From assembly GCF_016026235.1 (NCBI RefSeq), contig NZ_CP065613.1: a stretch of 64,000 nucleotides of DNA. The stretch is one strand, 5' to 3'. Positions 1-64,000 of this stretch are shown here, piece by piece; positions within the stretch are counted from its first letter, which is position 1; the number at the start of each line of letters is the position of its first letter. The notes under the pieces were generated by a model. It had not been told where the DNA came from. It saw only the letters and a list, made by a program, of their open reading frames with translations, and ran no database searches. Source of the DNA: Escherichia coli (GTDB taxonomy: Bacteria > Pseudomonadota > Gammaproteobacteria > Enterobacterales > Enterobacteriaceae). Made by a program: the position numbers and the translations under genes.

Positions 1-1
1 C

Positions 2-916
2 ATGAATCAAACTGTCGCGGTGACGGGCGCTACCGGTTTTATCGGTAAATATATTATCGATAACCTGCTCGCCCGCGGCTTTCACGTTCGCGCATTGACG
101 CGTACTGCCCGCGCTCACGTCAATGACAATCTCACCTGGGTGCGCGGTTCGCTGGAAGATACTCATTCACTTAGCGAACTGGTTGCCGGAGCCAGTGCGG
201 TGGTCCATTGCGCTGGGCAAGTGCGCGGACACAAAGAAGAGATTTTTACCCACTGTAACGTTGACGGCAGCCTGCACCTGATGCAAGCGGCAAAAGAGAG
301 CGGCTTTTGCCAACGTTTTCTGTTTATCTCTTCGCTGGCGGCGCGCCATCCCGAGCTCTCCTGGTACGCAAATTCCAAACACGTCGCCGAACAACGGCTG
401 ACTGCAATGGCTGACGAAATTACGCTGGGCGTTTTTCGCCCGACAGCCGTGTATGGTCCCGGCGATAAAGAGTTAAAACCGCTGTTTGACTGGATGCTGC
501 GCGGCCTGCTGCCACGACTTGGTGCACCAGATACACAGCTCTCTTTCCTGCACGTCACCGATTTTGCGCAAGCAGTGGGTCAGTGGTTAAGCGCCGAAAC
601 TGTACAGACGCAAACCTATGAATTATGCGATGGCGTCGCTGGCGGCTATGACTGGCAACGCATACAGCAACTTGCCGCCAACGTCCGTTGCGGTTCCGTG
701 CGAATGGTTGGTATTCCTCTGCCGGTACTCACCTGCCTTGCGGATATCAGTACCGCGTTGAGTCGCCTGGCAGGTAAAGAACCTATGCTGACCCGCTCGA
801 AAATTCGTGAATTAACCCACGCCGACTGGTCGGCAAGTAATAACCGTATTTCTGAAGATATTAATTGGTTTCCCGGGATTAGCCTGGAACACGCATTACG
901 CAACGGGCTATTTTGA
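2..916 (+). CDS. NAD(P)-dependent epimerase/dehydratase-family (extended SDR) reductase
   Basis: 304-aa ORF; N-terminal Rossmann motif VTGATGFIGK; YANSK (YxxxK) catalytic motif; start codon at 2-4. Confidence 0.8.
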   Translation: MNQTVAVTGATGFIGKYIIDNLLARGFHVRALTRTARAHVNDNLTWVRGSLEDTHSLSELVAGASAVVHCAGQVRGHKEEIFTHCNVDGSLHLMQAAKESGFCQRFLFISSLAARHPELSWYANSKHVAEQRLTAMADEITLGVFRPTAVYGPGDKELKPLFDWMLRGLLPRLGAPDTQLSFLHVTDFAQAVGQWLSAETVQTQTYELCDGVAGGYDWQRIQQLAANVRCGSVRMVGIPLPVLTCLADISTALSRLAGKEPMLTRSKIRELTHADWSASNNRISEDINWFPGISLEHALRNGLF

Positions 917-947
917 TTGTCTTGTTTAAAGGTGTGTTAACGTTTCT

Positions 948-1196
948 ATGGTAAATCGTGAAATAGTAATGGATTACATCCTTTCCTGTTTACAGGATTT
1001 GGTCGAAAACGGTGTGGAAATTAAGCCCGACAGCGATCTCGTCAACGATCTTGGCCTGGAGTCGATCAAAGTGATGGATCTCTTAATGATGCTGGAAGAC
1101 AGATTCGATATTTCCATTCCTATTAATATTCTGCTGGATGTCAAAACCCCTGCGCAATTAATGGAAACTCTACTTCCATGGCTGGAGAATAAATAA
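948..1196 (+). CDS. acyl carrier protein-like small acidic protein
   Basis: 82-aa ORF; DLGLESI motif resembling the ACP phosphopantetheine attachment site (DSL); stop overlaps start of next gene. Confidence 0.65.
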   Translation: MVNREIVMDYILSCLQDLVENGVEIKPDSDLVNDLGLESIKVMDLLMMLEDRFDISIPINILLDVKTPAQLMETLLPWLENK

Positions 1197-2368
1197 TGGG
1201 GCTATACGATAAATATGCGCGCCTTGCTGGCGAGCGACTGCAATTTAGTGACAACGGGTTAACACCGTTTGGCACCTGTATTGATGAAGTGTATTCCGCC
1301 ACCGAAGGCCGGATCGGCAATAAAAAAGTGATTCTGGCCGGGACCAATAATTATCTCGGTTTAACCTTTAATCATGATGCCATCAGCGAAGGTCAGGCAG
1401 CGTTAGCGGCCCAAGGCACCGGCACCACCGGTTCTCGTATGGCAAACGGCAGTTATGCGCCGCACCTGGCGTTAGAGAAAGAGATTGCCGAGTTTTTCAA
1501 TCGCCCTACCGCTATCGTTTTTTCAACCGGTTATACCGCTAATTTAGGCGTCATCAGCGCACTTGCCGACCATAACGCCGTGGTGTTACTGGATGCCGAC
1601 AGCCACGCCAGTATTTATGACGCCTGTTCTCTCGGTGGCGCGGAAATTATTCGTTTCCGCCATAACGATGCTAAAGATCTGGAACGGCGCATGGTTCGCC
1701 TCGGTGAACGGGCGAAAGAGGCGATTATCATCGTTGAGGGCATCTACAGCATGCTCGGTGACGTTGCGCCGCTGGCGGAAATTGTTGATATCAAACGTCG
1801 TCTCGGTGGTTATTTGATTGTCGATGAAGCGCATTCGTTTGGCGTGTTAGGCGCAACAGGGCGCGGACTGGCTGAAGCTGTCGGCGTTGAAGATGATGTG
1901 GATATTATCGTTGGTACTTTCAGTAAAAGTCTGGCCTCGATTGGCGGTTTTGCTGTCGGTTCGGAAGCGATGGAAGTGCTGCGCTACGGCAGCCGCCCGT
2001 ATATTTTTACCGCCTCTCCTTCTCCGTCCTGCATTGCGACCGTGCGCTCGTCGTTAAGAACTATTGCCACACAACCAGAGCTGCGGCAAAAGCTGATGGA
2101 TAACGCCAACCATCTGTATGACGGTCTGCAAAAACTGGGTTATGAGTTAAGTTCACATATTAGCCCGGTAGTGCCAGTAATAATCGGTTCGAAAGAGGAA
2201 GGTTTACGCATCTGGCGCGAGCTTATCTCGCTGGGCGTGTATGTGAATCTTATCCTGCCGCCTGCCGCGCCTGCAGGCATCACGCTGCTGCGCTGTAGCG
2301 TAAATGCTGCCCACAGTCGTGAGCAAATCGATGCCATCATTCAGGCATTTGCTACTCTGAAGCAGTAA
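1196..2368 (+). CDS. PLP-dependent alpha-oxoamine synthase family acyltransferase (BioF/Kbl/serine-palmitoyltransferase-like)
   Basis: 390-aa ORF; conserved VDEAHSFG and GTFSKSL (PLP-binding Lys) motifs typical of class-II aminotransferase alpha-oxoamine synthases. Confidence 0.85.
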   Translation: MGLYDKYARLAGERLQFSDNGLTPFGTCIDEVYSATEGRIGNKKVILAGTNNYLGLTFNHDAISEGQAALAAQGTGTTGSRMANGSYAPHLALEKEIAEFFNRPTAIVFSTGYTANLGVISALADHNAVVLLDADSHASIYDACSLGGAEIIRFRHNDAKDLERRMVRLGERAKEAIIIVEGIYSMLGDVAPLAEIVDIKRRLGGYLIVDEAHSFGVLGATGRGLAEAVGVEDDVDIIVGTFSKSLASIGGFAVGSEAMEVLRYGSRPYIFTASPSPSCIATVRSSLRTIATQPELRQKLMDNANHLYDGLQKLGYELSSHISPVVPVIIGSKEEGLRIWRELISLGVYVNLILPPAAPAGITLLRCSVNAAHSREQIDAIIQAFATLKQ

Positions 2369-2373
2369 TGTGA

Positions 2374-2401
2374 GCCCGCCGTGGTGTTTGCGCCACGGCG
2401 G
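2374..2401. terminator. bidirectional stem-loop between convergent operons
   Basis: inverted repeat cccgccgtgg / ccacggcggg with 8-nt loop, followed by ttt. Confidence 0.5.
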
Positions 2402-2403
2402 GT

Positions 2404-3483
2404 TTAATGTTGTCTGTCATACCAATACACCAGGCTCAACGCCACCAACACAAACGCTACCGGTAAACCGAGCGCGGTAACAGGTGCGCTTAACGCAAAT
2501 AGCAATCCCAGATTAACCATGATTTGATAGCTGATCCAGGTGAGTAAGCCCACGATGACGCCTACAGCGAGACGGCTACCCATCCCAGGCGAACGCGGGG
2601 CAGTAAAGGTAAACGGCACAGCCAGCAAAATCATCGCCAGGGTCAGGATGGGTTGCCCCAGTTTTTCCCACAGTGCAAGGCGGTATTCGCTGCTGGGTTG
2701 CCCGGTTTCCTGCAAATAATGGATGTAATGATTAAGCTGACGGACAGAAAAAGTATTCCCCGGCATTGATAACTCTTCAAGATTCATACTGGTGAAGGCC
2801 GATTGCCAGGCAAGATTATCTAATGTTTCCAGCGTTTCTTTGCCATTCAGCCATTTTTTATGATTCACACCATGCAGGACCCACGTTTTGTCGTCTTTAA
2901 TGGTGGCACTGCGTGCATAAATGTAGGATTCAAGCGAGAGATCGTCGGGATAATGAAATATCTCCACGCCCACCGGCTGGCCCTGCTCGTTCAGCGATTT
3001 CACCGTCACAAATTCATTACCACGCCTGGCCCACAGCATATTGCCGGTAATGTCATCGTCCTCCCCCAACGCGGTGGCGGTCGATTTGATTTGCAGCGCC
3101 TGTTGCTGCAATGGCGACGCCACCCACTCATCTATCGCGCCTAACGAAACAGTCCACAATATCCCGGCAACCAGCGCCACCAGTGCAATACGGAAGATAG
3201 AAAACCCCGTGCTGCGAATGGCGGTAAGCTCACTGTTTTTCGATAACTGCCCCAGGCCAACAATCCCTCCCAATAAGGCGATAAACGGCGAAAGTTCGAC
3301 CAGTGTGCGCGGTAAGGTCATTAGCACCACCAGCACCGCCTGAGTCCAGCGATAACCGCCCGGGCTGACATCATCCAGTTCGTTAATCAGGTTGAAGGTG
3401 GTAAAAAGCGGCAGCAATAGCCCTGCGGCGGCGGCAAAACCGAGAAAGAGATGACGGATTAAATAGCGACTGAAAACATTCAT
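2404..3483 (-). CDS. LptG-like (YjgP/YjgQ family) permease paralog
   Basis: ORF 2404-3564; likely start at internal Met (MNVFSRYLIRHLF) giving a 4-bp overlap with the upstream gene; multi-TM protein with C-terminal similarity to LptG. Confidence 0.7.
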   Translation of the reverse strand: MNVFSRYLIRHLFLGFAAAAGLLLPLFTTFNLINELDDVSPGGYRWTQAVLVVLMTLPRTLVELSPFIALLGGIVGLGQLSKNSELTAIRSTGFSIFRIALVALVAGILWTVSLGAIDEWVASPLQQQALQIKSTATALGEDDDITGNMLWARRGNEFVTVKSLNEQGQPVGVEIFHYPDDLSLESYIYARSATIKDDKTWVLHGVNHKKWLNGKETLETLDNLAWQSAFTSMNLEELSMPGNTFSVRQLNHYIHYLQETGQPSSEYRLALWEKLGQPILTLAMILLAVPFTFTAPRSPGMGSRLAVGVIVGLLTWISYQIMVNLGLLFALSAPVTALGLPVAFVLVALSLVYWYDRQH

Positions 3484-4550
3484 CGGGAAAATTTCTGCAG
3501 CAAAGAGAAGTCGCGTGCGACCAGCATCAGCAGGCCCATTAGCATGAGTCCGGGTACTAACCACAAACCAGGAATGAGGGGAATCGCGCCGTTAGCCACC
3601 AGCGTACGGCAGACGTCGCCGCCATAAAAAATGGCAATAAACAGCAACGTCAGTGGCAATAATGTTGAAAATCGCCCTTGCCGCGGTTTTACCCGACTTA
3701 ATGAAATGGCCAGCAGCGCCATCAACAATGCTGTCAGGCCACGGCTTTGCCGCCATTGCAGTTCGGCATGATCGGCAGGAAATACAGAGCGTGCCAGCTC
3801 CGTGACCGATTTTGCTTTGCGTTTGACGTTAGGGCTTTGATCCAGCGGATTCAGATGTAATTGCAGATTACGGTAGATCTGTTCATTGTCGTCACGCCCC
3901 TGATGATCGAGAAGATAGGCAGTGCCGTTGTGCAACATAACGGTCGGTTTCTCGGGTGATGGGTCAACCACATCAACCGAACGGGCGCGGAAAATGCGGG
4001 TTCGATTGGCAGTAGAAGTATAAATCAGCGCGTCAGTCAGGCGATTATTATCCTGATCAACCGTCTGCGAAAGGATCATTCGTCCGTTATCGTTAGTGTT
4101 AAATTTCTTTGCCCGCAACTGGCGAACATCCAGCTCCGACTGCGACTGCTGCTCCAGTTGATAAATCTGCGCATAAGCCCACGGACGACCATACATCGAC
4201 AGAAGGGTGACAAAAATACTTAGCGGTATCGCCAGATAAAGAACGGCTTTGTACAAGCGTCCCGGACTGCCCCCCGCCGCAGAGATAGCGGTAATTTCCG
4301 AGTCGGTATACATCTGCCCTAGCGTCACGCCAACTGACACATACAGACCAACAGGTAACAACATCTCCAGTGCAATCAGCACTTTGTAGAAAACGATATC
4401 CAGCACAACATCAAGAGCTAATGTCCCATTTGCCGCTTCGGTCAGATAACGCTGTGCGGAGTAGCTGGCGAAAATAAAGATCAGAAAACCGACGATAATC
4501 AGCACCAGACGGCGCGTACCACGCATGATGTAGTGTTCAACCAGCTTCAT
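3480..4550 (-). CDS. LptF-like (YjgP/YjgQ family) permease paralog
   Basis: 356-aa ORF; motif LGQMYTDSEITAISAAG resembling the conserved LptF/LptG segment; multi-TM. Confidence 0.7.
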   Translation of the reverse strand: MKLVEHYIMRGTRRLVLIIVGFLIFIFASYSAQRYLTEAANGTLALDVVLDIVFYKVLIALEMLLPVGLYVSVGVTLGQMYTDSEITAISAAGGSPGRLYKAVLYLAIPLSIFVTLLSMYGRPWAYAQIYQLEQQSQSELDVRQLRAKKFNTNDNGRMILSQTVDQDNNRLTDALIYTSTANRTRIFRARSVDVVDPSPEKPTVMLHNGTAYLLDHQGRDDNEQIYRNLQLHLNPLDQSPNVKRKAKSVTELARSVFPADHAELQWRQSRGLTALLMALLAISLSRVKPRQGRFSTLLPLTLLFIAIFYGGDVCRTLVANGAIPLIPGLWLVPGLMLMGLLMLVARDFSLLQKFSR

Positions 4551-4580
4551 CTCACTAACGCCCTCAATCCTTTGAATTTT

Positions 4581-5144
4581 TTATTCATTGATCAGTTTCT
4601 GCGCCAGCGCAATGACATGATCTACCTCTTCCGGCGTCAGGCTGCCGTCCTTTGCCCACTGAATTTGCCCGGTTTTATTCAGCACCAGAATGGTTGAACT
4701 CTGCTCCGGCAAGCGCCAGGCAACGCGTCCCTGTCCATTGCCGTCAATAACGAATTGCGCCCACGGATAGCGGCGTTTATTTTTTTCGATTTTGCCAACG
4801 ACAAAATAGCCAGTACCAAAGATGGCATCATCAGTGTTCACAATGGTGGTGGGCTGAAAACGATCCTGTGGAAAGTTTGCCGCTTCAACCGCTTTAATTA
4901 ACAGTGAGTTCTTCTTCTTCGCTGACTTACGCCCGGCGATATACTGGATAATGCGGACTTTTCCCGCCAATTGTGTGCTGTTCCACTTTTGGTAGTGAAT
5001 TTCGTCGTCGCTATTCAGAAGCAGCTCGCCGCCTTCCTGAATATAAACAGGGGTAACCGTTTTGCCAGTGACGAAATTGTGTGCCTGCACACCCGGGGCT
5101 AAGAGCATGATAATCAGCGCAATAATCAAACGAGATGACATCAT
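4581..5144 (-). CDS. secreted/periplasmic protein of unknown function
   Basis: 187-aa ORF with an N-terminal signal-peptide-like segment (LIIALIIMLLAPGVQA). Confidence 0.5.
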   Translation of the reverse strand: MMSSRLIIALIIMLLAPGVQAHNFVTGKTVTPVYIQEGGELLLNSDDEIHYQKWNSTQLAGKVRIIQYIAGRKSAKKKNSLLIKAVEAANFPQDRFQPTTIVNTDDAIFGTGYFVVGKIEKNKRRYPWAQFVIDGNGQGRVAWRLPEQSSTILVLNKTGQIQWAKDGSLTPEEVDHVIALAQKLINE

Positions 5145-5152
5145 TGCTCCGG

Positions 5153-5977
5153 TTATAGCGGAAAACGCGAAATCAGCAGCTCTAAGCGCTGGCGAATATC
5201 GCTATCCAGCGCCACCGGTGCATCATACGACTGGCGGTTTTCCATATCATCCGCCACCATGTCGTCGTGTTTATCCCCCATCAGGCCATTAATGGCGGCG
5301 AGGAAACGGGAAATCTGTAACGCCTCTTTATTTTCAGGATCAAGCGATCTTAAGGTGTCGTAATAAGAAACCTGCTGGCTGATGATTTTTCGCACATCAT
5401 GAAATTCCCTGCCGGTTAGTCGCGGTTTGGCAATTATCTCTTTCAGGGCATGCATTTGCTTTTGCCGATAGGCAATAAAACCGCTTACGCTTTCTAACTG
5501 GCTATGGCGTAATGAATAGTTCACCAACGACCAGACCGGAGAGCTTAAATAAATTCGTAACAGGTTGCCGTAATACGACACAATATTTTTCTTACCGTTA
5601 CGAAATCCGTCCTGAAAACGTCCCAGAAAAACGGTCGTTTTGCCGAATAAAAATCTGGCCTGATGCTTTTTTAAATACAGCCGTTGTGCAAAACGTAGAT
5701 GCTTGTAGCGCGCTCGCATGTATTTAAACTGTTTACGCTCGTCTGTCGTCAGCTCATCGCCTTTGGCTTGTTTGCGAATTAAACGAAGTAATTCCTGACG
5801 ATCAACGCCATTGAGCCAGAATTGCAGGCATAACGCGTAATTATCATGGATGATTTCGGTGGTACAACATAGTGCGATAGTCGGCGGCAAACTGACCTGG
5901 GCATCAACAACATCATCTTCCTCAATCGCAACAAATAGATGCTCGCTCGCCTCAAGCGGGAAATATTTTCTCATCAT
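5153..5977 (-). CDS. hypothetical protein (possible counterpart of the K-12 yghO pseudogene)
   Basis: 274-aa ORF, in operon orientation with flanking genes; no motif recognised. Confidence 0.45.
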   Translation of the reverse strand: MMRKYFPLEASEHLFVAIEEDDVVDAQVSLPPTIALCCTTEIIHDNYALCLQFWLNGVDRQELLRLIRKQAKGDELTTDERKQFKYMRARYKHLRFAQRLYLKKHQARFLFGKTTVFLGRFQDGFRNGKKNIVSYYGNLLRIYLSSPVWSLVNYSLRHSQLESVSGFIAYRQKQMHALKEIIAKPRLTGREFHDVRKIISQQVSYYDTLRSLDPENKEALQISRFLAAINGLMGDKHDDMVADDMENRQSYDAPVALDSDIRQRLELLISRFPL

Positions 5978-7326
5978 CAGGATTTCTCTCCGGCTGCGTT
6001 ATAAAGCAAGGAATGGCGCTGAAAAAAAGCCTTTAAGATCGGAATTAGCGAAAGCACCACATCCAGACATTGACCGCCGAAATAAGCAAACGCTGCTCCC
6101 AGCACGCCAAACAGATGACAGAACATGAACAGCAATACGATGTAGCCGATTGAGGCGATGGTTTGCGCCACGAGAAAAGCGCGCTGTTTTCCCGCCATCA
6201 ATAGCAATGACTCCTGAGGGAAGCCCAGCATCGAGATCACAATTGCGCCCAGCATCACCTGAATCAGGTCATACGCTTCGAGATACTTAACGCCAAACAC
6301 CAGCGAAATGAGCGGCTTGCCGACGATCAACACCGCGAGCGCCACCAGAATACCGATTCCGCCCGCCAGTAAACCGGACTTCACACCTAACAACCACGGT
6401 CTGGTGGTGCGCGGATCTAAACGCATCACCTCTGGGTAAAAACTTTTACCCAGCAAACCCGCTGGCGTTCCGGCGGCGTCGAAGAATGTCATGGCGATTT
6501 TAAATAACCCGGCGACAGCGGGTCCTAACACGATCCCCACCAACACTGTGCTGCACGAGTTACGCGCCGACCAGATGGAGTGGGCAATGTTGGTTGACCA
6601 GACAAAACTCCACGCGCCTTTAATGTGTCGGGCAGACTCAAACAGATTCAATTTGAAGGCGTTATGGATATTTCTGCGGCGTAATTCGCGCGCGGCAAAC
6701 CACCAGTACATGGTGCCGCCAACCAGATTCGACACGTACCAGGCAATAACAAAACCCGCAAAACCAAAGTCAAAATACCAGGCTGCGACGCTCCCCGCTG
6801 CGCGCAGAAAAGGTTTCGTCGCCTGCTGTACAGCAATCAAATCAAAGCGATCTACCGCACGCAGAATGCCGGTCGGCGTGGAGGAAGCCATTGAAGGAAT
6901 GAGCGTGCAATACAGCGCTGCCAGCCAAAAGCTTTGGTCATCCAGACCTAATGAATGGGAAAGAAAAGGGAGTAAGGCAATGCCGCCGACAATCGCCACC
7001 GCGCCGCTGACGATATCCAGCGAGAAGGAAAATGAGACGACATTGCGAAATTGCTGCGGATTATTGTTGGTTAATGCTGGTGTTCCGTACTGAACCACCA
7101 GCTGCCATGTCTGAAACTTAATAAAATCGCTGATCGACTTGGCGTACGATTGCACAATCACCAGTACGCCAAACATGGCGGGCGTCATCCCTTTACCGGC
7201 ACACGAGAGCGCCAACAGACCCAGCAAGGCGCTCACGACATTACTGGAGCCTAACCAGGCGCTATTGCGAATAATGGTGCGAAACGCGCCATCTGCAAAC
7301 CAATGTTTGATGTTAAAACCCGCCAA
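5977..7326 (-). CDS. yghQ: polytopic inner-membrane protein, flippase-like (polysaccharide-biosynthesis/MOP type)
   Basis: 449-aa highly hydrophobic ORF; position immediately before yghR as in K-12. Confidence 0.6.
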   Translation of the reverse strand: MAGFNIKHWFADGAFRTIIRNSAWLGSSNVVSALLGLLALSCAGKGMTPAMFGVLVIVQSYAKSISDFIKFQTWQLVVQYGTPALTNNNPQQFRNVVSFSFSLDIVSGAVAIVGGIALLPFLSHSLGLDDQSFWLAALYCTLIPSMASSTPTGILRAVDRFDLIAVQQATKPFLRAAGSVAAWYFDFGFAGFVIAWYVSNLVGGTMYWWFAARELRRRNIHNAFKLNLFESARHIKGAWSFVWSTNIAHSIWSARNSCSTVLVGIVLGPAVAGLFKIAMTFFDAAGTPAGLLGKSFYPEVMRLDPRTTRPWLLGVKSGLLAGGIGILVALAVLIVGKPLISLVFGVKYLEAYDLIQVMLGAIVISMLGFPQESLLLMAGKQRAFLVAQTIASIGYIVLLFMFCHLFGVLGAAFAYFGGQCLDVVLSLIPILKAFFQRHSLLYNAAGEKS

Positions 7327-7371
7327 TTCAGCCTGACCTTATCGTTGATAGTAAAAAGTATCCCGCCAGCC

Positions 7372-8130
7372 TTAAGTTAAACTTCGGCGGTCAGAAACGA
7401 TGGCAACCAGAGAAACCGCCTTCTGTGCCTGTTCCAGCACTTCGCTGTAGGGCGCTCTGGAATCAATCTCAAGAATTTTTGTGCCGTTATAGCCAATCGT
7501 CGACATAACACTGATTTTGTCCTGCAGCTCGGCATAGTCATGGTCAGGCTTGCGGGAGATGGCAGTCTCAATATCAATGCCCAGGCGAATAATTAATTCC
7601 GGGCGATATTGCGCCATTTGTTGGTATAAACGCCGTTCGCGCTGCGCCAGAAACATGCTGATTTTCCCGGTCGCACGTTCGACGCCAATCCCCGGTCCGT
7701 CATAATAAAAGCCCGAAATTTCAGCCTGCGGGAAGCGATCGCTGACCACCAGAACGCCACTTTGCGCCAGTCGCTGAACCTTGCGTAGATTCGCCATTCT
7801 TCGCAGCGAGAAGCAGTACATAATCACCGCCGCCCATAGCGCCGGAGATTTGGTTTTCATGCTTTGGGTTTTCGAGGATTTGGCCGCCAGTCGCCGTTCC
7901 AGCCAGACGCCAACCAACGGCAATCGTTTGATTTTGTCGCCGTCTTCGCCGGAGAGCAGCCCCAAATAGCGGCGCTCGGTTTGCCAGTGTTGTTGCAGCG
8001 ATTTCACCAGGTCGGTGGTCAGTGTGGATTTACCGGTGCCATCACACCCGACCACCGCAATCAGCCCCGGAATGTAGTTGGGCTGCGGCGCGGTTGTACT
8101 AATAACAGTTTGTGTTTGTAGTGCATCCAT
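7372..8130 (-). CDS. yghR: P-loop ATP-binding protein
   Basis: 252-aa ORF; Walker A VVGCDGTGKST; paralog of the next two genes. Confidence 0.7.
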   Translation of the reverse strand: MDALQTQTVISTTAPQPNYIPGLIAVVGCDGTGKSTLTTDLVKSLQQHWQTERRYLGLLSGEDGDKIKRLPLVGVWLERRLAAKSSKTQSMKTKSPALWAAVIMYCFSLRRMANLRKVQRLAQSGVLVVSDRFPQAEISGFYYDGPGIGVERATGKISMFLAQRERRLYQQMAQYRPELIIRLGIDIETAISRKPDHDYAELQDKISVMSTIGYNGTKILEIDSRAPYSEVLEQAQKAVSLVAIVSDRRSLT

Positions 8131-8161
8131 TCGTTAAATCATCCCCTATCCATTTTGGTGA

Positions 8162-8875
8162 TCAAGAAAGCGCGGCGTGAATTGCGCGTAGTGACGCTTG
8201 CAGAATTTCATCGGCTGGTTGCCGACCATCCAGTTCAAGGATCTTTGCGCCATTGAATGTCAATTGCGGCGTAACGGCGATTTTTTCCTGTAACGCTGCC
8301 AGTTGGTGGTCAGGTTTACGCGCAAACGCGGTTTGTTCATCAATGCCAAGACGAATCAACAATACGGGTAAATAAGACGCCATCCATTGGTACAGCTTCA
8401 ACTCGCGCTGCCTTAACATTTTTATCCAACCGTTACCGCCCGTGGTTTTTGCCAATTGCGGGCCATCAAAGCGAAAACCCGGCACTTCAACCTGCGGGTA
8501 GCGGTCGGTGATGAGCAGATGGCCTTGCTGGCTTCTACACAACATTTTGCGAAACTTGTACGCCCGCCAGCAGGAAAGCAGATAGATAACCAGCGCAGTA
8601 ATATTGCCAGGCGGTGTTGAGGGCTTTTCGTGCACATGTGCCGCTTTACTTCGCAGATAACGCCCAAAAGGTGCGCCAATAACAGGGAGCTGTGAAATCC
8701 ATTCGCCAATTCGCCCGGACGATTGCCCGAGATAAATGCGTTCTGTTGGCATTCTTGCTGCCAGTTCATTTACCAGGCTTGCCGTGAGGGTCGATTTACC
8801 TGAACCATCACATCCTACAATGGCAATAACACGCACTGGCGTGGAATTAATTATTGACATATTACGTTGATTCAC
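8162..8875 (-). CDS. yghS: P-loop ATP-binding protein
   Basis: 237-aa ORF; Walker A IVGCDGSGKST; shared DRYPQ and RKPDH motifs with yghR/yghT. Confidence 0.7.
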   Translation of the reverse strand: MNQRNMSIINSTPVRVIAIVGCDGSGKSTLTASLVNELAARMPTERIYLGQSSGRIGEWISQLPVIGAPFGRYLRSKAAHVHEKPSTPPGNITALVIYLLSCWRAYKFRKMLCRSQQGHLLITDRYPQVEVPGFRFDGPQLAKTTGGNGWIKMLRQRELKLYQWMASYLPVLLIRLGIDEQTAFARKPDHQLAALQEKIAVTPQLTFNGAKILELDGRQPADEILQASLRAIHAALS

Positions 8876-9048
8876 GAAAAACCCGGCAGTAAATAATGTA
8901 TTGAATATTACGTGGTCCGTGCTCAGAATATCCGTTCAACCTTATTGTGACAATGGTTAATTGTGACATTGACCTGAATTACGCTTTCATAAAAACATAT
9001 TAACCAAATAAATATTTTGGATGGATATTTAAATTTAAGGATATATTC

Positions 9049-9741
9049 ATGCAGTCAATAACACCTCCATTAATTGCCGTTATTGGTAGCGATGGTTCAG
9101 GCAAGTCAACGGTGTGTGAACATCTCATTACCGTTGTCGAAAAATATGGTGCTGCCGAAAGAGTTCATTTAGGAAAACAAGCCGGAAATGTCGGTCGTGC
9201 AGTGACAAAATTACCGTTGATGGGAAAATCCTTACATAAAACAATTGAACGAAATCAGGTGAAAACAGCAAAAAAATTGCCAGGACCAGTTCCGGCGCTG
9301 GTAATTACAGCGTTTGTCGCCCGTCGCTTACTGCGCTTTCGTCATATGCTTGCCTGTCGTCGTCGCGGGTTAATTGTTCTAACCGACCGTTATCCTCAGG
9401 ACCAAATTCCTGGCGCTTACGATGGTACGGTGTTCCCACCTAACGTTGAAGGTGGTCGTTTTGTCTCATGGCTGGCAAGCCAGGAACGTAAAGCGTTTCA
9501 CTGGATGGCGAGCCATAAGCCTGATCTGGTCATCAAACTCAATGTCGATCTAGACGTGGCCTGCGCGCGTAAGCCTGACCACAAAAGGGAATCGCTGGCA
9601 AGAAAGATAGCCATAACGCCACAGTTAACCTTTGGTGGTGCACAACTGGTTGATATCGACGCCAATCAGCCACTGGAACAGGTGTTAGTTGATGCAGAAA
9701 AAGCGATTACGGATTTTATGACCGCGCGTGGTTATCACTAG
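9049..9741 (+). CDS. yghT: P-loop ATP-binding protein
   Basis: 230-aa ORF; Walker [12 protein letters not shown]; divergent from yghS. Confidence 0.7.
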
Positions 9742-9789
9742 CCAAAAATGGAAATGCCCGATCGCCAGGACCGGGCATTTTCAGGAAGG

Positions 9790-11301
9790 TTAAATCAACT
9801 GCAATGCTATCCAGTACAGCCCACCAGAAAGAAAAATCGCCGCCGGTAAAGTAAATACCCACGCCATCAGGATGCTGGTTACCGTTTTACGCTGTAACCC
9901 ACCGCCGTCCACCACCATCGTCCCTGCAACTGCAGACGAGAGGACGTGTGTTGTGGAGACGGGCATCCCAATATAACTGGCAAGACCGATAGACACTGCC
10001 GCCGTCATTTGTGCCGCCATGCCTTGCGCATACGTCATGCCGCGCTTACCAATCTTCTCACCGATGGTCATCGCTACACGACGCCAGCCAATCATGGTGC
10101 CAATGCCGAGCGCCAGTGCTACCGCCATGATGATCCACACCGGAGCGTACTCAATGGTGCTTAACATATCGCTGCGAAGTTTTTTCAGCAGGTTCTGGTC
10201 TTCTTTACTGACGCCTGGCGGTTTCGCCAGCTTCGCGGAGGTATCAGAGATGCACAGCATAATGCACAGCATAATGCGGCGCAGCTGGCTGCGCTGACTC
10301 ACGCTTAACGGCTCGTAACTTTCCATATTGCCTGGCAGCATCGTTTTAACGCGCGCAATCGCATCAAAGGTATTTGCCGGATGACAGTGAAACTCCGTCA
10401 CTTGCGCGCCATCAGTAGATGCCGCAGGCAATGGAGGTTCCATCGTAATCAACTTCTGCGGCAGTTCAGGATGCTGTTGCAGGTAGTGTTCGAAGTTGGT
10501 GACGGCATCGCGGGTACGGGTAATTTCATAGCCGGACGCGTTCATATTGACGACGAAGCCAGCAGGGGCAATCCCCACCAATACCAGCATCACCAGGCCG
10601 ATCCCTTTCTGCCCGTCGTTAGCGCCGTGCGAAAACGCCACGCCCGCAGCGGAAACAATCAGCGCAATACGCGTCCAGAATGGCGGCTTACGTTTGCCTT
10701 TTTTCTTTTTGCGATCTTCCGGAATGCGGTGAATACGGTCACGCTTTTTCGTTCCGCTCCAGTAGCGTCGCAGCAGGAATATCAGGCCTCCCGCAATGAC
10801 CAGGCCGACGATAGGGGAAACAATCAGCGAGGAGAAAATTTTGGTCACTTCACGCAGGTTTAACGCATCCATCACCGATGAGCCGGTTAACAGCGCGTTG
10901 GTTAAACCGATGCCGATAATCGCACCAATCAAGGTGTGCGAACTGGAGGCCGGTAAACCAAAGAACCACGTTCCCAGGTTCCAGATAATCGCCGCCAGCA
11001 GCATGGAAAAGACCATCGCCAGACCGTGAGTTGACCCCATATTCAGCAGCAAATCGGTTGGTAACATATGGACAATGGCATAGGCAACGCTAAGTCCGCC
11101 CAATAACACGCCAAAAAAGTTAAAAAATGCCGCCATCACCACAGCAAGTTGTGGTTGCATGGCACGAGTATAAATAACGGTTGCCACCGCATTCGCCGTA
11201 TCATGAAAACCATTGATTGCTTCGTAGAACAACACAAATGCCAGAGCAAGTAATAACAAAAGCCCTGTGTATATATCAAGGCCAACAAATAAATTTAGCA
11301 T
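9790..11301 (-). CDS. pitB: low-affinity inorganic phosphate transporter
   Basis: 503-aa ORF with PiT-family sequence; adjacent to gss as in K-12; contains a 12-bp in-frame tandem duplication. Confidence 0.85.
10251..10274. repeat. 12-bp perfect tandem duplication (tgcacagcataa x2) inside pitB
   Basis: direct reading of sequence; encodes IMLCIMLC on the minus strand. Confidence 0.9.
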
Positions 11302-11544
11302 ATATTAGATTACGCCATTTTGAATTTACGAACGGACGCATTATCAGTGACTTTAACGGTGTGGGCAAAGTGAAATATCATTTTTTAACGATAAAAAGAG
11401 TGTTATTTCTTGTGTATCAGACAATAAGCATTCATTAAAAATCTTTAGAAATAATTAGAACACAGGCATTCTGCTGGTTAATGTATTCACATATGAAATG
11501 AATAAATATTTGAATATATAAATATTGAATATTTTGATTAATCC

Positions 11545-11580
11545 CCGTACTGACTATTCTTCATAATCAGTACGGGATTG
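11545..11580 (-). terminator. stem-loop downstream of gss
   Basis: inverted repeat ccccgtactga / tcagtacggg, followed by AT-rich tract. Confidence 0.4.
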
Positions 11581-11592
11581 CTACAACATGTA

Positions 11593-13452
11593 TTACTCTT
11601 TCACCACAATTAACGGTTCAATATCACTCTCTTTTTTAATAACCAGTGATTCATCACCGCGCAAACACGTCCCACCGTAGTTGCCGCCAACGGTGAAGGT
11701 ACATACCTGAATGTATTTACCGTCCACTTTCGGCAAACACCACAGTTGCTGATAGATGTTTTTCTGCTCGGCAAATTTACCGCTGGTTTTGTCCAGCACC
11801 TCTTCATGATGGCTGACCAGGTCGATATTGCTACCACAGCGACCGGCAATCGGTTTCACTGCGTAACCTGTTTTCACCAATTCATCATTAACAGTGAAAT
11901 CGGTATCCAGCAGGTAACGATGGTGCGGGAACAGCGACCAGAGGATCGGCAGAATCGCTTTGTTGCCGGGGATCACCGTCCACAGCGGCTCAAAGACCAG
12001 CACTTCCGGGCGCAGCAATACGTCGATAAGACGCACTTCGTTTTGCGGATGACCGGTACGGATTGGCACCGCAGCAAACTCACGGTCGCTAACTTCACGA
12101 ATCTGATCAAACGCGGTTTCCCACGCCCAGGTTTTCCACACGCAGTTAACCAGCCGTCCTTCCCCATCAATCAGTTGCCCGGCAGCATCCCAGCCCAGTT
12201 CATCCAGCCCGCGCAAGATACGCGTTTCAAAGCCCGCCAGGTGCAGCGCCTGCTCCATAAACTGCGCGTGATAGTTTTCCTCGATATCTTTGTCCTGCAT
12301 GATATGGACAAACGGACGTGCACGACTGTGTTTCCAGGCACCAGCCAGTTCGTTAATCAGCCCTTCCGCCGGATTGAAGCCGTTGCCTTTATAGCCCTGC
12401 TCCGCCCAACGTTCGAGGATCAAGCCCGCTTCGGTATGACAGGAGGCGGAGTCGGCGTTGTATTCGTAAACCTTCAGGCCACGCTCATCCATGCAGAAAT
12501 CCATACGACCAGTGATCATATGGTGACGGCGACGCTGCCAGGAGAGACGCAAACGTGGCCAGAGGATTTTCGGAATGTCGAACAGCGCCAGCAGGTTGTC
12601 ATCTTTCAGCACCTTGTCGGTTGCGTGAAGATACATCAGGTGCAGCTCGTTGGTGGCTTTAATCAGCTCCTGCTCGGCGCTCTCGGTAATGGTGTAGTAA
12701 TGATACGGATCCTGATTGATCACCTGACCGTTGGCCTGCACATAGGCGTTTTGCAGCGGATCTTTTTCATCCAGCCATTTACCGTCAAACTGGCCTTTGT
12801 TTTCCAGACGCGCTCCGCTGATTTTCAGCAGCTCGCCTGCAATTTCCGGCTGCGGTAAGCTGTATTCAGTATCTTCCGTCTGGATCATCCAGCCCAGAAT
12901 GGTGGTGTCATCAAAAGTGTCTTTAAGGGTATAGCAGCCGTTTTCGACCACCATTTCCAGTTCGCGCGTCCACTGTTGCCCTTGCGGCAACGGGGAATGA
13001 ATCACGTTCTGTTCCGCAATACGGACTTTGTTGCCATGCAATTGGGTAATGATGGCGACATGGCCAGTGTCTTTAAATTCACCGCCTTTATCCCAGATAA
13101 GAAGCGCACCCGCGACCGGCGCACGCGGCGAGCCGTTAGGAAATGCCTGCAATGGCAGTATGTTGTCATTAACCACTTCACGCAGGAAGCGCAGCGAGAA
13201 AATCTCCCACGCCATACCCACGTCAGTGAAGACCACACCGTAATTCAGAAAGAGAAAACGGCGAGCAAATTCAACGCATTGCCATTTGTGGCCCATATAT
13301 TCGTCGTCGATATAGCTACGGAATACGGCGTCATCTTCGTATTCCTGCGGATCGAGAGAACTGTAATCTGAAGAGTAGATTGCTACCCCACCTGGGGCGT
13401 AGCCCAATAATGTCCCGAACGGGGCATCCTGGCTGGTCGTTCCTTTGCTCAT
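11593..13452 (-). CDS. gss: bifunctional glutathionylspermidine synthetase/amidase
   Basis: 619-aa protein starting MSKGTTSQDAPFGTLLGYAPGG. Confidence 0.9.
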   Translation of the reverse strand: MSKGTTSQDAPFGTLLGYAPGGVAIYSSDYSSLDPQEYEDDAVFRSYIDDEYMGHKWQCVEFARRFLFLNYGVVFTDVGMAWEIFSLRFLREVVNDNILPLQAFPNGSPRAPVAGALLIWDKGGEFKDTGHVAIITQLHGNKVRIAEQNVIHSPLPQGQQWTRELEMVVENGCYTLKDTFDDTTILGWMIQTEDTEYSLPQPEIAGELLKISGARLENKGQFDGKWLDEKDPLQNAYVQANGQVINQDPYHYYTITESAEQELIKATNELHLMYLHATDKVLKDDNLLALFDIPKILWPRLRLSWQRRRHHMITGRMDFCMDERGLKVYEYNADSASCHTEAGLILERWAEQGYKGNGFNPAEGLINELAGAWKHSRARPFVHIMQDKDIEENYHAQFMEQALHLAGFETRILRGLDELGWDAAGQLIDGEGRLVNCVWKTWAWETAFDQIREVSDREFAAVPIRTGHPQNEVRLIDVLLRPEVLVFEPLWTVIPGNKAILPILWSLFPHHRYLLDTDFTVNDELVKTGYAVKPIAGRCGSNIDLVSHHEEVLDKTSGKFAEQKNIYQQLWCLPKVDGKYIQVCTFTVGGNYGGTCLRGDESLVIKKESDIEPLIVVKE

Positions 13453-13656
13453 CACTTTACCTTTAACAATACAACCTAAGCAGTTGGCGTAATTGTTGTG
13501 CTCTGATTACCTGCTCAGCGACATTAACCGGACAGAGGTCAGACTAATCATACACCTCATCGCAGCGGCTGGCGCAAAGGGTTAAAAAATTCACATTCTG
13601 TACAGCAAGTGACCTGCTACACTGCTTCAACACTACCACTCAGAAGGCAACTCACT

Positions 13657-14523
13657 ATGACAGACAATACTTATCAGCCCGCGAAAGTCTGGACGTGGGA
13701 TAAATCCGCTGGCGGCGCGTTCGCCAATATCAATCGCCCGGTTTCTGGTCCGACGCATGAAAAAACGCTGCCCGTTGGCAAACATCCATTGCAACTTTAT
13801 TCGCTGGGAACGCCGAACGGTCAGAAAGTAACGATTATGCTTGAGGAGCTGCTGGCGCTGGGCGTTACTGGTGCAGAGTACGACGCCTGGCTGATACGCA
13901 TAGGCGATGGCGATCAATTCTCCAGCGGCTTTGTCGAAGTGAACCCAAACTCGAAGATCCCGGCGCTGCGCGATCATACGCATAATCCGCCGATCCGCGT
14001 GTTTGAGTCTGGTTCGATCCTGCTTTATCTGGCAGAAAAATTTGGCTACTTCTTGCCGCAGGATCTGGCTAAACGTACTGAAGCAATGAACTGGCTGTTC
14101 TGGCTACAGGGTGCCGCGCCGTTCCTCGGCGGTGGTTTTGGTCACTTTTACCATTACGCGCCGGTGAAAATTGAGTACGCCATCAATCGCTTTACCATGG
14201 AAGCCAAACGTCTGCTCGACGTGCTGGATAAGCAACTGGCGCAGCATAAGTTTGTTGCGGGCGATGAGTACACCATTGCGGATATGGCGATTTGGCCGTG
14301 GTTTGGCAATGTGGTATTAGGCGGCGTATATGATGCCGCAGAGTTTCTTGATGCGGGCAGTTATAAGCATGTGCAACGCTGGGCAAAAGAAGTGGGCGAA
14401 CGTCCGGCGGTGAAACGTGGGCGTATTGTTAACCGCAGCAACGGGCCGCTGAACGAGCAGTTGCATGAGCGCCATGACGCCAGTGATTTTGAGACGAATA
14501 CGGAAGATAAGCGTCAGGGGTAA
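13657..14523 (+). CDS. yghU: GST-like disulfide-bond reductase
   Basis: 288 aa from MTDNTYQPAKVWTWD; ORF extends upstream to 13609. Confidence 0.85.
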   Translation: MTDNTYQPAKVWTWDKSAGGAFANINRPVSGPTHEKTLPVGKHPLQLYSLGTPNGQKVTIMLEELLALGVTGAEYDAWLIRIGDGDQFSSGFVEVNPNSKIPALRDHTHNPPIRVFESGSILLYLAEKFGYFLPQDLAKRTEAMNWLFWLQGAAPFLGGGFGHFYHYAPVKIEYAINRFTMEAKRLLDVLDKQLAQHKFVAGDEYTIADMAIWPWFGNVVLGGVYDAAEFLDAGSYKHVQRWAKEVGERPAVKRGRIVNRSNGPLNEQLHERHDASDFETNTEDKRQG

Positions 14524-14549
14524 GGGTTAGCGTTCGTCGCAGCAAGCCA

Positions 14550-14635
14550 TCCAGGCCGGATAAGGCGTTCACGCCGCATCCGGCAATCGAGCACAATGCC
14601 TGATGCGACGCTGCCGCGTCTTATCAGACCTACGA
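14550..14635. repeat. REP (repetitive extragenic palindromic) elements
   Basis: gccggataaggcgttcacgccgcatccggc and gcctgatgcgacgctgccgcgtcttatcag palindromic units. Confidence 0.6.
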
Positions 14636-14645
14636 AAGCTAATCA

Positions 14646-14894
14646 TCACGCGCTGGTAATGTCGTAATCCATTTGGCGCAGTGCGTCTAATGTGGCTTTG
14701 GCTTCATCTTCGTCGATGATGCTCATGGCAAATCCGACGTGTACCAGCACCCACTGGCCCAGTAGATCGGCAGGGTTACCTTCACAAATCAGGGCGATAT
14801 TCACGTCGCGCTTGATACCACATACTTCAACCTGCGCAAGCTGGTGAATATCTTCACCGACAGCCAGCACCTGGCCTGGAACGCCAATACACAT
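14646..14894 (-). CDS. hybG: hydrogenase maturation chaperone (HypC family)
   Basis: 82 aa, [10 protein letters not shown]-terminus. Confidence 0.9.
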
Positions 14895-14906
14895 TGTTAA
14901 CTCCGG

Positions 14907-15248
14907 TTATTCAACTTCAATACTTTTGACGATCAGCGAATCGCCGGTATCGACACGCAACCGCTCGCCATGACAGAGCGGACACTGCGCATCGTGCTGA
15001 TGAATCTCCACCACCTGGCTGCAATCCCAGCACCAGGCCTGGGCGGGTTTATAGATGATATGTAAATCGCACCCTTGCGCCACCGTTCCGTGGCAGACAA
15101 TTTCAAAACTAAAACGGACGGCGCTCTCCTCAACGCAGGAGAGCGCGCCAATTTCCAGCCACACGGCGGTGACGCGCTTAACATCGTGCTGCTCCGCCTG
15201 CCGCTGGATAATTTCAACGGCGCTCTGGCAAAGCGACAACTCATGCAT
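14907..15248 (-). CDS. hybF: hydrogenase nickel-insertion protein (HypA family)
   Basis: 113 aa from MHELSLCQS; CxxC pairs. Confidence 0.9.
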   Translation of the reverse strand: MHELSLCQSAVEIIQRQAEQHDVKRVTAVWLEIGALSCVEESAVRFSFEIVCHGTVAQGCDLHIIYKPAQAWCWDCSQVVEIHQHDAQCPLCHGERLRVDTGDSLIVKSIEVE

Positions 15249-15729
15249 TTTCGCCACTCCTGCGACCAAACAGCAGGGCGCGACGCCCTGCGTGTGGTAC
15301 ATCCGGATTGGTGACCGGCAGCGAAAGGATCATTCGTGCGCAGTCATCCGTCAGGCGTTGGCCCTCTTCAATCGACATACTGTGCGAAAGCGGTGACATC
15401 AGCGAACAGGAGAGGTATTGCGAAACACCGTCCAGTTCGCCAACGGTAAAGGTCATGGTGCCATACGGCAGTTGCAGACCGATTTTTTCACTCACTTTGC
15501 GCAGCGGCCATAGTTGCTCCGGGCCGGGGAAGATAACTGCACTCAGCATCCACGGGGTGATCACACACCCCGTCCACTGACCTTCGAACAGCGTAAAATC
15601 AGAAACATACACCGGCATTGAAGGATGCAGAAAAGAGAGATCGTGCATCGAACGCCGGGCAATTTCTTCAAACGCTGCCTGTACTTGCGCCTTCGGGGAG
15701 GTCTGGAAACCTGCTATCTCTTCAGTCAT
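15241..15729 (-). CDS. hybE: hydrogenase-2 operon protein
   Basis: 162 aa from MTEEIAGFQTSP; overlaps hybF start and hybD stop. Confidence 0.85.
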   Translation of the reverse strand: MTEEIAGFQTSPKAQVQAAFEEIARRSMHDLSFLHPSMPVYVSDFTLFEGQWTGCVITPWMLSAVIFPGPEQLWPLRKVSEKIGLQLPYGTMTFTVGELDGVSQYLSCSLMSPLSHSMSIEEGQRLTDDCARMILSLPVTNPDVPHAGRRALLFGRRSGENA

Positions 15730-16216
15730 GAATCGCCTCCCGTGGGATGGCTTCCACGCCAGATTCACGCAGCGCAGCCAGAACCTGCTCAAGCGCAGGT
15801 TCAATCATTGCTTCAACCGTCGGCGTTAAGCCGATGTGTGGCTCCAGCGATTCCGGAATTACGCCGACCAGGGTCAGCTTTTTCGGAAACTCGCCGGTGA
15901 AGCGCAGGGCCGACAAGACGTCGGCCAGGCCAAGCTGATGCGGAGAGATTTTGTTGGTAAACAACGCCGGAACTTCTTCATCCCGCAGGATCATCATCGT
16001 TCCCGGCGCGCTCTTCTTCGACACAATGGCATCCGCAATAATCAGATGATCGCGATTTGCCATGTCGCCAAGCAGCTCCATTCCCGCCGTGCCGCCATCG
16101 AGGATCTCAACATAATCCGGCAGAATGTATCGTTGCTCTAACGCTTCGACAATCCGCACACCGATGGCTTCATCGGTCAGCAAAATATTGCCGACCCCTA
16201 AGACTAAAATACGCAT
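15722..16216 (-). CDS. hybD: hydrogenase-2 maturation endopeptidase
   Basis: 164 aa, MRILVLGVGN start. Confidence 0.9.
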   Translation of the reverse strand: MRILVLGVGNILLTDEAIGVRIVEALEQRYILPDYVEILDGGTAGMELLGDMANRDHLIIADAIVSKKSAPGTMMILRDEEVPALFTNKISPHQLGLADVLSALRFTGEFPKKLTLVGVIPESLEPHIGLTPTVEAMIEPALEQVLAALRESGVEAIPREAIHD

Positions 16217-17919
16217 TACAGAACCTTCACTGAAACCACTTCGTTGCCGTCAGCATCCACTACGTGTACCGCACAGGCCATGCACGGGTCGAAGGAGTGA
16301 ATGGTACGCACCACTTCCAGCGGTTTATTCGGATCGGCAACCGGTGTACCCACCAGCGACTGCTCGTAAGGACCGACGTCATCATTGAAGTTACGCGGGC
16401 CAGAGTTCCAGGTTGATGGAACAACTGCCTGGTAGTTGCTGATGATACCGTCTTTGATCACCATCCAGTGAGAGAGCATACCGCGCGGCGCTTCGAGGAA
16501 GCCAACACCTTTGAACTCACCCGTTGCCGGAATGTTCGGCTTCACAAAGGTGGTGTGATCGCCTTTGCCGATATTGGTGATCAGTGCACTGTATTGGTTT
16601 TGCAGGATATCCTGCAATTCACAGCAGTGAACGGTACGACCAATAATACGGCCCAGCGTGGAGTGCAGCTGTGCCACTTCCAGCGTGTTGCCAGTCAGTT
16701 TCTGATAAATCGCAACGATTTCATTCAGTTTGTTCTGGGTAGATTCGCGACCTGCCGCCAGTTTCACCAGCATATTAGCCAGCGGACCCACTTCTACCGT
16801 TTTGCCGTAGAAAGTCGGCGATTTCACCCAGGAATATTTACCGTCGTCAGACCAACCGTCGTAAGCCGGAATGGTGGTACCTTCCCACGGTGCCTGCGGC
16901 GCTTCGTCTTTATACCAGGAGTGCTTCGCGCTTTCCTGAATGCCTTTGATCAGGTATTCATCGGAATGAGAAGTGATCGGACGATACGAGGACAGATCCG
17001 CATTCTCAATGTAGCCGCCCGGGAACAGGAAGCTGCCGTTTTTACTGTCGGTCGGGAATTCCGGCACGCTCAGGTAGTTCACCGCACCTTTACCGCGCGT
17101 CAGCCATTCCGGGTAGAACGCGGCAATAACTGCGGTATCAACCTTATAAACCTGTTCAACAAAGTCGCTCAGCTTGTCGATGAAAGACTTGATGTACATC
17201 AGGCGCTCAAGGTTCAGCACGCCCAAACCGTCGAGGTTGATCGGGTTCGCGACACCACCTACCGCCAGGTTCTGAATGTGCGGCGTTTTACCGCCCAGCA
17301 GCGCCACGACGCGGTTAGCGTCACGCTGGCACTCCAGCGCCTGCAGGTAGTGCGCTACCGCAATCAGGTTCACTTCCGGCGGCAGTTTCATCGCCGGGTG
17401 ACCCCAGTAGCCATTGGCGAAAATACCCAACTGACCGCTGGCAACCAGATCTTTGATCTTGTTCTGAACTTTAGTGAACTCTTCCGGACTGTTCAGATGC
17501 CAGGTCGAAACGCCTTTCAGCATTTCGGAGGCTTTGGTTGGGTCAGCTTGCAGTGCAGAAGTGATGTCCACCCAGTCCAGCGCCGAAAGCTGATAGAAAT
17601 GAACGATATGGTCATGCGTGGTGTGCGCAGCCAGAATGATGTTACGGATGTATTGCGCGTTAACCGGAACGTCGATATTCAGCGCACTTTCTGCCGCACG
17701 AACGGAAGACAGCGCGTGAGTGGTAGTACATACGCCACAGATACGTTGCACAATCATCCATGCATCGCGCGGATCGCGGTTTTTCACGATCTCTTCCATG
17801 CCGCGCCACATGGTACCGGAAGCCCATGCTTTCGAAACGACGCCATTTTCGATTTCGCAATCGATGCGTAAATGCCCCTCAATACGGGTTACCGGATCAA
17901 TAGTAATTCTCTGGCTCAT
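16216..17919 (-). CDS. hybC: [NiFe] hydrogenase-2 large subunit
   Basis: 567 aa; N-terminal RIEGH and C-terminal DPCMACAVH nickel-binding motifs. Confidence 0.95.
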   Translation of the reverse strand: MSQRITIDPVTRIEGHLRIDCEIENGVVSKAWASGTMWRGMEEIVKNRDPRDAWMIVQRICGVCTTTHALSSVRAAESALNIDVPVNAQYIRNIILAAHTTHDHIVHFYQLSALDWVDITSALQADPTKASEMLKGVSTWHLNSPEEFTKVQNKIKDLVASGQLGIFANGYWGHPAMKLPPEVNLIAVAHYLQALECQRDANRVVALLGGKTPHIQNLAVGGVANPINLDGLGVLNLERLMYIKSFIDKLSDFVEQVYKVDTAVIAAFYPEWLTRGKGAVNYLSVPEFPTDSKNGSFLFPGGYIENADLSSYRPITSHSDEYLIKGIQESAKHSWYKDEAPQAPWEGTTIPAYDGWSDDGKYSWVKSPTFYGKTVEVGPLANMLVKLAAGRESTQNKLNEIVAIYQKLTGNTLEVAQLHSTLGRIIGRTVHCCELQDILQNQYSALITNIGKGDHTTFVKPNIPATGEFKGVGFLEAPRGMLSHWMVIKDGIISNYQAVVPSTWNSGPRNFNDDVGPYEQSLVGTPVADPNKPLEVVRTIHSFDPCMACAVHVVDADGNEVVSVKVL

Positions 17920-19094
17920 GCTTTGCTCGCCTCATGACGATTATGATCGTTTTGTTTTAAAGGAGGAAGTATCGGCAGTAGACGAATGAGTACGATGTAA
18001 GCGCAAATCTCAATAGCCACAAAACCAATAGAAATCAACAGTTCTTCCCAGGTCGGGAAGTAGGCGTAACCGCCGCCCGGGTTGAATGCCACCAGCGAAT
18101 AGGTCAGACGCCAGGTTGCACAACCTAACAGTGCGCTCAGTGCTGACAGGAACAGCATGCGGGAATCATTACGCAGCTTCGCCACACGCAGAACGACCAG
18201 CGGGAAGAGCATCAGCAGGACTTCAATCCAGAACATCACGGAGTAGAAGTCACCGGCAAACGCTAACGACAGCTTGTCGCGATAGATAAGCTCGCCAAAG
18301 CGCAGCACGATGAAAATCGCCAGCAACACACTGATGGTGTTGGTCAGCTTGACGAACAGGCTCTTTTCATCCGGACCGTTGCCACGCAGACCCGCCTGCA
18401 CCAGTGAACCTTCAAAGATGACAATCGAGAAGCCCATGATGAACGCCGTCAGCAGCGAGAACAGCGGCAACATTTCATAGCTCTGCCACAGCGGATGCAC
18501 CTTGTAGCCCGCCGAGATCATCAGCGACCCCATTGAAGACTGGTGCATGGTCGGCAGCAGCGCACCGAGCGCGATGATGAAGAACATCACCTTGTTCAGA
18601 CGCTGTAGCGACACCTTCCAGCCCAGACGTTCAAACAGTGCCGGAGCAAACTCCAGAGCCATCACGCCGATGTAGATGGTCATACAGACCGCCGTCTCGA
18701 ACAGTACCGAGTTCACGTTGAAGTGACCCGGAATGTAGAAGTACGGCAGGTTCCAGTAGCGACCCACGTCGATAGTGATCGACAAGCCACCCAGTGAGTA
18801 ACCAAACAGACTCGCCAACAGCGCCGGACGCACCAGCGGATGGTATTGCCCACGGTTAAAGACGTATACCGCCCACGCCAGCGCCCAGCCGCCACAGGCA
18901 AAGCCGGTGCCGATCAGCAGGTCAAACGCGATCCACACGCCCCACGGAAAGCCGCCGTTCAGGTCGGAGACAGAGCCCAGACCGAACACCAGACGCTTCA
19001 CAATCAGGAGCATACAGATGACGATTAACGGTCCAAAAATCATGACCGGTTTACTGATGATTTTGCCGCCCAGCGGTTGTGGATCATGACTCAT
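17916..19094 (-). CDS. hybB: hydrogenase-2 integral membrane subunit
   Basis: 392-aa polytopic membrane protein in the hyb operon. Confidence 0.9.
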
Positions 19095-20070
19095 GATCGT
19101 CTCCTCCGTCGTGATGGTCGTTTTTGGTGTTGCGACGAACCAGCACGGTTAAGCCCGCCAGCACAGCCAGTGGTAGCATCATGCCTTTATACAGGGTGTG
19201 TTGAATATTTTCGGAACGCGCACCGGTAGAAAGATCGTCCAGTTTCGGCAGGTCGAGATTTTCATAAGGCACACCCGTCAGTACCAGAACCTGAGTACCG
19301 CCGCCCTCTTTCTCGCCGTACAGATGCGGATAATATTTCGGCACCGTATGCAGGTAAGTGTCGCCAGATTTCAGCGTCTGACGCGGATAGTGGTATTCGC
19401 TGCCAGGCTTCAGCGCCAGACGTTTTTTCGCCTCCGCCATCAGCTCTTCACGCGTACCAAAAATCACCGCGCCCGCCGGGCACACTTCTACGCAGCCAGG
19501 CAGACCGCCTTTATCGAGACGTTCCACACCTTTCTGGTTGCACAGCTCGCACTTATGTAGCGCACCAAACGGGTTGTTGTAGTCGTACTTCGGCACGTTG
19601 TACGGACAGGCGACCATGCAGTAACGGCAACCGGTGCACACGTCTTTGTCGTAATGGACAATGCCGGTTTTCGGATCTTTTTTCAGCGCAGAGACTGGGC
19701 ACACAGAGACACAGTTCGGATCGACGCAGTGCATACACTGTTTCTTAATGTACGCGTAGCCATTCTCCTCCTGGTCTTTGTTGACCCCTGTGCCGCTGGT
19801 CCACACCTGAATGATGTTATTGGTATACGGCGACAGTTTGTCGTTGTTCGACCAGGTCTGTTCCCCTTGCGGGTTACGTTCAGGGAAGTTGATATCCTGA
19901 CACTTGGTGACGCAAGCCTGGCAGCCTACGCACAAGGTCGAGTCGTACAACATCCCCAGCGATCCCGGAATTGGCGGGCGGTTTTCAGCAGCCGCATGAC
20001 TGACAGACGGCAGCGCGCCCGTCAGCAATGCCCCGCAGGAGGCTGCTTTAATAAAATTACGTCTGTTCAC
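19084..20070 (-). CDS. hybA: hydrogenase-2 Fe-S ferredoxin-type subunit
   Basis: 328 aa; Tat-type signal (RRNFIK); multiple CxxCxxCxxxCP clusters. Confidence 0.9.
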
Positions 20071-20072
20071 GG

Positions 20073-21191
20073 TTATTCTCCCCGTGAGTCAGCTTTATCT
20101 TTCTTTTGCTGACGACCCAGTTCACGCACCGCCATCACGCTGACACCGGCAACCAGCCCAACCACACCGCCGAGCAAACCAATAGCGCCTGCAGAGACGT
20201 TGCCGCCCTCTTTAGCGTTAACATCCGGTTTCTGTGAACGCGGAGTCTGATTTTCGACGTTGGCAAGCTGATGGATGCCTTTATGGAAGCCGATACCTTC
20301 TTCGTTACAGCCATAGCACGGGTGACCAATTGCCACCGGCCACACGCCGCCAACGTCGCAGAATTGCAGCGTTGAGCAGTTGCCGTAAGTTTCTGGCCCT
20401 TTACAGCCGAGGTGGTACAAGCACCAGCCTTCGCGGTGGCCTTCATCACCGAACTCTTTGGCAAAACGACCAGCATCGAAGTGCGGGCGACGTTCGCAGT
20501 GTTCGTGAATCAGACGGCCATAGGCGAAGGTCGGACGGTTTTTGTCATCCAGTTTCGGCGGTTTGCCGTAAGTGATGATGTGCGCAACGGTCGCGAGGAA
20601 GTTGTGCGGGTTCGGCGGGCAGCCCGGAATGTTGATAACGGTTTTGCCTGGCAGAACTTCTTGCAGGCTGACTGCGCCAGTTGGGTTAACTCCAGCTGCG
20701 GCAACACCGCCCCACGCAGAGCAGGAACCGATAGCGATAATGGCTGCTGCGCCTTCCGCCGCTTTGCGGATGTGATCCACAATCGGCTCACCGGCAACCA
20801 TGCAATAAATACCGTTATCTTTTAATGGGATGGAACCATCCACCACTAACACATACTGCCCTTTGTACTTCTCGAGAGCGTTATGTTTGTTCTCTTCGAC
20901 CTGATGACCGAAGGCGGCGGAAAGCACTTCGTGATACTCCAGAGAGATAGTCTCCAGCACGAGGTTTTCTACCGTTGGATGCGTTGCACGAAGCAGAGAT
21001 TCCGTACAACCGGTGCACTCCTGCGCGCCAATCCAGATAACTGGCGGACGCTGCGGGTTAGTAACCGATTCGGCCATCTCAGCAGCGGCTTTGCTACTTA
21101 ACCCCATGGTGGCGGCTAATGCTGCACAAAGCTTCATGAAATCACGACGGTTAATGCCGTGAGAATGGATGAGGGTGTTATCTCCAGTCAT
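20073..21191 (-). CDS. hybO: [NiFe] hydrogenase-2 small subunit
   Basis: 372 aa; Tat signal (RRDFMK); Fe-S cysteine pattern. Confidence 0.9.
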
Positions 21192-21379
21192 TTATAGTTA
21201 TTCCGTTGCGAAGACCTGGCATATATTTTGCCTCAATCGCAAAATCAATAATGCGATCGATGCGCCATTTACCACACATTTATTATGGTTATCGATATCA
21301 TGATACTGCGGCGGGGCGCTAAAACGAAGGGAAGAAGCATTAGTGTAATTAATTAAAGCAAGATAATACGTATGTTTGA

Positions 21380-21667
21380 TCAATTTTCGAGGCGATAACC
21401 GGCCATAAAAAAGCGCAACGTAGAACAGGAATTATTCTCACGAAAGAAATCCATTACCATCTCTTTATCCAGTCCATAGCGGCGCGTCAGAATACCCGCT
21501 TCCCAGGCGCTAAGCTGGCGATCTCCGGTCTTTTCGTACATCCGGTGTGAGTAGCCTAATACAAAACCGCGTTTATAATCGGCACAGAATTTTGTCACAT
21601 TAACCGCACTGTCGGCATGCGTTGCTTTTAATCCCGCCATTAAGCCTTTACCAAAATGGTTATTCAT
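21380..21667 (-). CDS. yghW: small protein of unknown function
   Basis: 95-aa ORF upstream of the hyb operon. Confidence 0.7.
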
Positions 21668-21785
21668 CGTTCACCTCATTCGCTATATATCGTCATATAT
21701 AGCGATATTTTAGGCAAAGAACGACTTTTGCGCACGCTATTTTTTCATGCTTGTTTAAGACGTAATCCCGTAAGAGATAAACCTA

Positions 21786-22673
21786 TCAGGAGAGATATTT
21801 ATCGAACCATTTCAGTGTCCTTTGCCAGGCAAGATCGGCGGCAGATTTGTCATAACGGGGCGTGGAATCATTATGGAATCCGTGATTAACCCCCGGATAG
21901 ATATACGCCTCATAAACCTTATTATTGGCTTTCAACGCCGCCTCGTAAGCAGGCCAGCCCTCGTTGATTCGGGTGTCCAGTTCCGCGAAGTGGAGTAGTA
22001 AAGGCGCTTCAATCTTCGCCACATCGGCAGTGGGTGCCTGGCGACCATAAAACGGCACCGCGCAGGCCAGTTCCGGATACGCGACAGCCGCCGCGTTCGA
22101 TACGCCACCGCCATAGCAAAATCCGGTAATACCCACTTTGCCTGTCGCTTGCGGATAGCGTTGCATAAACTCAATTGCGGCAAAGAAATCATTCATCAGT
22201 TTGGTTGGATCAACCTGCTGTTGCAGCTCACGACCTTTATCATCATTTCCCGGATAACCTCCAACGGAACTTAAGCCGTCAGGTGCCAGGGCGATATACC
22301 CCGCCTTCGCCACTCGCCGTGCCACATCTTCGATATACGGATTCAGTCCACGATTCTCATGCACCACCACCACGGCTGGCGTTTTGCCGCTCATTTTTGC
22401 GGGTTTCACCAGATAACCCCGTACCTCGCCGTGACCATTTGGCGAAGGATACGTGATGTACTCAGCAACAATCTCCGGGTCGGTAAACTCTACCTGAGTC
22501 GCCAGCGCATAATTTGGCTTGAGCAAATCAAACAACGCTAATGCCGTCATCCCGCCCACCGCATACTTCGCCGCAAGGTTGAGGAACTCACGTTTCGAGA
22601 TTTTCCCGTGAGCGTAATAGTCGTAGTAATCCAACAACTCTTGTGGGAAATCTTTGGCGGTTAAACGCGGCAT
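21786..22673 (-). CDS. yghX: dienelactone-hydrolase-family protein (apparently intact)
   Basis: uninterrupted ORF 21786-22718; probable start at MPRLTAKDF. Confidence 0.65.
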   Translation of the reverse strand: MPRLTAKDFPQELLDYYDYYAHGKISKREFLNLAAKYAVGGMTALALFDLLKPNYALATQVEFTDPEIVAEYITYPSPNGHGEVRGYLVKPAKMSGKTPAVVVVHENRGLNPYIEDVARRVAKAGYIALAPDGLSSVGGYPGNDDKGRELQQQVDPTKLMNDFFAAIEFMQRYPQATGKVGITGFCYGGGVSNAAAVAYPELACAVPFYGRQAPTADVAKIEAPLLLHFAELDTRINEGWPAYEAALKANNKVYEAYIYPGVNHGFHNDSTPRYDKSAADLAWQRTLKWFDKYLS

Positions 22674-22829
22674 CGTTGCACTCCTCAACTGGTGTTTTTT
22701 TAAGCAAAGCATAAGCACGTGTTTTCGCCCAGTTTTTCGTCACTCTGTGAGCCAGACTACGGGATACGCGCTGGCGAATCGCTAAACTAGAAACATTGTT
22801 TCGAAATTGAACGGTGGAAAGGAGAGGTC

Positions 22830-23870
22830 ATGGTCTGGTTAGCGAATCCCGAACGTTACGGGCAGATGCAATACCGCTATTGCGGAAAAAGCGGTTTACG
22901 CCTGCCCGCGTTATCGCTCGGTTTATGGCACAATTTCGGTCACATTAACGCGCTGAAATCACAGCGTGCGATCCTGCGTAAAGCGTTTGATTTGGGCATT
23001 ACGCACTTTGATTTAGCCAACAATTACGGGCCGCCTCCAGGAAGCGCAGAAGAGAACTTTGGTCGCCTGCTGCGGGAGGATTTTGCCGCTTATCGCGATG
23101 AACTGATTATCTCTACCAAGGCTGGCTACGATATGTGGCCCGGCCCTTACGGCTCTGGCGGTTCACGTAAATACCTGCTTGCCAGCCTCGACCAAAGCCT
23201 GAAGCGTATGGGGCTTGAGTATGTCGATATCTTTTACTCTCATCGCGTCGATGAAAATACGCCGATGGAAGAAACCGCCTCTGCGCTGGCTCATGCGGTA
23301 CAAAGCGGTAAGGCGCTGTATGTCGGGATCTCCTCTTACTCGCCAGAGCGGACGCAAAAAATGGTCGAGTTGCTGCACGAGTGGAAAATTCCGCTGTTAA
23401 TTCATCAACCTTCGTACAATTTACTAAACCGCTGGGTGGATAAAAGCGGCCTGCTGGATACCCTGCAAAATAACGGCGTGGGCTGCATTGCCTTTACTCC
23501 TCTGGCTCAGGGATTGCTGACCGGAAAATATCTCAACGGCATTCCTGAAGATTCACGGATGCATCGTGAAGGGAATAAAGTTCGTGGCCTGACGCCGAAA
23601 ATGCTCACCGAAGCCAACCTCAACAGCCTGCGCTTATTGAATAAAATGGCACAGCAGCGTGGACAATCAATGGCGCAAATGGCGTTAAGCTGGTTGCTGA
23701 AAGATGATCGCGTGACGTCGGTATTGATTGGTGCCAGCCGCGCGGAGCAACTTGAGGAGAACGTGCAGGCGCTGAATAATCTGACATTTAGCACCGAGGA
23801 GCTGGCGCAGATTGATCAGCATATCGCCGATGGCGAGCTGAATCTGTGGCAGGCGTCTTCCGATAAATGA
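22830..23870 (+). CDS. yghZ: aldo-keto reductase
   Basis: 346-aa AKR family protein. Confidence 0.85.
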   Translation: MVWLANPERYGQMQYRYCGKSGLRLPALSLGLWHNFGHINALKSQRAILRKAFDLGITHFDLANNYGPPPGSAEENFGRLLREDFAAYRDELIISTKAGYDMWPGPYGSGGSRKYLLASLDQSLKRMGLEYVDIFYSHRVDENTPMEETASALAHAVQSGKALYVGISSYSPERTQKMVELLHEWKIPLLIHQPSYNLLNRWVDKSGLLDTLQNNGVGCIAFTPLAQGLLTGKYLNGIPEDSRMHREGNKVRGLTPKMLTEANLNSLRLLNKMAQQRGQSMAQMALSWLLKDDRVTSVLIGASRAEQLEENVQALNNLTFSTEELAQIDQHIADGELNLWQASSDK

Positions 23871-23909
23871 CCTGTTAATTACGGGCGCGAGAACCGCGCC
23901 CGAATCAGA

Positions 23910-24473
<564 letters not shown>

Positions 24474-24594
24474 TCAACATATCCGTTAAACCTTTGTCGC
24501 ATAATTCTGAGGTTTAGGGATCTTCCTGGTTCCCTTATCAACGCATCGAGAGCGTCTACCCTTAAAGGACGTTGAACCTGAAGGGAGAAAAACG

Positions 24595-25479
24595 ATGTCT
24601 CATTTAAAAGACCCGACCACGCAGTATTACACTGGTGAATATCCCAAACAGAAACAACCGACGCCAGGCATCCAGGCGAAGATGACACCGGTACCGGATT
24701 GCGGCGAGAAAACCTATGTTGGTAGCGGTCGCCTGAAAGATCGTAAAGCACTGGTGACAGGGGGCGATTCCGGAATAGGTCGCGCTGCCGCCATCGCTTA
24801 CGCGCGTGAAGGGGCTGACGTGGCGATCAGTTATCTTCCCGTGGAAGAAGAAGACGCTCAGGATGTGAAAAAGATCATTGAAGAATGCGGTCGCAAAGCC
24901 GTTCTGCTGCCAGGCGATTTAAGCGATGAGAAGTTTGCCCGTTCGTTGGTTCACGAAGCGCATAAGGCGTTAGGCGGGCTGGATATTATGGCGCTGGTCG
25001 CCGGGAAACAGGTTGCCATTCCTGATATTGCAGACCTCACCAGCGAACAGTTTCAAAAGACCTTTGCCATTAACGTTTTCGCGCTGTTCTGGCTAACCCA
25101 GGAAGCGATCCCCCTGCTACCGAAAGGTGCAAGTATCATCACCACTTCGTCAATCCAGGCATACCAGCCAAGTCCGCATTTACTGGACTATGCGGCTACG
25201 AAGGCGGCGATTCTGAACTACAGCCGTGGCCTGGCAAAACAGGTCGCGGAGAAAGGTATTCGGGTGAATATTGTCGCGCCAGGCCCTATCTGGACGGCAC
25301 TACAAATTTCCGGCGGACAAACGCAGGATAAGATCCCGCAGTTTGGTCAGAAAACGCCGATGAAGCGTGCGGGGCAACCGGCGGAACTGGCCCCAGTATA
25401 TGTTTATCTGGCAAGTCAGGAGTCGAGCTACGTCACCGCAGAAGTGCACGGTGTGTGCGGCGGCGAGCATTTAGGTTAA
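24595..25479 (+). CDS. yghA: short-chain dehydrogenase/reductase
   Basis: 294 aa; GGDSGIGRA Rossmann motif. Confidence 0.85.
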
Positions 25480-25483
25480 AAAA

Positions 25484-25510
25484 TGCCCGGTTGTGAAAAG
25501 CAACCGGGCA
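25484..25510 (+). terminator. stem-loop downstream of yghA
   Basis: tgcccggttg / caaccgggca inverted repeat. Confidence 0.5.
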
Positions 25511-25529
25511 TCATTGTGAATTCACTCTT

Positions 25530-25750
25530 ACCTGATGTGGCGAAAACGCCTTATCCGCCTACAAACGCATGAAGATTCAACATGTTGCAATAGATTTTGT
25601 AGGCCTGATAAGCGTAGCGCATCAGGCATTGAGCACCTAATGCCGGATGCGGCGTGAACGCCTTATCCGGCCTACAAACGCACGAAGATTCAACATGTTG
25701 CAATAGATTTTGTAGGCCTGATGAGCGTAACGCATCAGGCAATTCTACTT
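25530..25750. repeat. BIME-type cluster: tandemly duplicated unit of about 105 bp containing REP palindromes
   Basis: two near-identical copies of gccttatccg...caaacgca.gaagattcaacatgttgcaatagattttgtaggcctgat.agcgta.cgcatcaggca. Confidence 0.7.
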
Positions 25751-26175
25751 TACTTCGCTTTGGCGGTTTCTTCGCCGACCAGACCTATCTTCAGGTAACC
25801 CGCCTGATGCAGCGTATCCATTACCTTCATCAACGTCTCGTAATCGACGGTTTTGTCCGCTCGGAAGAAGATGGTGGTGTCTTTCTTACCTTCGGTTAAC
25901 GCATTCAACGCCGTAATCATTGTTTCATCGGTGACCGGATCGTTACCGATAAACATCGAGTTGTCTGCCTTCACCGACAGATAAACCGGTTTTTCCGGGC
26001 GCGGCTGCGGCGTGCTGGTAGAAGCAGGTAAGTTCACCTTCACATCTACCGTCGCTAACGGTGCCGCCACCATAAAGATAATCAGCAGAACCAACATCAC
26101 GTCGATAAACGGCGTCACGTTGATATCATGCATTTCGCCGTTATCATCGAGGTTTTCGTTAAGATGCATTGCCAT
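25750..26175 (-). CDS. exbD: TonB-system biopolymer transport protein
   Basis: 141 aa. Confidence 0.9.
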   Translation of the reverse strand: MAMHLNENLDDNGEMHDINVTPFIDVMLVLLIIFMVAAPLATVDVKVNLPASTSTPQPRPEKPVYLSVKADNSMFIGNDPVTDETMITALNALTEGKKDTTIFFRADKTVDYETLMKVMDTLHQAGYLKIGLVGEETAKAK

Positions 26176-26181
26176 CGGACA

Positions 26182-26916
26182 TTATCCTGCACGTAATTTT
26201 TGTGCGACACGAACCGGATGCGCAGCGGCGCTGGCTTCCAGATCCAGGTCACGGCTTTGCAGCAACAATACCTGCGCTGCGACATCACCCAGCATCGCTT
26301 TAAAGCCGCCAATCTGACGCGCGAATACGTTATAGATAACGACCGCCGGAATCGCTGCCACCAGACCGATTGCCGTTGCTAACAGAGCTTCTGCGATACC
26401 CGGCGCAACGACTGCCAGGTTAGTGGTCTGCGTTTGCGCGATACCAATAAAGCTGTTCATGATGCCCCAGACCGTACCAAACAGACCAACGAACGGCGAA
26501 ATCGCGCCGATGGTTGCCAGATAGCCGTTACCGCGGCCCATTTGACGACCTACTGCGGCGACCCGACGCTCCAGACGGAAGCTGGTACGTTCTTTAATAC
26601 CTTCGTTATCGTCGCTGCCTTCTGACAGTTCCAGCTCATTCTGCGCTTCATTGAGCAAATGCAGGCTTAAGCTTTTGCTACCAAAATCAGCGGCGATATC
26701 GTTGGCCTGGTTTAAGGAACGCGCTTCAGCCAGCAGTTGCTGCTCGCGCTTAAGGCGACGCTTCTGATTGAAGAACTCTACGCTCTTACTGAAGAAGATT
26801 GCCCAGGTGACTACGGAGGCCAAAATAAGCCCAATCATCACGCACTTAACGACAATATCGGCGTGCTGATACATACCCCAGACGGAAAGGTCCGTCTGCA
26901 TTAAATTATTACCCAC
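26182..26916 (-). CDS. exbB: TonB-system biopolymer transport protein
   Basis: 244 aa. Confidence 0.9.
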   Translation of the reverse strand: MGNNLMQTDLSVWGMYQHADIVVKCVMIGLILASVVTWAIFFSKSVEFFNQKRRLKREQQLLAEARSLNQANDIAADFGSKSLSLHLLNEAQNELELSEGSDDNEGIKERTSFRLERRVAAVGRQMGRGNGYLATIGAISPFVGLFGTVWGIMNSFIGIAQTQTTNLAVVAPGIAEALLATAIGLVAAIPAVVIYNVFARQIGGFKAMLGDVAAQVLLLQSRDLDLEASAAAHPVRVAQKLRAG

Positions 26917-26949
26917 TGTGTATCTCCAGGACGCAAGTCACAAAATCTG

Positions 26950-27000
26950 CGCATAATAATATCAAAACGACGTCGAATTGATAGTCGTTCTCATTACTAT
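26950..27000 (-). promoter_or_regulatory. candidate Fur box(es) in the exbB promoter region
   Basis: gcataataatatc and gaattgatagtcgttctcattactatt resemble the GATAATGATAATCATTATC consensus, 35-85 bp upstream of exbB. Confidence 0.4.
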
Positions 27001-27167
27001 TTGCATACTGCCGTACCTTTGCTTTCTTTTCCTTGCGTTTACGCAGTAAAAAAGTCACCAGCACGCCATTTGCGAAAATTTTCTGCTTTATGCCAATTCT
27101 TCAGGATGCGCCCGCGAATATTCATGCTAGTTTAGACATCCAGACGTATAAAAACAGGAATCCCGAC

Positions 27168-28355
27168 ATGGCGGACAAAAAGCTTGATACTCAACTGGTG
27201 AATGCAGGACGCAGCAAAAAATACACTCTCGGCGCGGTAAATAGCGTGATTCAGCGCGCTTCTTCGCTGGTATTTGAGAGTATGGAAGCCAAAAAGCACG
27301 CGACGCGCAATCGCGCCAATGGCGAGTTGTTCTATGGACGGCGCGGAACGTTAACCCATTTTTCCTTACAACAAGCGATGTGTGAACTGGAAGGTGGCGC
27401 AGGCTGCGCGCTATTTCCCTGCGGGGCGGCAGCGGTTGCTAATTCGATTCTTGCTTTTGTCGAACAGGGCGATCATGTGTTGATGACCAACACCGCCTAT
27501 GAACCGAGTCAGGATTTCTGTAGCAAAATCCTCAGCAAACTGGGCGTAACGACATCGTGGTTTGATCCGCTGATTGGTGCCGATATCGTTAAGCATCTGC
27601 AGCCAAACACTAAAATCGTGTTTCTGGAATCGCCGGGTTCCATCACTATGGAAGTCCACGACGTTCCGGCGATTGTTGCCGCCGTGCGCAGTGTGGTGCC
27701 GGATGCCATCATTATGATCGACAACACCTGGGCAGCCGGTGTGCTGTTTAAGGCGCTGGATTTTGGCATCGATGTTTCTATTCAAGCCGCCACCAAATAT
27801 CTGGTTGGGCATTCAGATGCGATGATTGGCACTGCCGTGTGCAATGCCCGTTGCTGGGAGCAGCTACGGGAAAATGCCTATCTGATGGGCCAGATGGTCG
27901 ATGCCGATACCGCCTATATAACCAGCCGTGGCCTGCGCACATTAGGTGTGCGTTTGCGTCAACATCATGAAAGCAGTCTGAAAGTGGCTGAATGGCTGGC
28001 AGAACATCCGCAAGTTGCGCGAGTTAACCACCCTGCTCTGCCTGGCAGTAAAGGACACGAATTCTGGAAACGAGACTTTACAGGCAGCAGCGGGCTATTT
28101 TCCTTTGTGCTTAAGAAAAAACTCAATGATGAAGAGCTGGCGAACTATCTGGATAACTTCAGTTTATTCAGCATGGCCTACTCGTGGGGCGGGTATGAAT
28201 CGTTGATCCTGGCAAATCAACCAGAACATATCGCCGCCATTCGCCCACAAGGCGAGATCGATTTTAGCGGGACCTTGATTCGCCTGCATATTGGTCTGGA
28301 AGATGTCGACGATCTGATTGCCGATCTGGACGCCGGTTTTGCGCGGATTGTATAA
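27168..28355 (+). CDS. metC: cystathionine beta-lyase
   Basis: 395 aa from [15 protein letters not shown]; ORF extends upstream to 27033. Confidence 0.9.
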
Positions 28356-28494
28356 CATTGCCACTTTTGGACAATTTTGCAGACATTTTATTGTGAAAAG
28401 TCTTAAATTGTTGCGTCCGGGATCAAGGCGTCCCGGACGATTCAGGAGTACAATAGGCAGATAAAGGCTTAAACGCTGTTCCACAGGAAAGTCC

Positions 28495-29154
28495 ATGGCT
28501 GTTATTCAAGATATCATCGCTGCGCTCTGGCAACACGACTTTGCCGCGCTGGCGGATCCTCATATTGTTAGCGTTGTTTACTTTGTCATGTTTGCCACGC
28601 TGTTTTTAGAAAACGGCCTGCTGCCCGCCTCATTTTTGCCAGGCGACAGCTTGTTGATACTGGCAGGCGCATTGATTGCCCAGGGGGTTATGGATTTTCT
28701 GCCTACGATTGCGATTCTGACCGCCGCAGCAAGTCTGGGCTGCTGGCTAAGTTATATTCAGGGGCGCTGGTTAGGGAATACCAAAACGGTGAAAGGCTGG
28801 CTGGCACAGCTTCCTGCTAAATATCATCAGCGCGCCACCTGCATGTTTGACCGCCACGGTCTGCTGGCGCTGCTGGCTGGACGTTTTCTTGCATTTGTCC
28901 GTACGCTGCTGCCAACCATGGCGGGAATTTCCGGTCTGCCAAACCGCCGTTTCCAGTTTTTCAACTGGTTAAGCGGATTGCTGTGGGTCAGCGTGGTAAC
29001 CAGTTTCGGCTATGCCTTAAGTATGATTCCGTTCGTTAAACGCCATGAAGATCAGGTAATGACGTTCCTGATGATCCTGCCAATTGCCTTGTTAACCGCT
29101 GGCTTGTTAGGCACGCTGTTTGTGGTGATTAAAAAAAAATACTGTAACGCCTGA
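28495..29154 (+). CDS. yghB: DedA-family inner-membrane protein
   Basis: 219 aa. Confidence 0.85.
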
Positions 29155-29193
29155 CGATTTTCCCCGTTCCCGGCTGCTGTACCGGGAACGTAT

Positions 29194-30150
29194 TTAATTC
29201 CCCTGCATCGCCCGCATTCTTGCCGCATCTTCCCCCGGCGTCACACCGAAGTAACGTTTAAACTCACGGCTAAATTGCGATGCGCTTTCATAGCCGACGC
29301 GCATCGCTGCTGCGCTGGCCTTCATGCCGTCATGGATGATCATCATCCGCGCCTTATGCAGACGGTAATTCTTCAAATACTGCAACGGCGAGGTGCTGGT
29401 GACAGACTTAAAATTATGGTGGAACGCCGATACGCTCATATTGGCTTCTGCCGCCAGTTGCTCGACGCTCAGGTTTTCGGTGTATTTATTCTCAATCCGT
29501 TTCAGCACGCGGCTAATCAGACTGAAGTGAGTCTGGCGACTGACCAGCGCCAGTAACGCGCCGCCGCAAGGTCCGGTCAGCACGTAGTACAGAATTTCGC
29601 GGATGATCTGTTTGCCGAGAATACGCGCATCCAGTGGTCGCTCCATCACGTCGAGTAACCGCTCCGCCGCGCATAAAATCTCTTCTGATAACGTGGCGGA
29701 GTTAATCCCGCTGGCTGCCATCGACGGCTGGAAATGCTCATCTTCGCCAATGTCCATCAACAGTTCCTGTAACTGCAAAATATCGACATTGAGACGCAAC
29801 CCTGCCAGCGGCACCTCTGACGTGGCATAGGTTTCGCACTCAAACGGCAACGGCACCGTCAGCAGCAGGTATTCATTGGCATCATAACGAAACACGCGTT
29901 CATTGATATAACCGATTTTATGTCCGGAAAAGAGAATTATGATGCCAGGCTCGTACATCACCGGTGTACGTGCGAAAGGCGTCTCGCCATACAACAAACG
30001 CACATCGGGCAACAGTTCTGACAAACTATTTTCTTTATTTTTCAGTTTATTAACTTTATCCGCCAGCAAGCGGCAAATCTCTTCACGTTTCATATCGCGT
30101 AATTTCTTAGGAATAATGCGGCAATTTGATTGTGCGCAATTTTGTAGCAT
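29194..30150 (-). CDS. yqhC: AraC-family transcriptional activator
   Basis: 318 aa from [10 protein letters not shown]; C-terminal AraC-type HTH; divergent from yqhD. Confidence 0.75.
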
Positions 30151-30170
30151 TTCTCCAGCACTCTGGAGAA
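30151..30170. promoter_or_regulatory. 8-4-8 inverted repeat ttctccag-cact-ctggagaa in the yqhC/yqhD divergent region
   Basis: perfect palindrome read directly from sequence. Confidence 0.35.
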
Positions 30171-30286
30171 ATAGGCAAGACATTGGCAGAAATGAGCATT
30201 GAGAGCCAGGGCGCTGGCGATCACAATGAAAAACATCAGGCGGATCGTTCTCTGCCCTCATATTGGCCCAGCAAAGGGAGCAAGTA

Positions 30287-31450
30287 ATGAACAACTTTAA
30301 TCTGCACACCCCAACCCGCATTCTGTTTGGTAAAGGCGCAATCGCTGGTTTACGCGAACAAATTCCTCACGATGCTCGCGTATTGATTACCTACGGCGGC
30401 GGCAGCGTGAAAAAAACCGGCGTTCTCGATCAAGTTCTGGATGCCCTGAAAGGCATGGACGTGCTGGAATTTGGCGGTATTGAGCCAAACCCGGCTTATG
30501 AAACGCTGATGAACGCCGTGAAACTGGTTCGCGAACAGAAAGTGACTTTCCTGCTGGCGGTTGGCGGCGGTTCTGTACTGGACGGCACCAAATTTATCGC
30601 CGCAGCGGCTAACTATCCGGAAAATATCGATCCGTGGCACATTCTGCAAACGGGCGGTAAAGAGATTAAAAGCGCCATCCCGATGGGCTGTGTGCTGACG
30701 CTGCCAGCAACCGGTTCAGAATCCAACGCCGGTGCGGTGATCTCCCGTAAAACCACAGGCGATAAGCAGGCGTTCCATTCTGCCCATGTTCAGCCGGTAT
30801 TTGCCGTGCTCGATCCGGTTTATACCTACACCCTGCCGCCGCGTCAGGTGGCTAACGGCGTAGTGGACGCCTTTGTACACACCGTGGAACAGTATGTTAC
30901 CAAACCGGTTGATGCCAAAATTCAGGACCGTTTCGCAGAAGGCATTTTGCTGACGCTGATCGAAGATGGTCCGAAAGCCCTGAAAGAGCCAGAAAACTAC
31001 GATGTGCGCGCCAACGTCATGTGGGCGGCGACTCAGGCGCTGAACGGTTTGATTGGCGCAGGCGTACCGCAGGACTGGGCAACGCATATGCTGGGCCACG
31101 AACTGACTGCGATGCACGGTCTGGATCACGCGCAAACACTGGCTATCGTCCTGCCTGCACTGTGGAATGAAAAACGCGATACCAAGCGCGCTAAGCTGCT
31201 GCAATATGCTGAACGCGTCTGGAACATCACTGAAGGTTCCGACGATGAGCGTATTGACGCCGCGATTGCCGCAACCCGCAATTTCTTTGAGCAATTAGGC
31301 GTGCCTACCCACCTCTCCGACTACGGTCTGGACGGCAGCTCCATCCCGGCTTTGCTGAAAAAACTGGAAGAGCACGGCATGACCCAACTGGGCGAAAATC
31401 ATGACATTACGCTGGATGTCAGCCGCCGTATATACGAAGCCGCCCGCTAA
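30287..31450 (+). CDS. yqhD: NADPH-dependent aldehyde reductase (iron-containing alcohol dehydrogenase family)
   Basis: 387 aa from [17 protein letters not shown]. Confidence 0.9.
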
Positions 31451-31554
31451 GCTTTTTACGCCTCAAACTTTCGTTTTCGGGCATTTCGTCCAGACTTAAG
31501 TTCACAACACCTCACCGGAGCCTGCTCCGGTGAGTTCATATAAAGGAGGAACGT

Positions 31555-32382
31555 ATGGCTAATCCAACCGTTATTAAGCTACAGGATGGCAATGTCATGC
31601 CCCAGTTGGGACTGGGCGTCTGGCAAGCAAGTAATGAGGAAGTAATCACCGCCATTCAAAAAGCGTTAGAAGTGGGTTATCGCTCGATTGATACCGCCGC
31701 GGCCTATAAGAACGAAGAAGGTGTCGGCAAAGCCCTGAAAAATGCCTCAGTCAACAGAGAAGAACTGTTCATCACCACTAAGCTGTGGAACGACGACCAC
31801 AAGCGCCCCCGCGAAGCCCTGCTCGACAGCCTGAAAAAACTACAGCTTGATTATATCGACCTCTACTTAATGCACTGGCCCGTTCCCGCTATCGACCATT
31901 ATGTCGAAGCATGGAAAGGCATGATCGAATTGCAAAAAGAGGGATTAATCAAAAGCATCGGCGTGTGCAACTTCCAGATCCATCACCTGCAACGCCTGAT
32001 TGATGAAACTGGCGTGACGCCTGTGATAAACCAGATCGAACTTCATCCGCTGATGCAACAACGCCAGCTACACGCCTGGAACGCGACACACAAAATCCAG
32101 ACCGAATCCTGGAGCCCATTAGCGCAAGGAGGGAAAGGCGTTTTCGATCAGAAAGTCATTCGCGATCTGGCAGATAAATACGGCAAAACCCCGGCGCAGA
32201 TTGTTATCCGCTGGCATCTGGATAGCGGCCTGGTGGTGATCCCGAAATCGGTCACACCTTCACGTATTGCCGAAAACTTTGATGTCTGGGATTTCCGTCT
32301 CGACAAAGACGAACTCGGCGAAATTGCAAAACTCGATCAGGGCAAGCGTCTCGGTCCCGATCCTGACCAGTTCGGCGGCTAA
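31555..32382 (+). CDS. dkgA: 2,5-diketo-D-gluconate reductase A (aldo-keto reductase)
   Basis: 275 aa. Confidence 0.9.
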   Translation: MANPTVIKLQDGNVMPQLGLGVWQASNEEVITAIQKALEVGYRSIDTAAAYKNEEGVGKALKNASVNREELFITTKLWNDDHKRPREALLDSLKKLQLDYIDLYLMHWPVPAIDHYVEAWKGMIELQKEGLIKSIGVCNFQIHHLQRLIDETGVTPVINQIELHPLMQQRQLHAWNATHKIQTESWSPLAQGGKGVFDQKVIRDLADKYGKTPAQIVIRWHLDSGLVVIPKSVTPSRIAENFDVWDFRLDKDELGEIAKLDQGKRLGPDPDQFGG

Positions 32383-32581
32383 CATGCAAATTCTCCCGGT
32401 GGCGGTAATGTTCCGCTACCGGACTTTTCAGAAATCATTTATTCCCCTCGCGTCCCGCCCGTTGTTACTCTTCCTTGTTCAGGAATGCCAAATATAAGGA
32501 CATCATCATGCAGAGCCGGAAGCTCTTAAAAGAACAACTCATCTATATCCGGGATAAACGCAACGGAGAGGTGAAAAACAG

Positions 32582-33508
32582 ATGAAAATAATACTTCTGT
32601 TTTTAGCAGCCCTGGCAAGTTTTACCGTACACGCGCAGCCTCCTTCACAGACCGTAGAACAAACAGTCCGGCAGATTTATCAGAACTATAAATCAGATGC
32701 CAGTACGCCTTATTTCGGTGAAACCGGAGAGCGGGCGACAACTTCAGCGCGTATTCAACAGGCGCTTACCCTGAACGACAATCTTACGCTGCCGGGCAAT
32801 ATTGGCTGGCTGGATTATGATCCGGTTTGTGATTGTCAGGATTTTGGCGATCTGGTGCTAGAAAGCGTTGCGATAACCCAAACTGACGCCGATCATGCCG
32901 ATGCCGTTGTGCGCTTTCGTATCTTTAAAGATGATAAAGAAAAGACCACGCAGACACTGAAAATGGTGGCGGAAAATGGTCGTTGGGTCATTGACGATAT
33001 TGTCAGCAATCATGGCAGCGTCTTACAAGCAGTTAATAGCGAGAATGAAAAAACGCTGGCCGCTTTAGCTTCGTTGCAAAAAGAACAGCCGGAAGCCTTT
33101 GTTGCCGAACTCTTTGAACATATTGCTGATTATAGCTGGCCGTGGACGTGGGTGGTTTCCGACTCTTACCGCCAGGCGGTTAATGCCTTCTATAAAACCA
33201 CCTTCAAGACGGCCAATAATCCCGATGAAGATATGCAAATAGAACGGCAATTTATTTACGACAATCCGATCTGTTTTGGCGAAGAGTCGCTATTTTCACG
33301 CGTTGATGAAATTCGAGTCCTGGAGAAAACCGCCGATTCCGCCCGCATTCATGTTCGTTTTACGCTGACCAATGGCAACAACGAAGAGCAAGAGCTGGTT
33401 TTACAGCGGCGCGAAGGTAAGTGGGAAATCGCTGATTTTATCCGCCCGAACAGCGGCAGCCTACTTAAGCAGATTGAGGCAAAAACCGCCGCCAGATTAA
33501 AGCAATGA
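32582..33508 (+). CDS. yqhG: DUF3828-type periplasmic protein
   Basis: 308 aa with signal peptide. Confidence 0.75.
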   Translation: MKIILLFLAALASFTVHAQPPSQTVEQTVRQIYQNYKSDASTPYFGETGERATTSARIQQALTLNDNLTLPGNIGWLDYDPVCDCQDFGDLVLESVAITQTDADHADAVVRFRIFKDDKEKTTQTLKMVAENGRWVIDDIVSNHGSVLQAVNSENEKTLAALASLQKEQPEAFVAELFEHIADYSWPWTWVVSDSYRQAVNAFYKTTFKTANNPDEDMQIERQFIYDNPICFGEESLFSRVDEIRVLEKTADSARIHVRFTLTNGNNEEQELVLQRREGKWEIADFIRPNSGSLLKQIEAKTAARLKQ

Positions 33509-33556
33509 GCTGAATTAAATAACAATTAGCCGGAACAATAAAAAAGGGAACACTAT

Positions 33557-33814
33557 ATGAAAACGATTTTCACCGTGGGAGCTGTTGTTCTGGCAACCTG
33601 CTTGCTCAGTGGCTGCGTCAATGAGCAAAAGGTCAATCAACTGGCGAGCAATGTACAAACATTAAATGTCAAAATCGCCCGGCTTGAGCAGGATATGAAA
33701 GCACTACGCCCACAAATCTATGCTGCCAAATCCGAAGCTAACAGAGCCAATACGCGTCTTGATGCACAGGACTATTTTGATTGCCTGCGCTGCTTGCGTA
33801 TGTACGCAGAATGA
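33557..33814 (+). CDS. yqhH: Lpp-like outer-membrane lipoprotein
   Basis: 85 aa; lipobox LSGC; coiled-coil. Confidence 0.7.
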
Positions 33815-33821
33815 TAAAAAA

Positions 33822-33862
33822 ATCCCCGGCAGCATGTCAGTTGCCGGGGATTTTTTTTAACG
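33822..33862. terminator. bidirectional rho-independent terminator
   Basis: ccccggcagcatgtcagttgccgggg hairpin followed by attttttttt. Confidence 0.65.
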
Positions 33863-36076
33863 TCCAACCGCCGCTTTAGGGCGTTTCTTCGCACCAGCAT
33901 TCACCGGACGAGATTGCGTAGACGACGCTTTTTTTGCCGTAGCAGGCGTCTGACGCTGGGTCGCCATCGGCGTATGTTTCGTCAACGCCGGACGGGTATT
34001 GCGGTTCTGGCGACGAGCCTCACGCATCTCTTCAATGGTTGGCGCAGGCACTAAGCAATCGCGACGGCTGCCAATCAGATGCTTTTTGCCCATCGCTTCC
34101 AGCGCCTGGCGGATTAACGGCCAGTTTGCCGGATCGTGGTAACGCAACAACGCTTTATGCAAACGACGCTGTTTGTCGCCCTTCGGTACGAAGACGTCTT
34201 CACTCTTATAACCAATCTTCGCCAGCGGGTTTTTCCCGGTGTAATACATGGTGGTCGAGTTAGCCAGTGGCGATGGGTAGAAGTTCTGTACCTGGTCGAG
34301 ACGGAAACGATGCTTTTTCAGCCACAGCGCCAGATTCACCATATCTTCATCACGCGTACCGGGGTGCGCAGAGATGAAATACGGGATCAGATACTGCTCT
34401 TTACCTGCCTGTTTCGAGTAAGTATCGAACAGCTCTTTAAAGCGGTCATAGCTGCCCATGCCCGGCTTCATCATCTTCGATAACGGCCCTTCTTCGGTAT
34501 GTTCCGGGGCAATCTTCAGATAACCGCCGACGTGATGGGTCGCCAGTTCTTTGATATAGCGCGGATCTTCCACGGCGATGTCATAACGCACACCAGAGGC
34601 AATCAGGATCTTTTTAATGCCTTTCAGATCACGCGCACGGCGATAGAGGTTGATCGTTGGTTCGTGGTTCGTGTCCATGTGCGGACAAATATCCGGATAA
34701 ACGCACGACAAACGACGGCAGGTTTGTTCAGCGCGTGGCGATTTGCAGCGCAACATATACATGTTGGCAGTTGGCCCACCGAGATCGGAAATTACGCCCG
34801 TAAAACCTGGAACGGTGTCGCGGATCGCTTCGATCTCATTAATGATCGAATCTTCGGAACGGCTCTGAATAATGCGCCCTTCGTGCTCGGTGATAGAACA
34901 GAAAGAGCAGCCGCCAAAGCAGCCGCGCATAATGTTGACCGAAAAACGGATCATTTCGTAAGCCGGAATACGGGCATTGCCATAGGCCGGATGTGGCACG
35001 CGCTTGTATGGCAGCGCAAAAACGCTGTCCATCTCTTCGGTAGAAAGCGGAATAGCAGGCGGGTTGATCCACACATAGCGGTCGCCGTGTTTTTGCATCA
35101 ATGCGCGGGCACAGCCTGGGTTAGTTTCGTGGTGCAGAATACGCGAAGCATGGGCGTACAGCACTTTATCGCCCTTCACTTTCTCGAAAGAAGGCAGCAA
35201 CACGTAGGTTTTTTCCCACGGTTTCGGGCGCGGTGGCTGCACGGTTACGGCTTTGGCTTCCTGCTTTTTCGGTGCCACCGGTTTGTTATCCGCGCACGGC
35301 AAATCTTCACCATACGGATGCGGGATTGGGTCGATTTTTCCAGGGGTATCAAGACGGGTGGAATCCACGCCGCTCCAGCCTGGCAACGCCTCTTTTACGA
35401 TAATCGCAGTATTACGCACATCGCGGATTTCGCTAATTGGCTCGCCCATCGCCAGACGATGCGCCACCTCCACCAGCGGACGCTCACCGTTACCGAACAT
35501 CAGCATGTCGGCTTTCGAATCCACCAGCACGGAACGGCGCACGGTATCGGACCAGTAATCATAATGCGCGGTACGGCGCAGACTAGCCTCAATACCACCG
35601 AGGATCACCGGTACATCTTTCCACGCCTCTTTACAACGCTGGGTATAAACCAGTGTGGCGCGATCCGGGCGCTTACCCGCGACGTTATCCGGCGTGTAGG
35701 CATCGTCATGACGTAAACGGCGATCGGCGGTATAACGGTTGATCATCGAATCCATGTTGCCAGCAGTAACACCGAAAAACAGATTCGGTTTACCCAGACG
35801 CATGAAATCGTCTTTGCTGCTCCAGTCTGGCTGAGCGATGATCCCAACGCGAAAGCCCTGCGCTTCCAGCATACGACCGCAAATCGCCATCCCGAAGCTT
35901 GGGTGATCGACATACGCGTCGCCAGTAACCAAAATGATGTCGCAGCTATCCCAGCCAAGTTGATCCATCTCTTCACGAGACATCGGCAAAAACGGTGCCG
36001 GTCCAAAACAGGCGGCCCAGTACTGCGGCCATGAGAACAGGTCGCGATCCGGTTGGATCAGGGAGATAGAGCTCAT
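33857..36076 (-). CDS. ygiQ: radical SAM superfamily protein (UPF0313)
   Basis: 739 aa; CxxxCxxC radical-SAM motif; basic C-terminal tail. Confidence 0.85.
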
Positions 36077-36186
36077 TTTGCTTCCAGAAATGATAAAAAA
36101 ATAATCAAAGGCCGGGGATTATAAGCCGGAACGAAAGAGAAATCGAAAAGTATTCCATACTCGCCCTCCTCGGGCGAGTATGAAGA

Positions 36187-37599
36187 TTACGGTACCGGAT
36201 TGACTAACAGTTGCCCAATCGAGCCACGGTCCGCCATTTCCAGCGTCTGACTGTTGAAGTAGAACGGGAAGTGCGCCCAGGAAGGCTGACCGAAATAAAC
36301 AAGCAGCTCCACTTGTCCGTCAACCCAAACGGTATCTTTCCAGCCTCTGTCTTCCGGGAACGGCATCGCACCATTCACGTTACGGATCTGGAACATCACG
36401 CCTTCAATATGGAACGCTTGCGGCTCGTCCGCGCGTACCGTCCAGCGTTCCCACGTTCCTTGCTGCGCGGTGACATCAATACGGTTGACGTCCCACAGTT
36501 GTCCATTAATACCCGGGTCATCACCCAGACTGATATCGCGACTGCGAATCGGCGAACCGGCCATGATTTCAGTTGGCAGCAAGCGCATCGGAAGACTGTC
36601 TGTGACCAGCGGCAGAAGGCCGGTTGGGCGCAGCGTTAGCACCAGGGTAGAAACCAGAATGCTGGATGGCTCAAAGAAGCCACGAATACGATCAACAATG
36701 CTCGCCGCTTCGCCACAGGTGATCGACACTTCATCACCGTTGCTCATATCCACCAGAATCTCGCGGCGCTCGCCCGGTGCCAGCGAAAGTTGCTTCACCG
36801 ATACAGGAGCAGGCAGGAATCCCTGATCGCCAGAAATCACATGTAACGGGCGACCATCGCTCATCTGTAGTTGATAGCGACGAGAGTTCGACGCGTTCAG
36901 CAGTCGCAAGCGCACCCAGCCACGCGAGACTTCAACGTACGGGCTTTGTACACCGTTAACCAGCAGCGTATCACCAACAAAGCCGCCGCTTCCCGGTTCG
37001 TTGTATTCTGGCGTACCAAAGTTATCCAGCCGTTTATCCTGGATAATGACCGGAAAATCATCCACACCATAATGGTTGGGGATAGGCAGCGACTTGCTGA
37101 CTTCATCTTCCACCAGCCACATTCCGGCAAGGCCGTTATAGACCTGCTGAGCCGTGCGGTTGGGAGTATTGGCGTGATACCACAGAGTAGCTGCGTTCTG
37201 GCGAATGGGCAGTACGGGTGCCCAGTCAGCGTTTGGCGACATCATCCGTGCCGGACCGCCCATCAGCGGGCCTGGTACCTGTAGCCCGGCCACCGTCATT
37301 GAGACATTTTCTGTCAGGCGGTTGCTGTAAATAAGCTTAACATCGTCGCCCTTCCAGACGCGGATAGTCGGCCCCAGGTAACGACCATTGATTCCCCAGA
37401 CCGACGCGCGTGTCCCTGGCGTAAATGACCAGTGCGCACGTTGTACAGTCATAAACAGCGGTTGCCCACGGCGAGATTCAAGTAGCGGCGGAACGGGTAG
37501 CGGTTGCTGTTGCCCGGCTGCGCTGGCCTTCAGGGGAACAGCGCCTGCACAAAGTGCAATCCCCGATGCCTGAATGAACTGACGCCGACTGAGTGACAT
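36187..37599 (-). CDS. ftsP: cell-division protein, multicopper-oxidase-like, Tat-exported
   Basis: 470 aa; twin-arginine signal SRRQFIQAS. Confidence 0.9.
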   Translation of the reverse strand: MSLSRRQFIQASGIALCAGAVPLKASAAGQQQPLPVPPLLESRRGQPLFMTVQRAHWSFTPGTRASVWGINGRYLGPTIRVWKGDDVKLIYSNRLTENVSMTVAGLQVPGPLMGGPARMMSPNADWAPVLPIRQNAATLWYHANTPNRTAQQVYNGLAGMWLVEDEVSKSLPIPNHYGVDDFPVIIQDKRLDNFGTPEYNEPGSGGFVGDTLLVNGVQSPYVEVSRGWVRLRLLNASNSRRYQLQMSDGRPLHVISGDQGFLPAPVSVKQLSLAPGERREILVDMSNGDEVSITCGEAASIVDRIRGFFEPSSILVSTLVLTLRPTGLLPLVTDSLPMRLLPTEIMAGSPIRSRDISLGDDPGINGQLWDVNRIDVTAQQGTWERWTVRADEPQAFHIEGVMFQIRNVNGAMPFPEDRGWKDTVWVDGQVELLVYFGQPSWAHFPFYFNSQTLEMADRGSIGQLLVNPVP

Positions 37600-37673
37600 A
37601 TTTGCTCCATGTAAAACTGGCTAAAGTAATACCGTGCAGGAAAGTATTCCCCGCAAAAATACAGATTGCCGAC

Positions 37674-38411
37674 TTAAACTTTTCCGGCGGCTTCGCGTTC
37701 TGCGACTTCTTTATCGAGCTCGGCGATTTTTTGTTCCATTATCGAACGACAATGGGCAGCCAGCTCACGAACCTGATCTTTGCCATACTGACTGACGTCA
37801 ATTGGCGGCAGCATTTCGACAATCACCAGACCGTTGTGCAGTCGATTAAGATTAATCTTATTCGAAGTTGTAGAGACGCACACGGGAATAATCGGGACGC
37901 CCGCCGCAATTGCCGCGTGAAATGCTCCAGTCTTGAACGGTAGCAGGCCGCGACCACGGCTGCGGGTTCCTTCCGGGAACATCCAGATGGAAATACGGCG
38001 TTTTTTGAAATGATTCACGACTTCCGCAATGGTGCCGTGAGCTTTAGTGCGATTGTTTCTGTCGATCAATAAGTTGCCGGTTAACCAGTACAACTGCCCG
38101 AAGAAGGGGATCCACAGCAAGCTCTTTTTACCTACCGTCACCGTCGGCGGTTGCACAATGTTCGATGCTGTCACCATGTCATAGTTGTTCTGGTGGTTAG
38201 CGATATAGATAGCATTGCCGTAGCTTTCAGCATCTGCAGATTTGCGGCACTCAACTTTCAGGCCGAACAGCGGCGCAAGACGGCCAAACATATGCCCAAA
38301 GGTGGCCACATGTTTCGGGTTACGCGGGCTGAAAAGGCAGTAAATGGAGCCGAATACACAGACTAAGATGCTGTAAATCACGGTAATAATAAGACGAAAG
38401 ATATATAGCAT
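37674..38411 (-). CDS. plsC: 1-acyl-sn-glycerol-3-phosphate acyltransferase
   Basis: 245 aa; HQNNYD acyltransferase motif. Confidence 0.9.
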   Translation of the reverse strand: MLYIFRLIITVIYSILVCVFGSIYCLFSPRNPKHVATFGHMFGRLAPLFGLKVECRKSADAESYGNAIYIANHQNNYDMVTASNIVQPPTVTVGKKSLLWIPFFGQLYWLTGNLLIDRNNRTKAHGTIAEVVNHFKKRRISIWMFPEGTRSRGRGLLPFKTGAFHAAIAAGVPIIPVCVSTTSNKINLNRLHNGLVIVEMLPPIDVSQYGKDQVRELAAHCRSIMEQKIAELDKEVAEREAAGKV

Positions 38412-38643
38412 AGCACCCTCTGAAGGTCTGAGAGACTGGCATTGTACGTCACCTGAAATCAGGTTAGGGCATTGTTAAAAGCCGCTCTCTGGAAAAGCGT
38501 ATTGTTAATCGCAACGCATGAATAAACAACGGTTTCAAGGGAATTTTTATCGTTTCCGGGGGTTGAATACGCTGCCGGATGACGACTTAACGTTTCATCC
38601 GGCGTTCCTTGCAAGCGGGAGGAAACAGGCCCTCCCCGGCATA

Positions 38644-40902
38644 TTACTCTTCGCTATCACCGCTGCTGGCACGGCGAGGAGAGTCGATCTCAACACGATC
38701 GATACGCTGCAAACCGCGCATCAACGTACCGCGGCGTCCACGTTCGCCAGTGACTTTCTGTAACTCTTCCGGGCGCAGTTTAATTTTGCGTTTCCCAACA
38801 TGAATGGTCAGCGTGCTTTGCGGCGGCAGAACGTACAATTGCGCCAGACCATCTTCTCCACGCGCGGCTTCTGCCGATGGAATGTTGATAATCTTGTTGC
38901 CTTTGCCCTTCGACAGCTGCGGCAGATCACTTACCGGGAACATCAACATACGGCCTGCCTGAGTGATTGCCAGCAGCATATCGGAAGCATCTTCAATCAC
39001 CACCGGCGGCATAACATGGGCATTTTCCGGTAAGGTGATCAAAGCCTTACCTGCACGGTTACGCGCCACCAGATCGTTAAAGGTGCAGACGAAACCGTAA
39101 CCCGCATCGGAAGCCATCAGCAGTTTCTGATCGTCGCTTTCCATCAGCATATGGTCAACGGTCGCCCCAGGCGGCAACGTTAATTTGCCGGTGAGTGGTT
39201 CGCCCTGACCACGCGCCGACGGCAGCGTAATCGGGTCGATGGCATAGCTACGACCGGTGGAATCAACAAACACTACCGGTTGGTTGCTCTTACCTTTCAC
39301 CGCCGCTTTGAAGCTATCACCCGCTTTATAATTCAGGCCCGGCGCGTCGATATCATGGCCTTTAGCGCTGCGTACCCAGCCCATCTGCGACAGCACAATG
39401 GTGACAGGTTCAGACGGCAGCATGTCGTGCTCGCTCATCGCTTTCGCTTCTTCGCGTTCCTGCAACGGCGAACGACGATCGTCACCGTAGGCTTGCGCGT
39501 CTGCCTGCAGTTCTTTCTTCAGCAGGTTATTCATTTTACGCTCGGAAGCCAAAATGCCCTGCAACTGGTCGCGCTCTTTTTCCAGCTCACTCTGCTCACC
39601 GCGAATCTTCATCTCTTCCAGTTTGGCAAGATGACGCAGTTTCAGTTCGAGGATCGCTTCCGCCTGGGTTTCCGTAAGGCCAAACCGCGACATCAGCGCC
39701 GGTTTCGGTTCATCTTCGTTACGAATGATCTCAATCACTTCGTCGATGTTGAGAAACGCCACCAGCAAACCTTCCAGGATATGCAGGCGCTTGAGGACTT
39801 TCTCCAGACGATAGTTCAGTCGGCGGCGCACGGTATCGCGACGGAACACCAGCCATTCGGAGAGGATTTCCAGCAGGTTTTTCACCGCCGGACGACCATC
39901 CAGACCGATCATATTGAGGTTAATGCGATAGCTCTTTTCCAGATCGGTGGTAGCGAAGAGGTGGTTCATCACCTGATCCATATCCACGCGGTTGGAACGC
40001 GGCACAATCACCAGACGGGTCGGGTTCTCGTGGTCAGATTCATCGCGCAGATCGTCAACCATCGGCAGCTTTTTGTTGCGCATTTGCGCAGCAATTTGCT
40101 CCAGTACGCGCGCACCTGAAACCTGATGCGGTAATGCGCTAATAACCACCGCGCCATCTTCTTTCTTCCACACCGCGCGCATACGCACTGAACCACGTCC
40201 GTTCTCGTAGATTTTACGAATCTCGGCGCGCGAAGTGATAATTTCCGCTTCAGTCGGATAATCCGGCCCCTGCACGATATCCAGCAGCTGATCGAGCGTG
40301 GTTTTCGGCTGGTCGATTAATGCGATTGCCGCCTGAGCTACTTCACGCAGGTTATGCGGTGGAATATCGGTCGCCATGCCGACGGCAATACCGGTGGTGC
40401 CGTTAAGCAAAATGTTTGGCAGACGGGCAGGCAGCATTTTCGGCTCCTGCAAAGTGCCGTCGAAGTTTGGCACCCAGTCAGCCGTCCCCTGCCCCAGCTC
40501 GCTCAATAGCAGCTCGGAATATTTCGACAACCGGGATTCGGTGTAACGCATTGCCGCGAACGATTTCGGATCGTCCGGCGCGCCCCAGTTCCCCTGACCA
40601 TCAACCAGCGGATAACGGTAAGAGAACGGCTGCGCCATCAGGACCATCGCTTCATAACAGGCGCTATCGCCGTGCGGATGGTATTTACCCAGTACGTCAC
40701 CGACGGTACGGGCCGATTTTTTAAATTTGGCGCTGGCATTCAGGCCCAGTTCAGACATCGCATACACAATGCGGCGCTGAACAGGTTTCAGACCATCACC
40801 AATAAACGGCAACGCACGGTCCATGATCACGTACATGGAGTAGTTTAAGTAGGCGTTTTCCGTAAATTCATGTAGCGCAAGGCGCTCTGCCATATCGCTC
40901 AT
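38644..40902 (-). CDS. parC: DNA topoisomerase IV subunit A
   Basis: 752 aa. Confidence 0.95.
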
Positions 40903-41447
40903 TAATTCTGATTCCTCAACTTATTCGCCAGCCTTCAAAGGGGCAATATTGCCGGAGATACTACATTATCTGCCGCGTCGAGTCACAGGAGATCAGCGTG
41001 AATAGCGCCGCCGGACGTGCTCCGACGGCGATAAAGGCATCAATGTGCCTTGATATACAACTCTTTGCTGTAGACTTGATCGGCATAGAGGGCAGCACAA
41101 GGTTGCGCCCATGCCACACCACTCGGCATGGGGGTCCGCTCCGGGCGATTCGAGAAGTTGAGGTTATGCGAGTCCAGGGAAGCCTAAAGCATCAAAGTAG
41201 TCGACTGTAAGTATACGGTTCAGCCCAGTTTAGCTGTGTCTCCACCAGTGCCCCGCGCCTCCTGCCATAAGTGCGGCTTGCTCATGGATACCCCCGAGAC
41301 GGCTTACGGCGCACCGGATAATAAATTTCGCGTATACATGGTATTCCTTACCGGAGAAATTATAAGCCCAACAACAATACGCCTGTGGCATTGTTCGCTC
41401 AAACTTATCGCGAGTGATTTGGCTCACACTCCGGTAAAGATTCCCCA

Positions 41448-41930
41448 TCACGCTAACGGCACATAAACATCCGTTTCCAGTCGCTGCTCTGTCACCCCTT
41501 CGGCAAGATTGGTGTAGTGAAACAGAATCGGTGCTTTACGCATTTTCTCGCCGCTTGCAGGCAGCCAGTGGCGAATAATGCCCCATATCGTGTGTGAAAT
41601 ATCGTCCAGCTCGCCAACGTGGCGGGCCACGGCATAACGTCCACCGGTAAGTTCACCATTGCTCACACCATAACGATTATCGGGAATCGGTTCGCTAACG
41701 CTGCCGCAGATATCAAAGCGAAACGCTTCCGGTGCGGTGGTGGCAGGGTCGTCCCAGGCGACGCCAAAAGTCTGGCTTTGGTTAACAGGAGAAAGCCCCG
41801 TCTCTTTACGCCACATGATAAATTTCGCCACACTGTAGTTGAGCAACTCAGGGCTACAGCGGTGCGGCAACATCGCCACAGGGATTGATGGGAAATCGAT
41901 AATGTTTACATCCAGTGTCAGGTTTGTCAT
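41448..41930 (-). CDS. ygiV: GyrI-like domain transcriptional regulator
   Basis: 160 aa. Confidence 0.8.
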   Translation of the reverse strand: MTNLTLDVNIIDFPSIPVAMLPHRCSPELLNYSVAKFIMWRKETGLSPVNQSQTFGVAWDDPATTAPEAFRFDICGSVSEPIPDNRYGVSNGELTGGRYAVARHVGELDDISHTIWGIIRHWLPASGEKMRKAPILFHYTNLAEGVTEQRLETDVYVPLA

Positions 41931-41982
41931 TTTGCCTCCCTGCGAAATTATTCCCGGGAACGCGTCCCGGGAGCGGTAACAA

Positions 41983-42375
41983 TTACGGATTTACTTTGCG
42001 GATCTGTTTGACGTCAATTTCAACAGAATTCCAGTCTTTATCGACTTCACCCTGAATCTCAACCGTATCTTTCGGCGTCACCGTCACACCGTTCCAGCGT
42101 TTGTGGTCGATATCAACATTGATAGTACCGCTGGCATCTTTAAACACGTAGAGATCGTCAGAGATGCGTTCAACGATATTGCCGCGCAGGGTTACCCAGG
42201 TGTCGTCACGCAGGGATTTTGCGCTTTCTACGGTCGTTACGCTGCCGTTCGGCCCCTGGAATCCTCCGGCCTGACTTTGCGTTGCCGATGGGCCAGAAAA
42301 ACCGCCCTGCTCTGCTGCCATCACCGGTGCGCTGCACAGGGCCATTACTGCGATTACTGCTGCGAATTTTTTCAT
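41983..42375 (-). CDS. ygiW: BOF/YgiW-family periplasmic stress protein
   Basis: 130 aa from MKKFAAVIAV with signal peptide. Confidence 0.8.
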   Translation of the reverse strand: MKKFAAVIAVMALCSAPVMAAEQGGFSGPSATQSQAGGFQGPNGSVTTVESAKSLRDDTWVTLRGNIVERISDDLYVFKDASGTINVDIDHKRWNGVTVTPKDTVEIQGEVDKDWNSVEIDVKQIRKVNP

Positions 42376-42526
42376 GTTTATTACTCCCTTTAATGTCTGT
42401 TTCCGAGCATTTAACAAGATAGTCCTTAACAACTTCTTAAGGGAAAAAAATAAAATTTAGTGCTGTACAGAGCGCGTTACAACACGGTTTACTGGCAGCA
42501 AATACGGTTATCGCAGGGATGAAAAA

Positions 42527-43186
42527 ATGCGAATTTTACTGATAGAAGATGACATGCTGATTGGCGACGGCATCAAAACGGGCCTTAGTAAAATGGGTTT
42601 TAGCGTCGACTGGTTTACACAAGGTCGTCAGGGAAAAGAGGCGCTTTATAGCGCGCCTTATGATGCGGTGATTCTGGATTTAACCTTACCAGGCATGGAT
42701 GGTCGCGATATTTTGCGCGAATGGCGAGAAAAAGGTCAGCGTGAGCCGGTACTGATCCTGACCGCGCGCGATGCGCTGGAGGAACGTGTAGAAGGGCTGC
42801 GTCTGGGAGCTGACGATTATCTGTGTAAACCTTTTGCGTTGATAGAAGTCGCCGCCAGGCTGGAAGCTCTGATGCGCCGAACCAACGGCCAGGCCAGCAA
42901 CGAGCTGCGCCACGGTAACGTCATGCTCGACCCCGGCAAACGTATCGCCACGCTGGCTGGCGAACCCTTAACACTGAAACCAAAAGAATTTGCCCTGCTG
43001 GAATTACTGATGCGTAACGCTGGTCGGGTACTGCCGCGCAAACTGATTGAAGAGAAACTGTATACCTGGGACGAAGAGGTCACCAGTAATGCCGTTGAAG
43101 TGCATGTGCATCATCTGCGACGCAAACTCGGTAGTGATTTTATTCGTACCGTGCATGGTATTGGCTACACATTAGGTGAGAAATGA
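42527..43186 (+). CDS. qseB: two-component response regulator (OmpR family)
   Basis: 219 aa. Confidence 0.9.
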
Positions 43187-44532
43187 AATTTACCCAACGT
43201 CTTAGTCTGCGCGTCAGGCTGACGCTAATCTTTTTAATTCTGGCCTCGGTGACCTGGCTGCTTTCCAGCTTTGTCGCCTGGAAACAAACAACGGATAACG
43301 TCGATGAATTGTTCGACACCCAACTGATGCTGTTTGCCAAGCGGTTAAGTACGCTCGATCTCAACGAAATCAACGCGGCGGATCGCATGGCACAGACGCC
43401 AAATAAATTAAAACACGGTCATGTTGATGACGATGCGCTGACCTTTGCCATCTTTACCCACGACGGCAGAATGGTCCTTAACGATGGCGATAACGGAGAA
43501 GATATTCCTTATAGCTATCAACGGGAAGGTTTTGCTGACGGGCAACTGGTGGGCGATAAAGATCAATGGCGTTTTGTCTGGATGACCTCACCTGATGGCA
43601 AATATCGCATCGTTGTTGGTCAGGAATGGGAATACCGTGAAGACATGGCGCTGGCGATTGTTGCCGGGCAATTGATCCCGTGGCTGGTCGCACTGCCGAT
43701 TATGTTAATCATCATGATGGTACTATTGGGTCGTGAACTCGCTCCGCTGAACAAACTGGCGCTGGCGCTGCGTATGCGTGACCCTGACTCGGAAAAACCA
43801 CTAAACGCGACTGGCGTACCCAGCGAAGTGCGTCCGTTGGTTGAGTCGCTAAATCAACTGTTCGCCCGCACACATGCGATGATGGTTCGTGAACGACGCT
43901 TTACCTCCGACGCAGCTCACGAACTACGTAGCCCGTTAACGGCGCTGAAAGTGCAAACCGAAGTTGCGCAGCTTTCTGACGATGATCCGCAAGCGCGGAA
44001 AAAAGCGCTGCTTCAATTACATTACGGGATCGATCGCGCTACTCGTCTGGTTGATCAACTGCTCACTCTATCGCGGCTGGACTCACTGGATAACCTTCAG
44101 GACGTCGCGGAGATCCCGCTTGAAGATCTCCTGCAATCGTCGGTGATGGATATTTACCACACGGCGCAGCAGGCGAAAATTGACGTGCGACTGACACTCA
44201 ATGCCCACGGCATCAAACGCACCGGACAACCGCTATTGCTAAGTTTGTTGGTGCGAAATTTGCTGGATAACGCCGTGCGCTACAGTCCACAGGGCAGCGT
44301 GGTAGACGTCACGCTGAATGCTGATAACTTCATCGTGAGGGATAACGGCCCCGGTGTGACACCAGAGGCACTGGCGCGAATTGGCGAACGCTTCTATCGC
44401 CCACCCGGACAAACCGCTACCGGCAGCGGGCTTGGGCTATCGATTGTCCAGCGAATCGCCAAATTGCATGGCATGAATGTTGAATTTGGGAATGCGGAAC
44501 AAGGTGGATTTGAGGCGAAGGTAAGCTGGTAA
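43183..44532 (+). CDS. qseC: two-component sensor histidine kinase
   Basis: 449 aa; H-box HELRSPL; 4-bp overlap with qseB. Confidence 0.9.
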
Positions 44533-44540
44533 CTTCTCTG

Positions 44541-44573
44541 TCTATGAGAGCCGTTAAAACGACTCTCATAGAT
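44541..44573. terminator. bidirectional stem-loop between qseC and ygiZ
   Basis: ctatgagag / ctctcatag inverted repeat followed by attttact. Confidence 0.5.
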
Positions 44574-44577
44574 TTTA

Positions 44578-44910
44578 CTAATAGCAAAATATAAACCGTC
44601 CCCAAAAAAGCCACCAACCACAAACCAGACAAATACCGAGCGAGAATACATATACCCAAAACTCGAACATTTCCCGCATAAAGAGTTTTCTTAAGATAAG
44701 AATAATAAGTGGCGTAAGAAGAAAAAATGCTGCAATCATTGCTTGCAATATACGATCTTCGCCTGAAACGGAAGGTATACTGCAAATATTGCCTCCCGAG
44801 TCAAGCATCCAGTCATACTTATTGAAAGCAAAAAAAGCATCTATTAACCAATAAGTAAGCATTATGTATAATAATGCTTCAAATATTGATAGTAGTTGTT
44901 TTTTTAACAT
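44578..44910 (-). CDS. ygiZ: small three-TM inner-membrane protein; candidate immunity protein for the upstream effector
   Basis: 110 aa, AT-rich, 6 bp downstream of the effector-like gene on the same strand. Confidence 0.7.
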   Translation of the reverse strand: MLKKQLLSIFEALLYIMLTYWLIDAFFAFNKYDWMLDSGGNICSIPSVSGEDRILQAMIAAFFLLTPLIILILRKLFMREMFEFWVYVFSLGICLVCGWWLFWGRFIFCY

Positions 44911-44916
44911 GTCTGA

Positions 44917-45627
44917 TTACTCATTAATCAATTTTTTGATATGTTCTCTAATCTCTAACAACCTCATACCATAAGAGATGAATTTATAATCATCTGTATC
45001 ACGCGCAGGCAAATTATTAATTAAATAAATAAAAAACCCCAAATCTCGTTCAACACCACGATTATATCTAATACCAGCCATAATATACTGCTCATTCGTC
45101 ATATACAGTGTTGCCGAAGAGGGATAATCAAAAAGGGCAAGATCTCTTAAATGAGTAGCAGCAATTTGAAACGTAAAATCATCTTCCATTAGGCATGTCG
45201 CTAACTCTAACTGATTTCTGGTAGTTAATTCTGAAGGGTCAAGACCTAGAGTAATCGCTGCGGTTCGTATTTGTATACCCATTGAGCCAAATGATGTTTT
45301 ATTTTCAGGCATATCTAACAATCCAATCATTCTTTTTGTTTCATATATCTGAAACTTATAATTTTCAGGCATACCTCCTGACTCAATCCAGGCCACACCG
45401 CCCAGTAACTCTGGACGAATCCCAGCGGCATATGCATGTTTAATTATTTTGTCCCTATTATATTGTACATATGCATCTTTATAAGCATTTAAATAATATA
45501 CTCCCGAACGGCGACGCGAATCATTTTTTCCTAACTTCCAGAGTAAAACGTCCATTTCATCCCATTTACGGAACTTAGTTTGTGGAATTGTACAATAGCT
45601 ATTTTTTATAGTGAGATCGCTTTTCAT
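44917..45627 (-). CDS. candidate T6SS cargo effector with lysozyme-like / lytic-transglycosylase-like motifs
   Basis: ORF 44917-45654; AT-rich; motifs AWIESGG, SMGIQIRTAA and AGIRYNRG resemble the ES / GLMQ / AYNAG motifs of SLT domains (weak, by eye). Confidence 0.45.
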   Translation of the reverse strand: MKSDLTIKNSYCTIPQTKFRKWDEMDVLLWKLGKNDSRRRSGVYYLNAYKDAYVQYNRDKIIKHAYAAGIRPELLGGVAWIESGGMPENYKFQIYETKRMIGLLDMPENKTSFGSMGIQIRTAAITLGLDPSELTTRNQLELATCLMEDDFTFQIAATHLRDLALFDYPSSATLYMTNEQYIMAGIRYNRGVERDLGFFIYLINNLPARDTDDYKFISYGMRLLEIREHIKKLINE

Positions 45628-45629
45628 AT

Positions 45630-46109
45630 TTAAAAAACCCTTTCTTCCCAACAACTATATGATTCCGTACTCGCGATATGGTGCTTCCATGTTATATTTT
45701 TATAATTAAGAACAATAACCTCTTCCGGTTGATTACCCGCATGTGTAATTGAGTGTGGATAACAAGTCAGAATATTCGATAAATGTGCCCCTTGCAATTC
45801 AATTGTGTAAAACCTTTCAATACAACCGCCAGAATTAATTCTATAAAAATTAAATATAGCTGATAACTCTTCATTTTCAGAAAGAGCAGCATTTAATAAA
45901 GGGGAGGATTTATCTATTGGCTTGTAAAATTTTATGGGGTGATGCACTACATTATATTCTCGACTTAAAGAATGGTCGAACTGCAAAACAAAAATTTCAT
46001 CCACATGATTTATTTGATATTTATTACCAATAGATGCATACGAACCACAGCCCTCAGAGATCAAACCTTGTGTTTTCCCTTTAATTGATAAGTATATGAT
46101 ATTTGACAT
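45630..46109 (-). CDS. hcp: Hcp-family type VI secretion tube protein (orphan)
   Basis: 159 aa; alignable along its length to enterobacterial Hcp1, including the C-terminal NYKNITWKH...SYSCWEE block. Confidence 0.8.
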   Translation of the reverse strand: MSNIIYLSIKGKTQGLISEGCGSYASIGNKYQINHVDEIFVLQFDHSLSREYNVVHHPIKFYKPIDKSSPLLNAALSENEELSAIFNFYRINSGGCIERFYTIELQGAHLSNILTCYPHSITHAGNQPEEVIVLNYKNITWKHHIASTESYSCWEERVF

Positions 46110-46358
46110 ATATATTCTCCATGATTATTTTTTCCGAAAAGCTCCTGTATCATTTGCATAATACATCTCTCCTGTGGGAACTTATGGGAAGTTGATTTCA
46201 GTATTGTCATTTTCAGAAAATATTTATCCTGCATCGGTGAGTCAGAGCAAGATCAGACTTTTGCTAAATTCGCAAAAGACTTTGCACATTTTGCTAATTT
46301 CACCGTACCGCTCTGTGACGTACTATAGTCGGCAAACGTCTCACCTTGAGGTTAAAAA

Positions 46359-46940
46359 ATGAGCAACATCCTGATTATCAACGGCGCGAAAAAATTCGCC
46401 CACTCCAATGGTCAACTGAACGACACCCTGACCGAAGTCGCGGATGGCACACTGCGCGACCTCGGGCATGATGTCCGCATCGTTCGCGCCGACAGCGACT
46501 ACGATGTCAAAGCGGAAGTACAAAACTTTCTCTGGGCTGATGTGGTGATCTGGCAGATGCCAGGCTGGTGGATGGGCGCGCCGTGGACAGTGAAAAAATA
46601 TATTGATGATGTATTCACCGAAGGTCATGGAACGCTGTATGCCAGCGATGGCCGTACCCGCAAAGATCCGTCAAAAAAATACGGTTCCGGCGGCCTGGTA
46701 CAGGGCAAAAAATATATGCTTTCTCTGACCTGGAACGCACCAATGGAAGCCTTCACCGAAAAAGATCAATTCTTCCACGGCGTTGGCGTCGACGGTGTGT
46801 ATCTGCCGTTCCATAAAGCAAACCAATTCCTTGGCATGGAACCGCTGCCGACATTTATCGCTAATGACGTGATAAAAATGCCTGATGTTCCCCGCTATAC
46901 TGAAGAATATCGCAAGCATCTTGTGGAAATTTTTGGTTAA
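46359..46940 (+). CDS. mdaB: NADPH:quinone oxidoreductase
   Basis: 193 aa. Confidence 0.9.
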   Translation: MSNILIINGAKKFAHSNGQLNDTLTEVADGTLRDLGHDVRIVRADSDYDVKAEVQNFLWADVVIWQMPGWWMGAPWTVKKYIDDVFTEGHGTLYASDGRTRKDPSKKYGSGGLVQGKKYMLSLTWNAPMEAFTEKDQFFHGVGVDGVYLPFHKANQFLGMEPLPTFIANDVIKMPDVPRYTEEYRKHLVEIFG

Positions 46941-46970
46941 CTAGAGCTCAGGCTTTAGAAGGAGTTAACC

Positions 46971-47285
46971 ATGCTTACCGTAATCGCAGAAATCCGTACT
47001 CGTCCTGGTCAACATCACCGTCAGGCGGTATTGGATCAGTTTGCTAAAATCGTTCCAACCGTACTGAAAGAAGAAGGTTGCCACGGCTATGCGCCAATGG
47101 TGGATTGCGCTGCTGGCGTGAGTTTCCAGTCTATGGCACCGGATTCTATCGTGATGATTGAGCAGTGGGAAAGCATCGCGCATCTTGAAGCGCATCTGCA
47201 AACCCCGCACATGAAGGCGTATAGCGAAGCCGTAAAAGGTGACGTGCTGGAGATGAATATTCGTATTCTGCAGCCAGGGATTTAA
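46971..47285 (+). CDS. ygiN: quinol monooxygenase
   Basis: 104 aa. Confidence 0.85.
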   Translation: MLTVIAEIRTRPGQHHRQAVLDQFAKIVPTVLKEEGCHGYAPMVDCAAGVSFQSMAPDSIVMIEQWESIAHLEAHLQTPHMKAYSEAVKGDVLEMNIRILQPGI

Positions 47286-47332
47286 ACCTGCCTTGTTTGC
47301 CCGGCCATCCTGACCGGGCAATGTTCTTTCCT

Positions 47333-49228
<1,896 letters not shown>

Positions 49229-49253
49229 TTAAGTTAGCAATTCGAGTTGATCG

Positions 49254-49835
49254 TCAGAGATGGTGCAGACCAAGAAAATCGACGATCGGGTTGAAATAAT
49301 CTTCGAAGCCCGTGAATGCGTGGTTGCCGCCTTCTATGACAGTCTGGCGGCAGGAAGCGTAGTACGCCACCGCCTGGCGGTAATCCAGCACTTCATCTCC
49401 CGTCTGTTGCAGCAGCCAGATCAAATCCGGCGCTTCCAGCGGGTCAATCTGCATGACTTTGAGATCGTAAATATGGCGTGACTCTAGCACATATTGCTGC
49501 CCGGTGTAGGGGTTCTCGTTCTGACCGAGATAGTCCGTCAGCAGTTCAAACGGGCGCACCGCCGGGTTTACCACCACTGCGGGCAGCATAAAACATTGTG
49601 ACAACCAGGTGGCGTAATATCCCCCCAGTGACGAACCGACAATACCCAGCGAATCGCCGCCATGTTCCAGGACAATGGATTCCAGCAGCTCTGCCGCGTC
49701 GGAAGGATACGGCGGCAACTGCGGAATGATCATCTCAACGTCAGGGTGATGTTCCGCCAGCCAGTTTTTTAACAAGCTCGCTTTTGCAGAGCGCGGCGAG
49801 CTGTTGAAACCGTGTAAATAAAGAAGCGTAGACAT
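49254..49835 (-). CDS. yqiA: esterase
   Basis: 193 aa. Confidence 0.85.
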
Positions 49836-50662
49836 CAGTAGCCTTCTGAAGCGGTATCAGGTTGGAAACGTGTGTCCGCCAGGCGATGCACCTCGGTGGT
49901 CAGCGTGCCATCAGCATGTAACTCGAGAGTACGCCAGCCGGGCGCGATAGTATCCAGCGTAAAGTTGGAACAGTGCGGCTTAAACTGCACACAGGTCGAC
50001 GGCGTTGCCAGCAGGCGGCGACCGTTCCAGTCGAGATCCAGCTCCTGATGAATATGACCGCACAGCAAGTATTTGACGTGCGGAAACTTCGCCAGCACGG
50101 TATCCAGTTCGCCCGCGTTACGCAGACTGTGTTGATCGAGCCAACTACAACCCGCAGGTAGCGGATGATGATGCAGCAGCAGCAACGTATGGCGTTCTGG
50201 CGCATCGGCCAGTTTACGTTCCAGCCACTCAAGCTGAAACTCGCTCAGCTCACCGTGCGGCACGCCAAACACCTGGCTATCCAGCAACAGGATTTGCCAT
50301 TGCTCACCAATAAACACGCGCTTCGCCGGGGAGATACCCGCATCCTGTAACGCGCTGTACATCGCGGGCTGGAAATCGTGGTTGCCCGGCAGCCAGACGC
50401 AGGGCGCACGAAAACTTGCGATGCCTTCAGCGAAATGCTGATAGGCCGCAGAGGATTGATCCTGCGCTAAATCACCTGTCGCGACAATCAGGTCGAATTC
50501 GTGCTGGTGTGGACGAATCGCCTCCAGCACCGCCTGGTAGCTTTCCCAGGTGTTTACCCCTAACAGGGCTTCGTGCTTTTGTGCAAACAGGTGAGTATCG
50601 GTAATTTGTAAAATCCTGACTCTGGCCTCACCAGCCAGAGGAAGGGTTAACAGGCTTTCCAA
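49835..50662 (-). CDS. cpdA: cAMP phosphodiesterase
   Basis: 275 aa; metallophosphoesterase motifs. Confidence 0.9.
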
Positions 50663-50686
50663 ATGGTGTCCTTAGGTTTCACGACG

Positions 50687-51109
50687 CTAGTAAACCGGAA
50701 TCGCCATCGCTCCATGTGCTAAACAGTATCGCAACCAGTCCGCTAAAAACTGGTTAATTTGATGCTTTTCGTCGCGTTGATGCAACTTTTTATTAGGATA
50801 ATCATACCGCGCTTTGAAGCGAAAAATCTGCTGGCTTGAACACACTTCAGCCACCATCGCGTCATGATACAGACGCACCGTCATTGACGGAAGGCTCCAG
50901 TAACTGATCGCGGGCGCAGTCTGTTCTATTGTCACCAGGGTAGTGTATCGGGTCGATTCCACAATCGTCAGCCGATATTGTGCGTTTGCCACCTGATAGC
51001 TTACAGTTTCGCCGGGTGCGTCATTGCGCGGTAACAAACGGCGCAATTGTGAAAAGTTCATCTCGCACAGGCGCATCATTTCAGGAAAGTCAGGTGTGTA
51101 ACGCTTCAT
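50687..51109 (-). CDS. yqiB: DUF1249 protein
   Basis: 140 aa. Confidence 0.8.
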
Positions 51110-51739
51110 TTATACCCACTCATTTTTTAACGCTTGATGATGCAGCTGCAGCCATTGCAAAGCGATGACCGACGCTGCGTTGTCGATTTTCCCCTCTTCT
51201 ACCCACTGGTATGCCTGTTCCCGGCTTACCACATGAACGCGAATATCTTCGTTTTCATCAGCCAGACCGTGAATACCGCTTGCGGTTGTGGCGTCCACTT
51301 CGCCCACCATAATTGACGAACGCTCACTGGTGCCCCCCGGGCTTGCCAGGAAACTTAACACCGGTTTGGTCCGTTTGACTATCAGCCCCGCCTCTTCAAT
51401 CGCTTCGCGACGGGCAACATCTTCCACACTTTCACCCTCTTCAATCATCCCGGCAACCATCTCCAGTAGCCAGGGGGTTTCGCTGGTGTCGTACGCGGCA
51501 ATCCGAATCTGCTCAATCAGCACAACTTCATCACGCACTGGGTCAAAGGGTAGCAAGACTGCGGCGTGACCGCGCTCAAAAATTTCCCGCCGTACCTCAT
51601 GACTCATTTGCCCGTTGAATAGACGATGACGAAATCTATAAAGATCTAATGAAAAAAAGCCGCGATAAAGTGTTTCTCGTGCAATAATTTCTACATCGTT
51701 TTTGCCAAATGTAACGGGCAGGTTGTCTGGCTTAAGCAT
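51110..51739 (-). CDS. nudF: ADP-ribose pyrophosphatase (Nudix)
   Basis: 209 aa; Nudix box. Confidence 0.9.
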
Positions 51740-51943
51740 TGTTAATGTCCTGGCACTAATAGTGAATTAAATGTGAATTTCAGCGACGTTTGACTGCCGT
51801 TTGAGCAGTCATGTGTTAAATTGAGGCACATTAACGCCCTATGGCACGTAACGCCAACCTTTTGCGGTAGCGGCTTCTGCTAGAATCCGCAATAATTTTA
51901 CAGTTTGATCGCGCTAAATACTGCTTCACCACAAGGAATGCAA

Positions 51944-53425
51944 ATGAAGAAATTGCTCCCCATTCTTATCGGCCTGAGCCTTTCTGGGTTCAGTTCGTTG
52001 AGCCAGGCCGAGAACCTGATGCAAGTTTATCAGCAAGCACGCCTTAGTAACCCGGAATTGCGTAAGTCTGCCGCCGATCGTGATGCTGCCTTTGAAAAAA
52101 TTAATGAAGCGCGCAGTCCATTACTGCCACAGCTAGGTTTAGGTGCAGATTACACCTATAGCAATGGCTACCGCGACGCGAACGGCATCAACTCTAACGC
52201 GACCAGTGCGTCCCTGCAGTTAACTCAATCCATTTTTGATATGTCGAAATGGCGTGCGTTAACGCTGCAGGAAAAAGCAGCAGGGATTCAGGACGTCACA
52301 TATCAGACCGATCAGCAAACCTTGATCCTCAACACCGCGACCGCTTATTTCAACGTGTTGAATGCTATTGACGTTCTTTCCTATACACAGGCGCAAAAAG
52401 AAGCGATCTACCGTCAATTAGATCAAACCACCCAACGTTTTAACGTGGGCCTGGTAGCGATCACCGACGTGCAGAACGCCCGCGCGCAGTACGATACCGT
52501 GCTGGCGAACGAAGTGACCGCACGTAATAACCTTGATAACGCGGTAGAGCAGCTGCGCCAGATCACCGGTAACTACTATCCGGAACTGGCGGCGCTGAAT
52601 GTCGAAAACTTTAAAACCGACAAACCACAGCCGGTTAACGCGCTGCTGAAAGAAGCCGAAAAACGCAACCTGTCGCTGTTACAGGCACGCTTGAGCCAGG
52701 ACCTGGCGCGCGAGCAAATTCGCCAGGCGCAGGATGGTCACTTACCGACGCTGGATTTAACGGCTTCTACCGGGATTTCTGACACCTCTTATAGCGGTTC
52801 GAAAACCCGTGGTACCGCTGGTACCCAGTATGACGATAGCAATATGGGCCAGAACAAAGTTGGCCTGAGCTTCTCGCTGCCGATTTATCAGGGCGGAATG
52901 GTTAACTCGCAGGTGAAACAGGCACAGTACAACTTTGTTGGTGCCAGCGAGCAACTGGAAAGCGCGCATCGTAGCGTCGTGCAAACCGTACGTTCCTCCT
53001 TCAACAACATTAATGCTTCTATCAGTAGTATTAACGCCTACAAACAAGCCGTAGTTTCCGCTCAAAGCTCATTAGACGCGATGGAAGCGGGCTACTCGGT
53101 CGGTACGCGTACCATTGTTGATGTGTTGGATGCGACCACCACGCTGTACAACGCCAAGCAAGAGCTGGCGAATGCGCGTTATAACTACCTGATTAATCAG
53201 CTGAATATTAAGTCAGCCCTGGGTACGTTGAACGAGCAGGATCTGCTGGCACTGAACAATGCGCTGAGCAAACCGGTTTCCACTAATCCGGAAAACGTTG
53301 CCCCGCAAACGCCGGAACAGAATGCTATTGCTGATGGTTATGCGCCTGATAGCCCGGCACCCGTCGTTCAGCAAACATCCGCACGCACTACCACCAGTAA
53401 CGGTCATAACCCTTTCCGTAACTGA
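51944..53425 (+). CDS. tolC: outer-membrane efflux channel
   Basis: 493 aa from MKKLLPILIGLSL with signal peptide. Confidence 0.95.
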   Translation: MKKLLPILIGLSLSGFSSLSQAENLMQVYQQARLSNPELRKSAADRDAAFEKINEARSPLLPQLGLGADYTYSNGYRDANGINSNATSASLQLTQSIFDMSKWRALTLQEKAAGIQDVTYQTDQQTLILNTATAYFNVLNAIDVLSYTQAQKEAIYRQLDQTTQRFNVGLVAITDVQNARAQYDTVLANEVTARNNLDNAVEQLRQITGNYYPELAALNVENFKTDKPQPVNALLKEAEKRNLSLLQARLSQDLAREQIRQAQDGHLPTLDLTASTGISDTSYSGSKTRGTAGTQYDDSNMGQNKVGLSFSLPIYQGGMVNSQVKQAQYNFVGASEQLESAHRSVVQTVRSSFNNINASISSINAYKQAVVSAQSSLDAMEAGYSVGTRTIVDVLDATTTLYNAKQELANARYNYLINQLNIKSALGTLNEQDLLALNNALSKPVSTNPENVAPQTPEQNAIADGYAPDSPAPVVQQTSARTTTSNGHNPFRN

Positions 53426-53432
53426 TGACGAC

Positions 53433-53452
53433 GACGGGGCTTCGGCCCCGTC
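53433..53452 (+). terminator. stable hairpin just downstream of tolC (possible partial terminator)
   Basis: gacggggc-ttcg-gccccgtc; no U-tract. Confidence 0.35.
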
Positions 53453-53572
53453 TGAACGTAAGGCAACGTAAAGATACGGGTTATCTGCCGCATTCTTCCC
53501 CCTTCTCGCTTCAATTTCGACCAGCCATCCTCTATTCTGATGGGTATTTACCACTGGTCCCGGAAGACAAAA

Positions 53573-54244
53573 ATGAAACGGACAAAATCCATACGCCACG
53601 CATCGTTCCGCAAAAACTGGAGCGCACGCCATCTGACACCAGTCGCTCTCGCGGTTGCCACTGTTTTTATGCTGGCTGGCTGTGAAAAGAGTGATGAAAC
53701 AGTGTCTCTCTATCAAAATGCTGACGACTGTTCAGCTGCAAACCCAGGCAAAAGCGCCGAATGTACCACCGCGTACAACAATGCGCTGAAAGAAGCCGAA
53801 CGTACTGCGCCGAAATACGCCACCCGTGAAGACTGTGTTGCTGAATTTGGTGAAGGTCAGTGCCAGCAAGCACCAGCCCAGGCTGGCATGGCACCAGAAA
53901 ACCAGGCGCAGGCCCAGCAATCCAGCGGGAGTTTCTGGATGCCGCTGATGGCCGGTTACATGATGGGTCGTCTGATGGGCGGCGGTGCGGGATTTGCACA
54001 GCAGCCGCTGTTCTCCTCGAAAAACCCAGCCAGCCCGGCTTACGGTAAATATACCGACGCGACGGGTAAAAACTATGGCGCAGCCCAGCCAGGCCGCACC
54101 ATGACCGTACCGAAGACAGCCATGGCACCAAAACCGGCGACCACCACTACCGTTACCCGTGGCGGTTTTGGTGAATCTGTTGCCAAACAAAGCACTATGC
54201 AGCGTAGCGCAACCGGTACCTCTTCTCGTTCAATGGGTGGCTGA
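53573..54244 (+). CDS. ygiB: DUF1190 lipoprotein-like protein
   Basis: 223 aa from MKRTKSIRH. Confidence 0.8.
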
Positions 54245-54249
54245 TACCG

Positions 54250-55410
54250 ATGGAAAGAGTCAGTATTACCGAGCGCCCGGACTGGCGTGAGAAAGCCCAC
54301 GAATACGGTTTCAATTTTCACACCATGTACGGCGAGCCGTACTGGTGTGAAGATGCTTACTACAAGTTGACCCTCGCCCAGGTTGAAAAGCTGGAAGAAG
54401 TCACCGCCGAACTGCACCAGATGTGCCTGAAAGTGGTGGAAAAAGTGATCGCCAGCGATGAGCTGATGACCAAATTCCGCATTCCAAAACACACCTGGAG
54501 TTTTGTGCGCCAGTCATGGCTGACGCACCAGCCATCGCTTTATTCGCGTCTTGATCTGGCGTGGGATGGCACTGGCGAACCTAAACTTCTGGAAAATAAC
54601 GCCGATACGCCAACGTCACTATACGAGGCGGCGTTCTTTCAGTGGATCTGGCTGGAAGATCAGCTTAACGCCGGTAACTTGCCGGAGGGCAGCGACCAGT
54701 TTAACAGTCTGCAAGAAAAACTGATCGATCGCTTCGTTGAGCTGCGTGAACAGTATGGCTTCCAGTTGCTGCATCTCACCTGCTGTCGCGACACAGTGGA
54801 AGATCGCGGAACCATTCAGTATTTGCAGGACTGCGCAACGGAAGCTGAAATTGCTACTGAGTTCCTCTACATCGATGATATCGGGTTAGGTGAAAAAGGT
54901 CAGTTCACGGATTTACAGGATCAGGTAATTTCCAACCTGTTCAAGCTGTATCCGTGGGAATTTATGTTGCGTGAGATGTTTTCCACCAAGCTGGAGGATG
55001 CAGGCGTACGCTGGCTGGAACCGGCCTGGAAGAGCATTATCTCCAACAAGGCACTTCTACCGCTGTTGTGGGAGATGTTCCCGAATCACCCGAACCTGCT
55101 GCCCGCTTATTTTGCGGAAGATGATCATCCGCAAATGGAAAAATATGTGGTTAAACCGATCTTCTCCCGTGAAGGCGCAAACGTATCGATCATTGAGAAC
55201 GGCAAAACCATTGAAGCAGCGGAAGGTCCGTATGGCGAAGAAGGGATGATTGTTCAGCAATTCCACCCGTTACCGAAATTCGGCGACAGCTATATGCTGA
55301 TTGGTAGCTGGCTGGTGAACGATCAACCTGCCGGAATTGGCATTCGTGAAGACCGTGCATTGATCACCCAGGATATGTCTCGGTTTTATCCACATATTTT
55401 TGTTGAATAA
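54250..55410 (+). CDS. ygiC: glutathionylspermidine-synthase-like ATP-grasp protein
   Basis: 386 aa; paralogous to the Gss synthetase domain. Confidence 0.85.
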
Positions 55411-55447
55411 TCAATGATACCGGATGGCATTCGCCATCCGGTAATTG

Positions 55448-56236
55448 TTAACCTACCTGCACCGACAGCATACTCAGGCTGCCCATTTCTATACCCTCAA
55501 CCGGAATGGTAATTGGCTCCTGCCCATCCCACGCACCTAACACATACAACAACGGCAGATAATGCTCTGGCGTTGGGTTCGATAACGCGCCACCTTCATG
55601 GTCGAGGTAATTCACCAGAGGATGTTGTTCCACTGGCCCTTGCCACGTCAGATTCGCTTTCACATACTCATTAAACGACGTCGCCCACGGATACGGTGAA
55701 CTATCACCGTGCCACTTCACTGTGCGCAGGTTATGCACCACGTTACCGCTGGCGACCAACATTATTCCTTCATCTCGCAGCGCTGCCAGTTTGCGCCCCA
55801 TTTCGAAATGCCAAGCGGCAGGTTTGCTACTGTCGATACTCAACTGCACCATCGGGATATCCGCGTCAGGATACATCTTAATCAGCACGCCCCAGGAACC
55901 GTGGTCAAAGCCCCAGGCTTCTTTATCCAGCGTCACCGGGATCGGCGCTAACAGCTCAACCAGACGCTGTGCCAGCGCAGGCGAACCCGGAGCAGGATAA
56001 TGCGTATCGTACAGCGCCTGCGGGAAGCCACCAAAGTCATGAATCGTGGGCGGCGTCTCCATCGCGGTCACTCCTGTTCCACGGGTAAACCAGTGAGCCG
56101 AAACCACCACAATCGCTTGCGGGCGTGGCAATGTCATCCCCAACTTCTGCCAGCTGCGGGTATACAAATTATCTTCCAGCACGTTCATCGGACTACCGTG
56201 ACCTAAAAACAATGCTGGCATACGTGTTGAAGACAT
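55448..56236 (-). CDS. ygiD: 4,5-DOPA dioxygenase extradiol-like protein
   Basis: 262 aa from MSSTRMPALFLGHGSP. Confidence 0.85.
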   Translation of the reverse strand: MSSTRMPALFLGHGSPMNVLEDNLYTRSWQKLGMTLPRPQAIVVVSAHWFTRGTGVTAMETPPTIHDFGGFPQALYDTHYPAPGSPALAQRLVELLAPIPVTLDKEAWGFDHGSWGVLIKMYPDADIPMVQLSIDSSKPAAWHFEMGRKLAALRDEGIMLVASGNVVHNLRTVKWHGDSSPYPWATSFNEYVKANLTWQGPVEQHPLVNYLDHEGGALSNPTPEHYLPLLYVLGAWDGQEPITIPVEGIEMGSLSMLSVQVG

Positions 56237-56378
56237 GATGATATCCTTAACTAAAGGTGTCATTTTGATATCCTCACAATACGCTTGTTCGGCGGAGTAA
56301 GAACCCGGATAACAATGATGATGATCATCAGTTATTTTGACGATCTGCCTGAAGGTGAAGATTTATAAGGAGTTGTCG

Positions 56379-57152
56379 ATGTCAGTACCTCTCATTCTGA
56401 CCATACTGGCGGGGGCAGCCACGTTTATTGGCGCGTTTCTCGGCGTTCTCGGGCAAAAACCCTCGAACCGCTTACTGGCGTTTTCGCTAGGATTTGCGGC
56501 GGGGATCATGTTGCTCATCTCATTAATGGAAATGCTTCCTGCCGCACTAGCTGCTGAAGGAATGTCGCCTGTGTTGGGTTATGGAATGTTTATCTTCGGT
56601 CTGCTTGGCTATTTTGGCCTGGACCGCATGTTGCCGCATGCGCATCCGCAGGATTTAATGCAAAAATCGGTGCAGCCGTTGCCAAAATCGATCAAGCGCA
56701 CAGCCATACTGCTCACTCTCGGCATCAGTCTGCATAACTTCCCGGAAGGGATTGCCACCTTTGTCACGGCGAGCAGCAACCTGGAGCTAGGCTTTGGCAT
56801 CGCCCTGGCCGTAGCGTTGCACAATATTCCTGAAGGTCTGGCGGTTGCAGGCCCGGTTTACGCGGCAACGGGGTCTAAACGCACGGCAATTCTGTGGGCG
56901 GGGATTTCTGGACTAGCAGAAATTCTTGGTGGTGTGCTGGCGTGGTTAATCCTCGGTAGCATGATTTCCCCGGTGGTCATGGCGGCAATCATGGCGGCGG
57001 TTGCAGGAATTATGGTGGCGCTCTCGGTTGATGAATTAATGCCGCTCGCCAAAGAGATTGACCCTAATAATAACCCCAGCTATGGCGTACTATGTGGAAT
57101 GTCAGTGATGGGATTCAGTTTAGTGCTGCTACAAACGGCGGGAATTGGTTAA
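56379..57152 (+). CDS. zupT: ZIP-family zinc transporter
   Basis: 257 aa from MSVPLILT. Confidence 0.9.
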
Positions 57153-57209
57153 AAGCAACATCAGAAGTTGTCCAGCGCATGGACAACTTCTGCTAGCTTC
57201 ACTAAAGCC

Positions 57210-57380
57210 TTATTCTACCTTTTCGGCTGTCTCTTCTCTCGTACTGTTTAAGTATTTGTTCCGCGCTTCAAGCAGTGCGTCTCTGTCCTGGCGAAACGCC
57301 CGACAATAACGTTTCAAATGCAGGAAATAACCCACCACAACCAGAACAATCAATACAATCCAGTACCAGGCGATAAACAT
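57210..57380 (-). CDS. small single-TM membrane protein
   Basis: short ORF with hydrophobic N-terminus; start uncertain. Confidence 0.35.
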   Translation of the reverse strand: MFIAWYWIVLIVLVVVGYFLHLKRYCRAFRQDRDALLEARNKYLNSTREETAEKVE

Positions 57381-57571
57381 CCTTTTACCCTTAATATTTA
57401 ACAATACTAAACATTTAGCGCATAAATTTCACATATCCTTTTTCGGATATATTCATATGGTCGCATAATAACGGAACAATTATATGATTTTGATCATAAT
57501 GAAAAAGAATGCCTGATATTAATGAAATTTTCTCATAGAAAGAGAAGCGGAATTAACATCTTGCATAGCAG

Positions 57572-57609
57572 GGAAAAATAAAAACCGAAGCCTGCTACAA
57601 CTTCGGTTT
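57572..57609 (-). terminator. rho-independent terminator of ribB
   Basis: aaaccgaag / cttcggttt hairpin with U-run on the minus strand. Confidence 0.6.
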
Positions 57610-57641
57610 CTTGATTAAGGCAGTAAATTAAGCAGCGGTTT

Positions 57642-58295
57642 TCAGCTGGCTTTACGCTCATGTGCCTGACGGTATGCCACCAAGTCTTCAATAGTCACGA
57701 GTGCCATATTGTGTTTATTGGCAAACTCAATGCACTCTGGTGCACGCGCCATCGTGCCATCGTCATTAGTCAGCTCACACAGCACACCAGCCGGTTTAAA
57801 GCCTGCCAGCGTCATTAGATCAATAGTTGCTTCAGTATGACCGCCACGCGTCAGTACACCACCAGCCTGAGCGCGGAGTGGGAAAACGTGGCCCGGGCGA
57901 TTCAGATCAGAAGGTTTTGCGCCATCGGCAATCGCTGCGCGAACGGTCGTAATACGGTCAGCGGCAGAAACACCGGTAGTCACACCTTCAGCCGCTTCAA
58001 TGGTCACGGTAAAACCGGTGCCATAGGCGCTGGTGTTATTTTCTACCATCATTGGCAGATCGAGTTGTTTACGGCGATCTTCAGTAATGCACAGGCAAAC
58101 AATACCGCTACCGTGGCGAATGGTCAGCGCCATCTGCTCAACGGTCATGGTTTCTGCCGGGAAGATCATATCACCTTCGTTTTCACGGTCTTCATCATCA
58201 AGCACCATTACACCGCGTCCTTCACGCAGCGCAGCCAGTGCATTTTCAACACGTTCGAAAGGCGTACCAAAAGAGGAAAGTAGCGTCTGATTCAT
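57642..58295 (-). CDS. ribB: 3,4-dihydroxy-2-butanone-4-phosphate synthase
   Basis: 217 aa. Confidence 0.95.
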
Positions 58296-58319
58296 GGTAA
58301 AAAAACCTCACTAAAATTA

Positions 58320-58560
58320 TGGTTACCAGAATCAGGGCAGTCTTAGGAGTGGCGGCATATAGCCAAAATAACGTGAGCGGGTCCATGCCCGACAGAATCG
58401 TTACTCTCTCCCATCCGGACTCTAACCGTCGGCCCCGGAATTACACCGGATCTGCTGTCCTTTGAGTTCGCACCCAAAGCGCTCGCGGGCTTTCAACTGA
58501 GTTGATTTACCGCCGGTGGGGAATTTCGCCCCGCCCTGAGAATAAGCGGATTCACTATAA
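58320..58560 (-). promoter_or_regulatory. FMN riboswitch (RFN element) in the ribB leader
   Basis: long structured 5' leader; minus-strand sequence contains ggggccgacggttagagtccggatgggagag, matching conserved RFN core segments; boundaries approximate. Confidence 0.6.
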
Positions 58561-58668
58561 CGCTAATGATTAGCGGCAGCAACGCATAGCTTCACATAAT
58601 TCTGGTTTATGACTTACCCTTATCGCACTACAATGGCACTCAACACCTATCAGTACAGGGAAACTACA

Positions 58669-58968
58669 ATGATTGACCCGAAAAAAATTGAGCAAATCGC
58701 TCGCCAGGTTCACGAATCAATGCCTAAAGGAATCAGGGAGTTCGGGGAAGATGTGGAGAAAAAAATCCGCCAAACCCTACAAGCGCAGCTGACGCGTCTC
58801 GATCTGGTGAGCCGCGAAGAATTCGACGTACAGACGCAAGTCCTGTTACAGACTCGTGAAAAACTGGCGTTACTGGAGCAGCGCATCAGTGAACTGGAGG
58901 CGCGCAATAATTCGGTAGCAGATCTTCAATCTCCTCCGGCTATCCCGCCTATTGATAAAGCAGAATAA
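58669..58968 (+). CDS. ubiK: ubiquinone biosynthesis accessory factor (coiled-coil)
   Basis: 99 aa from [13 protein letters not shown]. Confidence 0.8.
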
Positions 58969-58980
58969 AGCAACACAAAA

Positions 58981-58998
58981 ACGGGCCAGACGGCCCGT
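58981..58998. terminator. bidirectional stem-loop between ubiK and glgS
   Basis: acgggcc-aga-cggcccgt. Confidence 0.45.
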
Positions 58999-59002
58999 AA
59001 TA

Positions 59003-59203
59003 TCAGTGTTCTAATTCAAGTTCTCTGGTTTGCATCATCTGTTGGCAATACCAGGCATAACGTGCGCAAAACCAGGTTCTATGTTCTTCATCCATGTTAC
59101 CAGTAACGGCCAGAATATCGACCGGGCGACCTTCTGCGTGCATTCTGGCAAAACTACGCGCCAGGAAATCGAAATTATTTAAAGAATTAAGACTATGATC
59201 CAT
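59003..59203 (-). CDS. glgS: glycogen synthesis / surface composition regulator
   Basis: 66 aa from [18 protein letters not shown]. Confidence 0.85.
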
Positions 59204-59471
59204 AAGCACATCCTCCGGTTATCGCATACCTTTTAAGGCCATATGCTTTTTCTGATTTCAGTATTCCCCAATCAGTGTAGTGCCTTTAAACATAACGTGC
59301 GTAAATATATTGTCCCCGATCACACTTTTTAGTGAAAAATAAAAAACCATATTAAAAGACTTTCTCTTCCAGAACTTCTCTAACGTGTGTTATTATTAAT
59401 AAAGATAAATGTAAGCAAGGAAACTATCCCAAAGTGAATATTGCGTCACTAAATGGACATTGGAGTGACAT

Positions 59472-60101
59472 ATGATTTTATTCGCCGACTATAATACCCC
59501 TTATCTTTTCGCTATTTCCTTTGTACTGTTGATCGGCCTTTTAGAAATTTTTGCGCTTATCTGCGGTCACATGCTCTCCGGTGCTCTTGATGCACATCTT
59601 GACCATTATGATTCCATAACCACAGGTCATATTAGCCAGGCACTTCATTATCTCAATATCGGAAGATTGCCAGCTCTCGTCGTTCTCTGCTTGCTGGCTG
59701 GTTTTTTTGGTCTTATTGGCATCCTGTTGCAGCATGCCTGCATCATGGTCTGGCAATCACCACTGTCGAACCTGTTCGTGGTTCCTGTCAGTTTACTGTT
59801 TACGATTATTGCGGTGCATTATACCGGTAAAATAGTTGCGCCCTGGATTCCACGCGACCATAGTTCAGCTATTACAGAAGAAGAATATATTGGTAGCATG
59901 GCATTAATTACCGGTCATCAAGCCACTTCAGGTAATCCCTGCGAAGGAAAACTCACCGATCAATTTGGCCAAATACATTATTTACTACTGGAGCCTGAAG
60001 AAGGAAAAATTTTCACTAAAGGAGACAAAGTGTTAATTATTTGCCGACTTTCTGCAACGCGATATTTGGCGGAAAACAATCCCTGGCCCCAAATATTGTA
60101 A
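59472..60101 (+). CDS. yqiJ: inner-membrane protein
   Basis: 209 aa. Confidence 0.8.
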
Positions 60102-60127
60102 TTTATTAATCAAAAGGAAATTTAATA

Positions 60128-61789
60128 ATGGATGATATTGTTAATTCTGTGCCCTCCTGGATGTTTACCGCGATTATTGCCGTATGCATTCTGTTTATTA
60201 TTGGAATTATTTTCGCCAGGCTCTATCGTCGCGCTTCAGCAGAGCAAGCATTTGTCCGTACCGGCTTAGGGGGGCAAAAAGTGGTAATGAGCGGTGGCGC
60301 AATCGTGATGCCGATCTTTCATGAAATAATCCCCATCAATATGAATACTCTGAAGCTGGAAGTCAGCCGCTCAACCATTGATAGCCTGATTACGAAAGAT
60401 CGTATGCGCGTCGATGTAGTAGTCGCTTTCTTTGTGCGGGTAAAACCTTCAGTAGAAGGGATTGCCACCGCTGCCCAGACGCTGGGGCAACGCACCCTGT
60501 CGCCTGAAGACTTACGTATGTTGGTTGAAGATAAATTTGTCGATGCCCTCCGTGCAACAGCTGCGCAAATGACCATGCATGAGTTACAGGATACCCGCGA
60601 GAACTTCGTGCAGGGAGTACAAAATACCGTAGCTGAAGATCTGTCGAAAAACGGCCTGGAACTGGAAAGCGTTTCACTTACCAACTTTAACCAGACCTCG
60701 AAAGAACATTTCAATCCGAACAATGCCTTTGACGCCGAAGGTTTAACCAAACTGACTCAGGAGACGGAGCGCCGTCGCCGCGAGCGTAACGAAGTTGAAC
60801 AGGATGTAGAAGTTGCGGTGCGTGAGAAAAACCGTGATGCACTTTCGCGCAAGTTGGAGATTGAACAACAAGAAGCGTTTATGACGCTTGAGCAGGAGCA
60901 GCAAGTTAAAACCCGTACCGCTGAACAAAATGCGAAAATTGCTGCTTTTGAAGCTGAACGTCGTCGTGAAGCAGAGCAGACGCGAATTCTGGCTGAACGA
61001 CAGATTCAGGAAACAGAAATCGACCGCGAACAGGCCGTCCGCTCAAGAAAAGTTGAAGCTGAACGTGAAGTTCGCATTAAAGAGATCGAACAGCAGCAGG
61101 TCACCGAAATCGCTAACCAGACGAAATCGATCGCTATTGCCGCCAAATCGGAACAACAGTCCCAGGCAGAAGCGCGTGCTAACCTTGCACTCGCAGAAGC
61201 AGTAAGCGCCCAACAAAACGTAGAAACCACTCGCCAGACAGCCGAAGCCGATCGTGCCAAGCAGGTGGCGCTGATTGCCGCAGCACAGGATGCAGAAACC
61301 AAAGCGGTTGAACTGACCGTGCGGGCGAAAGCAGAAAAAGAAGCCGCAGAGATGCAGGCGGCGGCGATCGTTGAGTTAGCCGAAGCTACGCGTAAAAAAG
61401 GCCTGGCGGAAGCAGAAGCACAACGTGCGCTGAACGATGCTATCAACGTACTTTCTGACGAACAAACCAGCCTTAAATTCAAACTGGCCTTGTTGCAGGC
61501 GCTACCTGCGGTAATAGAGAAATCCGTGGAACCAATGAAGTCCATTGACGGTATCAAGATTATTCAGGTCGATGGTCTGAATCGTGGTGGTACTGCGGGG
61601 GATGCAAACACGGGTAATGTGGGGGGCGGAAACCTGGCGGAACAAGCATTATCAGCCGCACTCTCTTACCGCACACAGGCACCACTGATTGACTCCTTGC
61701 TCAATGAAATTGGCGTTTCAGGCGGCTCACTGGCTGCATTGACTTCACCCTTAACCTCAACAACTCCCGTCGCCGAAAACGTAGAATAA
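60128..61789 (+). CDS. yqiK: SPFH/band-7 (flotillin-like) protein with long coiled-coil
   Basis: 553 aa. Confidence 0.85.
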   Translation: MDDIVNSVPSWMFTAIIAVCILFIIGIIFARLYRRASAEQAFVRTGLGGQKVVMSGGAIVMPIFHEIIPINMNTLKLEVSRSTIDSLITKDRMRVDVVVAFFVRVKPSVEGIATAAQTLGQRTLSPEDLRMLVEDKFVDALRATAAQMTMHELQDTRENFVQGVQNTVAEDLSKNGLELESVSLTNFNQTSKEHFNPNNAFDAEGLTKLTQETERRRRERNEVEQDVEVAVREKNRDALSRKLEIEQQEAFMTLEQEQQVKTRTAEQNAKIAAFEAERRREAEQTRILAERQIQETEIDREQAVRSRKVEAEREVRIKEIEQQQVTEIANQTKSIAIAAKSEQQSQAEARANLALAEAVSAQQNVETTRQTAEADRAKQVALIAAAQDAETKAVELTVRAKAEKEAAEMQAAAIVELAEATRKKGLAEAEAQRALNDAINVLSDEQTSLKFKLALLQALPAVIEKSVEPMKSIDGIKIIQVDGLNRGGTAGDANTGNVGGGNLAEQALSAALSYRTQAPLIDSLLNEIGVSGGSLAALTSPLTSTTPVAENVE

Positions 61790-61974
61790 ATTTTCAGCTA
61801 TGAACATCCCTGGCCCAAAAAGCCGAGGATTTTTTATATCTGCGTTCCGATAAAAAGTGCAAATGATCGGGCTGTTGCAGCATTTTGCGTGACCGCTCGG
61901 GGAAGGCAAAACTACCTCAGGGAAAGCGTTGCGCGGGGTCCGGCGCTCATCAACAATCGGGGAGTCAGCAAGGG

Positions 61975-62114
61975 GCTGAAACGGGAAAGCCCCTCCCGAA
62001 GAAGGGGCCTTGTATAAGGAAAGGGTTATGATGAAGCTCGTCATCATACTGATTGTGTTGTTACTCGTAAGTTTCGCAGCTTATTAACAGCCAATCAGAG
62101 GGGGGAGAAATCCT
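61975..62114 (-). ncRNA. sibD: SibD antitoxin sRNA body (antisense to ibsD), separated from its promoter by the IS insertion
   Basis: sequence homologous to the intact second copy; boundaries inferred. Confidence 0.4.
62028..62087 (+). CDS. ibsD: type I toxin peptide Ibs (19 aa, MMKLVIILIVLLLVSFAAY)
   Basis: direct translation; hydrophobic 19-mer. Confidence 0.8.
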   Translation: MMKLVIILIVLLLVSFAAY

Positions 62115-63407
62115 CTGAGGGATCCCCAGAAAATTTAGTAAACCATTATCATATTGGTATACCGTTGCTGTAGAACTTTCAGCCCTGCGTCAAATGACAG
62201 TGTGTTTAGTATGAGTGGAGAATGTCGAATCACATTCTCCGCCAGTTTTAATAACGAGATGACTCGCCTGTGCTTCACTGTATTTGCCTGATATTTATGA
62301 TGTATCCCTTTGTTTTCCAGGCTGAAACCGCTTAACCACATAATGATACTGGCTAATGTTGCGATCAGACTCAATACCGTGACCCGCCCGGATGAATGAC
62401 TGGCACCAAACCGTAGTCCAAATCCCCAGCGAGGATTTTTTTCATCCCTGAAATTTTGCTCAATTTGCATTCTACGGCTGTATAATTTCATTACCTGTTT
62501 TGGCGAGAACTCAGTACTGTTTGTGAAAATAAACCATGGTGATTTCCCGGCAGTACGAGCTTTAGCCGTCACCGATGGTCTGGTTGCTCTTTCCTTCGAG
62601 CGTTTAAATCTACGACCTTTAGGCTTACTTTTATAAAGATAAAAATGCCCTTCATGTTGTGCATTTTTATCTCGACCCAGCAGGCCTTCACCTAAATAAA
62701 TTGCTGTCGTTGATGCTTTTGTGCCTGAGTCCGACACCTTTTCCCAGCCATTACCAACATTGTAATAATGATTGCCCAGTACCCGGCAAATATAGGTCCA
62801 GCCACGGGAGCGGAGCTGTTGGAACCATCGCCCCTGAAAACCGGCATCTGTAATAACAATGACATCAGTCCCGGGGGAAAAGCACTCAGCAAGCGATTCC
62901 AGAAAACGCTCATGTACATCTGCATTCGCTGTCTGTGATGATGGAACGACACAACTCATCAACGGTAAAGAACGCCCGTCACATGCCAGGCTTGCCCGCA
63001 AAAGCTGAAAACGAGAGGCATGATAAGCACTCCAGTCAATGAGTATCACAACACGAGACATTCCCGCGTAATCTTTTGGGTAATTCGCTGAAAAATGGTG
63101 GAAACCTCATTTTGCAAATGTCGATTCCCCAACAGTCGATCCACCCGCTTTATTTTGTTTTTAACTGATGCCGTACCGGTTAAATGACGCCCGATACTGG
63201 TAAGTGTGAGGGAAGCGCCATTTATTACAGCATTAGTTGCGTCAATCAGTGATTTTTGACGGTAAAGATGCAAAGGGGCCAGTATATTGTTAAGGAAATT
63301 TTGGCATAATGAACGTGCAGGCATAGTGGTGATCTCCTTGAAATTGTTAGCACAATCAATTAGATCACATCTCACTATGCCTGTCTTGTTTTCTGGGGAT
63401 TCCTCAG
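62115..63407 (-). mobile_element. IS4-family, IS10-like insertion sequence (1293 bp)
   Basis: 19-bp imperfect terminal inverted repeats ctgagggatccccagaaaa / ctgaggaatccccagaaaa; flanked by direct repeats gagaaatcct (9-10 bp target-site duplication) that are single-copy in the second ibs/sib repeat. Confidence 0.8.
62135..63324 (-). CDS. IS10-like DDE transposase, encoded in two overlapping frames (possible frameshift near 63046-63061)
   Basis: N-terminal part (MPARSLCQ...NRHLQNE) and C-terminal part (VILIDWS...LYSRRMQIEQNFRDEK) both align by eye to IS10 transposase; reading frame changes between ITRE and SRVVIL. Confidence 0.7.
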
Positions 63408-63436
63408 GAGAAATCCTCCCTTACCCTTGTTCCTTT

Positions 63437-63465
63437 ACTTTAGGTTGAAAAAAAATCAGCGTCAA
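63437..63465 (-). promoter_or_regulatory. predicted sibD promoter (TTGACG-17 bp-TAAAGT), now directed into the IS right end
   Basis: hexamers read on the minus strand; equivalent TTGACG-17-TAGAGT at 63813-63841 in the second copy. Confidence 0.45.
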
Positions 63466-63654
63466 GAAGGTTTCATTAACACATATCCCTAGCCCAAAAA
63501 GCCGGGGATTTTTTATATCTGCGTTCCGCTAAAAGGTGCAAATGCTCAGGACGTTGCAGCGTTTTGCGTGACCGCTCGGGGAAGGCAAAACTGCTTCAGG
63601 GAAAGCGTTGCGCGGGGTCCGGCGCTCATCAACAATCGGGGAGTCAGCAAGGGG

Positions 63655-63805
63655 CTGAAACGGGAAAGCCCCTCCCGAGGAAGGGGCCTTATAGAAGGAA
63701 AGGGTTATGATGAAGCTCGTCATCATACTGGTTGTGTTGTTACTGTTAAGTTTCCCGACTTACTAACAACTGATCAGAGGGGGGAGAAATCCTCCCTTAC
63801 CCTTG
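63655..63805 (-). ncRNA. sibE: SibE antitoxin sRNA (antisense to ibsE)
   Basis: predicted promoter at 63813-63841 and a hairpin plus U-rich tract near 63655-63690 on the minus strand; boundaries approximate. Confidence 0.45.
63707..63766 (+). CDS. ibsE: type I toxin peptide Ibs (19 aa, MMKLVIILVVLLLLSFPTY)
   Basis: direct translation. Confidence 0.8.
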   Translation: MMKLVIILVVLLLLSFPTY

Positions 63806-63885
63806 TTCCTTTACTCTAGGTTGAAAAAACAACAGCGTCAATAGGCCTGCCATGTACGAAGCGAGATCTGTGAACCGCTTTCCGG

Positions 63886-64000
63886 TTAGCCTTTTTTATC
63901 CTGTTGGATCTTCTTGATAATGTTAGTGGTCGAGCAACCGTCTTCAAAGTTGAGCACCAACACTTCGCCGCCGTTGGCCCAGACTTCTTTACTCCCGGCG
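63886..64000 (-). CDS. hldE: 3' end (partial, runs off window) of bifunctional heptose kinase/adenylyltransferase
   Basis: minus-strand translation ends ...[28 protein letters not shown]-stop. Confidence 0.7.

Follow-up and report, generated by a model that had tools for sequence, protein, structure and literature searches.

The long untranslated leader upstream of ribB, on the minus strand of the 64,000-nt stretch of Escherichia coli DNA analyzed here (the window), raises the question of what regulatory element it holds, where that element begins and ends, and how it could control ribB. The initial annotation had read the leader as an FMN riboswitch and had proposed a covariance scan with the Rfam RFN model as the check. 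In our Rfam 15 scan of the 5 kb from 56000 to 61000, run with permissive filters, RF00050 (FMN/RFN) matched 58399..58547 on the minus strand with 120.9 bits at E = 8.6e-29, almost double the gathering score (66.2). This match spans model positions 1-138 of 138 without truncation, so that the reading came through its own check. The same match was obtained when the whole window was scanned at gathering thresholds (E = 1.1e-27). The AUG of ribB follows 104 nt downstream of the aptamer's end, and the gene lies on the same strand (57642..58295, minus). The ribB CDS is a 217-aa ATG ORF, named ribB in RefSeq, that codes for 3,4-dihydroxy-2-butanone-4-phosphate synthase, and its product matches Pfam PF00926 (DHBP_synthase, 6.2e-84). 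The leader is long, as had been claimed, running 252 nt from its probable transcription start at G58547 to the AUG at 58295. In FDAARGOS_943, the "FMN riboswitch" feature assigned by PGAP covers exactly the 149 nt of the Rfam match. The extent first proposed, 58320..58560, takes in the -10 box, the complete aptamer and roughly 70% of the platform, but it ends about 33 nt short on the 3' side and leaves out the Shine-Dalgarno sequence (58309..58306), the AUG (58295..58293) and the sequestering stem's 3' strand (58300..58287). With corrected limits, the aptamer lies at 58399..58547 and the complete switch at 58287..58547; the promoter reaches 58582. Two further Rfam matches were set aside as noise, namely an AdoCbl-II match at 58401..58469 that overlaps the FMN match (22.3 bits against a gathering score of 36.5), and a snoZ105 match in the 5-kb scan that was below its gathering score.

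The sequence of this leader is that of the K-12 ribB leader. Over 58270..58680, which contains the promoter, the leader and the first ribB codons, the window and K-12 MG1655 are identical at 411/411 positions, and the expectation of a known element was correct. Because the leader is identical, the experiments on the K-12 ribB leader apply here without qualification. Others have reported for that leader FMN binding, translational sequestration with protection of P1 and the sequestering stem, pausing at positions 175/181 and 247-249, and Rho-dependent termination (PMC11571811, PMC5499598, PMC10085680). The nascent K-12 transcript switches at about 0.06-0.2 uM FMN (Kswitch; PMC11571811), and photoaffinity labelling of the RNA is competed by roseoflavin (PMC9204756). 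Judged by its identity to the K-12 leader, the present leader should likewise bind FMN. A megablast search with 57500..58800 found the region in 5425/5426 complete E. coli genomes, with a 100% match in two strains, in which the match carries the ribB, riboswitch and ubiK features. The leader alone (58287..58582) was at least 99% identical in 4958/5425 E. coli genomes, and one E. coli genome of 5,426 had no ribB leader match at all. The leader matches in the E. coli collection numbered 5,428; one of them was on a record classed as a plasmid, and a few genomes had two copies. A chance or decayed look-alike of the RFN element without function can be dismissed for all practical purposes, as it is excluded by the E-value over the full model and by the identity to an experimentally characterized element, and is opposed by the preservation of the leader in 5425/5426 E. 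coli genomes and, with covariation, across 37 species. The element is almost certainly the reference E. coli ribB FMN riboswitch itself, an OFF switch at the level of translation as well as of transcription. As a riboswitch it is already known and ordinary, not a discovery.

Transcript positions are counted from G58547 on the minus strand, where position n corresponds to window position 58548-n. This putative +1 was chosen by its fit to the published K-12 numbering (Eschbach et al., 2024; PMC11571811), and the fit is exact, placing C175/G176 at 58373/58372 and U181 at 58367. The AUG then occupies positions 253-255 (58295..58293), just past the published pause at 247-249. A putative -10 hexamer, TATAGT (58554..58559, minus), is read 6 nt upstream of G58547, and a putative -35 hexamer, TTGCTG (58577..58582, minus), lies 17 nt upstream of the -10. 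TATAGT, which stands inside AGCGTTATAGT, is kept in nearly all aligned Enterobacterales, and the arrangement TTGC...TATAGT is kept in 27 Enterobacterales ribB upstream regions. The ribB promoter went unreported in a consensus promoter scan, as its -35 agrees with TTGACA at only 3/6 positions. We infer the start site and the -35 and -10 boxes of ribB from this numbering and these motifs. The spacer between the putative boxes contains a perfect 15-nt palindrome, CGCTAATCATTAGCG (58561..58575, minus), whose right half is kept within AGCGTTATAGT and whose left half is only partly kept in other Enterobacteriaceae. From its sequence, the palindrome could be an operator or a coincidence.

The structure of the leader was compared across species. 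A DNA-pattern scan of species-representative genomes with a 23-base P6/J6-1 pattern gave 120 loci, at 39 of which ribB starts shortly downstream of the aptamer. The alignment comprised 37 leaders, including that of this window, 30 from other Enterobacterales, two from Vibrio, one each from Pleionea, Kiloniella and Thalassospira, and one from a MAG. The FMN aptamer, or RFN element, occupies transcript positions 1-149 (58399..58547, minus; RF00050, RefSeq), and all consensus helices of the six-helix RFN architecture, in which P1 closes the junction with P2-P6, could be aligned. One non-standard pair was flagged in P4, and it is non-standard in all 37 relatives too. According to the Rfam consensus structure, the P1 3' strand lies at positions 140-147 (58401..58408, minus) and, in the FMN-bound state, forms pairs with positions 3-10 (58545..58538); the isolated P1 duplex has an energy of -8.7 kcal/mol, and 92.5% of its alignment cells are paired in the 37 species. 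In P2, P3, P5 and P6, 100% of the cells are paired across the leaders. The junction blocks AGGGC, ACCGGCGGU, AGCCCGCGAGC, CAGCAGA, GCCGACGGU and AGUCCGGAUGGGAGA are invariant or nearly so, with the qualification that GCCGACGGU and AGUCCGGAUGGGAGA fall inside the pattern by which the leaders were selected, the invariance of which is by construction.

The expression platform spans positions 150-261, down to window position 58287. Its first part is a small hairpin, CGGG-CAUGGA-CCCG (58378..58391, positions 157-170, minus), which is predicted in every fold, is enclosed by the anti*-P1 stem and lies shortly before the pauses published for 175 and 181. The anti*-P1 stem is formed by positions 141-149 (AGAGUAACG; 58407..58399), which are fully complementary to positions 175-183 (CGUUAUUUU; 58365..58373, minus) with just two G-C pairs. 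The pairing was read from the sequence and also appears in the unconstrained MFE structure, and this stem, with its two G-C pairs, has been described and mutated in K-12 (PMC11571811). The pause sites C175 and U181 both lie within the 3' strand of this stem. In the MFE structure, CUCCU (58345..58349, positions 199-203, minus) pairs with GGGAG (136-140; 58412..58408), a pairing that would extend the anti*-P1 helix; together the stem and this extension amount to -13.0 kcal/mol. The switching sequence CUGCCCUGAUUCUGGUAA (58323..58340, positions 208-225, minus) has complementarities, read from the sequence, that allow two mutually exclusive pairings. In the sequestering stem of 13 bp, CUGAUUCUGGUAA (213-225; 58335..58323) pairs with UUACCAUGAAUCAG (248-261; 58300..58287, minus), the 3' strand that holds the AUG (58295..58293) and codons 2-3. 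U254 of the AUG is bulged, and the stem has an energy of -16.7 kcal/mol and is present in all folds. In anti-P1, a helix of 9 + 5 bp with -18.6 kcal/mol, CUGCCCUGA (208-216) pairs with positions 9-17 and GGUAA (221-225) with positions 3-7, so that the helix has strands in common with P1 as well as with the sequestering stem. The conserved Shine-Dalgarno sequence GAGG (58306..58309, positions 239-242, minus) was read 10 nt upstream of the AUG; it sits in the apical part of the sequestering hairpin and pairs weakly in the folds with the apical U-run. The platform therefore has the two parts of a translational platform that sequesters the SD and AUG, namely an occluding helix and an alternative helix that shares a P1 strand. 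FMN protects positions 137-146 and 215-227 of the K-12 leader from RNase H and exposes 184-193 (PMC11571811). In the published model of the ON state, the two ends of the aptamer are each held in helices, which agrees with the helices described here, and the structure of positions 150-210 was called unsettled in PMC11571811.

From these parts and the published work on K-12, the switch most probably operates as follows. Transcription most likely starts at G58547, and the first 149 nt fold into the six-helix RFN aptamer. Binding of FMN locks P1 (3-10 with 140-147), leaving CUGAUUCUGGUAA (213-225) free to pair with UUACCAUGAAUCAG (248-261), and the resulting stem buries the start codon and holds the SD in a closed hairpin, so that ribosomes cannot initiate. 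At the same time, FMN binding exposes a C-rich, unstructured part of the platform on which Rho can load, and the polymerase is then stopped by Rho inside the platform or close to where ribB begins. With FMN scarce, P1 lacks this stabilization, and its 3' strand is taken by CGUUAUUUU (175-183) and CUCCU (199-203), while its 5' strand and the invariant UCAGGGCGG core (3-17) are taken by CUGCCCUGA...GGUAA (208-225). Since anti-P1 takes the 5' strand of the sequestering stem, the RBS opens and ribB is transcribed and translated.

Both sets of helices are supported by the alignment. [quoted passage not shown] The sequestering stem alone is paired in 97.1% of cells in the 37 species, with two compensatory pairs. 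The 9-bp core of anti-P1 is paired in 97.9% of cells across species, and the changes found there are wobble-neutral only. For anti*-P1 the value is 84-86%, and compensatory changes occur, such as AACG/CGUU in E. coli and AACAG/CUGUU in Xenorhabdus. The CUCCU pairing is present in 91.4% of cells in the 37 species, and the ACUCCU box is kept in Enterobacterales. GCCCUG(A/G)UUC hardly varies among the 37 leaders; A216G is the only frequent change in the switching box, and this base faces a U in both alternative helices. Covariation is clear where the sequence is free to vary, in the P3/P4 extensions and the platform hairpin, where taken together 161 cells are changed on both sides compared with 48 in shuffles, and the covariation score is 0.654 compared with 0.235, a level that 0/500 shuffles reached. 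In the platform hairpin itself, 4/4 pairs are changed on both sides across species (CGGG/CCCG, CAGG/CCUG, CGAG/CUCG). The support for anti-P1 and the sequestering helix is mostly conservation, with few true compensatory changes, and the strands of both are under a further constraint, from the aptamer core or from coding. A 46-aa ATG ORF (58246..58386, minus) also lies within the leader and overlaps the start of ribB out of frame. It was rejected as a leader peptide, as the covarying hairpin 157-170 has this ATG (58386) for its loop and most other genera lack it.

Folding energies carry little weight in this argument. The unconstrained leader has an MFE of -91.1 kcal/mol and retains the sequestering stem. 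When the ON model was enforced (-80.3 kcal/mol), the unpaired probability of the AUG rose only from 0.35 to 0.59, and the SD was still predicted to be paired. Nearest-neighbour folding of the leader, whether unconstrained or with the OFF or ON structure enforced, did not reproduce the switch or discriminate between its states, and the folding z-score of the whole leader is unremarkable (-1.03). With the sequestering stem in every fold and a plain z-score, the energies neither prove nor disprove the switch, and since the energy models are indecisive, we rely on the comparative and the published evidence.

The transcriptional arm of the switch appears to depend on Rho. Positions 161-230 (58318..58387, minus) form a C-rich, G-poor stretch in which C/G, computed in 40-nt windows, reaches 2.0. 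This composition fits a rut region, and the stretch is our candidate for it, with the exact rut site inferred within the platform. Consistent with this, the rut site that FMN exposes has been assigned to the expression platform in previous reports (PMC11571811, PMC5499598, PMC10085680). In K-12, the control of RNAP occupancy at ribB is lost in the rho R66S mutant, and the Rho termination score is 3.1 (PMC5499598). The ligand opens the rut site (PMC10085680, PMC12360218) and raises Rho termination in a purified system (PMC10085680), and a review classes ribB as direct rut unmasking (PMC12360218). Alternatively, the switch could be purely translational, with Rho termination following indirectly from a naked, untranslated ribB mRNA in the manner of thiM and no rut site directly unmasked. 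No platform element is better supported or more conserved than the sequestering stem, Bastet et al. showed the indirect route for thiM, a second stretch with C>G lies in the first codons (positions 251-300), and the rut site in the leader is a candidate stretch with approximate limits, all of which would suit such a switch. However, ribB has been classed as direct, with the ligand exposing the leader rut (PMC5499598, Fig. 7A text; PMC12360218, table), positions 184-193 are more accessible with FMN, and the ligand modulates Rho termination in the purified system, which has no ribosomes (PMC10085680). The indirect route is contradicted by these ribosome-free assays, and as a full account of the switch it is unlikely, although it is possible in part.

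The leader could also be a Bacillus-type attenuator, in which FMN would favor an intrinsic terminator hairpin and RNAP would stop without Rho. The GC hairpin 157-170 is followed about 8 nt later by the U-rich UUAUUUU (with up to 7 U in other Enterobacteriaceae), the polymerase pauses at 175 and 181, and Pedrolli (2015), as cited in the introduction of PMC11571811, is given there for action at the transcriptional level. Against this, the stem of the hairpin is only 4 pairs long and does not adjoin the U-run, the U-run is itself the 3' strand of anti*-P1, and transcriptional control is lost in the rho mutant. On the minus strand, a terminator scan gave nothing resembling an intrinsic terminator within the leader; its only good sites nearby were the ribB terminator (57611..57580) and the glgS/ubiK terminator (58998..58981). 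An attenuator is accordingly very unlikely, and Rho-dependent termination with direct unmasking of a rut site in the leader remains the preferred reading of the transcriptional arm.

The conservation of the platform extends into the coding sequence. AUG AAU CAG (58287..58295) and AUGAAUCAG are invariant in 37/37 leaders, synonymous third positions included, and the invariance of codons 1-3 extends from E. coli to Vibrio and two alphaproteobacteria. Judging from the sequences, the constraint on ribB codons 1-3 is likely to come from the sequestering stem rather than from the protein. Platforms of the E. coli type (GCC[CU]UG[AG]UUC ... AUGAAUCAG) were also seen outside Gammaproteobacteria, in Thalassospira, Kiloniella and a MAG labelled Candidatus Kaiserbacteria, and RibB is 66-71% identical at these three loci. 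They could reflect horizontal transfer or, for the MAG, mis-binning. Taking GCCCUG(A/G)UUC and AUG AAU CAG together, the two are invariant or nearly so in E. coli, in Vibrio and Pleionea, and as far away as Thalassospira and Kiloniella, which are alphaproteobacteria. A more far-reaching view would hold that the whole platform, fused to ribB, is a unit that is either deeply conserved or moves horizontally, that SroG has a role in trans, and that the spacer palindrome is an unrecognised operator; we regard this combination as speculative and rather improbable. If the platform were such a unit, the N-terminus of RibB would be fixed by RNA structure and not by protein function.

The ribB leader is also the source of the RNA called SroG, a name that occurs as sroG in a plasmid name. 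It could therefore be asked whether the main product of the locus is a stable sRNA that acts in trans, with the cis control of ribB being secondary. The sRNA name of the leader, found in a plasmid name and in the literature, speaks for such a product, and terminated leaders of other riboswitches have functions in trans. However, no trans target of SroG is given in any of the papers found, and the cis functions (aptamer, switching helices and RBS) account for all of the conserved elements. The conserved 3' part overlaps the start codon of ribB and so cannot belong to an sRNA of about 150 nt. A primary role as an sRNA is thus hardly probable, and the cis-acting switch described above is retained.

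Several other features of the window were recorded. The ribB gene ends in an intrinsic terminator (57580..57611, minus) with a 13-pair hairpin and a U-run, 31 nt past the stop codon. An STnc240 match at 57573..57643 (minus; 29.1 bits against 55) was rejected, as it corresponds to this hairpin and U-run. On the other side of the leader, ubiK (stop at 58968) is followed directly by the convergent glgS (59003..59203, minus), with a junction at 58969..59003, and the terminator scan found a hairpin terminator shared by glgS and ubiK at 58981..58998. In K-12 MG1655, by contrast, the fimbrial ygiL-yqiG genes and IS2 come after ubiK, and they are absent from this strain. As glgS follows ubiK directly, the fimbrial operon is missing from this strain and likewise from FDAARGOS_943, in which the flanking genes are yqiK, yqiJ, glgS, ubiK, ribB, yqiD, zupT and ygiD. 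YqiD, so named in RefSeq, is a 56-aa ORF (57210..57380, minus) with a hydrophobic N-terminus and a sub-threshold match to DUF2621 (20.5 bits against 27.7). Two Sib antitoxin RNAs (RF00113) were found on the minus strand at 62013..62152 and 63692..63841, with 81.7 and 140.9 bits; they presumably belong to SibD/SibE, type I toxin-antitoxin loci that lie downstream of yqiK. The sRNA ES173 (31453..31516, plus; 99 bits) and two naRNA4/CssrE repeats at 14554..14630 (plus) and 25602..25672 (minus), with 84.8 and 68.1 bits, all scored above their gathering scores.

In E. coli, riboflavin supply is set by the ribB switch, which is targeted by ribocil and roseoflavin, both antibacterial candidates, and serves as a model for riboswitch control of Rho-dependent termination. 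The present analysis adds exact coordinates for all functional parts and compares the ON and OFF helices across 37 species. Compared with the K-12 ribB switch, the gene context is the same (ubiK, then ribB, yqiD and zupT), as are the aptamer, the sequestering stem, anti-P1, anti*-P1 and the bases of the pause sites, and there is no difference within the element. The ribD switch of B. subtilis (ribDEAHT) belongs to the same RFN aptamer family, with six helices and FMN as the ligand, and is also an OFF switch for riboflavin biosynthesis. The B. subtilis ribD switch uses an intrinsic terminator and an antiterminator, whereas the E. coli leader has no intrinsic terminator and relies instead on a stem that sequesters the SD and AUG and on Rho-dependent termination. 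The B. subtilis FMN switch has been described as transcriptional and kinetically driven (PMC11571811, introduction). In Corynebacterium glutamicum, the ribM switch has an FMN aptamer and involves Rho (PMC12360218, table), but it controls a riboflavin transporter and also acts through mRNA decay; this likeness was drawn from its description. The thiM, thiC and lysC switches of E. coli show the same competition between P1 and anti-P1, RBS sequestration, a pause near the start codon and a lowering of mRNA by Rho, with other aptamers and ligands (TPP, lysine). In thiM, Rho acts indirectly through the loss of translation, whereas ribB is classed as direct unmasking of a rut site.

Follow-up and report, generated by a model that had tools for sequence, protein, structure and literature searches.

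In Escherichia coli K-12, a chaperone-usher fimbrial operon, ygiL-yqiGHI, lies between the genes ubiK and glgS; in the stretch of E. coli DNA analyzed here (64 kb, referred to as the window), the two genes face each other without it. The question raised by this junction is whether an operon was removed from it, whether it is an attachment site that has stayed vacant, or whether it represents the arrangement from which the K-12 state arose. A sequence-only reading of the window had described ubiK and glgS as convergent genes about 35 bp apart around one shared stem-loop, had remarked on the missing fimbrial operon, and, in view of the K-12 gene order, had termed the junction an empty site. The comparisons presented here make it highly probable that the junction is native and ancestral, and that the operon of K-12 is a later, one-time import.

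In the window, ubiK (yqiC) is encoded on the plus strand at positions 58669-58968 as a native Escherichia-type allele of 99 amino acids, and glgS on the minus strand at 59003-59203, specifying 66 amino acids. UbiK was recognized by the NCBIfam equivalog NF047835 (147.2 bits against a cut-off of 100, residues 1-89 of 99) and GlgS by the equivalog NF002793 (148.3 bits, cut-off 105, residues 1-66); both calls agree with the RefSeq annotation of FDAARGOS_943, a 99.9%-identical genome. With the TAA stop codon of ubiK at 58966-58968 and the TGA of glgS at 59003-59005 (minus strand), the sequence and ORF coordinates leave a gap of 34 bp, 58969-59002, that holds exactly all the bases between the two stops. 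The convergence and close spacing first described were thus borne out, as was the absence of the operon: ygiL and yqiGHI were not found in the window by blastn with K-12 or by tblastn, and tblastn returned no match to Yqi-like or EA/I (Yqi) coding sequence anywhere in the 64 kb. With ubiK and glgS contiguous, the junction is an operon-free allele of the Yqi-like fimbrial locus. To its left lie ribB (57642-58295, minus strand; NCBIfam ribB domain) and the FMN riboswitch of ribB (58399-58547, minus strand; Rfam RF00050, 120.9 bits). Residue 61 of UbiK is Q in the window (A at 58850) and R (G) in K-12, a B1-type strain, B2, the divergent Escherichia L003, and E. albertii; on this comparison, Q61 is a lineage-specific substitution.

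The gap between the genes contains a single GC-rich hairpin, ACGGGCC-agac-GGCCCGT, at 58981-58998. A 53-nt stretch containing it folds at -17.3 kcal/mol (z = -4.7), and none of 200 shuffles was as stable. A terminator scan called the hairpin on the minus strand, that of glgS, with seven pairs, six of them G-C, a loop of 4 nt and the tail TTTTGTGTTG, a T-tract located at 58971-58980 in the minus-strand reading. The same scan made no call on the plus strand, that of ubiK, where a run of A residues precedes the stem and the sequence following it, AATATCAGTG, is not a T-tract. The pattern of an intrinsic terminator is therefore present for glgS and not for ubiK. That the hairpin also ends ubiK transcripts is plausible, and termination in both directions is something we infer; of the stem-loop proposed as shared, the single hairpin stands, and its call is confined to the minus strand. 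The stem is kept across Escherichia, Citrobacter, Salmonella, Raoultella, and Klebsiella, with varying loops: most of the outgroups combine the same CGGGCC/GGCCCG stem with another loop, and Superficieibacter and Pseudocitrobacter present a different hairpin in the same place. K-12 also retains it, there between yqiI and glgS. The chance that the hairpin is a different kind of element, for example a REP-like repeat, a palindrome bound by a protein, or a feature of a small RNA, appears negligible. The perfect symmetry of the palindrome and the missing T-tract on the ubiK strand would suit such an element, but the glgS strand fits the terminator pattern, an Rfam search of 56000-64000 at gathering thresholds found no RNA family at the junction, and a position beside both stop codons is conserved across genera, including the two in which the sequence has been replaced and a hairpin is still found. 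The hairpin would thus be the site of intrinsic termination for glgS, and would probably stop transcription of ubiK as well.

The gene order of K-12 proved to be as described in the sequence-only reading. The annotation of MG1655 gives ubiK (b3042), ygiL (b3043), yqiG (b3046, split by IS2), yqiH, yqiI, and glgS (b3049), and alignment of the junction to K-12 and other genomes supported its operon-free state. The term empty site nevertheless captures only part of the difference; the operon is indeed missing, but the K-12 allele is no clean insertion, as 73 bp of the window are replaced there by 6638 bp. Homology detected by blastn ends at 58898, at about codon 77 of ubiK, and restarts at 58972. 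The segment without a close K-12 counterpart, 58899-58971 on the plus strand, comprises the last 22 codons of ubiK, its stop codon, and 3 bp, and is about 50% identical to K-12 over the tail region. K-12 UbiK is 96 amino acids long and ends in ...NRSTEIKKQPDPETLPPTL.

If the K-12 operon had entered the 3' end of ubiK by transposition or by site-specific integration, the window would preserve the true attachment site and K-12 an island-encoded UbiK tail; such an origin would account for a left breakpoint inside ubiK and for the AT-richness of the island, whose GC content is 40% overall and drops to 23% in the ubiK-ygiL spacer, compared with about 50% in the flanks. However, the island as annotated in K-12 contains no integrase, no tRNA, and no transposase other than that of the secondary IS2 inside yqiG, and its edges display no target-site repeats and no direct or inverted repeats beyond chance (8-mers only, where shuffles reach 11). 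With flanks that are diverged as well, the junction does not have the makeup of the classical empty attachment site of a mobile island. Insertion of a mobile element was rejected as the origin of the K-12 state, edge repeats, integrase, and tRNA all being absent.

The divergence of the flanks has a sharply bounded distribution. Compared with K-12 and the B1 type, the first 128 nt of ubiK (58669-58796) contain no differences, the following 94 bp (58797-58890) contain 17, mostly at third codon positions, the stretch from 58977 to 59045 (the hairpin loop and the last ~14 codons of glgS) contains 12-13, and 59046-59203 almost none. The B2 strain, which has no operon between ubiK and glgS, differs from the window at only four positions per side. 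Base by base, the stretch that is strongly diverged in the operon-bearing haplotypes (K-12, B1 type) thus extends from 58797 to 59045; it looks like the footprint of an imported block in those strains, and like unrecombined native sequence in the window. Diverged synonymous sites that reach about 100 bp into both flanks are not produced by insertion, which again speaks against integration into ubiK. Since some of the K-12 variants also occur in outgroups and those at 58809, 58850, and 58890 are specific to the window, the cluster could in part reflect ancestral polymorphism that was retained, or change in the window lineage.

The K-12-type and B1-type operons share their breakpoints and UbiK tail, and their flanks are identical except for one private position each on the right (59045 in K-12, 59111 in the B1 type), which points to a single founding event for both. 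The Yqi-like operon would accordingly be the derived state, with one origin in E. coli. We infer that it arrived as one divergent block of DNA, most likely by homologous recombination, with crossovers in ubiK near 58797 and in the 3' end of glgS near 59045; the block would have brought in a foreign 3' part of ubiK and the final ~14 codons of glgS, and between these the AT-rich spacer, all four fimbrial genes, and the hairpin. The interior of the operon (L001 4933-9208 compared with L084) is about 5% apart between A-type and B1-type strains, which, given identical flanks, one event alone is insufficient to explain. Two haplogroups are apparent, one of about 1574 records at 99% identity to K-12 or above and one of about 1689 records at 90-95%; their YqiI proteins are only 92.7% identical, while the variants of the flanking block are the same. 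A later recombination event, or diversifying selection acting on the adhesin, may lie behind this divergence.

The polarity of the change was assessed with an outgroup scan of at least 80 UbiK-encoding loci, one genome per species, among which E. fergusonii and other Escherichia species were not represented. All of the listed outgroups that possess glgS have it directly after ubiK, convergent and 28-73 bp away, and none of the 80 listed loci has fimbrial genes between the two. The adjacent state was found in E. albertii, Citrobacter (six loci, with the junction examined at base level), Salmonella enterica arizonae, Superficieibacter, Pseudocitrobacter, Raoultella, Klebsiella spallanzanii, and the divergent Escherichia L003. 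The C-terminal tails of UbiK follow the same division: the outgroup consensus is APAIPPVDPQE, E. albertii has ...TPPVDKSE, and L003 has ...SPPAIPPVDKAE; the tail of the window is similar to its counterparts in E. albertii, Citrobacter, and Salmonella, and that of K-12 is not. As adjacency and tail type are common to the outgroups and the window, the adjacent state is the ancestral one and the K-12 state is derived. Judged from gene order and tail alike, the operon-free junction is the plesiomorphic arrangement and not a product of excision; ubiK and glgS converging on one short GC-rich hairpin would be the native enterobacterial organization, with no loss having occurred at this point.

The frequency of each state was determined among 5426 complete E. 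coli genomes. A Yqi-like operon is present between ubiK and glgS in 3362 of them (about 62%), and an EA/I operon between yqiD and ribB in 994. Neither operon is present in 1114, one in five, where both sites are contiguous as in the window; this double-empty group contains O157:H7 and O55:H7 strains, and the 131-bp junction of the window is 100% identical to that of the O157:H7 strain TR01. The K-12-type tail with the left island edge was likewise counted in 3362 genomes, and the equality of the two counts implies strict linkage of tail and operon. About 27 genomes match neither junction query. One of them, E. coli BS-01 (L089 2269-2545), has a window-type allele in which a deletion of about 65 bp takes out the UbiK tail; its annotated ORF of 88 amino acids extends into the hairpin, and an assembly error is possible. 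Decay of the operon itself was encountered as the IS2 in yqiG of K-12, a truncation by IS600 in CFSAN004176, and a frameshifted ygiL in SMN013SH2.

These counts bear on whether an ancestor of the window lineage could have had ygiL-yqiGHI and lost it, by deletion or through allelic replacement from an operon-free E. coli. E. coli strains frequently lose fimbrial operons or carry broken ones, as the IS2, IS600, and frameshift cases illustrate, and an operon-free allele brought in by homologous recombination would leave no scar. A simple deletion, however, would have kept the K-12-type tail and the flank substitutions, and the window has an outgroup-type tail and none of the block-specific variants; the matching counts of tail and operon (3362 of 5426 each) give no sign of genomes with the tail and without the operon; and the adjacent state is found in every listed outgroup that has glgS. 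Such a secondary loss is therefore distinctly improbable. A deletion scar in the window was rejected, its UbiK tail being of the outgroup type and the number of K-12 block variants zero. On the preferred reading, in which the junction is native, the lineage of the window would never have acquired the Yqi-like block, and the related EA/I operon is missing from it too.

The source of the block was sought through its UbiK tail. When UbiK was searched as a protein, the K-12-type tail turned up in E. coli and Shigella; a diverged form of it, ...ENRSTVTVVKDDQETLPPTL, turned up in the two loci L087 and L088, which represent one lineage about 78-84% identical to Escherichia. The ubiK gene of these loci aligns with that of K-12 through the tail and with that of the window only up to the tail. 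This lineage is operon-free, and the homology of its tail to that of K-12 indicates that the K-12-type tail is a genuine UbiK tail from another lineage and not an island-encoded one; integration into the 3' end of ubiK, already at odds with the edges and flanks of the island, is left as a highly improbable origin. The loci themselves (L087 152-846 and L088 235-929, from two public sequencing runs) have a 191-bp ubiK-glgS spacer with an extra inverted repeat, a GlgS of 70 amino acids, and no fimbrial operon. Neither the UbiK protein search nor the at least 80 outgroup loci yielded a donor that combines a closely similar tail with a closely similar operon between ubiK and glgS. The UbiK of K-12, of about 62% of E. 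coli, and of several Shigella is probably a natural chimera; its 3' part, with a foreign 19-residue C-terminal tail, would have come in alongside the Yqi-like operon and the glgS end from an enterobacterial lineage not yet sampled, and strains of the window type would keep the native protein. The full proposal, in which the two forms of UbiK also function differently with UbiJ in ubiquinone synthesis, we regard as rather unlikely.

A second empty site is located 1.3 kb to the left of the junction. In the B2 strain SF-468, a 5.5-kb EA/I (Yqi) operon lies between yqiD and ribB, and blastn of the window against SF-468, together with the SF-468 annotation, showed that the window has 145 bp at this place, 57499-57643, between yqiD and the ribB stop. 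The EA/I proteins are 59, 55, 49, and 37.5% identical to those of the K-12 Yqi-like operon, and 53, 71, 58, and 56% identical to those of an operon adjacent to ribB in K. spallanzanii, to which the EA/I operon is nearer in protein identity than to its K-12 relative; the K-12 usher shares 40-56% in the comparison with outgroup operons. Local transposition of one operon between the yqiD-ribB and ubiK-glgS sites was rejected, given that the two are only 37-59% identical in protein and that EA/I is closer to K. spallanzanii. Operons of the order ygiL-yqiG-yqiH-yqiI adjoin the 3' end of ribB, the position of EA/I in B2, in Enterobacter, Lelliottia, some Citrobacter, K. spallanzanii, and Pseudocitrobacter (loci L011, L016, L020, L023, L025, L026, L029-L031, L057, L074, and L076), at about 3000-7900 in each locus and with 31-56% amino acid identity to K-12. 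In the zupT-yqiD flank, the window and SF-468 are only 91.7% identical, which indicates a divergent haplotype beside the EA/I operon.

Two further features of the window were observed in passing. An IS4-like element of the ISEc60 family, 1291 bp long at 62116-63406, is bordered by a 12-bp target duplication, GGAGAAATCCTC, at 62104-62115 and 63407-63418. It sits in the ibs/Sib toxin-antitoxin repeat region, where an Rfam Sib match at 62013-62152 spans its left end, and it is missing at this site in FDAARGOS_943, the closest genome. Compared with other copies, the one in the window is shorter by 1 nt, and two ORFs, of 109 and 308 amino acids, divide its transposase between them. The element is rare, occurring at full length in 14 of the 5426 genomes, but at least 38 copies are present in FDAARGOS_943, and it is also found on ~290-kb plasmids of strain CFSAN029787. 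At about 44917-46109 (from L086 6418-7610), between ygiZ and mdaB, the annotation of the closest genome places an Hcp-family type VI secretion effector and a hypothetical protein.

Yqi and Yqi-like fimbriae have been described as closely related, mutually exclusive, and encoded at different positions, with Yqi in phylogroup B2 and Yqi-like in other phylogroups (Wurpel et al., 2013, PMC3559732), and EA/I (ExPEC adhesin I) was characterized and associated with B2 and ST95 (Antao et al., 2009, PMC2771359). The presence/absence polymorphism of the Yqi-like operon is thus common and already documented (PMC3559732, PMC2771359). The genome counts agree with the mutual exclusivity of the two and show in addition that one complete genome in five lacks both; Yqi-like was also tied to phylogroup E (Wurpel et al., 2013, PMC3559732), whereas the O157:H7 and O55:H7 genomes counted here are without it. 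What the present analysis adds is minor: the ancestral polarity, a replacement that takes in the UbiK tail, the footprint of recombination, and a second empty site. The junction would nonetheless offer a tidy case in which a fimbrial operon was gained by homologous recombination and the positions of the crossovers can still be seen. The K-12 UbiK that has been studied experimentally would bear a non-native C-terminal tail, which is relevant to its comparison with YqiC of Salmonella and with other lineages of E. coli, and the three states seen at ribB-ubiK-glgS could provide a simple marker of lineage.

Among known arrangements, the ygiL-yqiGHI ('Yqi-like') locus of K-12 (PMC3559732) matches the window in having ribB and ubiK on the left, glgS, yqiJ, and yqiK on the right, and the hairpin beside glgS; the window differs from it in lacking the 6.6-kb segment, in its native UbiK of 99 amino acids, and in being free of the block-specific flank substitutions. 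The B2 strains with EA/I (PMC2771359; Wurpel et al., 2013) share with the window the adjacency of ubiK and glgS and the native-type UbiK tail, but have 5.5 kb of operon where the window has its 145 bp. The O157:H7/O55:H7-type arrangement is the same at both empty sites, although over its whole length the window is closest to FDAARGOS_943 only (99.8-99.9%), the next genome being 98.8% identical. At the level of the junction itself, the comparison is with the intrinsic terminators that lie between convergent genes, a general class composed of a hairpin and a U-tract. The ubiK strand departs from this class, since an A-tract precedes the stem there and a T-tract does not follow it; the GC-rich 7-bp stem, the 4-nt loop, the T-tract on the glgS strand, and the position beside two converging stop codons are all features that the hairpin has in common with it.

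What the first reader, a model, noticed from the sequence alone, without database searches (positions are those of the whole stretch)
61800..63850. Two ibs/sib type I toxin-antitoxin repeat units
Two units of about 340 bp with about 90 percent identity each encode a 19-aa hydrophobic Ibs peptide (ibsD, ibsE) with an antisense Sib RNA. This arrangement is known; it is listed because the first unit is the IS target and the peptides differ at four positions.
Basis: established knowledge. Interest (0 to 1): 0.3.

Follow-up and report, generated by a model that had tools for sequence, protein, structure and literature searches.

The report
Known ibs/sib toxin-antitoxin pair, IS-split antitoxin
These are the well-known tandem sibD/ibsD and sibE/ibsE small-toxin/antisense-RNA loci of E. 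coli; the only twist is that a mobile element (ISEc60) has landed in a hairpin of the first antitoxin RNA gene, a spot that this element and IS186 hit repeatedly in other strains.

Summary
Between yqiK and hldE lie two 378-bp repeat units, not about 340 bp. They are 89.8% identical once the insertion is removed. Each unit carries a 19-codon ibs ORF whose nucleotide sequence is identical to K-12 ibsD or ibsE, and the two peptides differ at 4 residues. Each unit also carries an antisense Sib RNA gene (Rfam RF00113: 81.7 and 140.9 bits).

Unit 1 is interrupted by a 1293-bp ISEc60 (IS4 family) with a 10-bp target duplication, GAGAAATCCT. The closest genome, FDAARGOS_943, has the empty site (1079/1081 identical).

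The IS is not in the toxin. It splits sibD at Sib nt +23, in the 5' hairpin. This separates the promoter and first 23 nt from the part that pairs with ibsD, and it also removes the last ~12 nt of the ibsD mRNA. The ibsD ORF, Shine-Dalgarno sequence and promoter are untouched.

ISEc60 prefers g|GGGAWWWCCC|c quasi-palindromes. A matrix built only from non-sib sites ranks the two sib hairpins 3rd and 4th of 62,680 window positions. The same hairpin is hit in sibE and in an ibsA-adjacent unit, in both orientations, and by IS186/IS421 in 17 genomes.

How ibsD stays silent without an intact sibD is inferred, not shown. Ordinary, known biology; modest interest.

The parts
61785..62114 (.). Repeat unit 1, left arm (330 bp), from just before the yqiK stop codon to the IS
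   Evidence: Direct-repeat family D1. Alignment to K-12 unit D. Empty-site comparison.
61806..61835 (+). Hairpin plus T6 that opens unit 1 (terminator-like, just after yqiK). It carries the private SNP 61826 G>A, which weakens it.
   Evidence: Sequence. Predicted fold is -8.8 kcal/mol versus -15.4 for the G allele. SNP relative to FDAARGOS_943. The allele is absent from 5426 genomes.
61929..61957 (+). ibsD promoter-like site TTGCGC-17-AACAAT. The inferred ibsD mRNA start is at 61964.
   Evidence: Motif position. The start is placed by the 5' end built into the T7-ibsD primer of Han et al. 2010 (PMC2943612). Inference by homology.
62028..62087 (+). ibsD ORF, 19 codons plus stop: MMKLVIILIVLLLVSFAAY. 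Intact.
   Evidence: Nucleotide-identical to K-12 ibsD. Identical peptide in other genomes, with the Pfam PF13956 hit.
61984..62114 (-). sibD 3' portion (Sib nt about +14 to +145). It is antisense to the ibsD Shine-Dalgarno sequence and ORF, contains the TRD1/TRD2 equivalents and the terminator hairpin (62011-61986), and is now cut off from its promoter.
   Evidence: Rfam hit 62013-62152, 81.7 bits. Coordinates transferred from the K-12 sibD annotation. Hairpin fold. TRD mapping from PMC2943612.
62105..62114 (.). Target-site duplication, left copy: GAGAAATCCT
62115..63407 (-). ISEc60 (IS4 family), 1293 bp, with ends CTGAGG[G/A]ATCCCCAGAAAA (18/19 inverted repeat)
   Evidence: 99.8% identical to annotated ISEc60 copies. 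Ends. The 10-bp TSD model was fixed by other copies.
62135..63324 (-). ISEc60 transposase, a pseudogene in this copy. A 1-nt deletion in a G4 run (window 63064-63066) splits the 396-aa ORF into 92 aa plus 308 aa.
   Evidence: Pfam DDE_Tnp_1 on the intact protein.
63408..63417 (.). Target-site duplication, right copy: GAGAAATCCT
63408..63430 (-). sibD 5' fragment (Sib nt +1 to +23), still attached to its promoter and now reading into the IS
   Evidence: The +1 position comes from the K-12 annotation and from the SP6-SibD primer of PMC2943612. Sequence.
63437..63465 (-). sibD promoter TTGACG-17-TAAAGT
   Evidence: Promoter scan. The autonomous 35-bp sibD promoter is described in PMC12956327.
63464..63841 (.). 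Repeat unit 2 (378 bp), intact sibE/ibsE
63485..63514 (+). Hairpin plus T6 that opens unit 2. It carries the private SNP 63491 G>A, which weakens it.
   Evidence: Predicted fold is -9.4 kcal/mol versus -15.3 for the G allele. SNP. Allele absent elsewhere.
63608..63636 (+). ibsE promoter-like site TTGCGC-17-AACAAT. The inferred start is at 63643.
   Evidence: Inference by homology.
63707..63766 (+). ibsE ORF, 19 codons plus stop: MMKLVIILVVLLLLSFPTY
63663..63806 (-). sibE antitoxin RNA gene, intact
   Evidence: Rfam 140.9 bits. Coordinates transferred from K-12 sibE.
63813..63841 (-). sibE promoter TTGACG-17-TAGAGT

Best explanation
Shown: the region is the tandem sibD/ibsD - sibE/ibsE type I toxin-antitoxin locus of an IS-rich E. 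coli/Shigella-type chromosome. Each 378-bp unit encodes a 19-aa hydrophobic Ibs toxin on the + strand. On the - strand it encodes a roughly 145-nt Sib RNA that is fully complementary to the toxin's ribosome-binding site and ORF. Unit 2 (sibE/ibsE) is intact.

Shown: unit 1 received a 1293-bp ISEc60 by ordinary transposition, with a 10-bp duplication GAGAAATCCT. The target is the top of the Sib 5' hairpin (Sib nt +14 to +23), which is also the 3'-terminal hairpin of the ibsD mRNA. The site was hit because ISEc60, like IS186, prefers g|GGGAWWWCCC|c quasi-palindromes, and this hairpin is one of the best such sites in the region.

Shown: the ibsD ORF, Shine-Dalgarno sequence and promoter are unchanged. 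The sibD promoter plus 23 nt now point into the IS on the transposase sense strand. The part of sibD that recognises ibsD (nt +14 to the 3' end, including the TRD1 and TRD2 equivalents and the terminator) lies directly behind the transposase stop codon, with no convincing intrinsic terminator in between.

Inferred (about 40%): ibsD is still held down by a long read-through RNA. This RNA would start at PsibD or at an IS promoter, run through the IS, and end at the native Sib terminator.

Inferred alternative (about 45%, rival 1): the orphaned ibsD is simply tolerated.
For: Identity of the locus:
- Rfam SIB_RNA hits.
- ORFs nucleotide-identical to K-12 ibsD and ibsE, with synteny yqiK-...-hldE.
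- Pfam Ibs_toxin hit on identical peptides.

Insertion:
- IS ends, TSD and 99.8% identity to ISEc60.
- FDAARGOS_943 is 99.9% identical over the 23.7-kb flank and has the empty site. It matches 1079/1081 after removing the IS and 10 bp, and sibD there scores 150.8 bits against 81.7 bits here.

Target preference:
- Ten non-sib sites give the consensus cgcgGGGATATCCCcgc.
- A matrix built without the sib sites ranks the two sib hairpins 3rd and 4th of 62,680 positions.

Recurrence:
- Same 10 bp in sibE of CFSAN029787, RMDEC364 and VL46.
- The homologous hairpin of an ibsA-adjacent unit in RMDEC332 and CFSAN029787, and in the opposite orientation in FDAARGOS_943.
- IS186/IS421 in the same hairpin in 17 genomes.

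Position in Sib:
- +1 and numbering come from the K-12 annotation and the Han primers.
- SibC nt 1-29 are dispensable, and TRD1 (+46-68) and TRD2 (+95-113) are sufficient (PMC2943612).

Read-through:
- PsibD is intact and is a strong, portable 35-bp promoter (PMC12956327).
- Only two weak 5-pair terminator-like sites lie on the minus strand inside the IS, a count at shuffle level.
Against: - No expression data, so nothing shows that any antisense RNA crosses the IS.
- The transposase frame is broken in this copy. Most of the IS RNA would therefore be untranslated and open to Rho-dependent termination.
- The same hairpin tolerates ISEc60 in the opposite orientation and IS421 with its transposase running against sib. 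Read-through in the sib direction therefore cannot be a general requirement.
- The outward promoter-like site at the IS end (62174..62145, 9 of 12 matches) is weak.
Confidence: 0.88

Rival explanations
1. The insertion has simply knocked out sibD. The orphan ibsD is tolerated because its native single-copy expression is too low to harm, and/or because the IS also removed the last ~12 nt and the 3' hairpin of the ibsD mRNA, which would change its termination and stability. On this view the unit is a decaying, functionally dead locus.
For: - The insertion lies 12 nt before the mapped ibsD mRNA 3' end (ibsD+163 primer) and destroys its -15.4 kcal/mol 3' hairpin.
- The same hairpin is interrupted in both orientations by two different ISs in more than 20 genomes, all with intact ibs ORFs. 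This argues that disruption is broadly tolerated whatever the IS transcribes.
- The lineage is IS-rich, with 38 ISEc60 places in FDAARGOS_943.
Against: - Leaky plasmid ibsC is lethal without chromosomal SibC (PMC2943612), so Ibs is potent.
- The ibsD promoter, Shine-Dalgarno sequence and ORF are unchanged relative to the empty site.
- A terminator-like 11-pair hairpin 100 nt inside the IS on the + strand (62215-62242) could give the ibsD mRNA a new stable 3' end.
Confidence: 0.45
2. The neighbouring intact SibE cross-represses ibsD, so losing sibD has no effect.
For: SibE is perfectly complementary to 36 contiguous nt of ibsD spanning the Shine-Dalgarno sequence, the start codon and 8 codons (alignment).
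Against: - Published co-transformation tests report that Sib RNAs repress only their cognate ibs, except for ibsA (PMC2943612).
- The TRD1 region differs at many positions between units D and E, and the TRD2 region at 2 positions.
Confidence: 0.08
3. The repeat or the IS junction is an assembly artefact, or the short ORFs are chance ORFs in a non-coding repeat.
For: Nothing specific. The ORFs are only 19 codons, and a one-base homopolymer difference in the IS could be a sequencing error.
Against: - There is a perfect 10-bp target duplication, and the empty site in the closest genome matches exactly.
- The same architecture occurs in independent assemblies.
- The ORFs are conserved and annotated across thousands of genomes, with a Pfam Ibs_toxin hit.
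Confidence: 0.02

Closest known systems
E. coli K-12 sibD/ibsD and sibE/ibsE (Ibs/Sib type I toxin-antitoxin family; Rfam RF00113, Pfam PF13956)
   Same: Same chromosomal position (yqiK-hldE). Same two-unit tandem with a spacing of about 376 bp. The ibs ORFs are nucleotide-identical. The sib promoters, hairpins and terminators are the same.
   Different: sibD is split by ISEc60 at Sib nt +23. In the TRD2-equivalent stretch just upstream of the Shine-Dalgarno sequence, unit D here reads GTATAAGG, which is the K-12 unit E variant, and unit E reads ATAGAAGG. There are two private SNPs in the unit-opening hairpins.
IS elements next to chromosomal hok/sok loci of E. coli K-12, e.g. IS186A beside hokC (Pedersen and Gerdes 1999; cited from my own knowledge)
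   Same: An IS4-type element is inserted in a G/C-clamped hairpin at the 3' side of a type I toxin gene and leaves the toxin ORF intact. ISEc60 occupies the very same 10-bp dnaJ-hokC target (GGGATCACTC) as K-12 IS186A. It also sits next to hokB.
   Different: Here the family is ibs/sib. Its antitoxin overlaps the whole toxin gene, so the IS cuts the antitoxin gene itself rather than flanking DNA.
IS186 target choice: G-run, 3-6 nt, C-run consensus (SaiSree et al. 2001, listed as a reference in PMC3045373; the consensus is quoted from memory)
   Same: ISEc60 targets g|GGGAWWWCCC|c with a 10-bp duplication. IS186/IS421 hits the sibD hairpin 1 bp away, with TSD GGAGAAATCC.
   Different: The two transposases are barely alignable, with only a 22-residue motif at E = 0.008. 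The ISEc60 ends themselves contain GGGATCCCC, which resembles its target.
IS10/IS50 protection against read-in transcription (fold-back sequestration of the transposase start; from my own knowledge)
   Same: An RNA starting at PsibD and entering the IS is predicted to fold at -47.2 kcal/mol (z = -4.8). A long stem pairs the transposase Shine-Dalgarno sequence and AUG with an upstream segment.
   Different: This is a prediction only and was not tested. This copy's transposase is frameshifted in any case.

Membership tests
Ibs/Sib type I toxin-antitoxin | Antisense RNA matching the Sib covariance model (Rfam RF00113) above the gathering score of 56 bits | tested here: met
   Unit 2 scores 140.9 bits. 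Unit 1 scores 81.7 bits, with its 5' third replaced by IS sequence. The uninterrupted sibD of the closest genome scores 150.8 bits.
Ibs/Sib type I toxin-antitoxin | An 18-19-codon hydrophobic ORF on the opposite strand, lying wholly inside the Sib gene and preceded by a Shine-Dalgarno sequence | tested here: met
   ORFs at 62028-62087 and 63707-63766, each preceded by AAGGAAAGGG. Both lie within the sib coordinates transferred from K-12.
Ibs/Sib type I toxin-antitoxin | Peptide belongs to Pfam Ibs_toxin (PF13956) | tested here: met
   The peptides are too short for the scanning tool's 20-residue minimum. However, identical 19-aa products at the same position in 8 other genomes carry the precomputed PF13956 hit. 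RefSeq names them Ibs family toxins.
Ibs/Sib type I toxin-antitoxin | Orthologous position and sequence relative to the experimentally characterised K-12 sibD/E loci | tested here: met
   The yqiK-hldE intergenic position is shared. The ORFs are nucleotide-identical to K-12, and mean column identity of the six-unit alignment (including K-12 units D and E) is 90%.
Ibs/Sib type I toxin-antitoxin | Complete antitoxin transcription unit: promoter, full Sib body and terminator, contiguous | tested here: not met
   Met for unit 2. Not met for unit 1, where the promoter plus nt +1 to +23 (63408-63465) are separated from the rest (61984-62114) by 1293 bp of IS. Unit 1 is therefore a member by descent with a disrupted antitoxin gene.
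Ibs/Sib type I toxin-antitoxin | Ibs is toxic when expressed, and the cognate Sib represses it | not testable with these tools
   Shown for the K-12 homologues (PMC2943612; PMC4147584). Not measured for this strain.
ISEc60 (IS4 family insertion sequence) | DDE transposase of the IS4 type (Pfam DDE_Tnp_1) | tested here: met
   The intact 396-aa protein carries PF01609. The window copy is the same gene with a 1-nt deletion.
ISEc60 (IS4 family insertion sequence) | Near-identity to copies annotated as ISEc60, terminal inverted repeats, and a flanking target duplication | tested here: met
   99.8% identity over the full length to many annotated copies. 18/19 inverted repeats. A 10-bp duplication here and at 10 other sites.

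The most novel reading that the evidence does not exclude
The Sib 5' hairpin, which is also the ibs mRNA 3' hairpin, is a natural landing pad for palindrome-seeking IS4-type elements (ISEc60, IS186/IS421). The resulting alleles are natural antitoxin-promoter knock-outs that keep an intact toxin gene. If the toxin stays silent only because IS-borne or read-through transcription now supplies the antisense RNA, then the IS transcript has become the antitoxin, and silencing or losing the IS transcript would be selected against. That would be a form of IS 'addiction' through a chromosomal type I toxin. The two private hairpin-weakening SNPs that flank unit 1 could be adjustments to the new transcription pattern.
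Probability: 0.12. Interest if true: 0.5.

Novelty: already known. Interest (0 to 1): 0.22.

Why it matters
As a genome feature this is textbook. The tandem sibD/E-ibsD/E modules were characterised in K-12, and IS insertions beside chromosomal type I toxins are known from the hok loci. What the follow-up adds is modest but concrete.

- A defined target preference for the little-studied ISEc60: a 10-bp duplication at G3-A/T-rich-C3 quasi-palindromes.
- ISEc60 shares exact target sites with the unrelated IS186.
- The Sib 5' hairpin is a recurrent IS hot spot. It is hit in sibD, sibE and an ibsA-adjacent unit, by two ISs, in both orientations.

These natural alleles separate an intact ibs toxin gene from its cognate antitoxin promoter. 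That is a genotype hard to build in the laboratory because the two genes overlap completely. It could be used to ask whether chromosomal Ibs toxins are dangerous at native expression.

Tried and rejected
1. First IS model: 1291 bp with a 12-bp duplication GGAGAAATCCTC. I rejected it. The ampH-iprA copy only fits an IS of CTGAG...CTCAG with a 10-bp duplication, and all other copies agree.

2. Idea that the IS orientation in sib is forced, with the transposase co-directional with sib so that antisense transcription survives. Three events agreed, but a synthetic opposite-orientation junction query found ISEc60 reversed in the same 10 bp of the ibsA-adjacent unit of FDAARGOS_943. IS421 in sibD also runs against sib. 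Rejected as a rule.

3. Idea that the L4F change in ibsE of the EIEC strains with sibE::ISEc60 compensates for antitoxin loss. The allele is common, at >=99% identity in 1234 genomes. Rejected.

4. The 48-aa ORFs in the conserved upstream part of both units (61885-62031, 63564-63710). One-base indels in the K-12 units break the frame. Judged not coding.

5. Cross-protection by SibE. Unlikely on the published specificity data.

6. Scans for the junction or the IS end found nothing: species-representative genomes and JGI metagenomes gave 0 matches. Look-ups of the frameshifted 308-aa ORF and of a 395-aa mis-trimmed transposase were also not on record.

7. Fozo et al. 2008 (PMC2597788) and SaiSree et al. 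2001 (PMC95536) are not held in the library. Statements taken from them are marked as second-hand or from memory.

8. No paper in the library links ISEc60 or IS186 with sib/ibs.
Full report
**What is in the sequence**

Reading 61000-64000 and the repeat search show a 300-nt direct repeat, 61785-62084 and 63464-63763, at 90% identity without gaps. A second 59-nt repeat lies at 63407-63465 and 63783-841 of the 63-kb region, i.e. 63783-63841. A 32-nt inverted pair sits at 62102-62133 and 63389-63420 and brackets about 1.3 kb.

Rfam finds SIB_RNA (RF00113) twice on the minus strand. The hit at 63692-63841 scores 140.9 bits. The hit at 62013-62152 scores 81.7 bits, and its 5' third is aligned at low confidence to what turns out to be IS sequence.

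The two short ORFs are at 62028-62087 and 63707-63766. They encode MMKLVIILIVLLLVSFAAY and MMKLVIILVVLLLLSFPTY, which differ by 7 nt and 4 residues. My first two translations were one base out of frame and should be ignored.

**Identity**

The flanking genes are yqiK (60128-61789) and hldE, as in E. coli K-12, where sibD/ibsD and sibE/ibsE are annotated between them. Aligned to the K-12 units, window unit 1 is the D unit and unit 2 is the E unit. Both ibs ORFs are nucleotide-identical to K-12.

After removing the insertion, both units are 378 bp and 89.8% identical.

It fails to refute:
- In 8 further genomes that carry the same YqiK protein, the same 19-codon ORFs sit at the same offsets, and their products carry the Pfam Ibs_toxin hit.
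- A 90-nt ibsE segment is present in 5006 of 5426 complete E. coli genomes.
- Some genomes have only one unit at this locus (L026, L030), so copy number is polymorphic.

**The insertion**

The 1.3-kb insert is ISEc60, an IS4-family element. It is 99.8% identical to many copies annotated under that name. Its transposase is a DDE_Tnp_1 protein of 396 aa.

Comparison with other copies fixes the element as 62115-63407, from CTGAG to CTCAG. It is 1293 bp here and 1294 bp elsewhere, with 18/19 terminal inverted repeats and a 10-bp target duplication, here GAGAAATCCT.

The window copy differs from an EIEC copy by two substitutions and by one missing G in a G4 run. The deletion breaks the transposase into 92-aa and 308-aa ORFs.

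The flanking 23.7 kb is 99.9% identical to E. coli FDAARGOS_943. That genome has the empty site, with both units intact. With the IS and one 10-bp copy removed, the window matches it at 1079 of 1081 positions, and its sibD scores 150.8 bits in Rfam. The insertion is therefore real, recent and clean.

**Where exactly it landed**

I placed Sib +1 using the K-12 annotation and the primer sequences of Han et al. 2010, which encode the mapped 5' end of SibD and the ends of the 163-nt ibsD mRNA (PMC2943612). This gives:
- SibD starts at window 63430 on the minus strand.
- Its promoter TTGACG-17-TAAAGT is at 63465..63437.
- The duplicated 10 bp are Sib nt +14 to +23, the top of the 5' hairpin.

The toxin ORF is not touched; the insertion point is 27 nt past its stop codon. 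What is cut is the antitoxin gene. The promoter plus 23 nt remain at 63408-63465 and now read into the IS on the transposase sense strand. The rest of sibD (62114 down to 61984), with the regions equivalent to TRD1 and TRD2 and the terminator hairpin, lies immediately behind the transposase stop codon (62135).

The same hairpin is the 3'-terminal stem-loop of the ibsD mRNA, predicted at -15.4 kcal/mol in the intact unit. That mRNA therefore loses its last ~12 nt and its native end.

The ibsD promoter-like element (61929-61957), the inferred start (61964), the Shine-Dalgarno sequence and the ORF are unchanged relative to the empty site.

**Why this site**

I collected ISEc60 junctions from annotated E. 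coli genomes and from contigs encoding the exact transposase. Ten non-sib sites give the target g|GGGAWWWCCC|c. This is a G/C-clamped, A/T-cored quasi-palindrome that resembles the element's own ends (GGGATCCCC).

A symmetrised weight matrix built from those ten sites, with no sib site included, ranks the sibD and sibE hairpins joint 3rd and 4th among 62,680 positions of the window.

The site is hit repeatedly:
- The same 10 bp in sibE of CFSAN029787, RMDEC364 and VL46.
- The homologous hairpin (GGGGAAACCC) of an 18-codon ibs unit next to ibsA in RMDEC332 and CFSAN029787.
- That same 10 bp in FDAARGOS_943, in the opposite orientation.

The ampH-iprA site is also used in both orientations in two strains.

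The preference looks like that reported for IS186 (quoted from memory), and the overlap is literal:
- ISEc60 in one assembly occupies the very same dnaJ-hokC target (GGGATCACTC) that holds IS186A in K-12.
- A synthetic 'ibsD flank plus IS186 end' query finds 17 E. coli genomes with IS186/IS421 in an ibs/sib unit.
- In strain 600029, IS186/IS421 is in sibD with duplication GGAGAAATCC, one base from the ISEc60 site.
- The two transposases share only a 22-residue motif.

The specific sibD::ISEc60 allele of the window was not found in any of the 5426 E. coli genomes.

**How it works, and what the insertion does**

For unit 2 the published mechanism applies. Sib is made constitutively and pairs with the ibs mRNA through TRD1 (in the ORF) and TRD2 (at the initiation region). 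This blocks translation and probably triggers RNase III cleavage (PMC2943612; PMC4147584).

For unit 1 the consequences are inferred. Points in favour of a surviving antisense function:
- SibC nt 1-29 are dispensable, and either TRD suffices. The retained portion starts at +14.
- PsibD is a strong, self-sufficient 35-bp promoter (PMC12956327) and is intact.
- On the minus strand inside the IS there are only two weak 5-pair terminator-like sites, no more than in shuffled sequence.
- A weak outward promoter-like site lies at 62174..62145.

Points against:
- There are no expression data.
- The frameshift leaves most of the IS RNA untranslated and so exposed to Rho.
- Insertions in the opposite orientation and by IS421 are evidently viable too. 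The simplest common explanation is that disruption of this hairpin is tolerated, perhaps because the ibs mRNA 3' end is damaged at the same stroke.

I put the hybrid-antitoxin reading at about 40%, the tolerated-orphan reading at about 45%, and cross-protection by SibE below 10%, given the published cognate specificity.

An RNA entering the IS from PsibD is predicted to fold strongly (-47.2 kcal/mol, z = -4.8). The fold pairs the transposase Shine-Dalgarno sequence and AUG with an upstream segment. This is the kind of read-in protection known from IS10 and IS50 (from my own knowledge).

**Comparison and verdict**

This is a member of the Ibs/Sib family by every feature testable here. The one exception is that unit 1 no longer has a contiguous antitoxin gene. 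The IS is a member of ISEc60.

The closest precedents for the composite are the IS-flanked hok loci of K-12. Nothing here lies outside known kinds. The added value is a defined ISEc60 target preference, its coincidence with IS186 targets, and the recognition of the Sib 5' hairpin as a recurrent IS hot spot. No paper in the searchable library mentions this.

One unexplained detail remains. The only two differences from the empty-site relative are G>A changes at 61826 and 63491. Both lie in the paralogous hairpin-plus-T6 that opens each unit, both weaken it by about 6 kcal/mol, and neither is seen in any of 5426 genomes.

Interest is low to modest.

Noticed in passing
window 61826 and 63491: These are the only two differences from the empty site of the closest genome over 1081 bp. 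Both are G>A changes in the paralogous + strand hairpin-plus-T6 that opens each repeat unit (61806-61835, 63485-63514). Each lowers the predicted stability from about -15.4 to about -9 kcal/mol. Neither allele occurs in 5426 complete E. coli genomes. They could be coincidence, sequencing error or adjustment after the insertion; this is unresolved.
   Followed up: partly
L031 1388-2732 (K-12 IS186A) and L021 317-1611: IS186A of K-12 and ISEc60 of another assembly occupy the same 10-bp target GGGATCACTC between dnaJ and hokC, although their transposases are barely alignable.
   Followed up: yes
L032 1870-3208 (E. coli 600029); 17 genomes: IS186/IS421 is inserted in the Sib 5' hairpin of sibD (duplication GGAGAAATCC) and of other ibs/sib units in 17 complete E. 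coli genomes. The orientation in strain 600029 is opposite to that of ISEc60 in the window.
   Followed up: partly
L013/L014 (GCA_031665585.1) and L004 (FDAARGOS_943), next to hokB: ISEc60 is inserted in the hairpin GCGCGGGGATTTTCCCCGCGC just downstream of the hokB ORF. In one assembly two ISEc60 copies lie head-to-tail, separated by exactly 10 bp (GGGATTTACC). In FDAARGOS_943 the copy is itself broken by IS600 and IS1.
   Followed up: partly
window 62006-62013 and 63685-63692 versus K-12 (alignment A1, columns 229-236): In the stretch just upstream of the Shine-Dalgarno sequence, which corresponds to the TRD2 discriminator, the window's D unit reads GTATAAGG. That is the variant found in K-12 unit E. 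The window's E unit reads ATAGAAGG, and K-12 unit D reads ACAGAAGG. The discriminator sequences are therefore shuffled between paralogues in different strains.
   Followed up: no
L006 versus L003 (mdtA-ibsA region): CFSAN029787 and RMDEC332 both carry ISEc60 at the same hairpin of an 18-codon ibs unit next to ibsA. However, the unit upstream of the IS differs: the peptide is MMKLLIIVVLLVISFPAY versus MMKWIIIVVLLVISFPAY, and the upstream flank is different. This suggests an extra unit, or recombination between units.
   Followed up: partly
window 62215-62242 (+): A terminator-like hairpin with an 11-pair stem followed by CAGTTTTAAT lies inside the IS, on the strand antisense to the transposase, about 100 nt from the IS end. 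It would stop transcripts such as ibsD mRNA that read into the IS.
   Followed up: no
window 58399-58547 (-), 31453-31516 (+), 14554-14630 (+), 25602-25672 (-): Other Rfam hits in the window: an FMN riboswitch in the ribB region (120.9 bits), ES173 sRNA (99 bits) and two naRNA4/CssrE elements (84.8 and 68.1 bits).
   Followed up: no
L026, L030 (yqiK-hldE locus in other genomes): Some E. coli genomes carry a single ibs/sib unit (ibsE type) at this locus instead of two, so the tandem is copy-number polymorphic.
   Followed up: no

Follow-up and report, generated by a model that had tools for sequence, protein, structure and literature searches.

The sibD antitoxin gene of the Escherichia coli analysed here is interrupted by a copy of the insertion sequence ISEc60, and we regard this as an ordinary, recent, target-site-driven insertion (at a probability of about 0.7) and not as an evolved coupling between a transposase and an antitoxin promoter. 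The window (the whole stretch of DNA that was analysed, 64,000 nt) carries the same locus, yqiK-sibD/ibsD-sibE/ibsE-hldE, as described for the Ibs/Sib repeats of E. coli (Fozo et al. 2008; Han et al. 2010). Compared with K-12, the IbsD peptide and the promoters are the same, whereas the promoter and body of SibD lie 1293 bp of IS apart. A sequence-only reading of this DNA had proposed that sibD promoter, transposase and antitoxin are linked by read-through; the span given for that link, 62028-63766, opens at the start codon of ibsD, closes at the ibsE stop codon and does not coincide with feature limits. The features of the locus are these (window positions, strand in brackets):

61929-61957 (+), putative ibsD promoter, -35 TTGCGC at 61929-61934, 17-nt spacer, -10 AACAAT at 61952-61957, read from the sequence
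61984-62114 (-), promoterless SibD body, +14 to the 3' end, 131 nt, from alignment to K-12 sibD and Rfam SIB_RNA (81.7 bits)
62028-62087 (+), ibsD toxin ORF, MMKLVIILIVLLLVSFAAY, translation that of K-12 IbsD
62105-62114 (no strand), left copy of the target-site duplication, GAGAAATCCT, present once in the empty site of strain FDAARGOS_943
62115-63407 (-), ISEc60, inside end 62115, outside end 63407, from identity to annotated copies, inverted repeats, NF033591 and DDE_Tnp_1
63408-63417 (no strand), right copy of the target-site duplication, GAGAAATCCT, likewise single in FDAARGOS_943
63408-63465 (-), orphan sibD promoter and first 23 nt of SibD, start from the K-12 ncRNA annotation, promoter by scan
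63692-63841 (-), sibE, an intact, uninterrupted paralogue with its own promoter, ibsE lying opposite at 63707-63766 (+), from Rfam SIB_RNA (140.9 bits) and alignment

The element is an IS10-like member of the IS4 family, 1293 bp in length, with its transposase frame on the minus strand. It is 99.8% identical over 1294 alignment columns to annotated 1294-bp copies of ISEc60, from which it differs by two substitutions and one deletion; RefSeq labels such copies 'IS4-like element ISEc60 family transposase'. Imperfect terminal inverted repeats occupy 62115-62133 and 63389-63407, and the 10-bp target duplication is present on both sides. The transposase scores 360.5 bits against the NCBIfam model NF033591 transpos_IS4_2 (cutoff 152), and Pfam DDE_Tnp_1 is recorded on an identical transposase protein.

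The recent date of the insertion is apparent from FDAARGOS_943, a near-isogenic strain that is 100.0% identical over window positions 36000-60500 (24.5 kb). Because this near-identical strain has an empty sibD site, the insertion must be very recent. When the IS and one copy of the duplication are removed from the window, 3695 of 3697 bases match FDAARGOS_943, and neither of the two flank differences falls in the ibsD promoter, UTR or ORF. The lineage carries about 33 active-looking copies of ISEc60.

The sibD promoter (-35 TTGACG at 63465-63460, 17-nt spacer, -10 TAAAGT at 63442-63437) does not differ from the promoter of sibD in K-12. The annotated K-12 5' end maps to 63430, so that the element lies 23 nt downstream of the transcription start and begins at what would be SibD +24. 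An intact promoter that points the same way as the transposase and lies just 23 nt from the end of the element must send its transcription into the IS, as had been proposed. The window thus holds no contiguous sibD gene of ~145 nt, SibD nucleotides +1 to +23 being parted from +14 to +144 by the 1293-bp IS. Rfam matches the SibD body at 62013-62152 (81.7 bits) and the orphan promoter and leader at 63289-63465 (29.5 bits). Covariance-model annotation still calls the split sibD 'full-length' because IS sequence aligns to the 5' part of the model, an annotation pitfall in which a split gene is reported as complete.

What remains of SibD downstream of the element matches K-12 SibD from +14 to about +110, with TRD1 inside this region. 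Beyond ~+110 there are four differences: three are substitutions in the TRD2 equivalent, and the fourth is the loss of 1 nt from the terminator stem. The TRD2 substitutions also occur in uninterrupted alleles of other E. coli and are complementary to the local ibsD. The body therefore holds equivalents of both TRD1 and TRD2 together with a terminator hairpin (about 62009-61984), and in its predicted fold the central hairpins and the terminator are retained. For the paralogue SibC, Han et al. (2010, PMC2943612) showed that repression does not need nucleotides 1-29, that SibC(30-141) has full activity and that TRD1 is enough by itself. The SibD remnant keeps every part that experiment has found to be needed for repression and would, in principle, be sufficient.

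The ibsD ORF is intact and encodes a small hydrophobic peptide identical to K-12 IbsD, its promoter motifs are the same as in other E. coli and in the empty-site strain, and the predicted transcription start near 61964 agrees in position with the 163-nt ibsD mRNA reported by Han et al. (2010, PMC2943612). Compensatory inactivation of ibsD was ruled out: promoter, Shine-Dalgarno (SD) sequence and ORF are untouched, with no change relative to the empty-site strain. Cross-protection of ibsD by SibE is unlikely, as the TRD1 regions of the two RNAs differ and a non-cognate Sib RNA reportedly gives no protection (Han et al. 2010, PMC2943612). An intact ibsD, taken with this lack of cross-protection, mildly favours some residual supply of antisense RNA.

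The sibD promoter had been described as lying directly upstream of a co-stranded transposase gene. The layout is as described; the gene is not intact, its frame being broken as follows:

62135-63061 (-), C-terminal transposase ORF, 308 codons, with the DDE domain, severed from the N-terminus, from alignment
63046-63324 (-), N-terminal transposase remnant, 92 codons, ATG at 63324-63322, SD AAGGAG at 63339-63334
63063-63065 (-), frameshift site at codon 88, G4 of intact copies reduced to G3, from alignment with the copies in sibE (L001) and sibB (L002)

A 1-bp deletion in the G4 run (CCC on the plus strand) splits the 396-codon frame into ORFs of 92 codons (63324-63046) and 308 codons (63061-62135), and no full-length transposase is therefore possible from the window copy. 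This deletion is absent from all 92 ISEc60 copies in the 14 complete E. coli genomes that carry the element, and a search for proteins identical to the 308-aa ORF product yielded no record. The deletion falls within a homopolymer run, and a sequencing error might account for it. Programmed frameshifting was considered and dropped, as every other copy has a single 396-codon frame.

Quite apart from the frameshift, the outside end of ISEc60 carries what is predicted to be a control region of the IS10 type:

63302-63310 (+), candidate extended -10, TGGCATAAT, for an RNA-OUT-like RNA, a sequence motif
63317-63387 (+), RNA-OUT-like antisense hairpin with a U-rich tract after it, predicted fold -40.6 kcal/mol, z = -5.6
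63318-63383 (-), fold-back hairpin, from a perfect 11-nt inverted repeat (I15), predicted fold and covariation
63359-63387 (-), predicted transposase promoter (pIN-like), AAGACA at 63387-63382, 17-nt spacer, TCTAAT at 63364-63359, read from the sequence by analogy with IS10

The outer stem of the fold-back hairpin pairs IS nucleotides 25-35 (63383-63373) with nucleotides 80-90 (63328-63318, including the AUG), and the inner stem pairs nucleotides 40-46 (63368-63362) with nucleotides 73-79 (63335-63329, overlapping the SD). In read-through RNA the hairpin alone is predicted at -33.7 kcal/mol and buries the ribosome-binding site and AUG of the transposase; the minimum free energy of the fold-back region is -47.2 kcal/mol (z = -5.1). 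The computed probability that the AUG is unpaired is 0.00 in read-through RNA versus 0.36-0.54 in RNA from the element's own predicted promoter. The hairpin is kept in eight ISSfl1-type relatives, with AU, UA and CG at one position and GC replaced by AU at the next, a covariation signal of two informative pairs in eight sequences. Taken as a whole, the predicted structure of the read-through RNA matches the 'fold-back inhibition' of IS10. Fold-back is a known device by which IS10 is protected from external promoters. Davis, Simons and Kleckner reportedly found, in 1985, that external transcription barely raises IS10 transposase and is of no help to the end that is crossed.

The likeness to IS10 extends further. 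The ISEc60 transposase is homologous to that of IS10/Tn10, with 36% identity over 93% of its length, and in the predicted folds of both IS10A and ISEc60 a segment near the terminus is paired to the start-codon region, but only if the RNA was initiated outside the element (control region: Simons et al. 1983; Davis, Simons and Kleckner 1985). The terminal repeats of ISEc60 begin, as in IS10, with CTGA..AATCCCC; IS10A has a GATC at nt 67, and in ISEc60 a GATC Dam site likewise overlaps the -10 of the predicted inward promoter, AGACA and GATCT being invariant in relatives. The opposite strand would also yield a hairpin RNA of ~70 nt, as in IS10. Control of the IS10 type further involves a Dam-sensitive pIN and start sites of pIN and pOUT that give an overlap of about 35 nt; the corresponding motifs in ISEc60 are AAGACA-17-TCTAAT with its GATC and, on the other strand, TGGCATAAT. 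There are differences, however. The module lies ~23 nt nearer the end than in IS10 (AUG at nt 84 versus 107-108), and the Rfam RNA-OUT model (RF00240) does not reach its threshold, scoring 16.8 bits (E = 6.3) versus a gathering score of 41, in an alignment that is full-length and on the expected strand (63317-63387). ISEc60 makes a 10-bp duplication at a GGGANNTC(C/T)C target whilst IS10 makes one of 9 bp at NGCTNAGCN. Because of this 10-bp duplication and a consensus flanked by G and C, the element is, on its sequence, best classed as a relative of IS10 and not as an isoform.

If the sibD promoter has little purchase on the transposase, might its transcripts nonetheless reach the SibD body? 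The sequence-only reading had named a strong terminator inside the IS as evidence that would count against it; we found no strong or convincing intrinsic terminator on the transposase-sense strand of the element, only weak terminator-like hairpins. The transposase-sense RNA does contain a C-rich, G-poor stretch at 63350-63230, and from this composition Rho-dependent termination of the untranslated read-through RNA is likely. Of the suggestion that read-through could still deliver antisense RNA to ibsD, the part that concerns the SibD remnant, with its TRD1 and TRD2, and the lack of a convincing intrinsic terminator stands; some RNA may yet cross the 1.3 kb of untranslated sequence, and with no strong intrinsic terminator in its way even substantial read-through is conceivable. 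A second potential source of such RNA lies at the inside end of the element:

62145-62174 (-), weak candidate outward promoter, TCTACA, 18-nt spacer, GATAAT, from a consensus scan (9/12 matches)

Transcription from the start predicted for it, near 62138, would produce a chimeric, SibD-like RNA of 155 nt in whose fold the central hairpins and terminator persist. Comparable arrangements are known for IS10. In otsBA (PMC2744996) and cat (PMC4574204) an IS10 lies between promoter and gene (at +12/+13 in otsBA, versus +23 in sibD), and downstream expression depends, as it would in sibD, on IS-borne or read-through transcription. Those insertions were selected, with pOUT always facing the gene, whereas it is the inside end of ISEc60 that faces the SibD body.

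The following sequence of events would account for these features. Transcription from the K-12-identical sibD promoter runs into the outside end of the IS, and the hairpin hiding the SD and AUG of the transposase would form in the read-through RNA because such transcripts include IS nucleotides 1-55; RNA from the element's own weak promoter would start within the hairpin loop and so stay open. The window copy can yield no full-length transposase in any case, given the break at codon 88. Read-through would then produce ~1.2 kb of untranslated RNA, C-rich and G-poor near its start and hence a good Rho substrate, and probably only a minority of polymerases would reach the sibD body. RNA that did so, or that began at the weak outward candidate, would hold both recognition domains and could repress ibsD. 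The net effect would be that SibD is lost or strongly reduced, and that this is tolerated without a compensating change in ibsD.

It is in this light that the alternatives have to be judged. Coupling in full, with read-through from the sibD promoter both driving the transposase and delivering functional SibD antisense, so that transposition is tied to an antitoxin promoter, we consider highly unlikely. The promoter is adjacent and co-oriented, no strong intrinsic terminator is found on that strand, and three of the four independent sib insertions share this orientation. The fourth is inverted, however, so that the orientation is not required, and the proposed link to transposase expression is unsupported because the AUG, with its SD, is sequestered in read-through RNA by a conserved hairpin and the ORF is broken at codon 88; in IS10, moreover, external transcription is said to have little effect on transposase. 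Nor do we give much credence to an error of assembly or sequencing as the origin of the IS at sibD or of the frameshift, which seems just as improbable. The closest complete genome lacks the insertion and the 1-bp homopolymer deletion is unique among the 92 copies, both of which might be expected of an artefact, but the 10-bp duplication is clean, fits the target consensus and marks the very nucleotide at which three further insertions arose independently; a duplication is not something that mis-assembly would generate, and the lineage has about 33 active-looking copies.

Tentatively, only the antitoxin half of the proposal might hold, the transposase being silent whilst enough minus-strand RNA covers the SibD body to repress ibsD and explain viability. 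Its sources could be sibD read-through, the element's own promoter or the outward candidate (62174-62145). Both recognition domains are kept, the activity of SibC(30-141) suggests that the lost 5' end is expendable, ibsD, compared with its counterpart in the empty-site strain, shows no compensating mutation whilst non-cognate Sibs are not protective, the chimeric RNA retains its hairpins and terminator with an Rfam score across the junction that is above threshold, and the promoter-like site at the inside end recalls IS10, for which outward promoters at both ends have been reported (PMC4574204). Against this, the candidate promoter matches at only 9/12 positions with an 18-nt spacer, such matches are common in the scanned region (8 observed versus 3.3 expected), a long RNA that is not translated is an easy prey for Rho, and an inverted, IS66-interrupted sibB insertion is tolerated with ibsB intact, suggesting that loss of a Sib may be survivable. 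Less likely again is that the toxin has been disarmed too, with ibsD transcripts running into the IS antisense to the 3' end of the transposase gene, where they would be destabilised or poorly translated and SibD would become dispensable. A start at ~61964 and an mRNA of 163 nt put the ibsD 3' end ~13 nt past the insertion point, just after the hairpin, and the next terminator-like hairpin on the plus strand (62215-62242) is inside the IS; the ORF, SD and promoter of ibsD are, however, untouched.

An ordinary insertion directed by its target, the reading we prefer, is consistent with where ISEc60 is found elsewhere. The element landed in the loop of a GC-rich hairpin, GGGAGGAUUUCUCCCC. This hairpin forms the 5' stem-loop of SibD and, read from the opposite strand, acts as terminator for the ibsD mRNA. 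ISEc60 prefers hairpin loops of the form G|GGGANNTC(C/T)C|C: at 13 junctions there is always a G before the duplication and CC at its end, and in the 64-kb window this motif occurs at the sib sites only. Independent insertions at the same position are found in sibE (L001), in sibB co-oriented (L002) and in sibB inverted (L032/L033), the inverted copy, that of FDAARGOS_943, being itself interrupted by an IS66 and leaving ibsB intact. That the same sibB site is occupied in the inverted sense shows that orientation is not obligatory. Orientation bias was rejected as evidence of selection (3 to 1, with both orientations seen at sibB and at hok hairpins), as was gene conversion from a sibE::IS allele, both window flanks being of the D type and the IS copies differing. 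A mild sequence asymmetry of the target could itself set orientation.

Among 5426 complete E. coli genomes, ISEc60 is present in just 14. A junction search of these 5426 genomes did not find the sibD::ISEc60 allele and matched only the sibE junction of one EIEC lineage, and a synthetic query for the opposite-orientation sibD/E junction found none, exposing instead the inverted sibB insertion in FDAARGOS_943. A YqiK look-up returned uninterrupted loci only, and when metagenomes were scanned for the element's outside end two contigs came up, in neither of which it lies in a sib gene. ISEc60 has also inserted at two hok loci (L005, L012), in terminator hairpins 22-24 nt after the hok stop codons. 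Pedersen and Gerdes, in 1999, are said to have described IS elements beside hok/sok type I loci on the K-12 chromosome. The K-12 cases involve other elements (IS150, IS186) and toxin expression there is thought to be inactivated, whereas in the window it is the antitoxin promoter that has been uncoupled. 'Sequence insertions' at such loci have been noted in a review (PMC4147584).

A more far-reaching reading, which we think decidedly doubtful, is that ISEc60 may seek out terminal hairpins in type I toxin-antitoxin loci, its insertions surviving by virtue of antisense RNA supplied by the element in either orientation. Such homing may embrace both the Sib 5' stem-loop (that is, the ibs terminator) and the hok terminators. 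The replacement antisense may come, in the window orientation, from sibD-promoter read-through or an inside-end promoter and, in the inverted sibB case, from a strong pOUT-like promoter aimed into the sib body. As a further part of this doubtful reading, abundant sibD-promoter RNA carrying the RNA-IN target region could possibly titrate the RNA-OUT-like RNA of the ~33 other copies and so loosen multicopy inhibition.

For the IS family, these results extend the fold-back logic of IS10 to a barely studied relative, and a scenario in which an IS is captured by a strong promoter is defused by the design of the element. The window strain and FDAARGOS_943 form a natural pair in which to ask whether a cognate Sib is needed when ibs is intact. 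The 5' hairpin of Sib RNAs is a recurrent target of ISEc60, with four independent insertions across sibB, sibD and sibE, and such recurrent targeting bears on the copy-number decay of type I toxin-antitoxin repeats.

The yqiK–hldE intergenic region (window 61790-63900), whose K-12 counterpart holds the tandem type I units sibD/ibsD and sibE/ibsE, carries an intact sibE and two SIB_RNA pieces separated by an inserted element:

62013-62152, minus strand: SIB_RNA piece spanning the element junction (Rfam, 81.7 bits)
62115-63407: inserted element of 1293 bp with imperfect terminal inverted repeats, between the two SIB_RNA pieces
62174-62145: candidate outward promoter near the inside end (TCTACA-18-GATAAT, a weak match)
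63289-63465: second SIB_RNA piece (Rfam, 29.5 bits)
63465-63437, minus strand: sibD promoter, TTGACG-17-TAAAGT, every base as in K-12
63692-63841: intact sibE (Rfam, 140.9 bits)

The element is flanked by a 10-bp direct duplication, GAGAAATCCT, and is 99.8% identical to RefSeq-annotated copies of ISEc60 (IS4 family). The intact ISEc60 transposase (396 amino acids) matches NCBIfam transpos_IS4_2 (360 bits) and Pfam DDE_Tnp_1, and shares 36% identity with the IS10A/ISVsa5 transposase across 93% of its length. Rfam rates the junction-spanning piece as full-length (81.7 bits, threshold 56) even though its first ~38 positions are IS sequence, and automatic annotation would report an intact sibD there. 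Elsewhere in the window, an FMN riboswitch (58399-58547, minus strand; RF00050, 120.9 bits) upstream of a ribB-like gene is as expected for that locus.

The sequence-only reading had proposed that the sibD promoter drives the transposase and, beyond it, could still supply antitoxin RNA. Its geometry holds: the transposase frame shares the minus strand with sibD and lies below a K-12-identical promoter. The sibD 5' end annotated in K-12 maps to 63430, which places the first IS nucleotide at SibD +24. The transposase ATG, at 63324, follows the sibD start by 106 nt.

Two features, a predicted fold-back hairpin and a frameshift, contradict a link between transposase expression and this promoter, and together they remove it. 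IS nt 25-35 can pair with nt 80-90 as a perfect 11-nt inverted repeat whose second arm contains the ATG (84-86), and an inner stem (nt 40-46 with 73-79) overlaps the Shine–Dalgarno sequence. RNA starting at 63430 has a predicted minimum free energy of -47.2 kcal/mol (z = -5.1); the hairpin alone accounts for -33.7 kcal/mol, with a predicted probability of 0.00 that the AUG is unpaired. RNA starting at IS nt 50-58, a start predicted from a conserved AAGACA-17-TCTAAT motif with a GATC overlapping its -10, would have little structure and an AUG accessibility of 0.36-0.54. The hairpin is kept in eight relatives, down to ~69% DNA identity (ISSfl1 and plasmid remnants), and covaries among them at one pair (AU/UA/CG) and an adjoining one (GC to AU). 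A similar fold is predicted for IS10A (arm 51-63 with 100-112, AUG at 107, GATC at 67). IS10 reportedly escapes activation by external promoters through fold-back inhibition, which we take the predicted ISEc60 start-codon hairpin to represent; transcription crossing an IS10 end also reduces the activity of that same end. The complementary strand is predicted to form an RNA-OUT-like hairpin (-40.6 kcal/mol, z = -5.6) but, at 16.8 bits against a gathering score of 41, it misses the Rfam RNA-OUT threshold despite a full-length alignment at 63317-63387. ISEc60 would thus work like IS10, with an antisense RNA unrecognisable as a member of that Rfam family.

That the transposase frame is broken escaped the sequence-only reading. 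Where intact copies read GGGG (IS nt 340-343), this copy reads GGG, which leaves an N-terminal ORF of 92 codons and, apart from it, one of 308 codons. ISEc60 occurs in only 14 of 5426 complete E. coli genomes, and the 92 copies found there all read GGGG; the deletion is therefore either private to this copy or a homopolymer sequencing error. The 308-codon ORF (62135-63061, minus strand) starts at an internal ATG and retains the DDE domain without the N-terminal 88 residues; its predicted product recalls the Tn5 inhibitor protein, likewise N-terminally truncated.

Could transcription nevertheless reach the sibD body? Terminator-like hairpins on the transposase-sense strand number only two, both weak (stems of 5 bp, poor T tracts), and an energy-based scan found no convincing terminator on it; the strong internal terminator that would have counted against read-through is thus not seen. 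We infer substantial Rho-dependent termination, however, because the RNA would be essentially untranslated and contains a C-rich, G-poor stretch at 63350-63230 (C/G about 2). For the candidate outward promoter, the only precedent is that IS10 is reported to carry such promoters at both ends (PMC4574204).

The SibD remnant (+14 to +144) matches K-12 SibD through about +110, including TRD1; 3' of this, the TRD2-equivalent segment carries three substitutions and the terminator stem has lost 1 nt. The TRD2-segment changes also occur in other E. coli whose alleles are uninterrupted, and they preserve complementarity with the local ibsD. SibC tolerates the loss of nt 1-29, TRD1 (nt 46-68) is enough for repression, and non-cognate Sib RNAs do not repress (Han et al. 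2010, PMC2943612). A chimeric RNA starting in the IS is predicted to keep the central hairpins and terminator. With TRD1 kept, TRD2 complementary and this fold retained, antisense function is plausible if the remnant is transcribed; the antisense half of the coupling is therefore possible, but unproven and rather doubtful.

An effect absent from the earlier proposal concerns the toxin mRNA. The ibsD promoter motifs (TTGCGC, 61929-34; AACAAT, 61952-57), 5' UTR, Shine–Dalgarno sequence and ORF all show no change relative to the empty-site strain FDAARGOS_943. The target hairpin doubles as the ibsD terminator: from a start near 61964 and a reported length of 163 nt, the mRNA would end about 13 nt beyond the insertion point. 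Because the insertion lies in this hairpin, ibsD transcripts must enter the IS, and loss of the terminator may alter toxin expression. A terminator-like hairpin at 62215-62242 (plus strand; 11-bp stem followed by CAGTTTTAAT), antisense to the transposase 3' end, is the first plausible stop they would meet.

Within a lineage that carries ~33 ISEc60 copies, the sibD insertion is polymorphic at the level of strains. Window 36000-60500 is 100.0% identical to the near-isogenic FDAARGOS_943, in which the sibD site is empty; with the IS and one duplication copy removed, 2/3697 bases differ (61826 and 63491). Both differences fall within the repeated hairpin CCCTGGCCCAAAAAGCCGGGGATTTTTT preceding each ibs unit; the D copy differs in its 3' arm, the E copy in its 5' arm. 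Some E. coli with identical YqiK have a single ibs/sib unit between yqiK and hldE (L017; L021, 5401-5460), a pattern that fits loss of one unit through recombination between the D and E repeats, which are 92% identical.

The placement of ISEc60 in sibD is explained by target preference, and its orientation is not obligatory. Across 13 junctions the 10-bp duplication has the consensus GGGANNTC(C/T)C, with G before it and C after it in every case, and most sites are loops of GC-rich hairpins, several of them obvious terminators; across all 64 kb of the window, matches to G[AG]GGANNTC[CT]CC are confined to the sib hairpins. Independent insertions occupy the same nucleotide position, in the loop of the Sib 5' hairpin at about +23, in sibE of EIEC CFSAN029787, RMDEC364 and VL46 (L001, 2888-4181), in sibB of RMDEC332 (co-oriented; L002, 2634-3927) and in sibB of FDAARGOS_943 (inverted, the copy later split by IS66; L032, 2521-3064, and L033, 5945-9950), with the ibs ORFs intact at all three. 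ISEc60 also lies 22-24 nt past hok-family stop codons, in GC-rich terminator hairpins, once in each orientation (L005, 1747-4515, with two copies in tandem; L012, 1918-3387). Type I toxin–antitoxin loci seem over-represented among the targets because their terminal hairpins suit the GGGANNTCCC preference. The IS ends, CTGAGG[G/A]ATCCCCAG (62115-62133 and 63389-63407), hold a GGGGATCCCC-like palindrome that is also present in the preferred target, G GGGANNTCCC C (compared with 62099-62116), and read-through RNA would therefore form an extra hairpin between the SibD leader and the IS terminus. The shared palindrome may reflect one DNA-recognition specificity of the transposase.

In sum, sibD is an antitoxin RNA gene split by an ordinary, recent IS insertion; of use beyond this case are the repeated choice of Sib and hok hairpins as ISEc60 targets and the existence of a near-isogenic strain with the site empty.

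Follow-up and report, generated by a model that had tools for sequence, protein, structure and literature searches.

The Ibs/Sib system, the insertion sequence ISEc60 and the presence of IS elements beside type I toxin genes, as seen at the hok loci, are all already known. Insertions of IS150 and IS186 lying just 3' of hokA, hokC and hokE in E. coli K-12 were reportedly described by Pedersen and Gerdes in 1999. IS10, which at about 1329 bp compares with 1294 bp for ISEc60, generates a 9-bp duplication at NGCTNAGCN. It is said to be protected from outside transcription by a hairpin that hides the transposase start in read-in RNA, a finding attributed to Davis, Simons and Kleckner in 1985. IS186 targets 5'-GGGG(N6/N7)CCCC-3', in either orientation per site, and has strong hot spots (Lee et al. 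2016, PMC5009759). With regard to the antitoxin RNAs, SibC can do without its first 29 nt, and repression requires no more than TRD1 (Han et al. 2010, PMC2943612), while a minimal sib promoter of 35 bp is sufficient and drives foreign RNAs (PMC12956327). Furthermore, a Salmonella mutant in the chromosomal sibA promoter is viable and has raised ibsA mRNA levels (bioRxiv 10.1101/2025.05.26.656083).

The locus reported here lies in a 64-kb stretch of E. coli DNA (contig NZ_CP065613.1; 64,000 nt, hereafter the window), in the order yqiK-ibsD/sibD-ibsE/sibE-hldE. It is the Ibs/Sib locus described previously, with the same toxin ORF, promoter and TRD layout (Fozo et al. 2008; Han et al. 2010, PMC2943612). 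We propose that a copy of ISEc60 has inserted in the sib hairpin that it prefers as a target, cutting sibD from its promoter and leaving ibsD whole, with effects on toxin control that we infer; we would give this explanation as a whole a probability of about 0.85. The sib region contains the following features, given in window positions.

61984..62114, minus strand: promoterless SibD body, nt 14-144 (131 nt), with TRD1, TRD2 and terminator, antisense to ibsD
62028..62087, plus strand: intact ibsD toxin ORF, MMKLVIILIVLLLVSFAAY, identical to K-12 ibsD (b4664)
62105-62114: left copy of the 10-bp target-site duplication, GAGAAATCCT, corresponding to SibD nt 14-23
63408-63417: right copy of the 10-bp target-site duplication, GAGAAATCCT
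63408..63430, minus strand: SibD 5' fragment, nt 1-23, on the promoter side, with +1 A at 63430 (annotated 5' end of K-12 sibD)
63431..63465, minus strand: intact 35-bp sibD promoter, identical to that of K-12 and now reading into the IS
63663..63806, minus strand: intact sibE, with an unoccupied target GAGAAATCCT at 63784-63793
63707..63766, plus strand: intact ibsE toxin ORF

The SibD coordinates were mapped over from the K-12 annotation, whose 5' end corresponds to window position 63430. This lies to the right of the IS, and not to its left, where a Sib start would have placed the element outside the sRNA. The sibD promoter, TTGACG-17-TAAAGT (minus strand, 63465-63437; -35 at 63465-63460 and -10 at 63442-63437), is found where the initial annotation had predicted it. 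The ibsD stop codon ends 27 bp before 62115, in agreement with the distance between toxin gene and element given there, and the claim that the toxin ORF is intact also holds, as its DNA is the same as K-12 ibsD. The ORF has the character of an Ibs toxin, a hydrophobic ORF of 18-19 aa opposite a sib gene, and Pfam Ibs_toxin is recorded for its orthologues. The IS had been placed between the promoter and the sibD body, which is correct in that the promoter is parted from the body overlapping ibsD, but the site is within the transcript: the insertion occurred at SibD +13/+14, in an RNA of about 144 nt, and 23 nt stay with the promoter. In sibD, 1293 bp of IS and the 10-bp duplication follow nt 13 and break the contiguity of promoter, +1 and full antisense RNA, which is preserved in sibE. 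When compared with Rfam SIB_RNA (RF00113, threshold 56 bits), the scores were 140.9 bits for sibE and 81.7 bits for the sibD body, and the promoter-side fragment of sibD alone remained under the threshold, at 29.5 bits.

The repeat GAGAAATCCT occurs four times in the window, against 0.05 copies expected by chance. The third copy is in sibE at 63784-63793, confirming the earlier observation that the second ibs/sib copy carries this sequence uninterrupted, and the fourth, at 5979-5988, is an unrelated match. In the closest relative, E. coli FDAARGOS_943, the sibD site is empty and has the uninterrupted sequence once, from which it follows that the direct repeats are, as first suggested, a true target duplication. 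Over the region compared, the flanks of the two genomes differ once, by a G-to-A change near 61827. Since the site is empty in this closest relative, the sibD insertion is recent, and the sibD::ISEc60 junction was not found in the complete E. coli genomes searched. Assembly errors are common at IS elements, and the IS could in principle have been misplaced by assembly, or the flanking repeat be a chance match, but both junctions are exact, the 10-mer duplication far exceeds chance, the flanks rejoin perfectly into the empty site of the nearest relative, and like junctions exist in finished genomes at sibE and sibB, all of which makes an artefact extremely improbable.

The inserted element has the following features.

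62115..63407, minus strand (that of the transposase gene): ISEc60 copy, IS4 family, 1293 bp, with 99.8% full-length identity to annotated copies
62115-62133: terminal inverted repeat on the 3' side of the transposase gene, CTGAGGGATCCCCAGAAAA
62135..63061, minus strand: C-terminal transposase ORF, 308 aa, DDE domain, in a shifted frame
63049..63324, minus strand: N-terminal transposase fragment, 92 aa from ATG, closed by the frameshift
63318..63383, minus strand: hairpin (inverted repeat) with 11-bp perfect arms and 7 more pairs, covering the transposase Shine-Dalgarno sequence and AUG in read-in RNA
63389-63407: terminal inverted repeat on the 5' side of the transposase gene, complement of CTGAGGAATCCCCAGAAAA

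At full length, the element is 99.8% identical over 1293 bp to at least 12 copies annotated as 'IS4-like element ISEc60 family transposase', and the name ISEc60 is used as in the NCBI PGAP annotation of such near-identical copies. The coordinates 62115-63407 of a 1293-bp element with imperfect 19-bp terminal inverted repeats were borne out, with 18 of the 19 positions pairing. As the G...C flanks at all sib sites and most other sites match the IS tips, the boundary of ISEc60 is ambiguous there, and its exact ends were fixed from iprA-ampH insertions, where flanks and tips differ. These insertions, flanked by T and A, also ruled out a 12-bp duplication with an element of 1291 or 1292 bp.

The initial annotation had described the element as IS10-like, which is valid at the family level (IS4): its DDE transposase aligns with that of IS10/Tn10 over 93% of its length (E = 4e-64) and the terminal 13 nt are almost equal (CTGAGGRATCCCC vs CTGAAGRATCCCC), the first 13 nt of the 62115-62133 repeat being identical to the IS10A termini at 12 positions. 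However, the transposase shares 36% amino-acid identity with that of IS10A over this 93%, outside IS10 proper, and the 10-bp duplications, at GGGNNNNCCC sites, are not those of IS10 either, nor is its target; the element is ISEc60. A pOUT-like outward promoter was likewise not seen in ISEc60.

Three differences separate this copy from 1294-bp ISEc60 copies: SNPs at 62194 and 63286, one of which changes Leu to Phe, and a 1-bp deletion within the C run 63063-63065. The deletion, missed in the initial annotation, splits the transposase gene into two ORFs (63049-63324 and 62135-63061). In place of the intact 396-aa product expected of an autonomous element, the copy encodes fragments of 92 aa and 308 aa, and no full-length transposase can come from it because of the deletion; it would be mobile only with transposase supplied by other copies. 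As it lies in a homopolymer, the deletion could be a sequencing error. The intact 396-aa homologue scored 360.5 bits against NCBIfam NF033591 transpos_IS4_2 (cutoff 152), and Pfam DDE_Tnp_1 is recorded for identical proteins. A product identical to the 92-aa fragment is present at a different site in one other genome, GCA_900449095.1, and no database record was found for the exact 308-aa product. The RNA reading in from the sibD promoter (PsibD) has a predicted fold with an MFE of -47.2 kcal/mol (z = -5.1) and, by analogy with IS10, the hairpin at 63318..63383 would hide the transposase start in transcripts entering from outside.

ISEc60 inserts at about G|GGG-N4-CCC|C, the 10 bp between the bars being duplicated. 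Nine non-sib ISEc60 sites from E. coli genomes gave the consensus gcgGGGATATCCCcgc, and a matrix built from them placed the intact sibE site at the top of 63,979 window positions and in precisely the right register, while an independent matrix from 27 metagenome half-sites ranked it second in the window. All 27 half-sites had G at the first position of the duplication and C at the eighth; G was present in 23 of them at position 2 and in 23 at position 3, and C in 22 at position 9 and in 24 at position 10. The half-sites came from a metagenome scan for IS ends that returned 27 distinct flanks, 0/27 in a sib gene, and which served to build the motif and not to count sib events. The sib site fits the motif well but not perfectly, as the A at duplication position 2 and the T at position 10 are minority bases. 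At sibB as well as at iprA-ampH, ISEc60 has entered the same 10 bp in either orientation. In each SIB repeat the motif, a palindrome of G-run, A+T-rich centre and C-run, is provided by the DNA for the 5' stem-loop of the Sib RNA, and we attribute the location of the sibD insertion to this target preference. The insertion site, treated as incidental in the initial annotation, is instead one that the motif predicts and that ISEc60 has used repeatedly, a hot spot with insertions in sibB (twice), sibD and sibE.

This target resembles that of IS186 in being a palindrome of G-run and C-run with a variable core, used in either orientation, and ISEc60 and the K-12 IS186A share a hairpin 3' of hokC, where their duplications are shifted by 1 bp relative to each other. 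The two differ in that the inner G and C bases are part of the ISEc60 duplication (GGGNNNNCCC) and the ISEc60 clamps lie closer together, and the sibD/E site, having no CCCC run, is not a canonical IS186 site. Homology between the transposase of ISEc60 and InsL of IS186 was considered as the cause of the common target and rejected, as it amounts to a 22-residue local match (BLASTP E = 0.008). The K-12 hokC/IS186A layout was confirmed in sequence, and ISEc60 is also found beside two hok genes. As at the hok loci, the type I toxin ORF beside the IS at sibD is intact and ends a few tens of bp before it, and the IS lies in a G+C-rich, structured part of the locus; in contrast, the hok insertions take away the fold-back element at the 3' end of the toxin mRNA without affecting sok, whereas at sibD the antitoxin gene itself is cut. 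None of the papers in the collection searched tied ibsD to an insertion sequence, and ISEc60 came up only incidentally, in two of them. What is new is the sharp, IS186-like ISEc60 target motif with its 10-bp duplication, and the presence of the conserved 5' hairpin of the SIB repeat among its best matches, a match that accounts for sibB, sibD and sibE each having been cut independently in different strains.

We found four independent ISEc60 insertions in sib genes (sibB twice, sibD and sibE), in both orientations, the sib insertion junction k-mers being GRGRAAWYCYCTGAGGRATCCCC and their counterparts. sibE::ISEc60 is present in the EIEC strains CFSAN029787, RMDEC364 and VL46, and sibB::ISEc60 in CFSAN029787 and RMDEC332. 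In FDAARGOS_943 sibB carries ISEc60 at the same 10 bp in the opposite orientation, with an IS66 within it and the ibsB ORF intact. This insertion, retrieved by a chimeric opposite-orientation junction query, refuted a fixed orientation in which the transposase gene always runs with Sib.

Insertion at sibD has duplicated SibD nt 14-23, so that the promoter and 23 nt now read into the IS and the promoterless 131-nt SibD body remains antisense to the intact ibsD. What follows on SibD and ibsD levels in the strain of the window is inferred from the sequence. The canonical 144-nt SibD is presumably no longer made, and remaining SibD activity would have to come from long RNAs that cross the IS from a start at PsibD or within the element and stop at the SibD terminator. 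Low chromosomal ibs expression, together with the fact that cells can survive without a sib promoter, probably explains why the change is tolerated. Two further features bear on transcription across the IS.

62145..62174, minus strand: promoter-like site of weak match, TCTACA-18-GATAAT, close to the IS end and facing the SibD body; 9/12 matches, which is chance level and does not indicate function
62215..62242, plus strand: terminator-like hairpin, an 11-bp stem then a T run, which would stop ibsD transcripts entering the IS; a consensus match only

On the SibD-sense strand within the IS no strong terminator was predicted, only two weak sites, and the promoter scan detected neither an outward-facing site at the 5' end of the transposase gene nor a pOUT-like promoter. 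Inside the IS both scans yielded only chance-level sites, which cannot decide read-through.

Three functional outcomes can be considered for the control of ibsD. There is nearly an even chance that SibD function has been lost and that this is tolerated or mildly derepressing, much as in a sibD promoter knockout, with ibsD being too weakly transcribed, or its 3'-extended mRNA less active, to do harm. The viable Salmonella sibA promoter mutant with raised ibsA mRNA (bioRxiv 10.1101/2025.05.26.656083) argues for such an outcome, sibD::ISEc60 being a natural counterpart of the engineered knockout, with the difference that the sibD promoter is unmutated but displaced by 1.3 kb, drives IS RNA and may still feed the SibD body. 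Moreover, insertions breaking sib genes persist in several lineages, in both orientations and with intact ibs ORFs, and no promoter-like site points outward from the transposase 5' end. The 3' hairpin of ibsD is predicted to be weakened, and the mRNA would extend about 130-155 nt into the IS, to 62215-62242. However, cells without a Sib RNA other than SibA die on expression of the cognate ibs mRNA (Han et al., PMC2943612), and the window shows no compensating change in the ibsD ORF, the sequence upstream to about 61827 being the same as in the empty-site relative.

Alternatively, RNAs from PsibD or from an IS promoter could cross the 1.3-kb IS to the SibD terminator and keep ibsD repressed, in which case the antitoxin would have been rewired and its co-orientation with the transposase gene, correctly reported by the initial annotation (both are on the minus strand), would be important. 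We consider such a rescue possible but doubtful. The promoter is intact and of a kind that drives foreign RNAs, but a PsibD-driven sfGFP mRNA was barely detected at full length (PMC12956327). The IS ends only 20 nt past the transposase stop codon and its two terminator-like sites on that strand are at chance level; yet with the transposase start predicted to be hidden and the gene frameshifted, more than 1.2 kb would be untranslated and probably open to Rho termination. The SibD body is predicted to keep its native fold in chimeric RNAs, with a TRD1 loop accessibility of 0.57 in both contexts, and a 5'-truncated SibC is fully active (PMC2943612). Co-orientation in 3/4 independent sib insertions would fit with read-through but is not significant, and the remaining insertion, the IS66-broken sibB::ISEc60 of FDAARGOS_943 with its intact ibsB, indicates that read-through is not required for viability. 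Least likely of the three is repression of ibsD in trans by the neighbouring intact SibE, which we regard as improbable: SibD and SibE in the window are identical over nt 1-34 and have one difference in TRD2 (nt 99-115), at nt 113, but TRD2 is the weaker module and needs the P1 stem (PMC2943612), and five positions differ within TRD1 (nt 46-68), the domain sufficient for repression. Published assays also showed repression to be cognate-only, with the exception of ibsA (PMC2943612).

Whichever outcome applies at ibsD, sib::ISEc60 strains are natural mutants with a displaced promoter and an intact toxin, for which near-isogenic empty-site relatives exist. Such strains are suited to asking whether the cognate Sib RNA really restrains chromosomal Ibs toxins, a question made more important by the link of IbsA to ATP synthase inhibition and virulence in Salmonella. 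It is unlikely, though conceivable, that ISEc60 acts as a recurrent natural switch of Ibs which, by homing to the conserved 5' hairpin of Sib, repeatedly separates promoter and sib gene in invasive, IS-rich E. coli lineages, with derepression of Ibs peptides or their re-wiring to IS transcription being selected. If true, this would parallel the Salmonella sibA promoter mutant, which is reported to have more IbsA and to spread better between macrophages. The insertions behind this reading are those in sibB and sibE in EIEC strains and that in sibD in the window.

At 62115-63407 lies an element of 1293 bp whose left end is CTGAGGGATCCCCAGAAAA and whose right end is the complement of CTGAGGAATCCCCAGAAAA. 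Its terminal inverted repeats match at 18 of 19 positions and it is bracketed by the 10-bp direct repeat GAGAAATCCT (62105-62114 and 63408-63417), in line with the initial annotation. Chance would give 0.05 occurrences of this 10-mer in the window, which contains four; the third, in sibE (63784-63793), is single and uninterrupted, as had also been noted. Judged by sequence, the element is a copy of the IS4-family insertion sequence ISEc60, lacking, of the ISEc60 features, only an intact transposase gene: its full length matches many copies annotated by NCBI as 'IS4-like element ISEc60 family transposase' at 99.8% identity. The element is not IS10; the earlier description of the transposase as IS10-like holds only loosely, the resemblance to IS10A amounting to 36% transposase identity and near-identical outermost 13 nt at the ends. 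Its identity to the ISSfl1 transposase is 51.6%, and the intact 396-aa protein scores 360.5 bits with NCBIfam transpos_IS4_2.

Other ISEc60 copies are 1294 bp long, whereas the window copy carries two SNPs and is one C short in a CCCC run (63063-63065). The transposase gene is thereby broken in two, leaving an N-terminal fragment of 92 aa and a C-terminal ORF of 308 aa; the copy is therefore non-autonomous, provided that the missing C is not a sequencing error in the homopolymer. The same frameshifting deletion is present in an ISEc60 copy of GCA_900449095.1 at a different site (iprA-ampH), and either a defective copy was mobilised by the transposase of other copies or the C run slips recurrently.

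The order yqiK - ibsD/sibD - ibsE/sibE - hldE is that of K-12, and the toxin ORF ibsD (62028-62087) has exactly the K-12 sequence and finishes, stop codon included, 27 bp short of the element, in agreement with the intact toxin gene first reported. On the minus strand, the point where K-12 SibD is annotated to start corresponds to window 63430; the base there is an A, in keeping with the +1A described for Sib RNAs (PMC12956327). The sibD promoter (TTGACG-17-TAAAGT, 63465-63437) is identical to that of K-12. Given this start and promoter, ISEc60 lies inside the SibD RNA. The initial annotation had placed it between promoter and sibD body, which it does separate, but nt 1-23 of the RNA are kept with the promoter; the start lies to the right of the IS, and not to its left, which would have put the element outside the RNA. 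SibD is divided as follows:

63408-63430, minus strand: SibD nt 1-13 plus the duplicated nt 14-23, remaining with the promoter
61984-62114, minus strand: SibD nt 14-144, remaining on the ibsD side

Rfam scores agree with this split (sibE 140.9 bits, sibD body 81.7 bits, promoter-side piece 29.5 bits). The first 30 positions of the SIB_RNA model in Rfam fall on the -35 and -10 elements (window 63692-63841; Sib start 63806), so that SIB hits begin ~35 nt before the RNA itself does.

Among complete genomes the closest is that of E. coli FDAARGOS_943, with 99.8% identity across 20 kb; ISEc60 occupies 38 places in it, and both its sibD and sibE are uninterrupted. The window flanks rejoin exactly to its sequence, where GAGAAATCCT is present once, which bears out the proposed target-site duplication and marks the insertion as recent. 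A search of 5,426 complete E. coli genomes turned up no sibD-ISEc60 junction. Relative to FDAARGOS_943 there is a G-to-A difference at window 61827, within the hairpin that directly follows yqiK (aaagccgAggatttttt) and is probably the stem of its terminator. Some E. coli genomes have a single ibs gene between yqiK and hldE; the tandem unit thus varies in copy number, presumably by recombination between the repeats.

ISEc60 has independently entered the equivalent position of other Sib paralogues, although only four independent events were found:

sibD, this window: ISEc60 co-oriented with Sib
sibE, EIEC strains CFSAN029787, RMDEC364 and VL46: co-oriented with Sib
sibB, CFSAN029787 and RMDEC332, duplication GGGGAAACCC: co-oriented with Sib
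sibB, FDAARGOS_943, same 10 bp GGGGAAACCC: opposite to Sib, the copy later hit by IS66

The annotation shows an intact ibs ORF at each of these loci. The iprA-ampH intergenic site TGGTTATCCC is a second hot spot of recurrent insertion, occupied in both orientations in at least three strains (FDAARGOS_943, 2023CK-01509, GCA_900449095.1). Because its flanks differ from the IS tips, this site settles that the element runs CTGAGG...CCTCAG and that 10 bp are duplicated. The FDAARGOS_943 copy at this site has an IS5-family element next to it.

In all ISEc60 sites gathered from other E. coli genomes, an A+T-rich centre is preceded by a G run and followed by a C run, and the whole often lies within a longer G+C hairpin. 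When 63,979 window positions were scored with a symmetrised matrix built from nine non-sib sites, the intact sibE site came out on top, in exactly the register that is duplicated at sibD; the matrix likewise puts sibD and sibE first in K-12 and FDAARGOS_943. As an independent test, metagenome contigs were scanned for ISEc60 ends, giving 27 distinct flanks. In these, G occupies positions 1, 2 and 3 of the duplication in 27/27, 23/27 and 23/27 and position -1 in 21/27, and C occupies positions 8, 9 and 10 in 27/27, 22/27 and 24/27. Under the metagenome matrix the sibE site ranks second in the window; the top predicted target, GGGCAATCCC at 10566-10575, is unoccupied.

In target choice ISEc60 works like IS186, which uses GGGG(N6/N7)CCCC in either orientation (PMC5009759), although their transposases are essentially unrelated. 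GCA_031665325.1 has ISEc60 in the hairpin GGCGGGGatcactCCCCGCC, 22 bp beyond the 3' end of hokC, and the duplication there (GGGATCACTC) is 1 bp off that of K-12 IS186A (GGATCACTCC; K-12 15250-17100); two unrelated IS4-family elements use one hot spot beside this type I toxin gene. IS150 and IS186 insertions lie 3' of hok genes in K-12, a parallel to ibsD (verified here for hokC/IS186A), whereas in sibD the antitoxin gene itself is cut. We found no paper linking IS elements with ibsD/sibD; what is new is that the target of ISEc60 is defined as a motif and that a family of antitoxin RNAs contains a hot spot which the element has used repeatedly.

The canonical 144-nt SibD could not be made from the interrupted locus. 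The 35-bp promoter of sibD, a strong one that also drives foreign RNAs (PMC12956327), would now read through 23 nt of SibD into the IS, in the same direction as the transposase gene. A stable hairpin (-47.2 kcal/mol, z = -5.1) is predicted in this read-in RNA; its arms (63318-63328 and 63373-63383) would bury both the AUG and the Shine-Dalgarno sequence of the transposase, resembling the way in which IS10 is protected against outside transcription. In the predicted RNA the SibD 5' fragment (63408-63440, minus strand) also pairs with the adjacent IS tip (AGGAUUUC / GAGGAAUCC), because the IS ends resemble the target motif (GGGATCCCC, GGGGATTCC).

A terminator scan found no convincing terminator on the SibD strand of the IS, and the transposase stop codon is 20 nt from the IS end, so that transcripts surviving the crossing would end at the SibD terminator and deliver SibD nt 14-144. 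This part is predicted to keep its native fold in the chimeric RNA, with unchanged accessibility of the target-recognition stretch TRD1; in SibC the first 29 nt are dispensable and TRD1 (nt 46-68) is sufficient, although the second stretch, TRD2, requires the P1 stem (Han et al., PMC2943612), which the split SibD would have lost. Nevertheless, the 1.2-kb stretch to be crossed is probably untranslated and open to Rho termination, and read-through is not needed for survival, as the FDAARGOS_943 sibB insertion is in the opposite orientation and broken by IS66. That loss of Sib expression may be tolerated is supported by analogy with a Salmonella sibA promoter mutant, which is viable with raised ibsA mRNA (bioRxiv 10.1101/2025.05.26.656083). 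Protection of ibsD by SibE, an option raised in the initial annotation, is unlikely: the two RNAs have a single difference within TRD2 but five within TRD1, and Sib repression is cognate-specific, ibsA excepted (PMC2943612). On the toxin strand, the ibsD 3' hairpin would be weakened and the ibsD mRNA would run into the IS, to a strong terminator-like hairpin at 62215-62242.

On the EIEC virulence-type plasmid pCFSAN029787_01 (65468-67061), two ISEc60 copies stand head to tail with exactly GGTAAATCCC between them. The same arrangement, with the same spacer, occurs in the chromosome of GCA_031665585.1 (~1,015,000), adjacent to a gene of the hok family; there a separate duplication, GGAAAATCCC, brackets both copies together, and it seems that they moved jointly, as a dimer.
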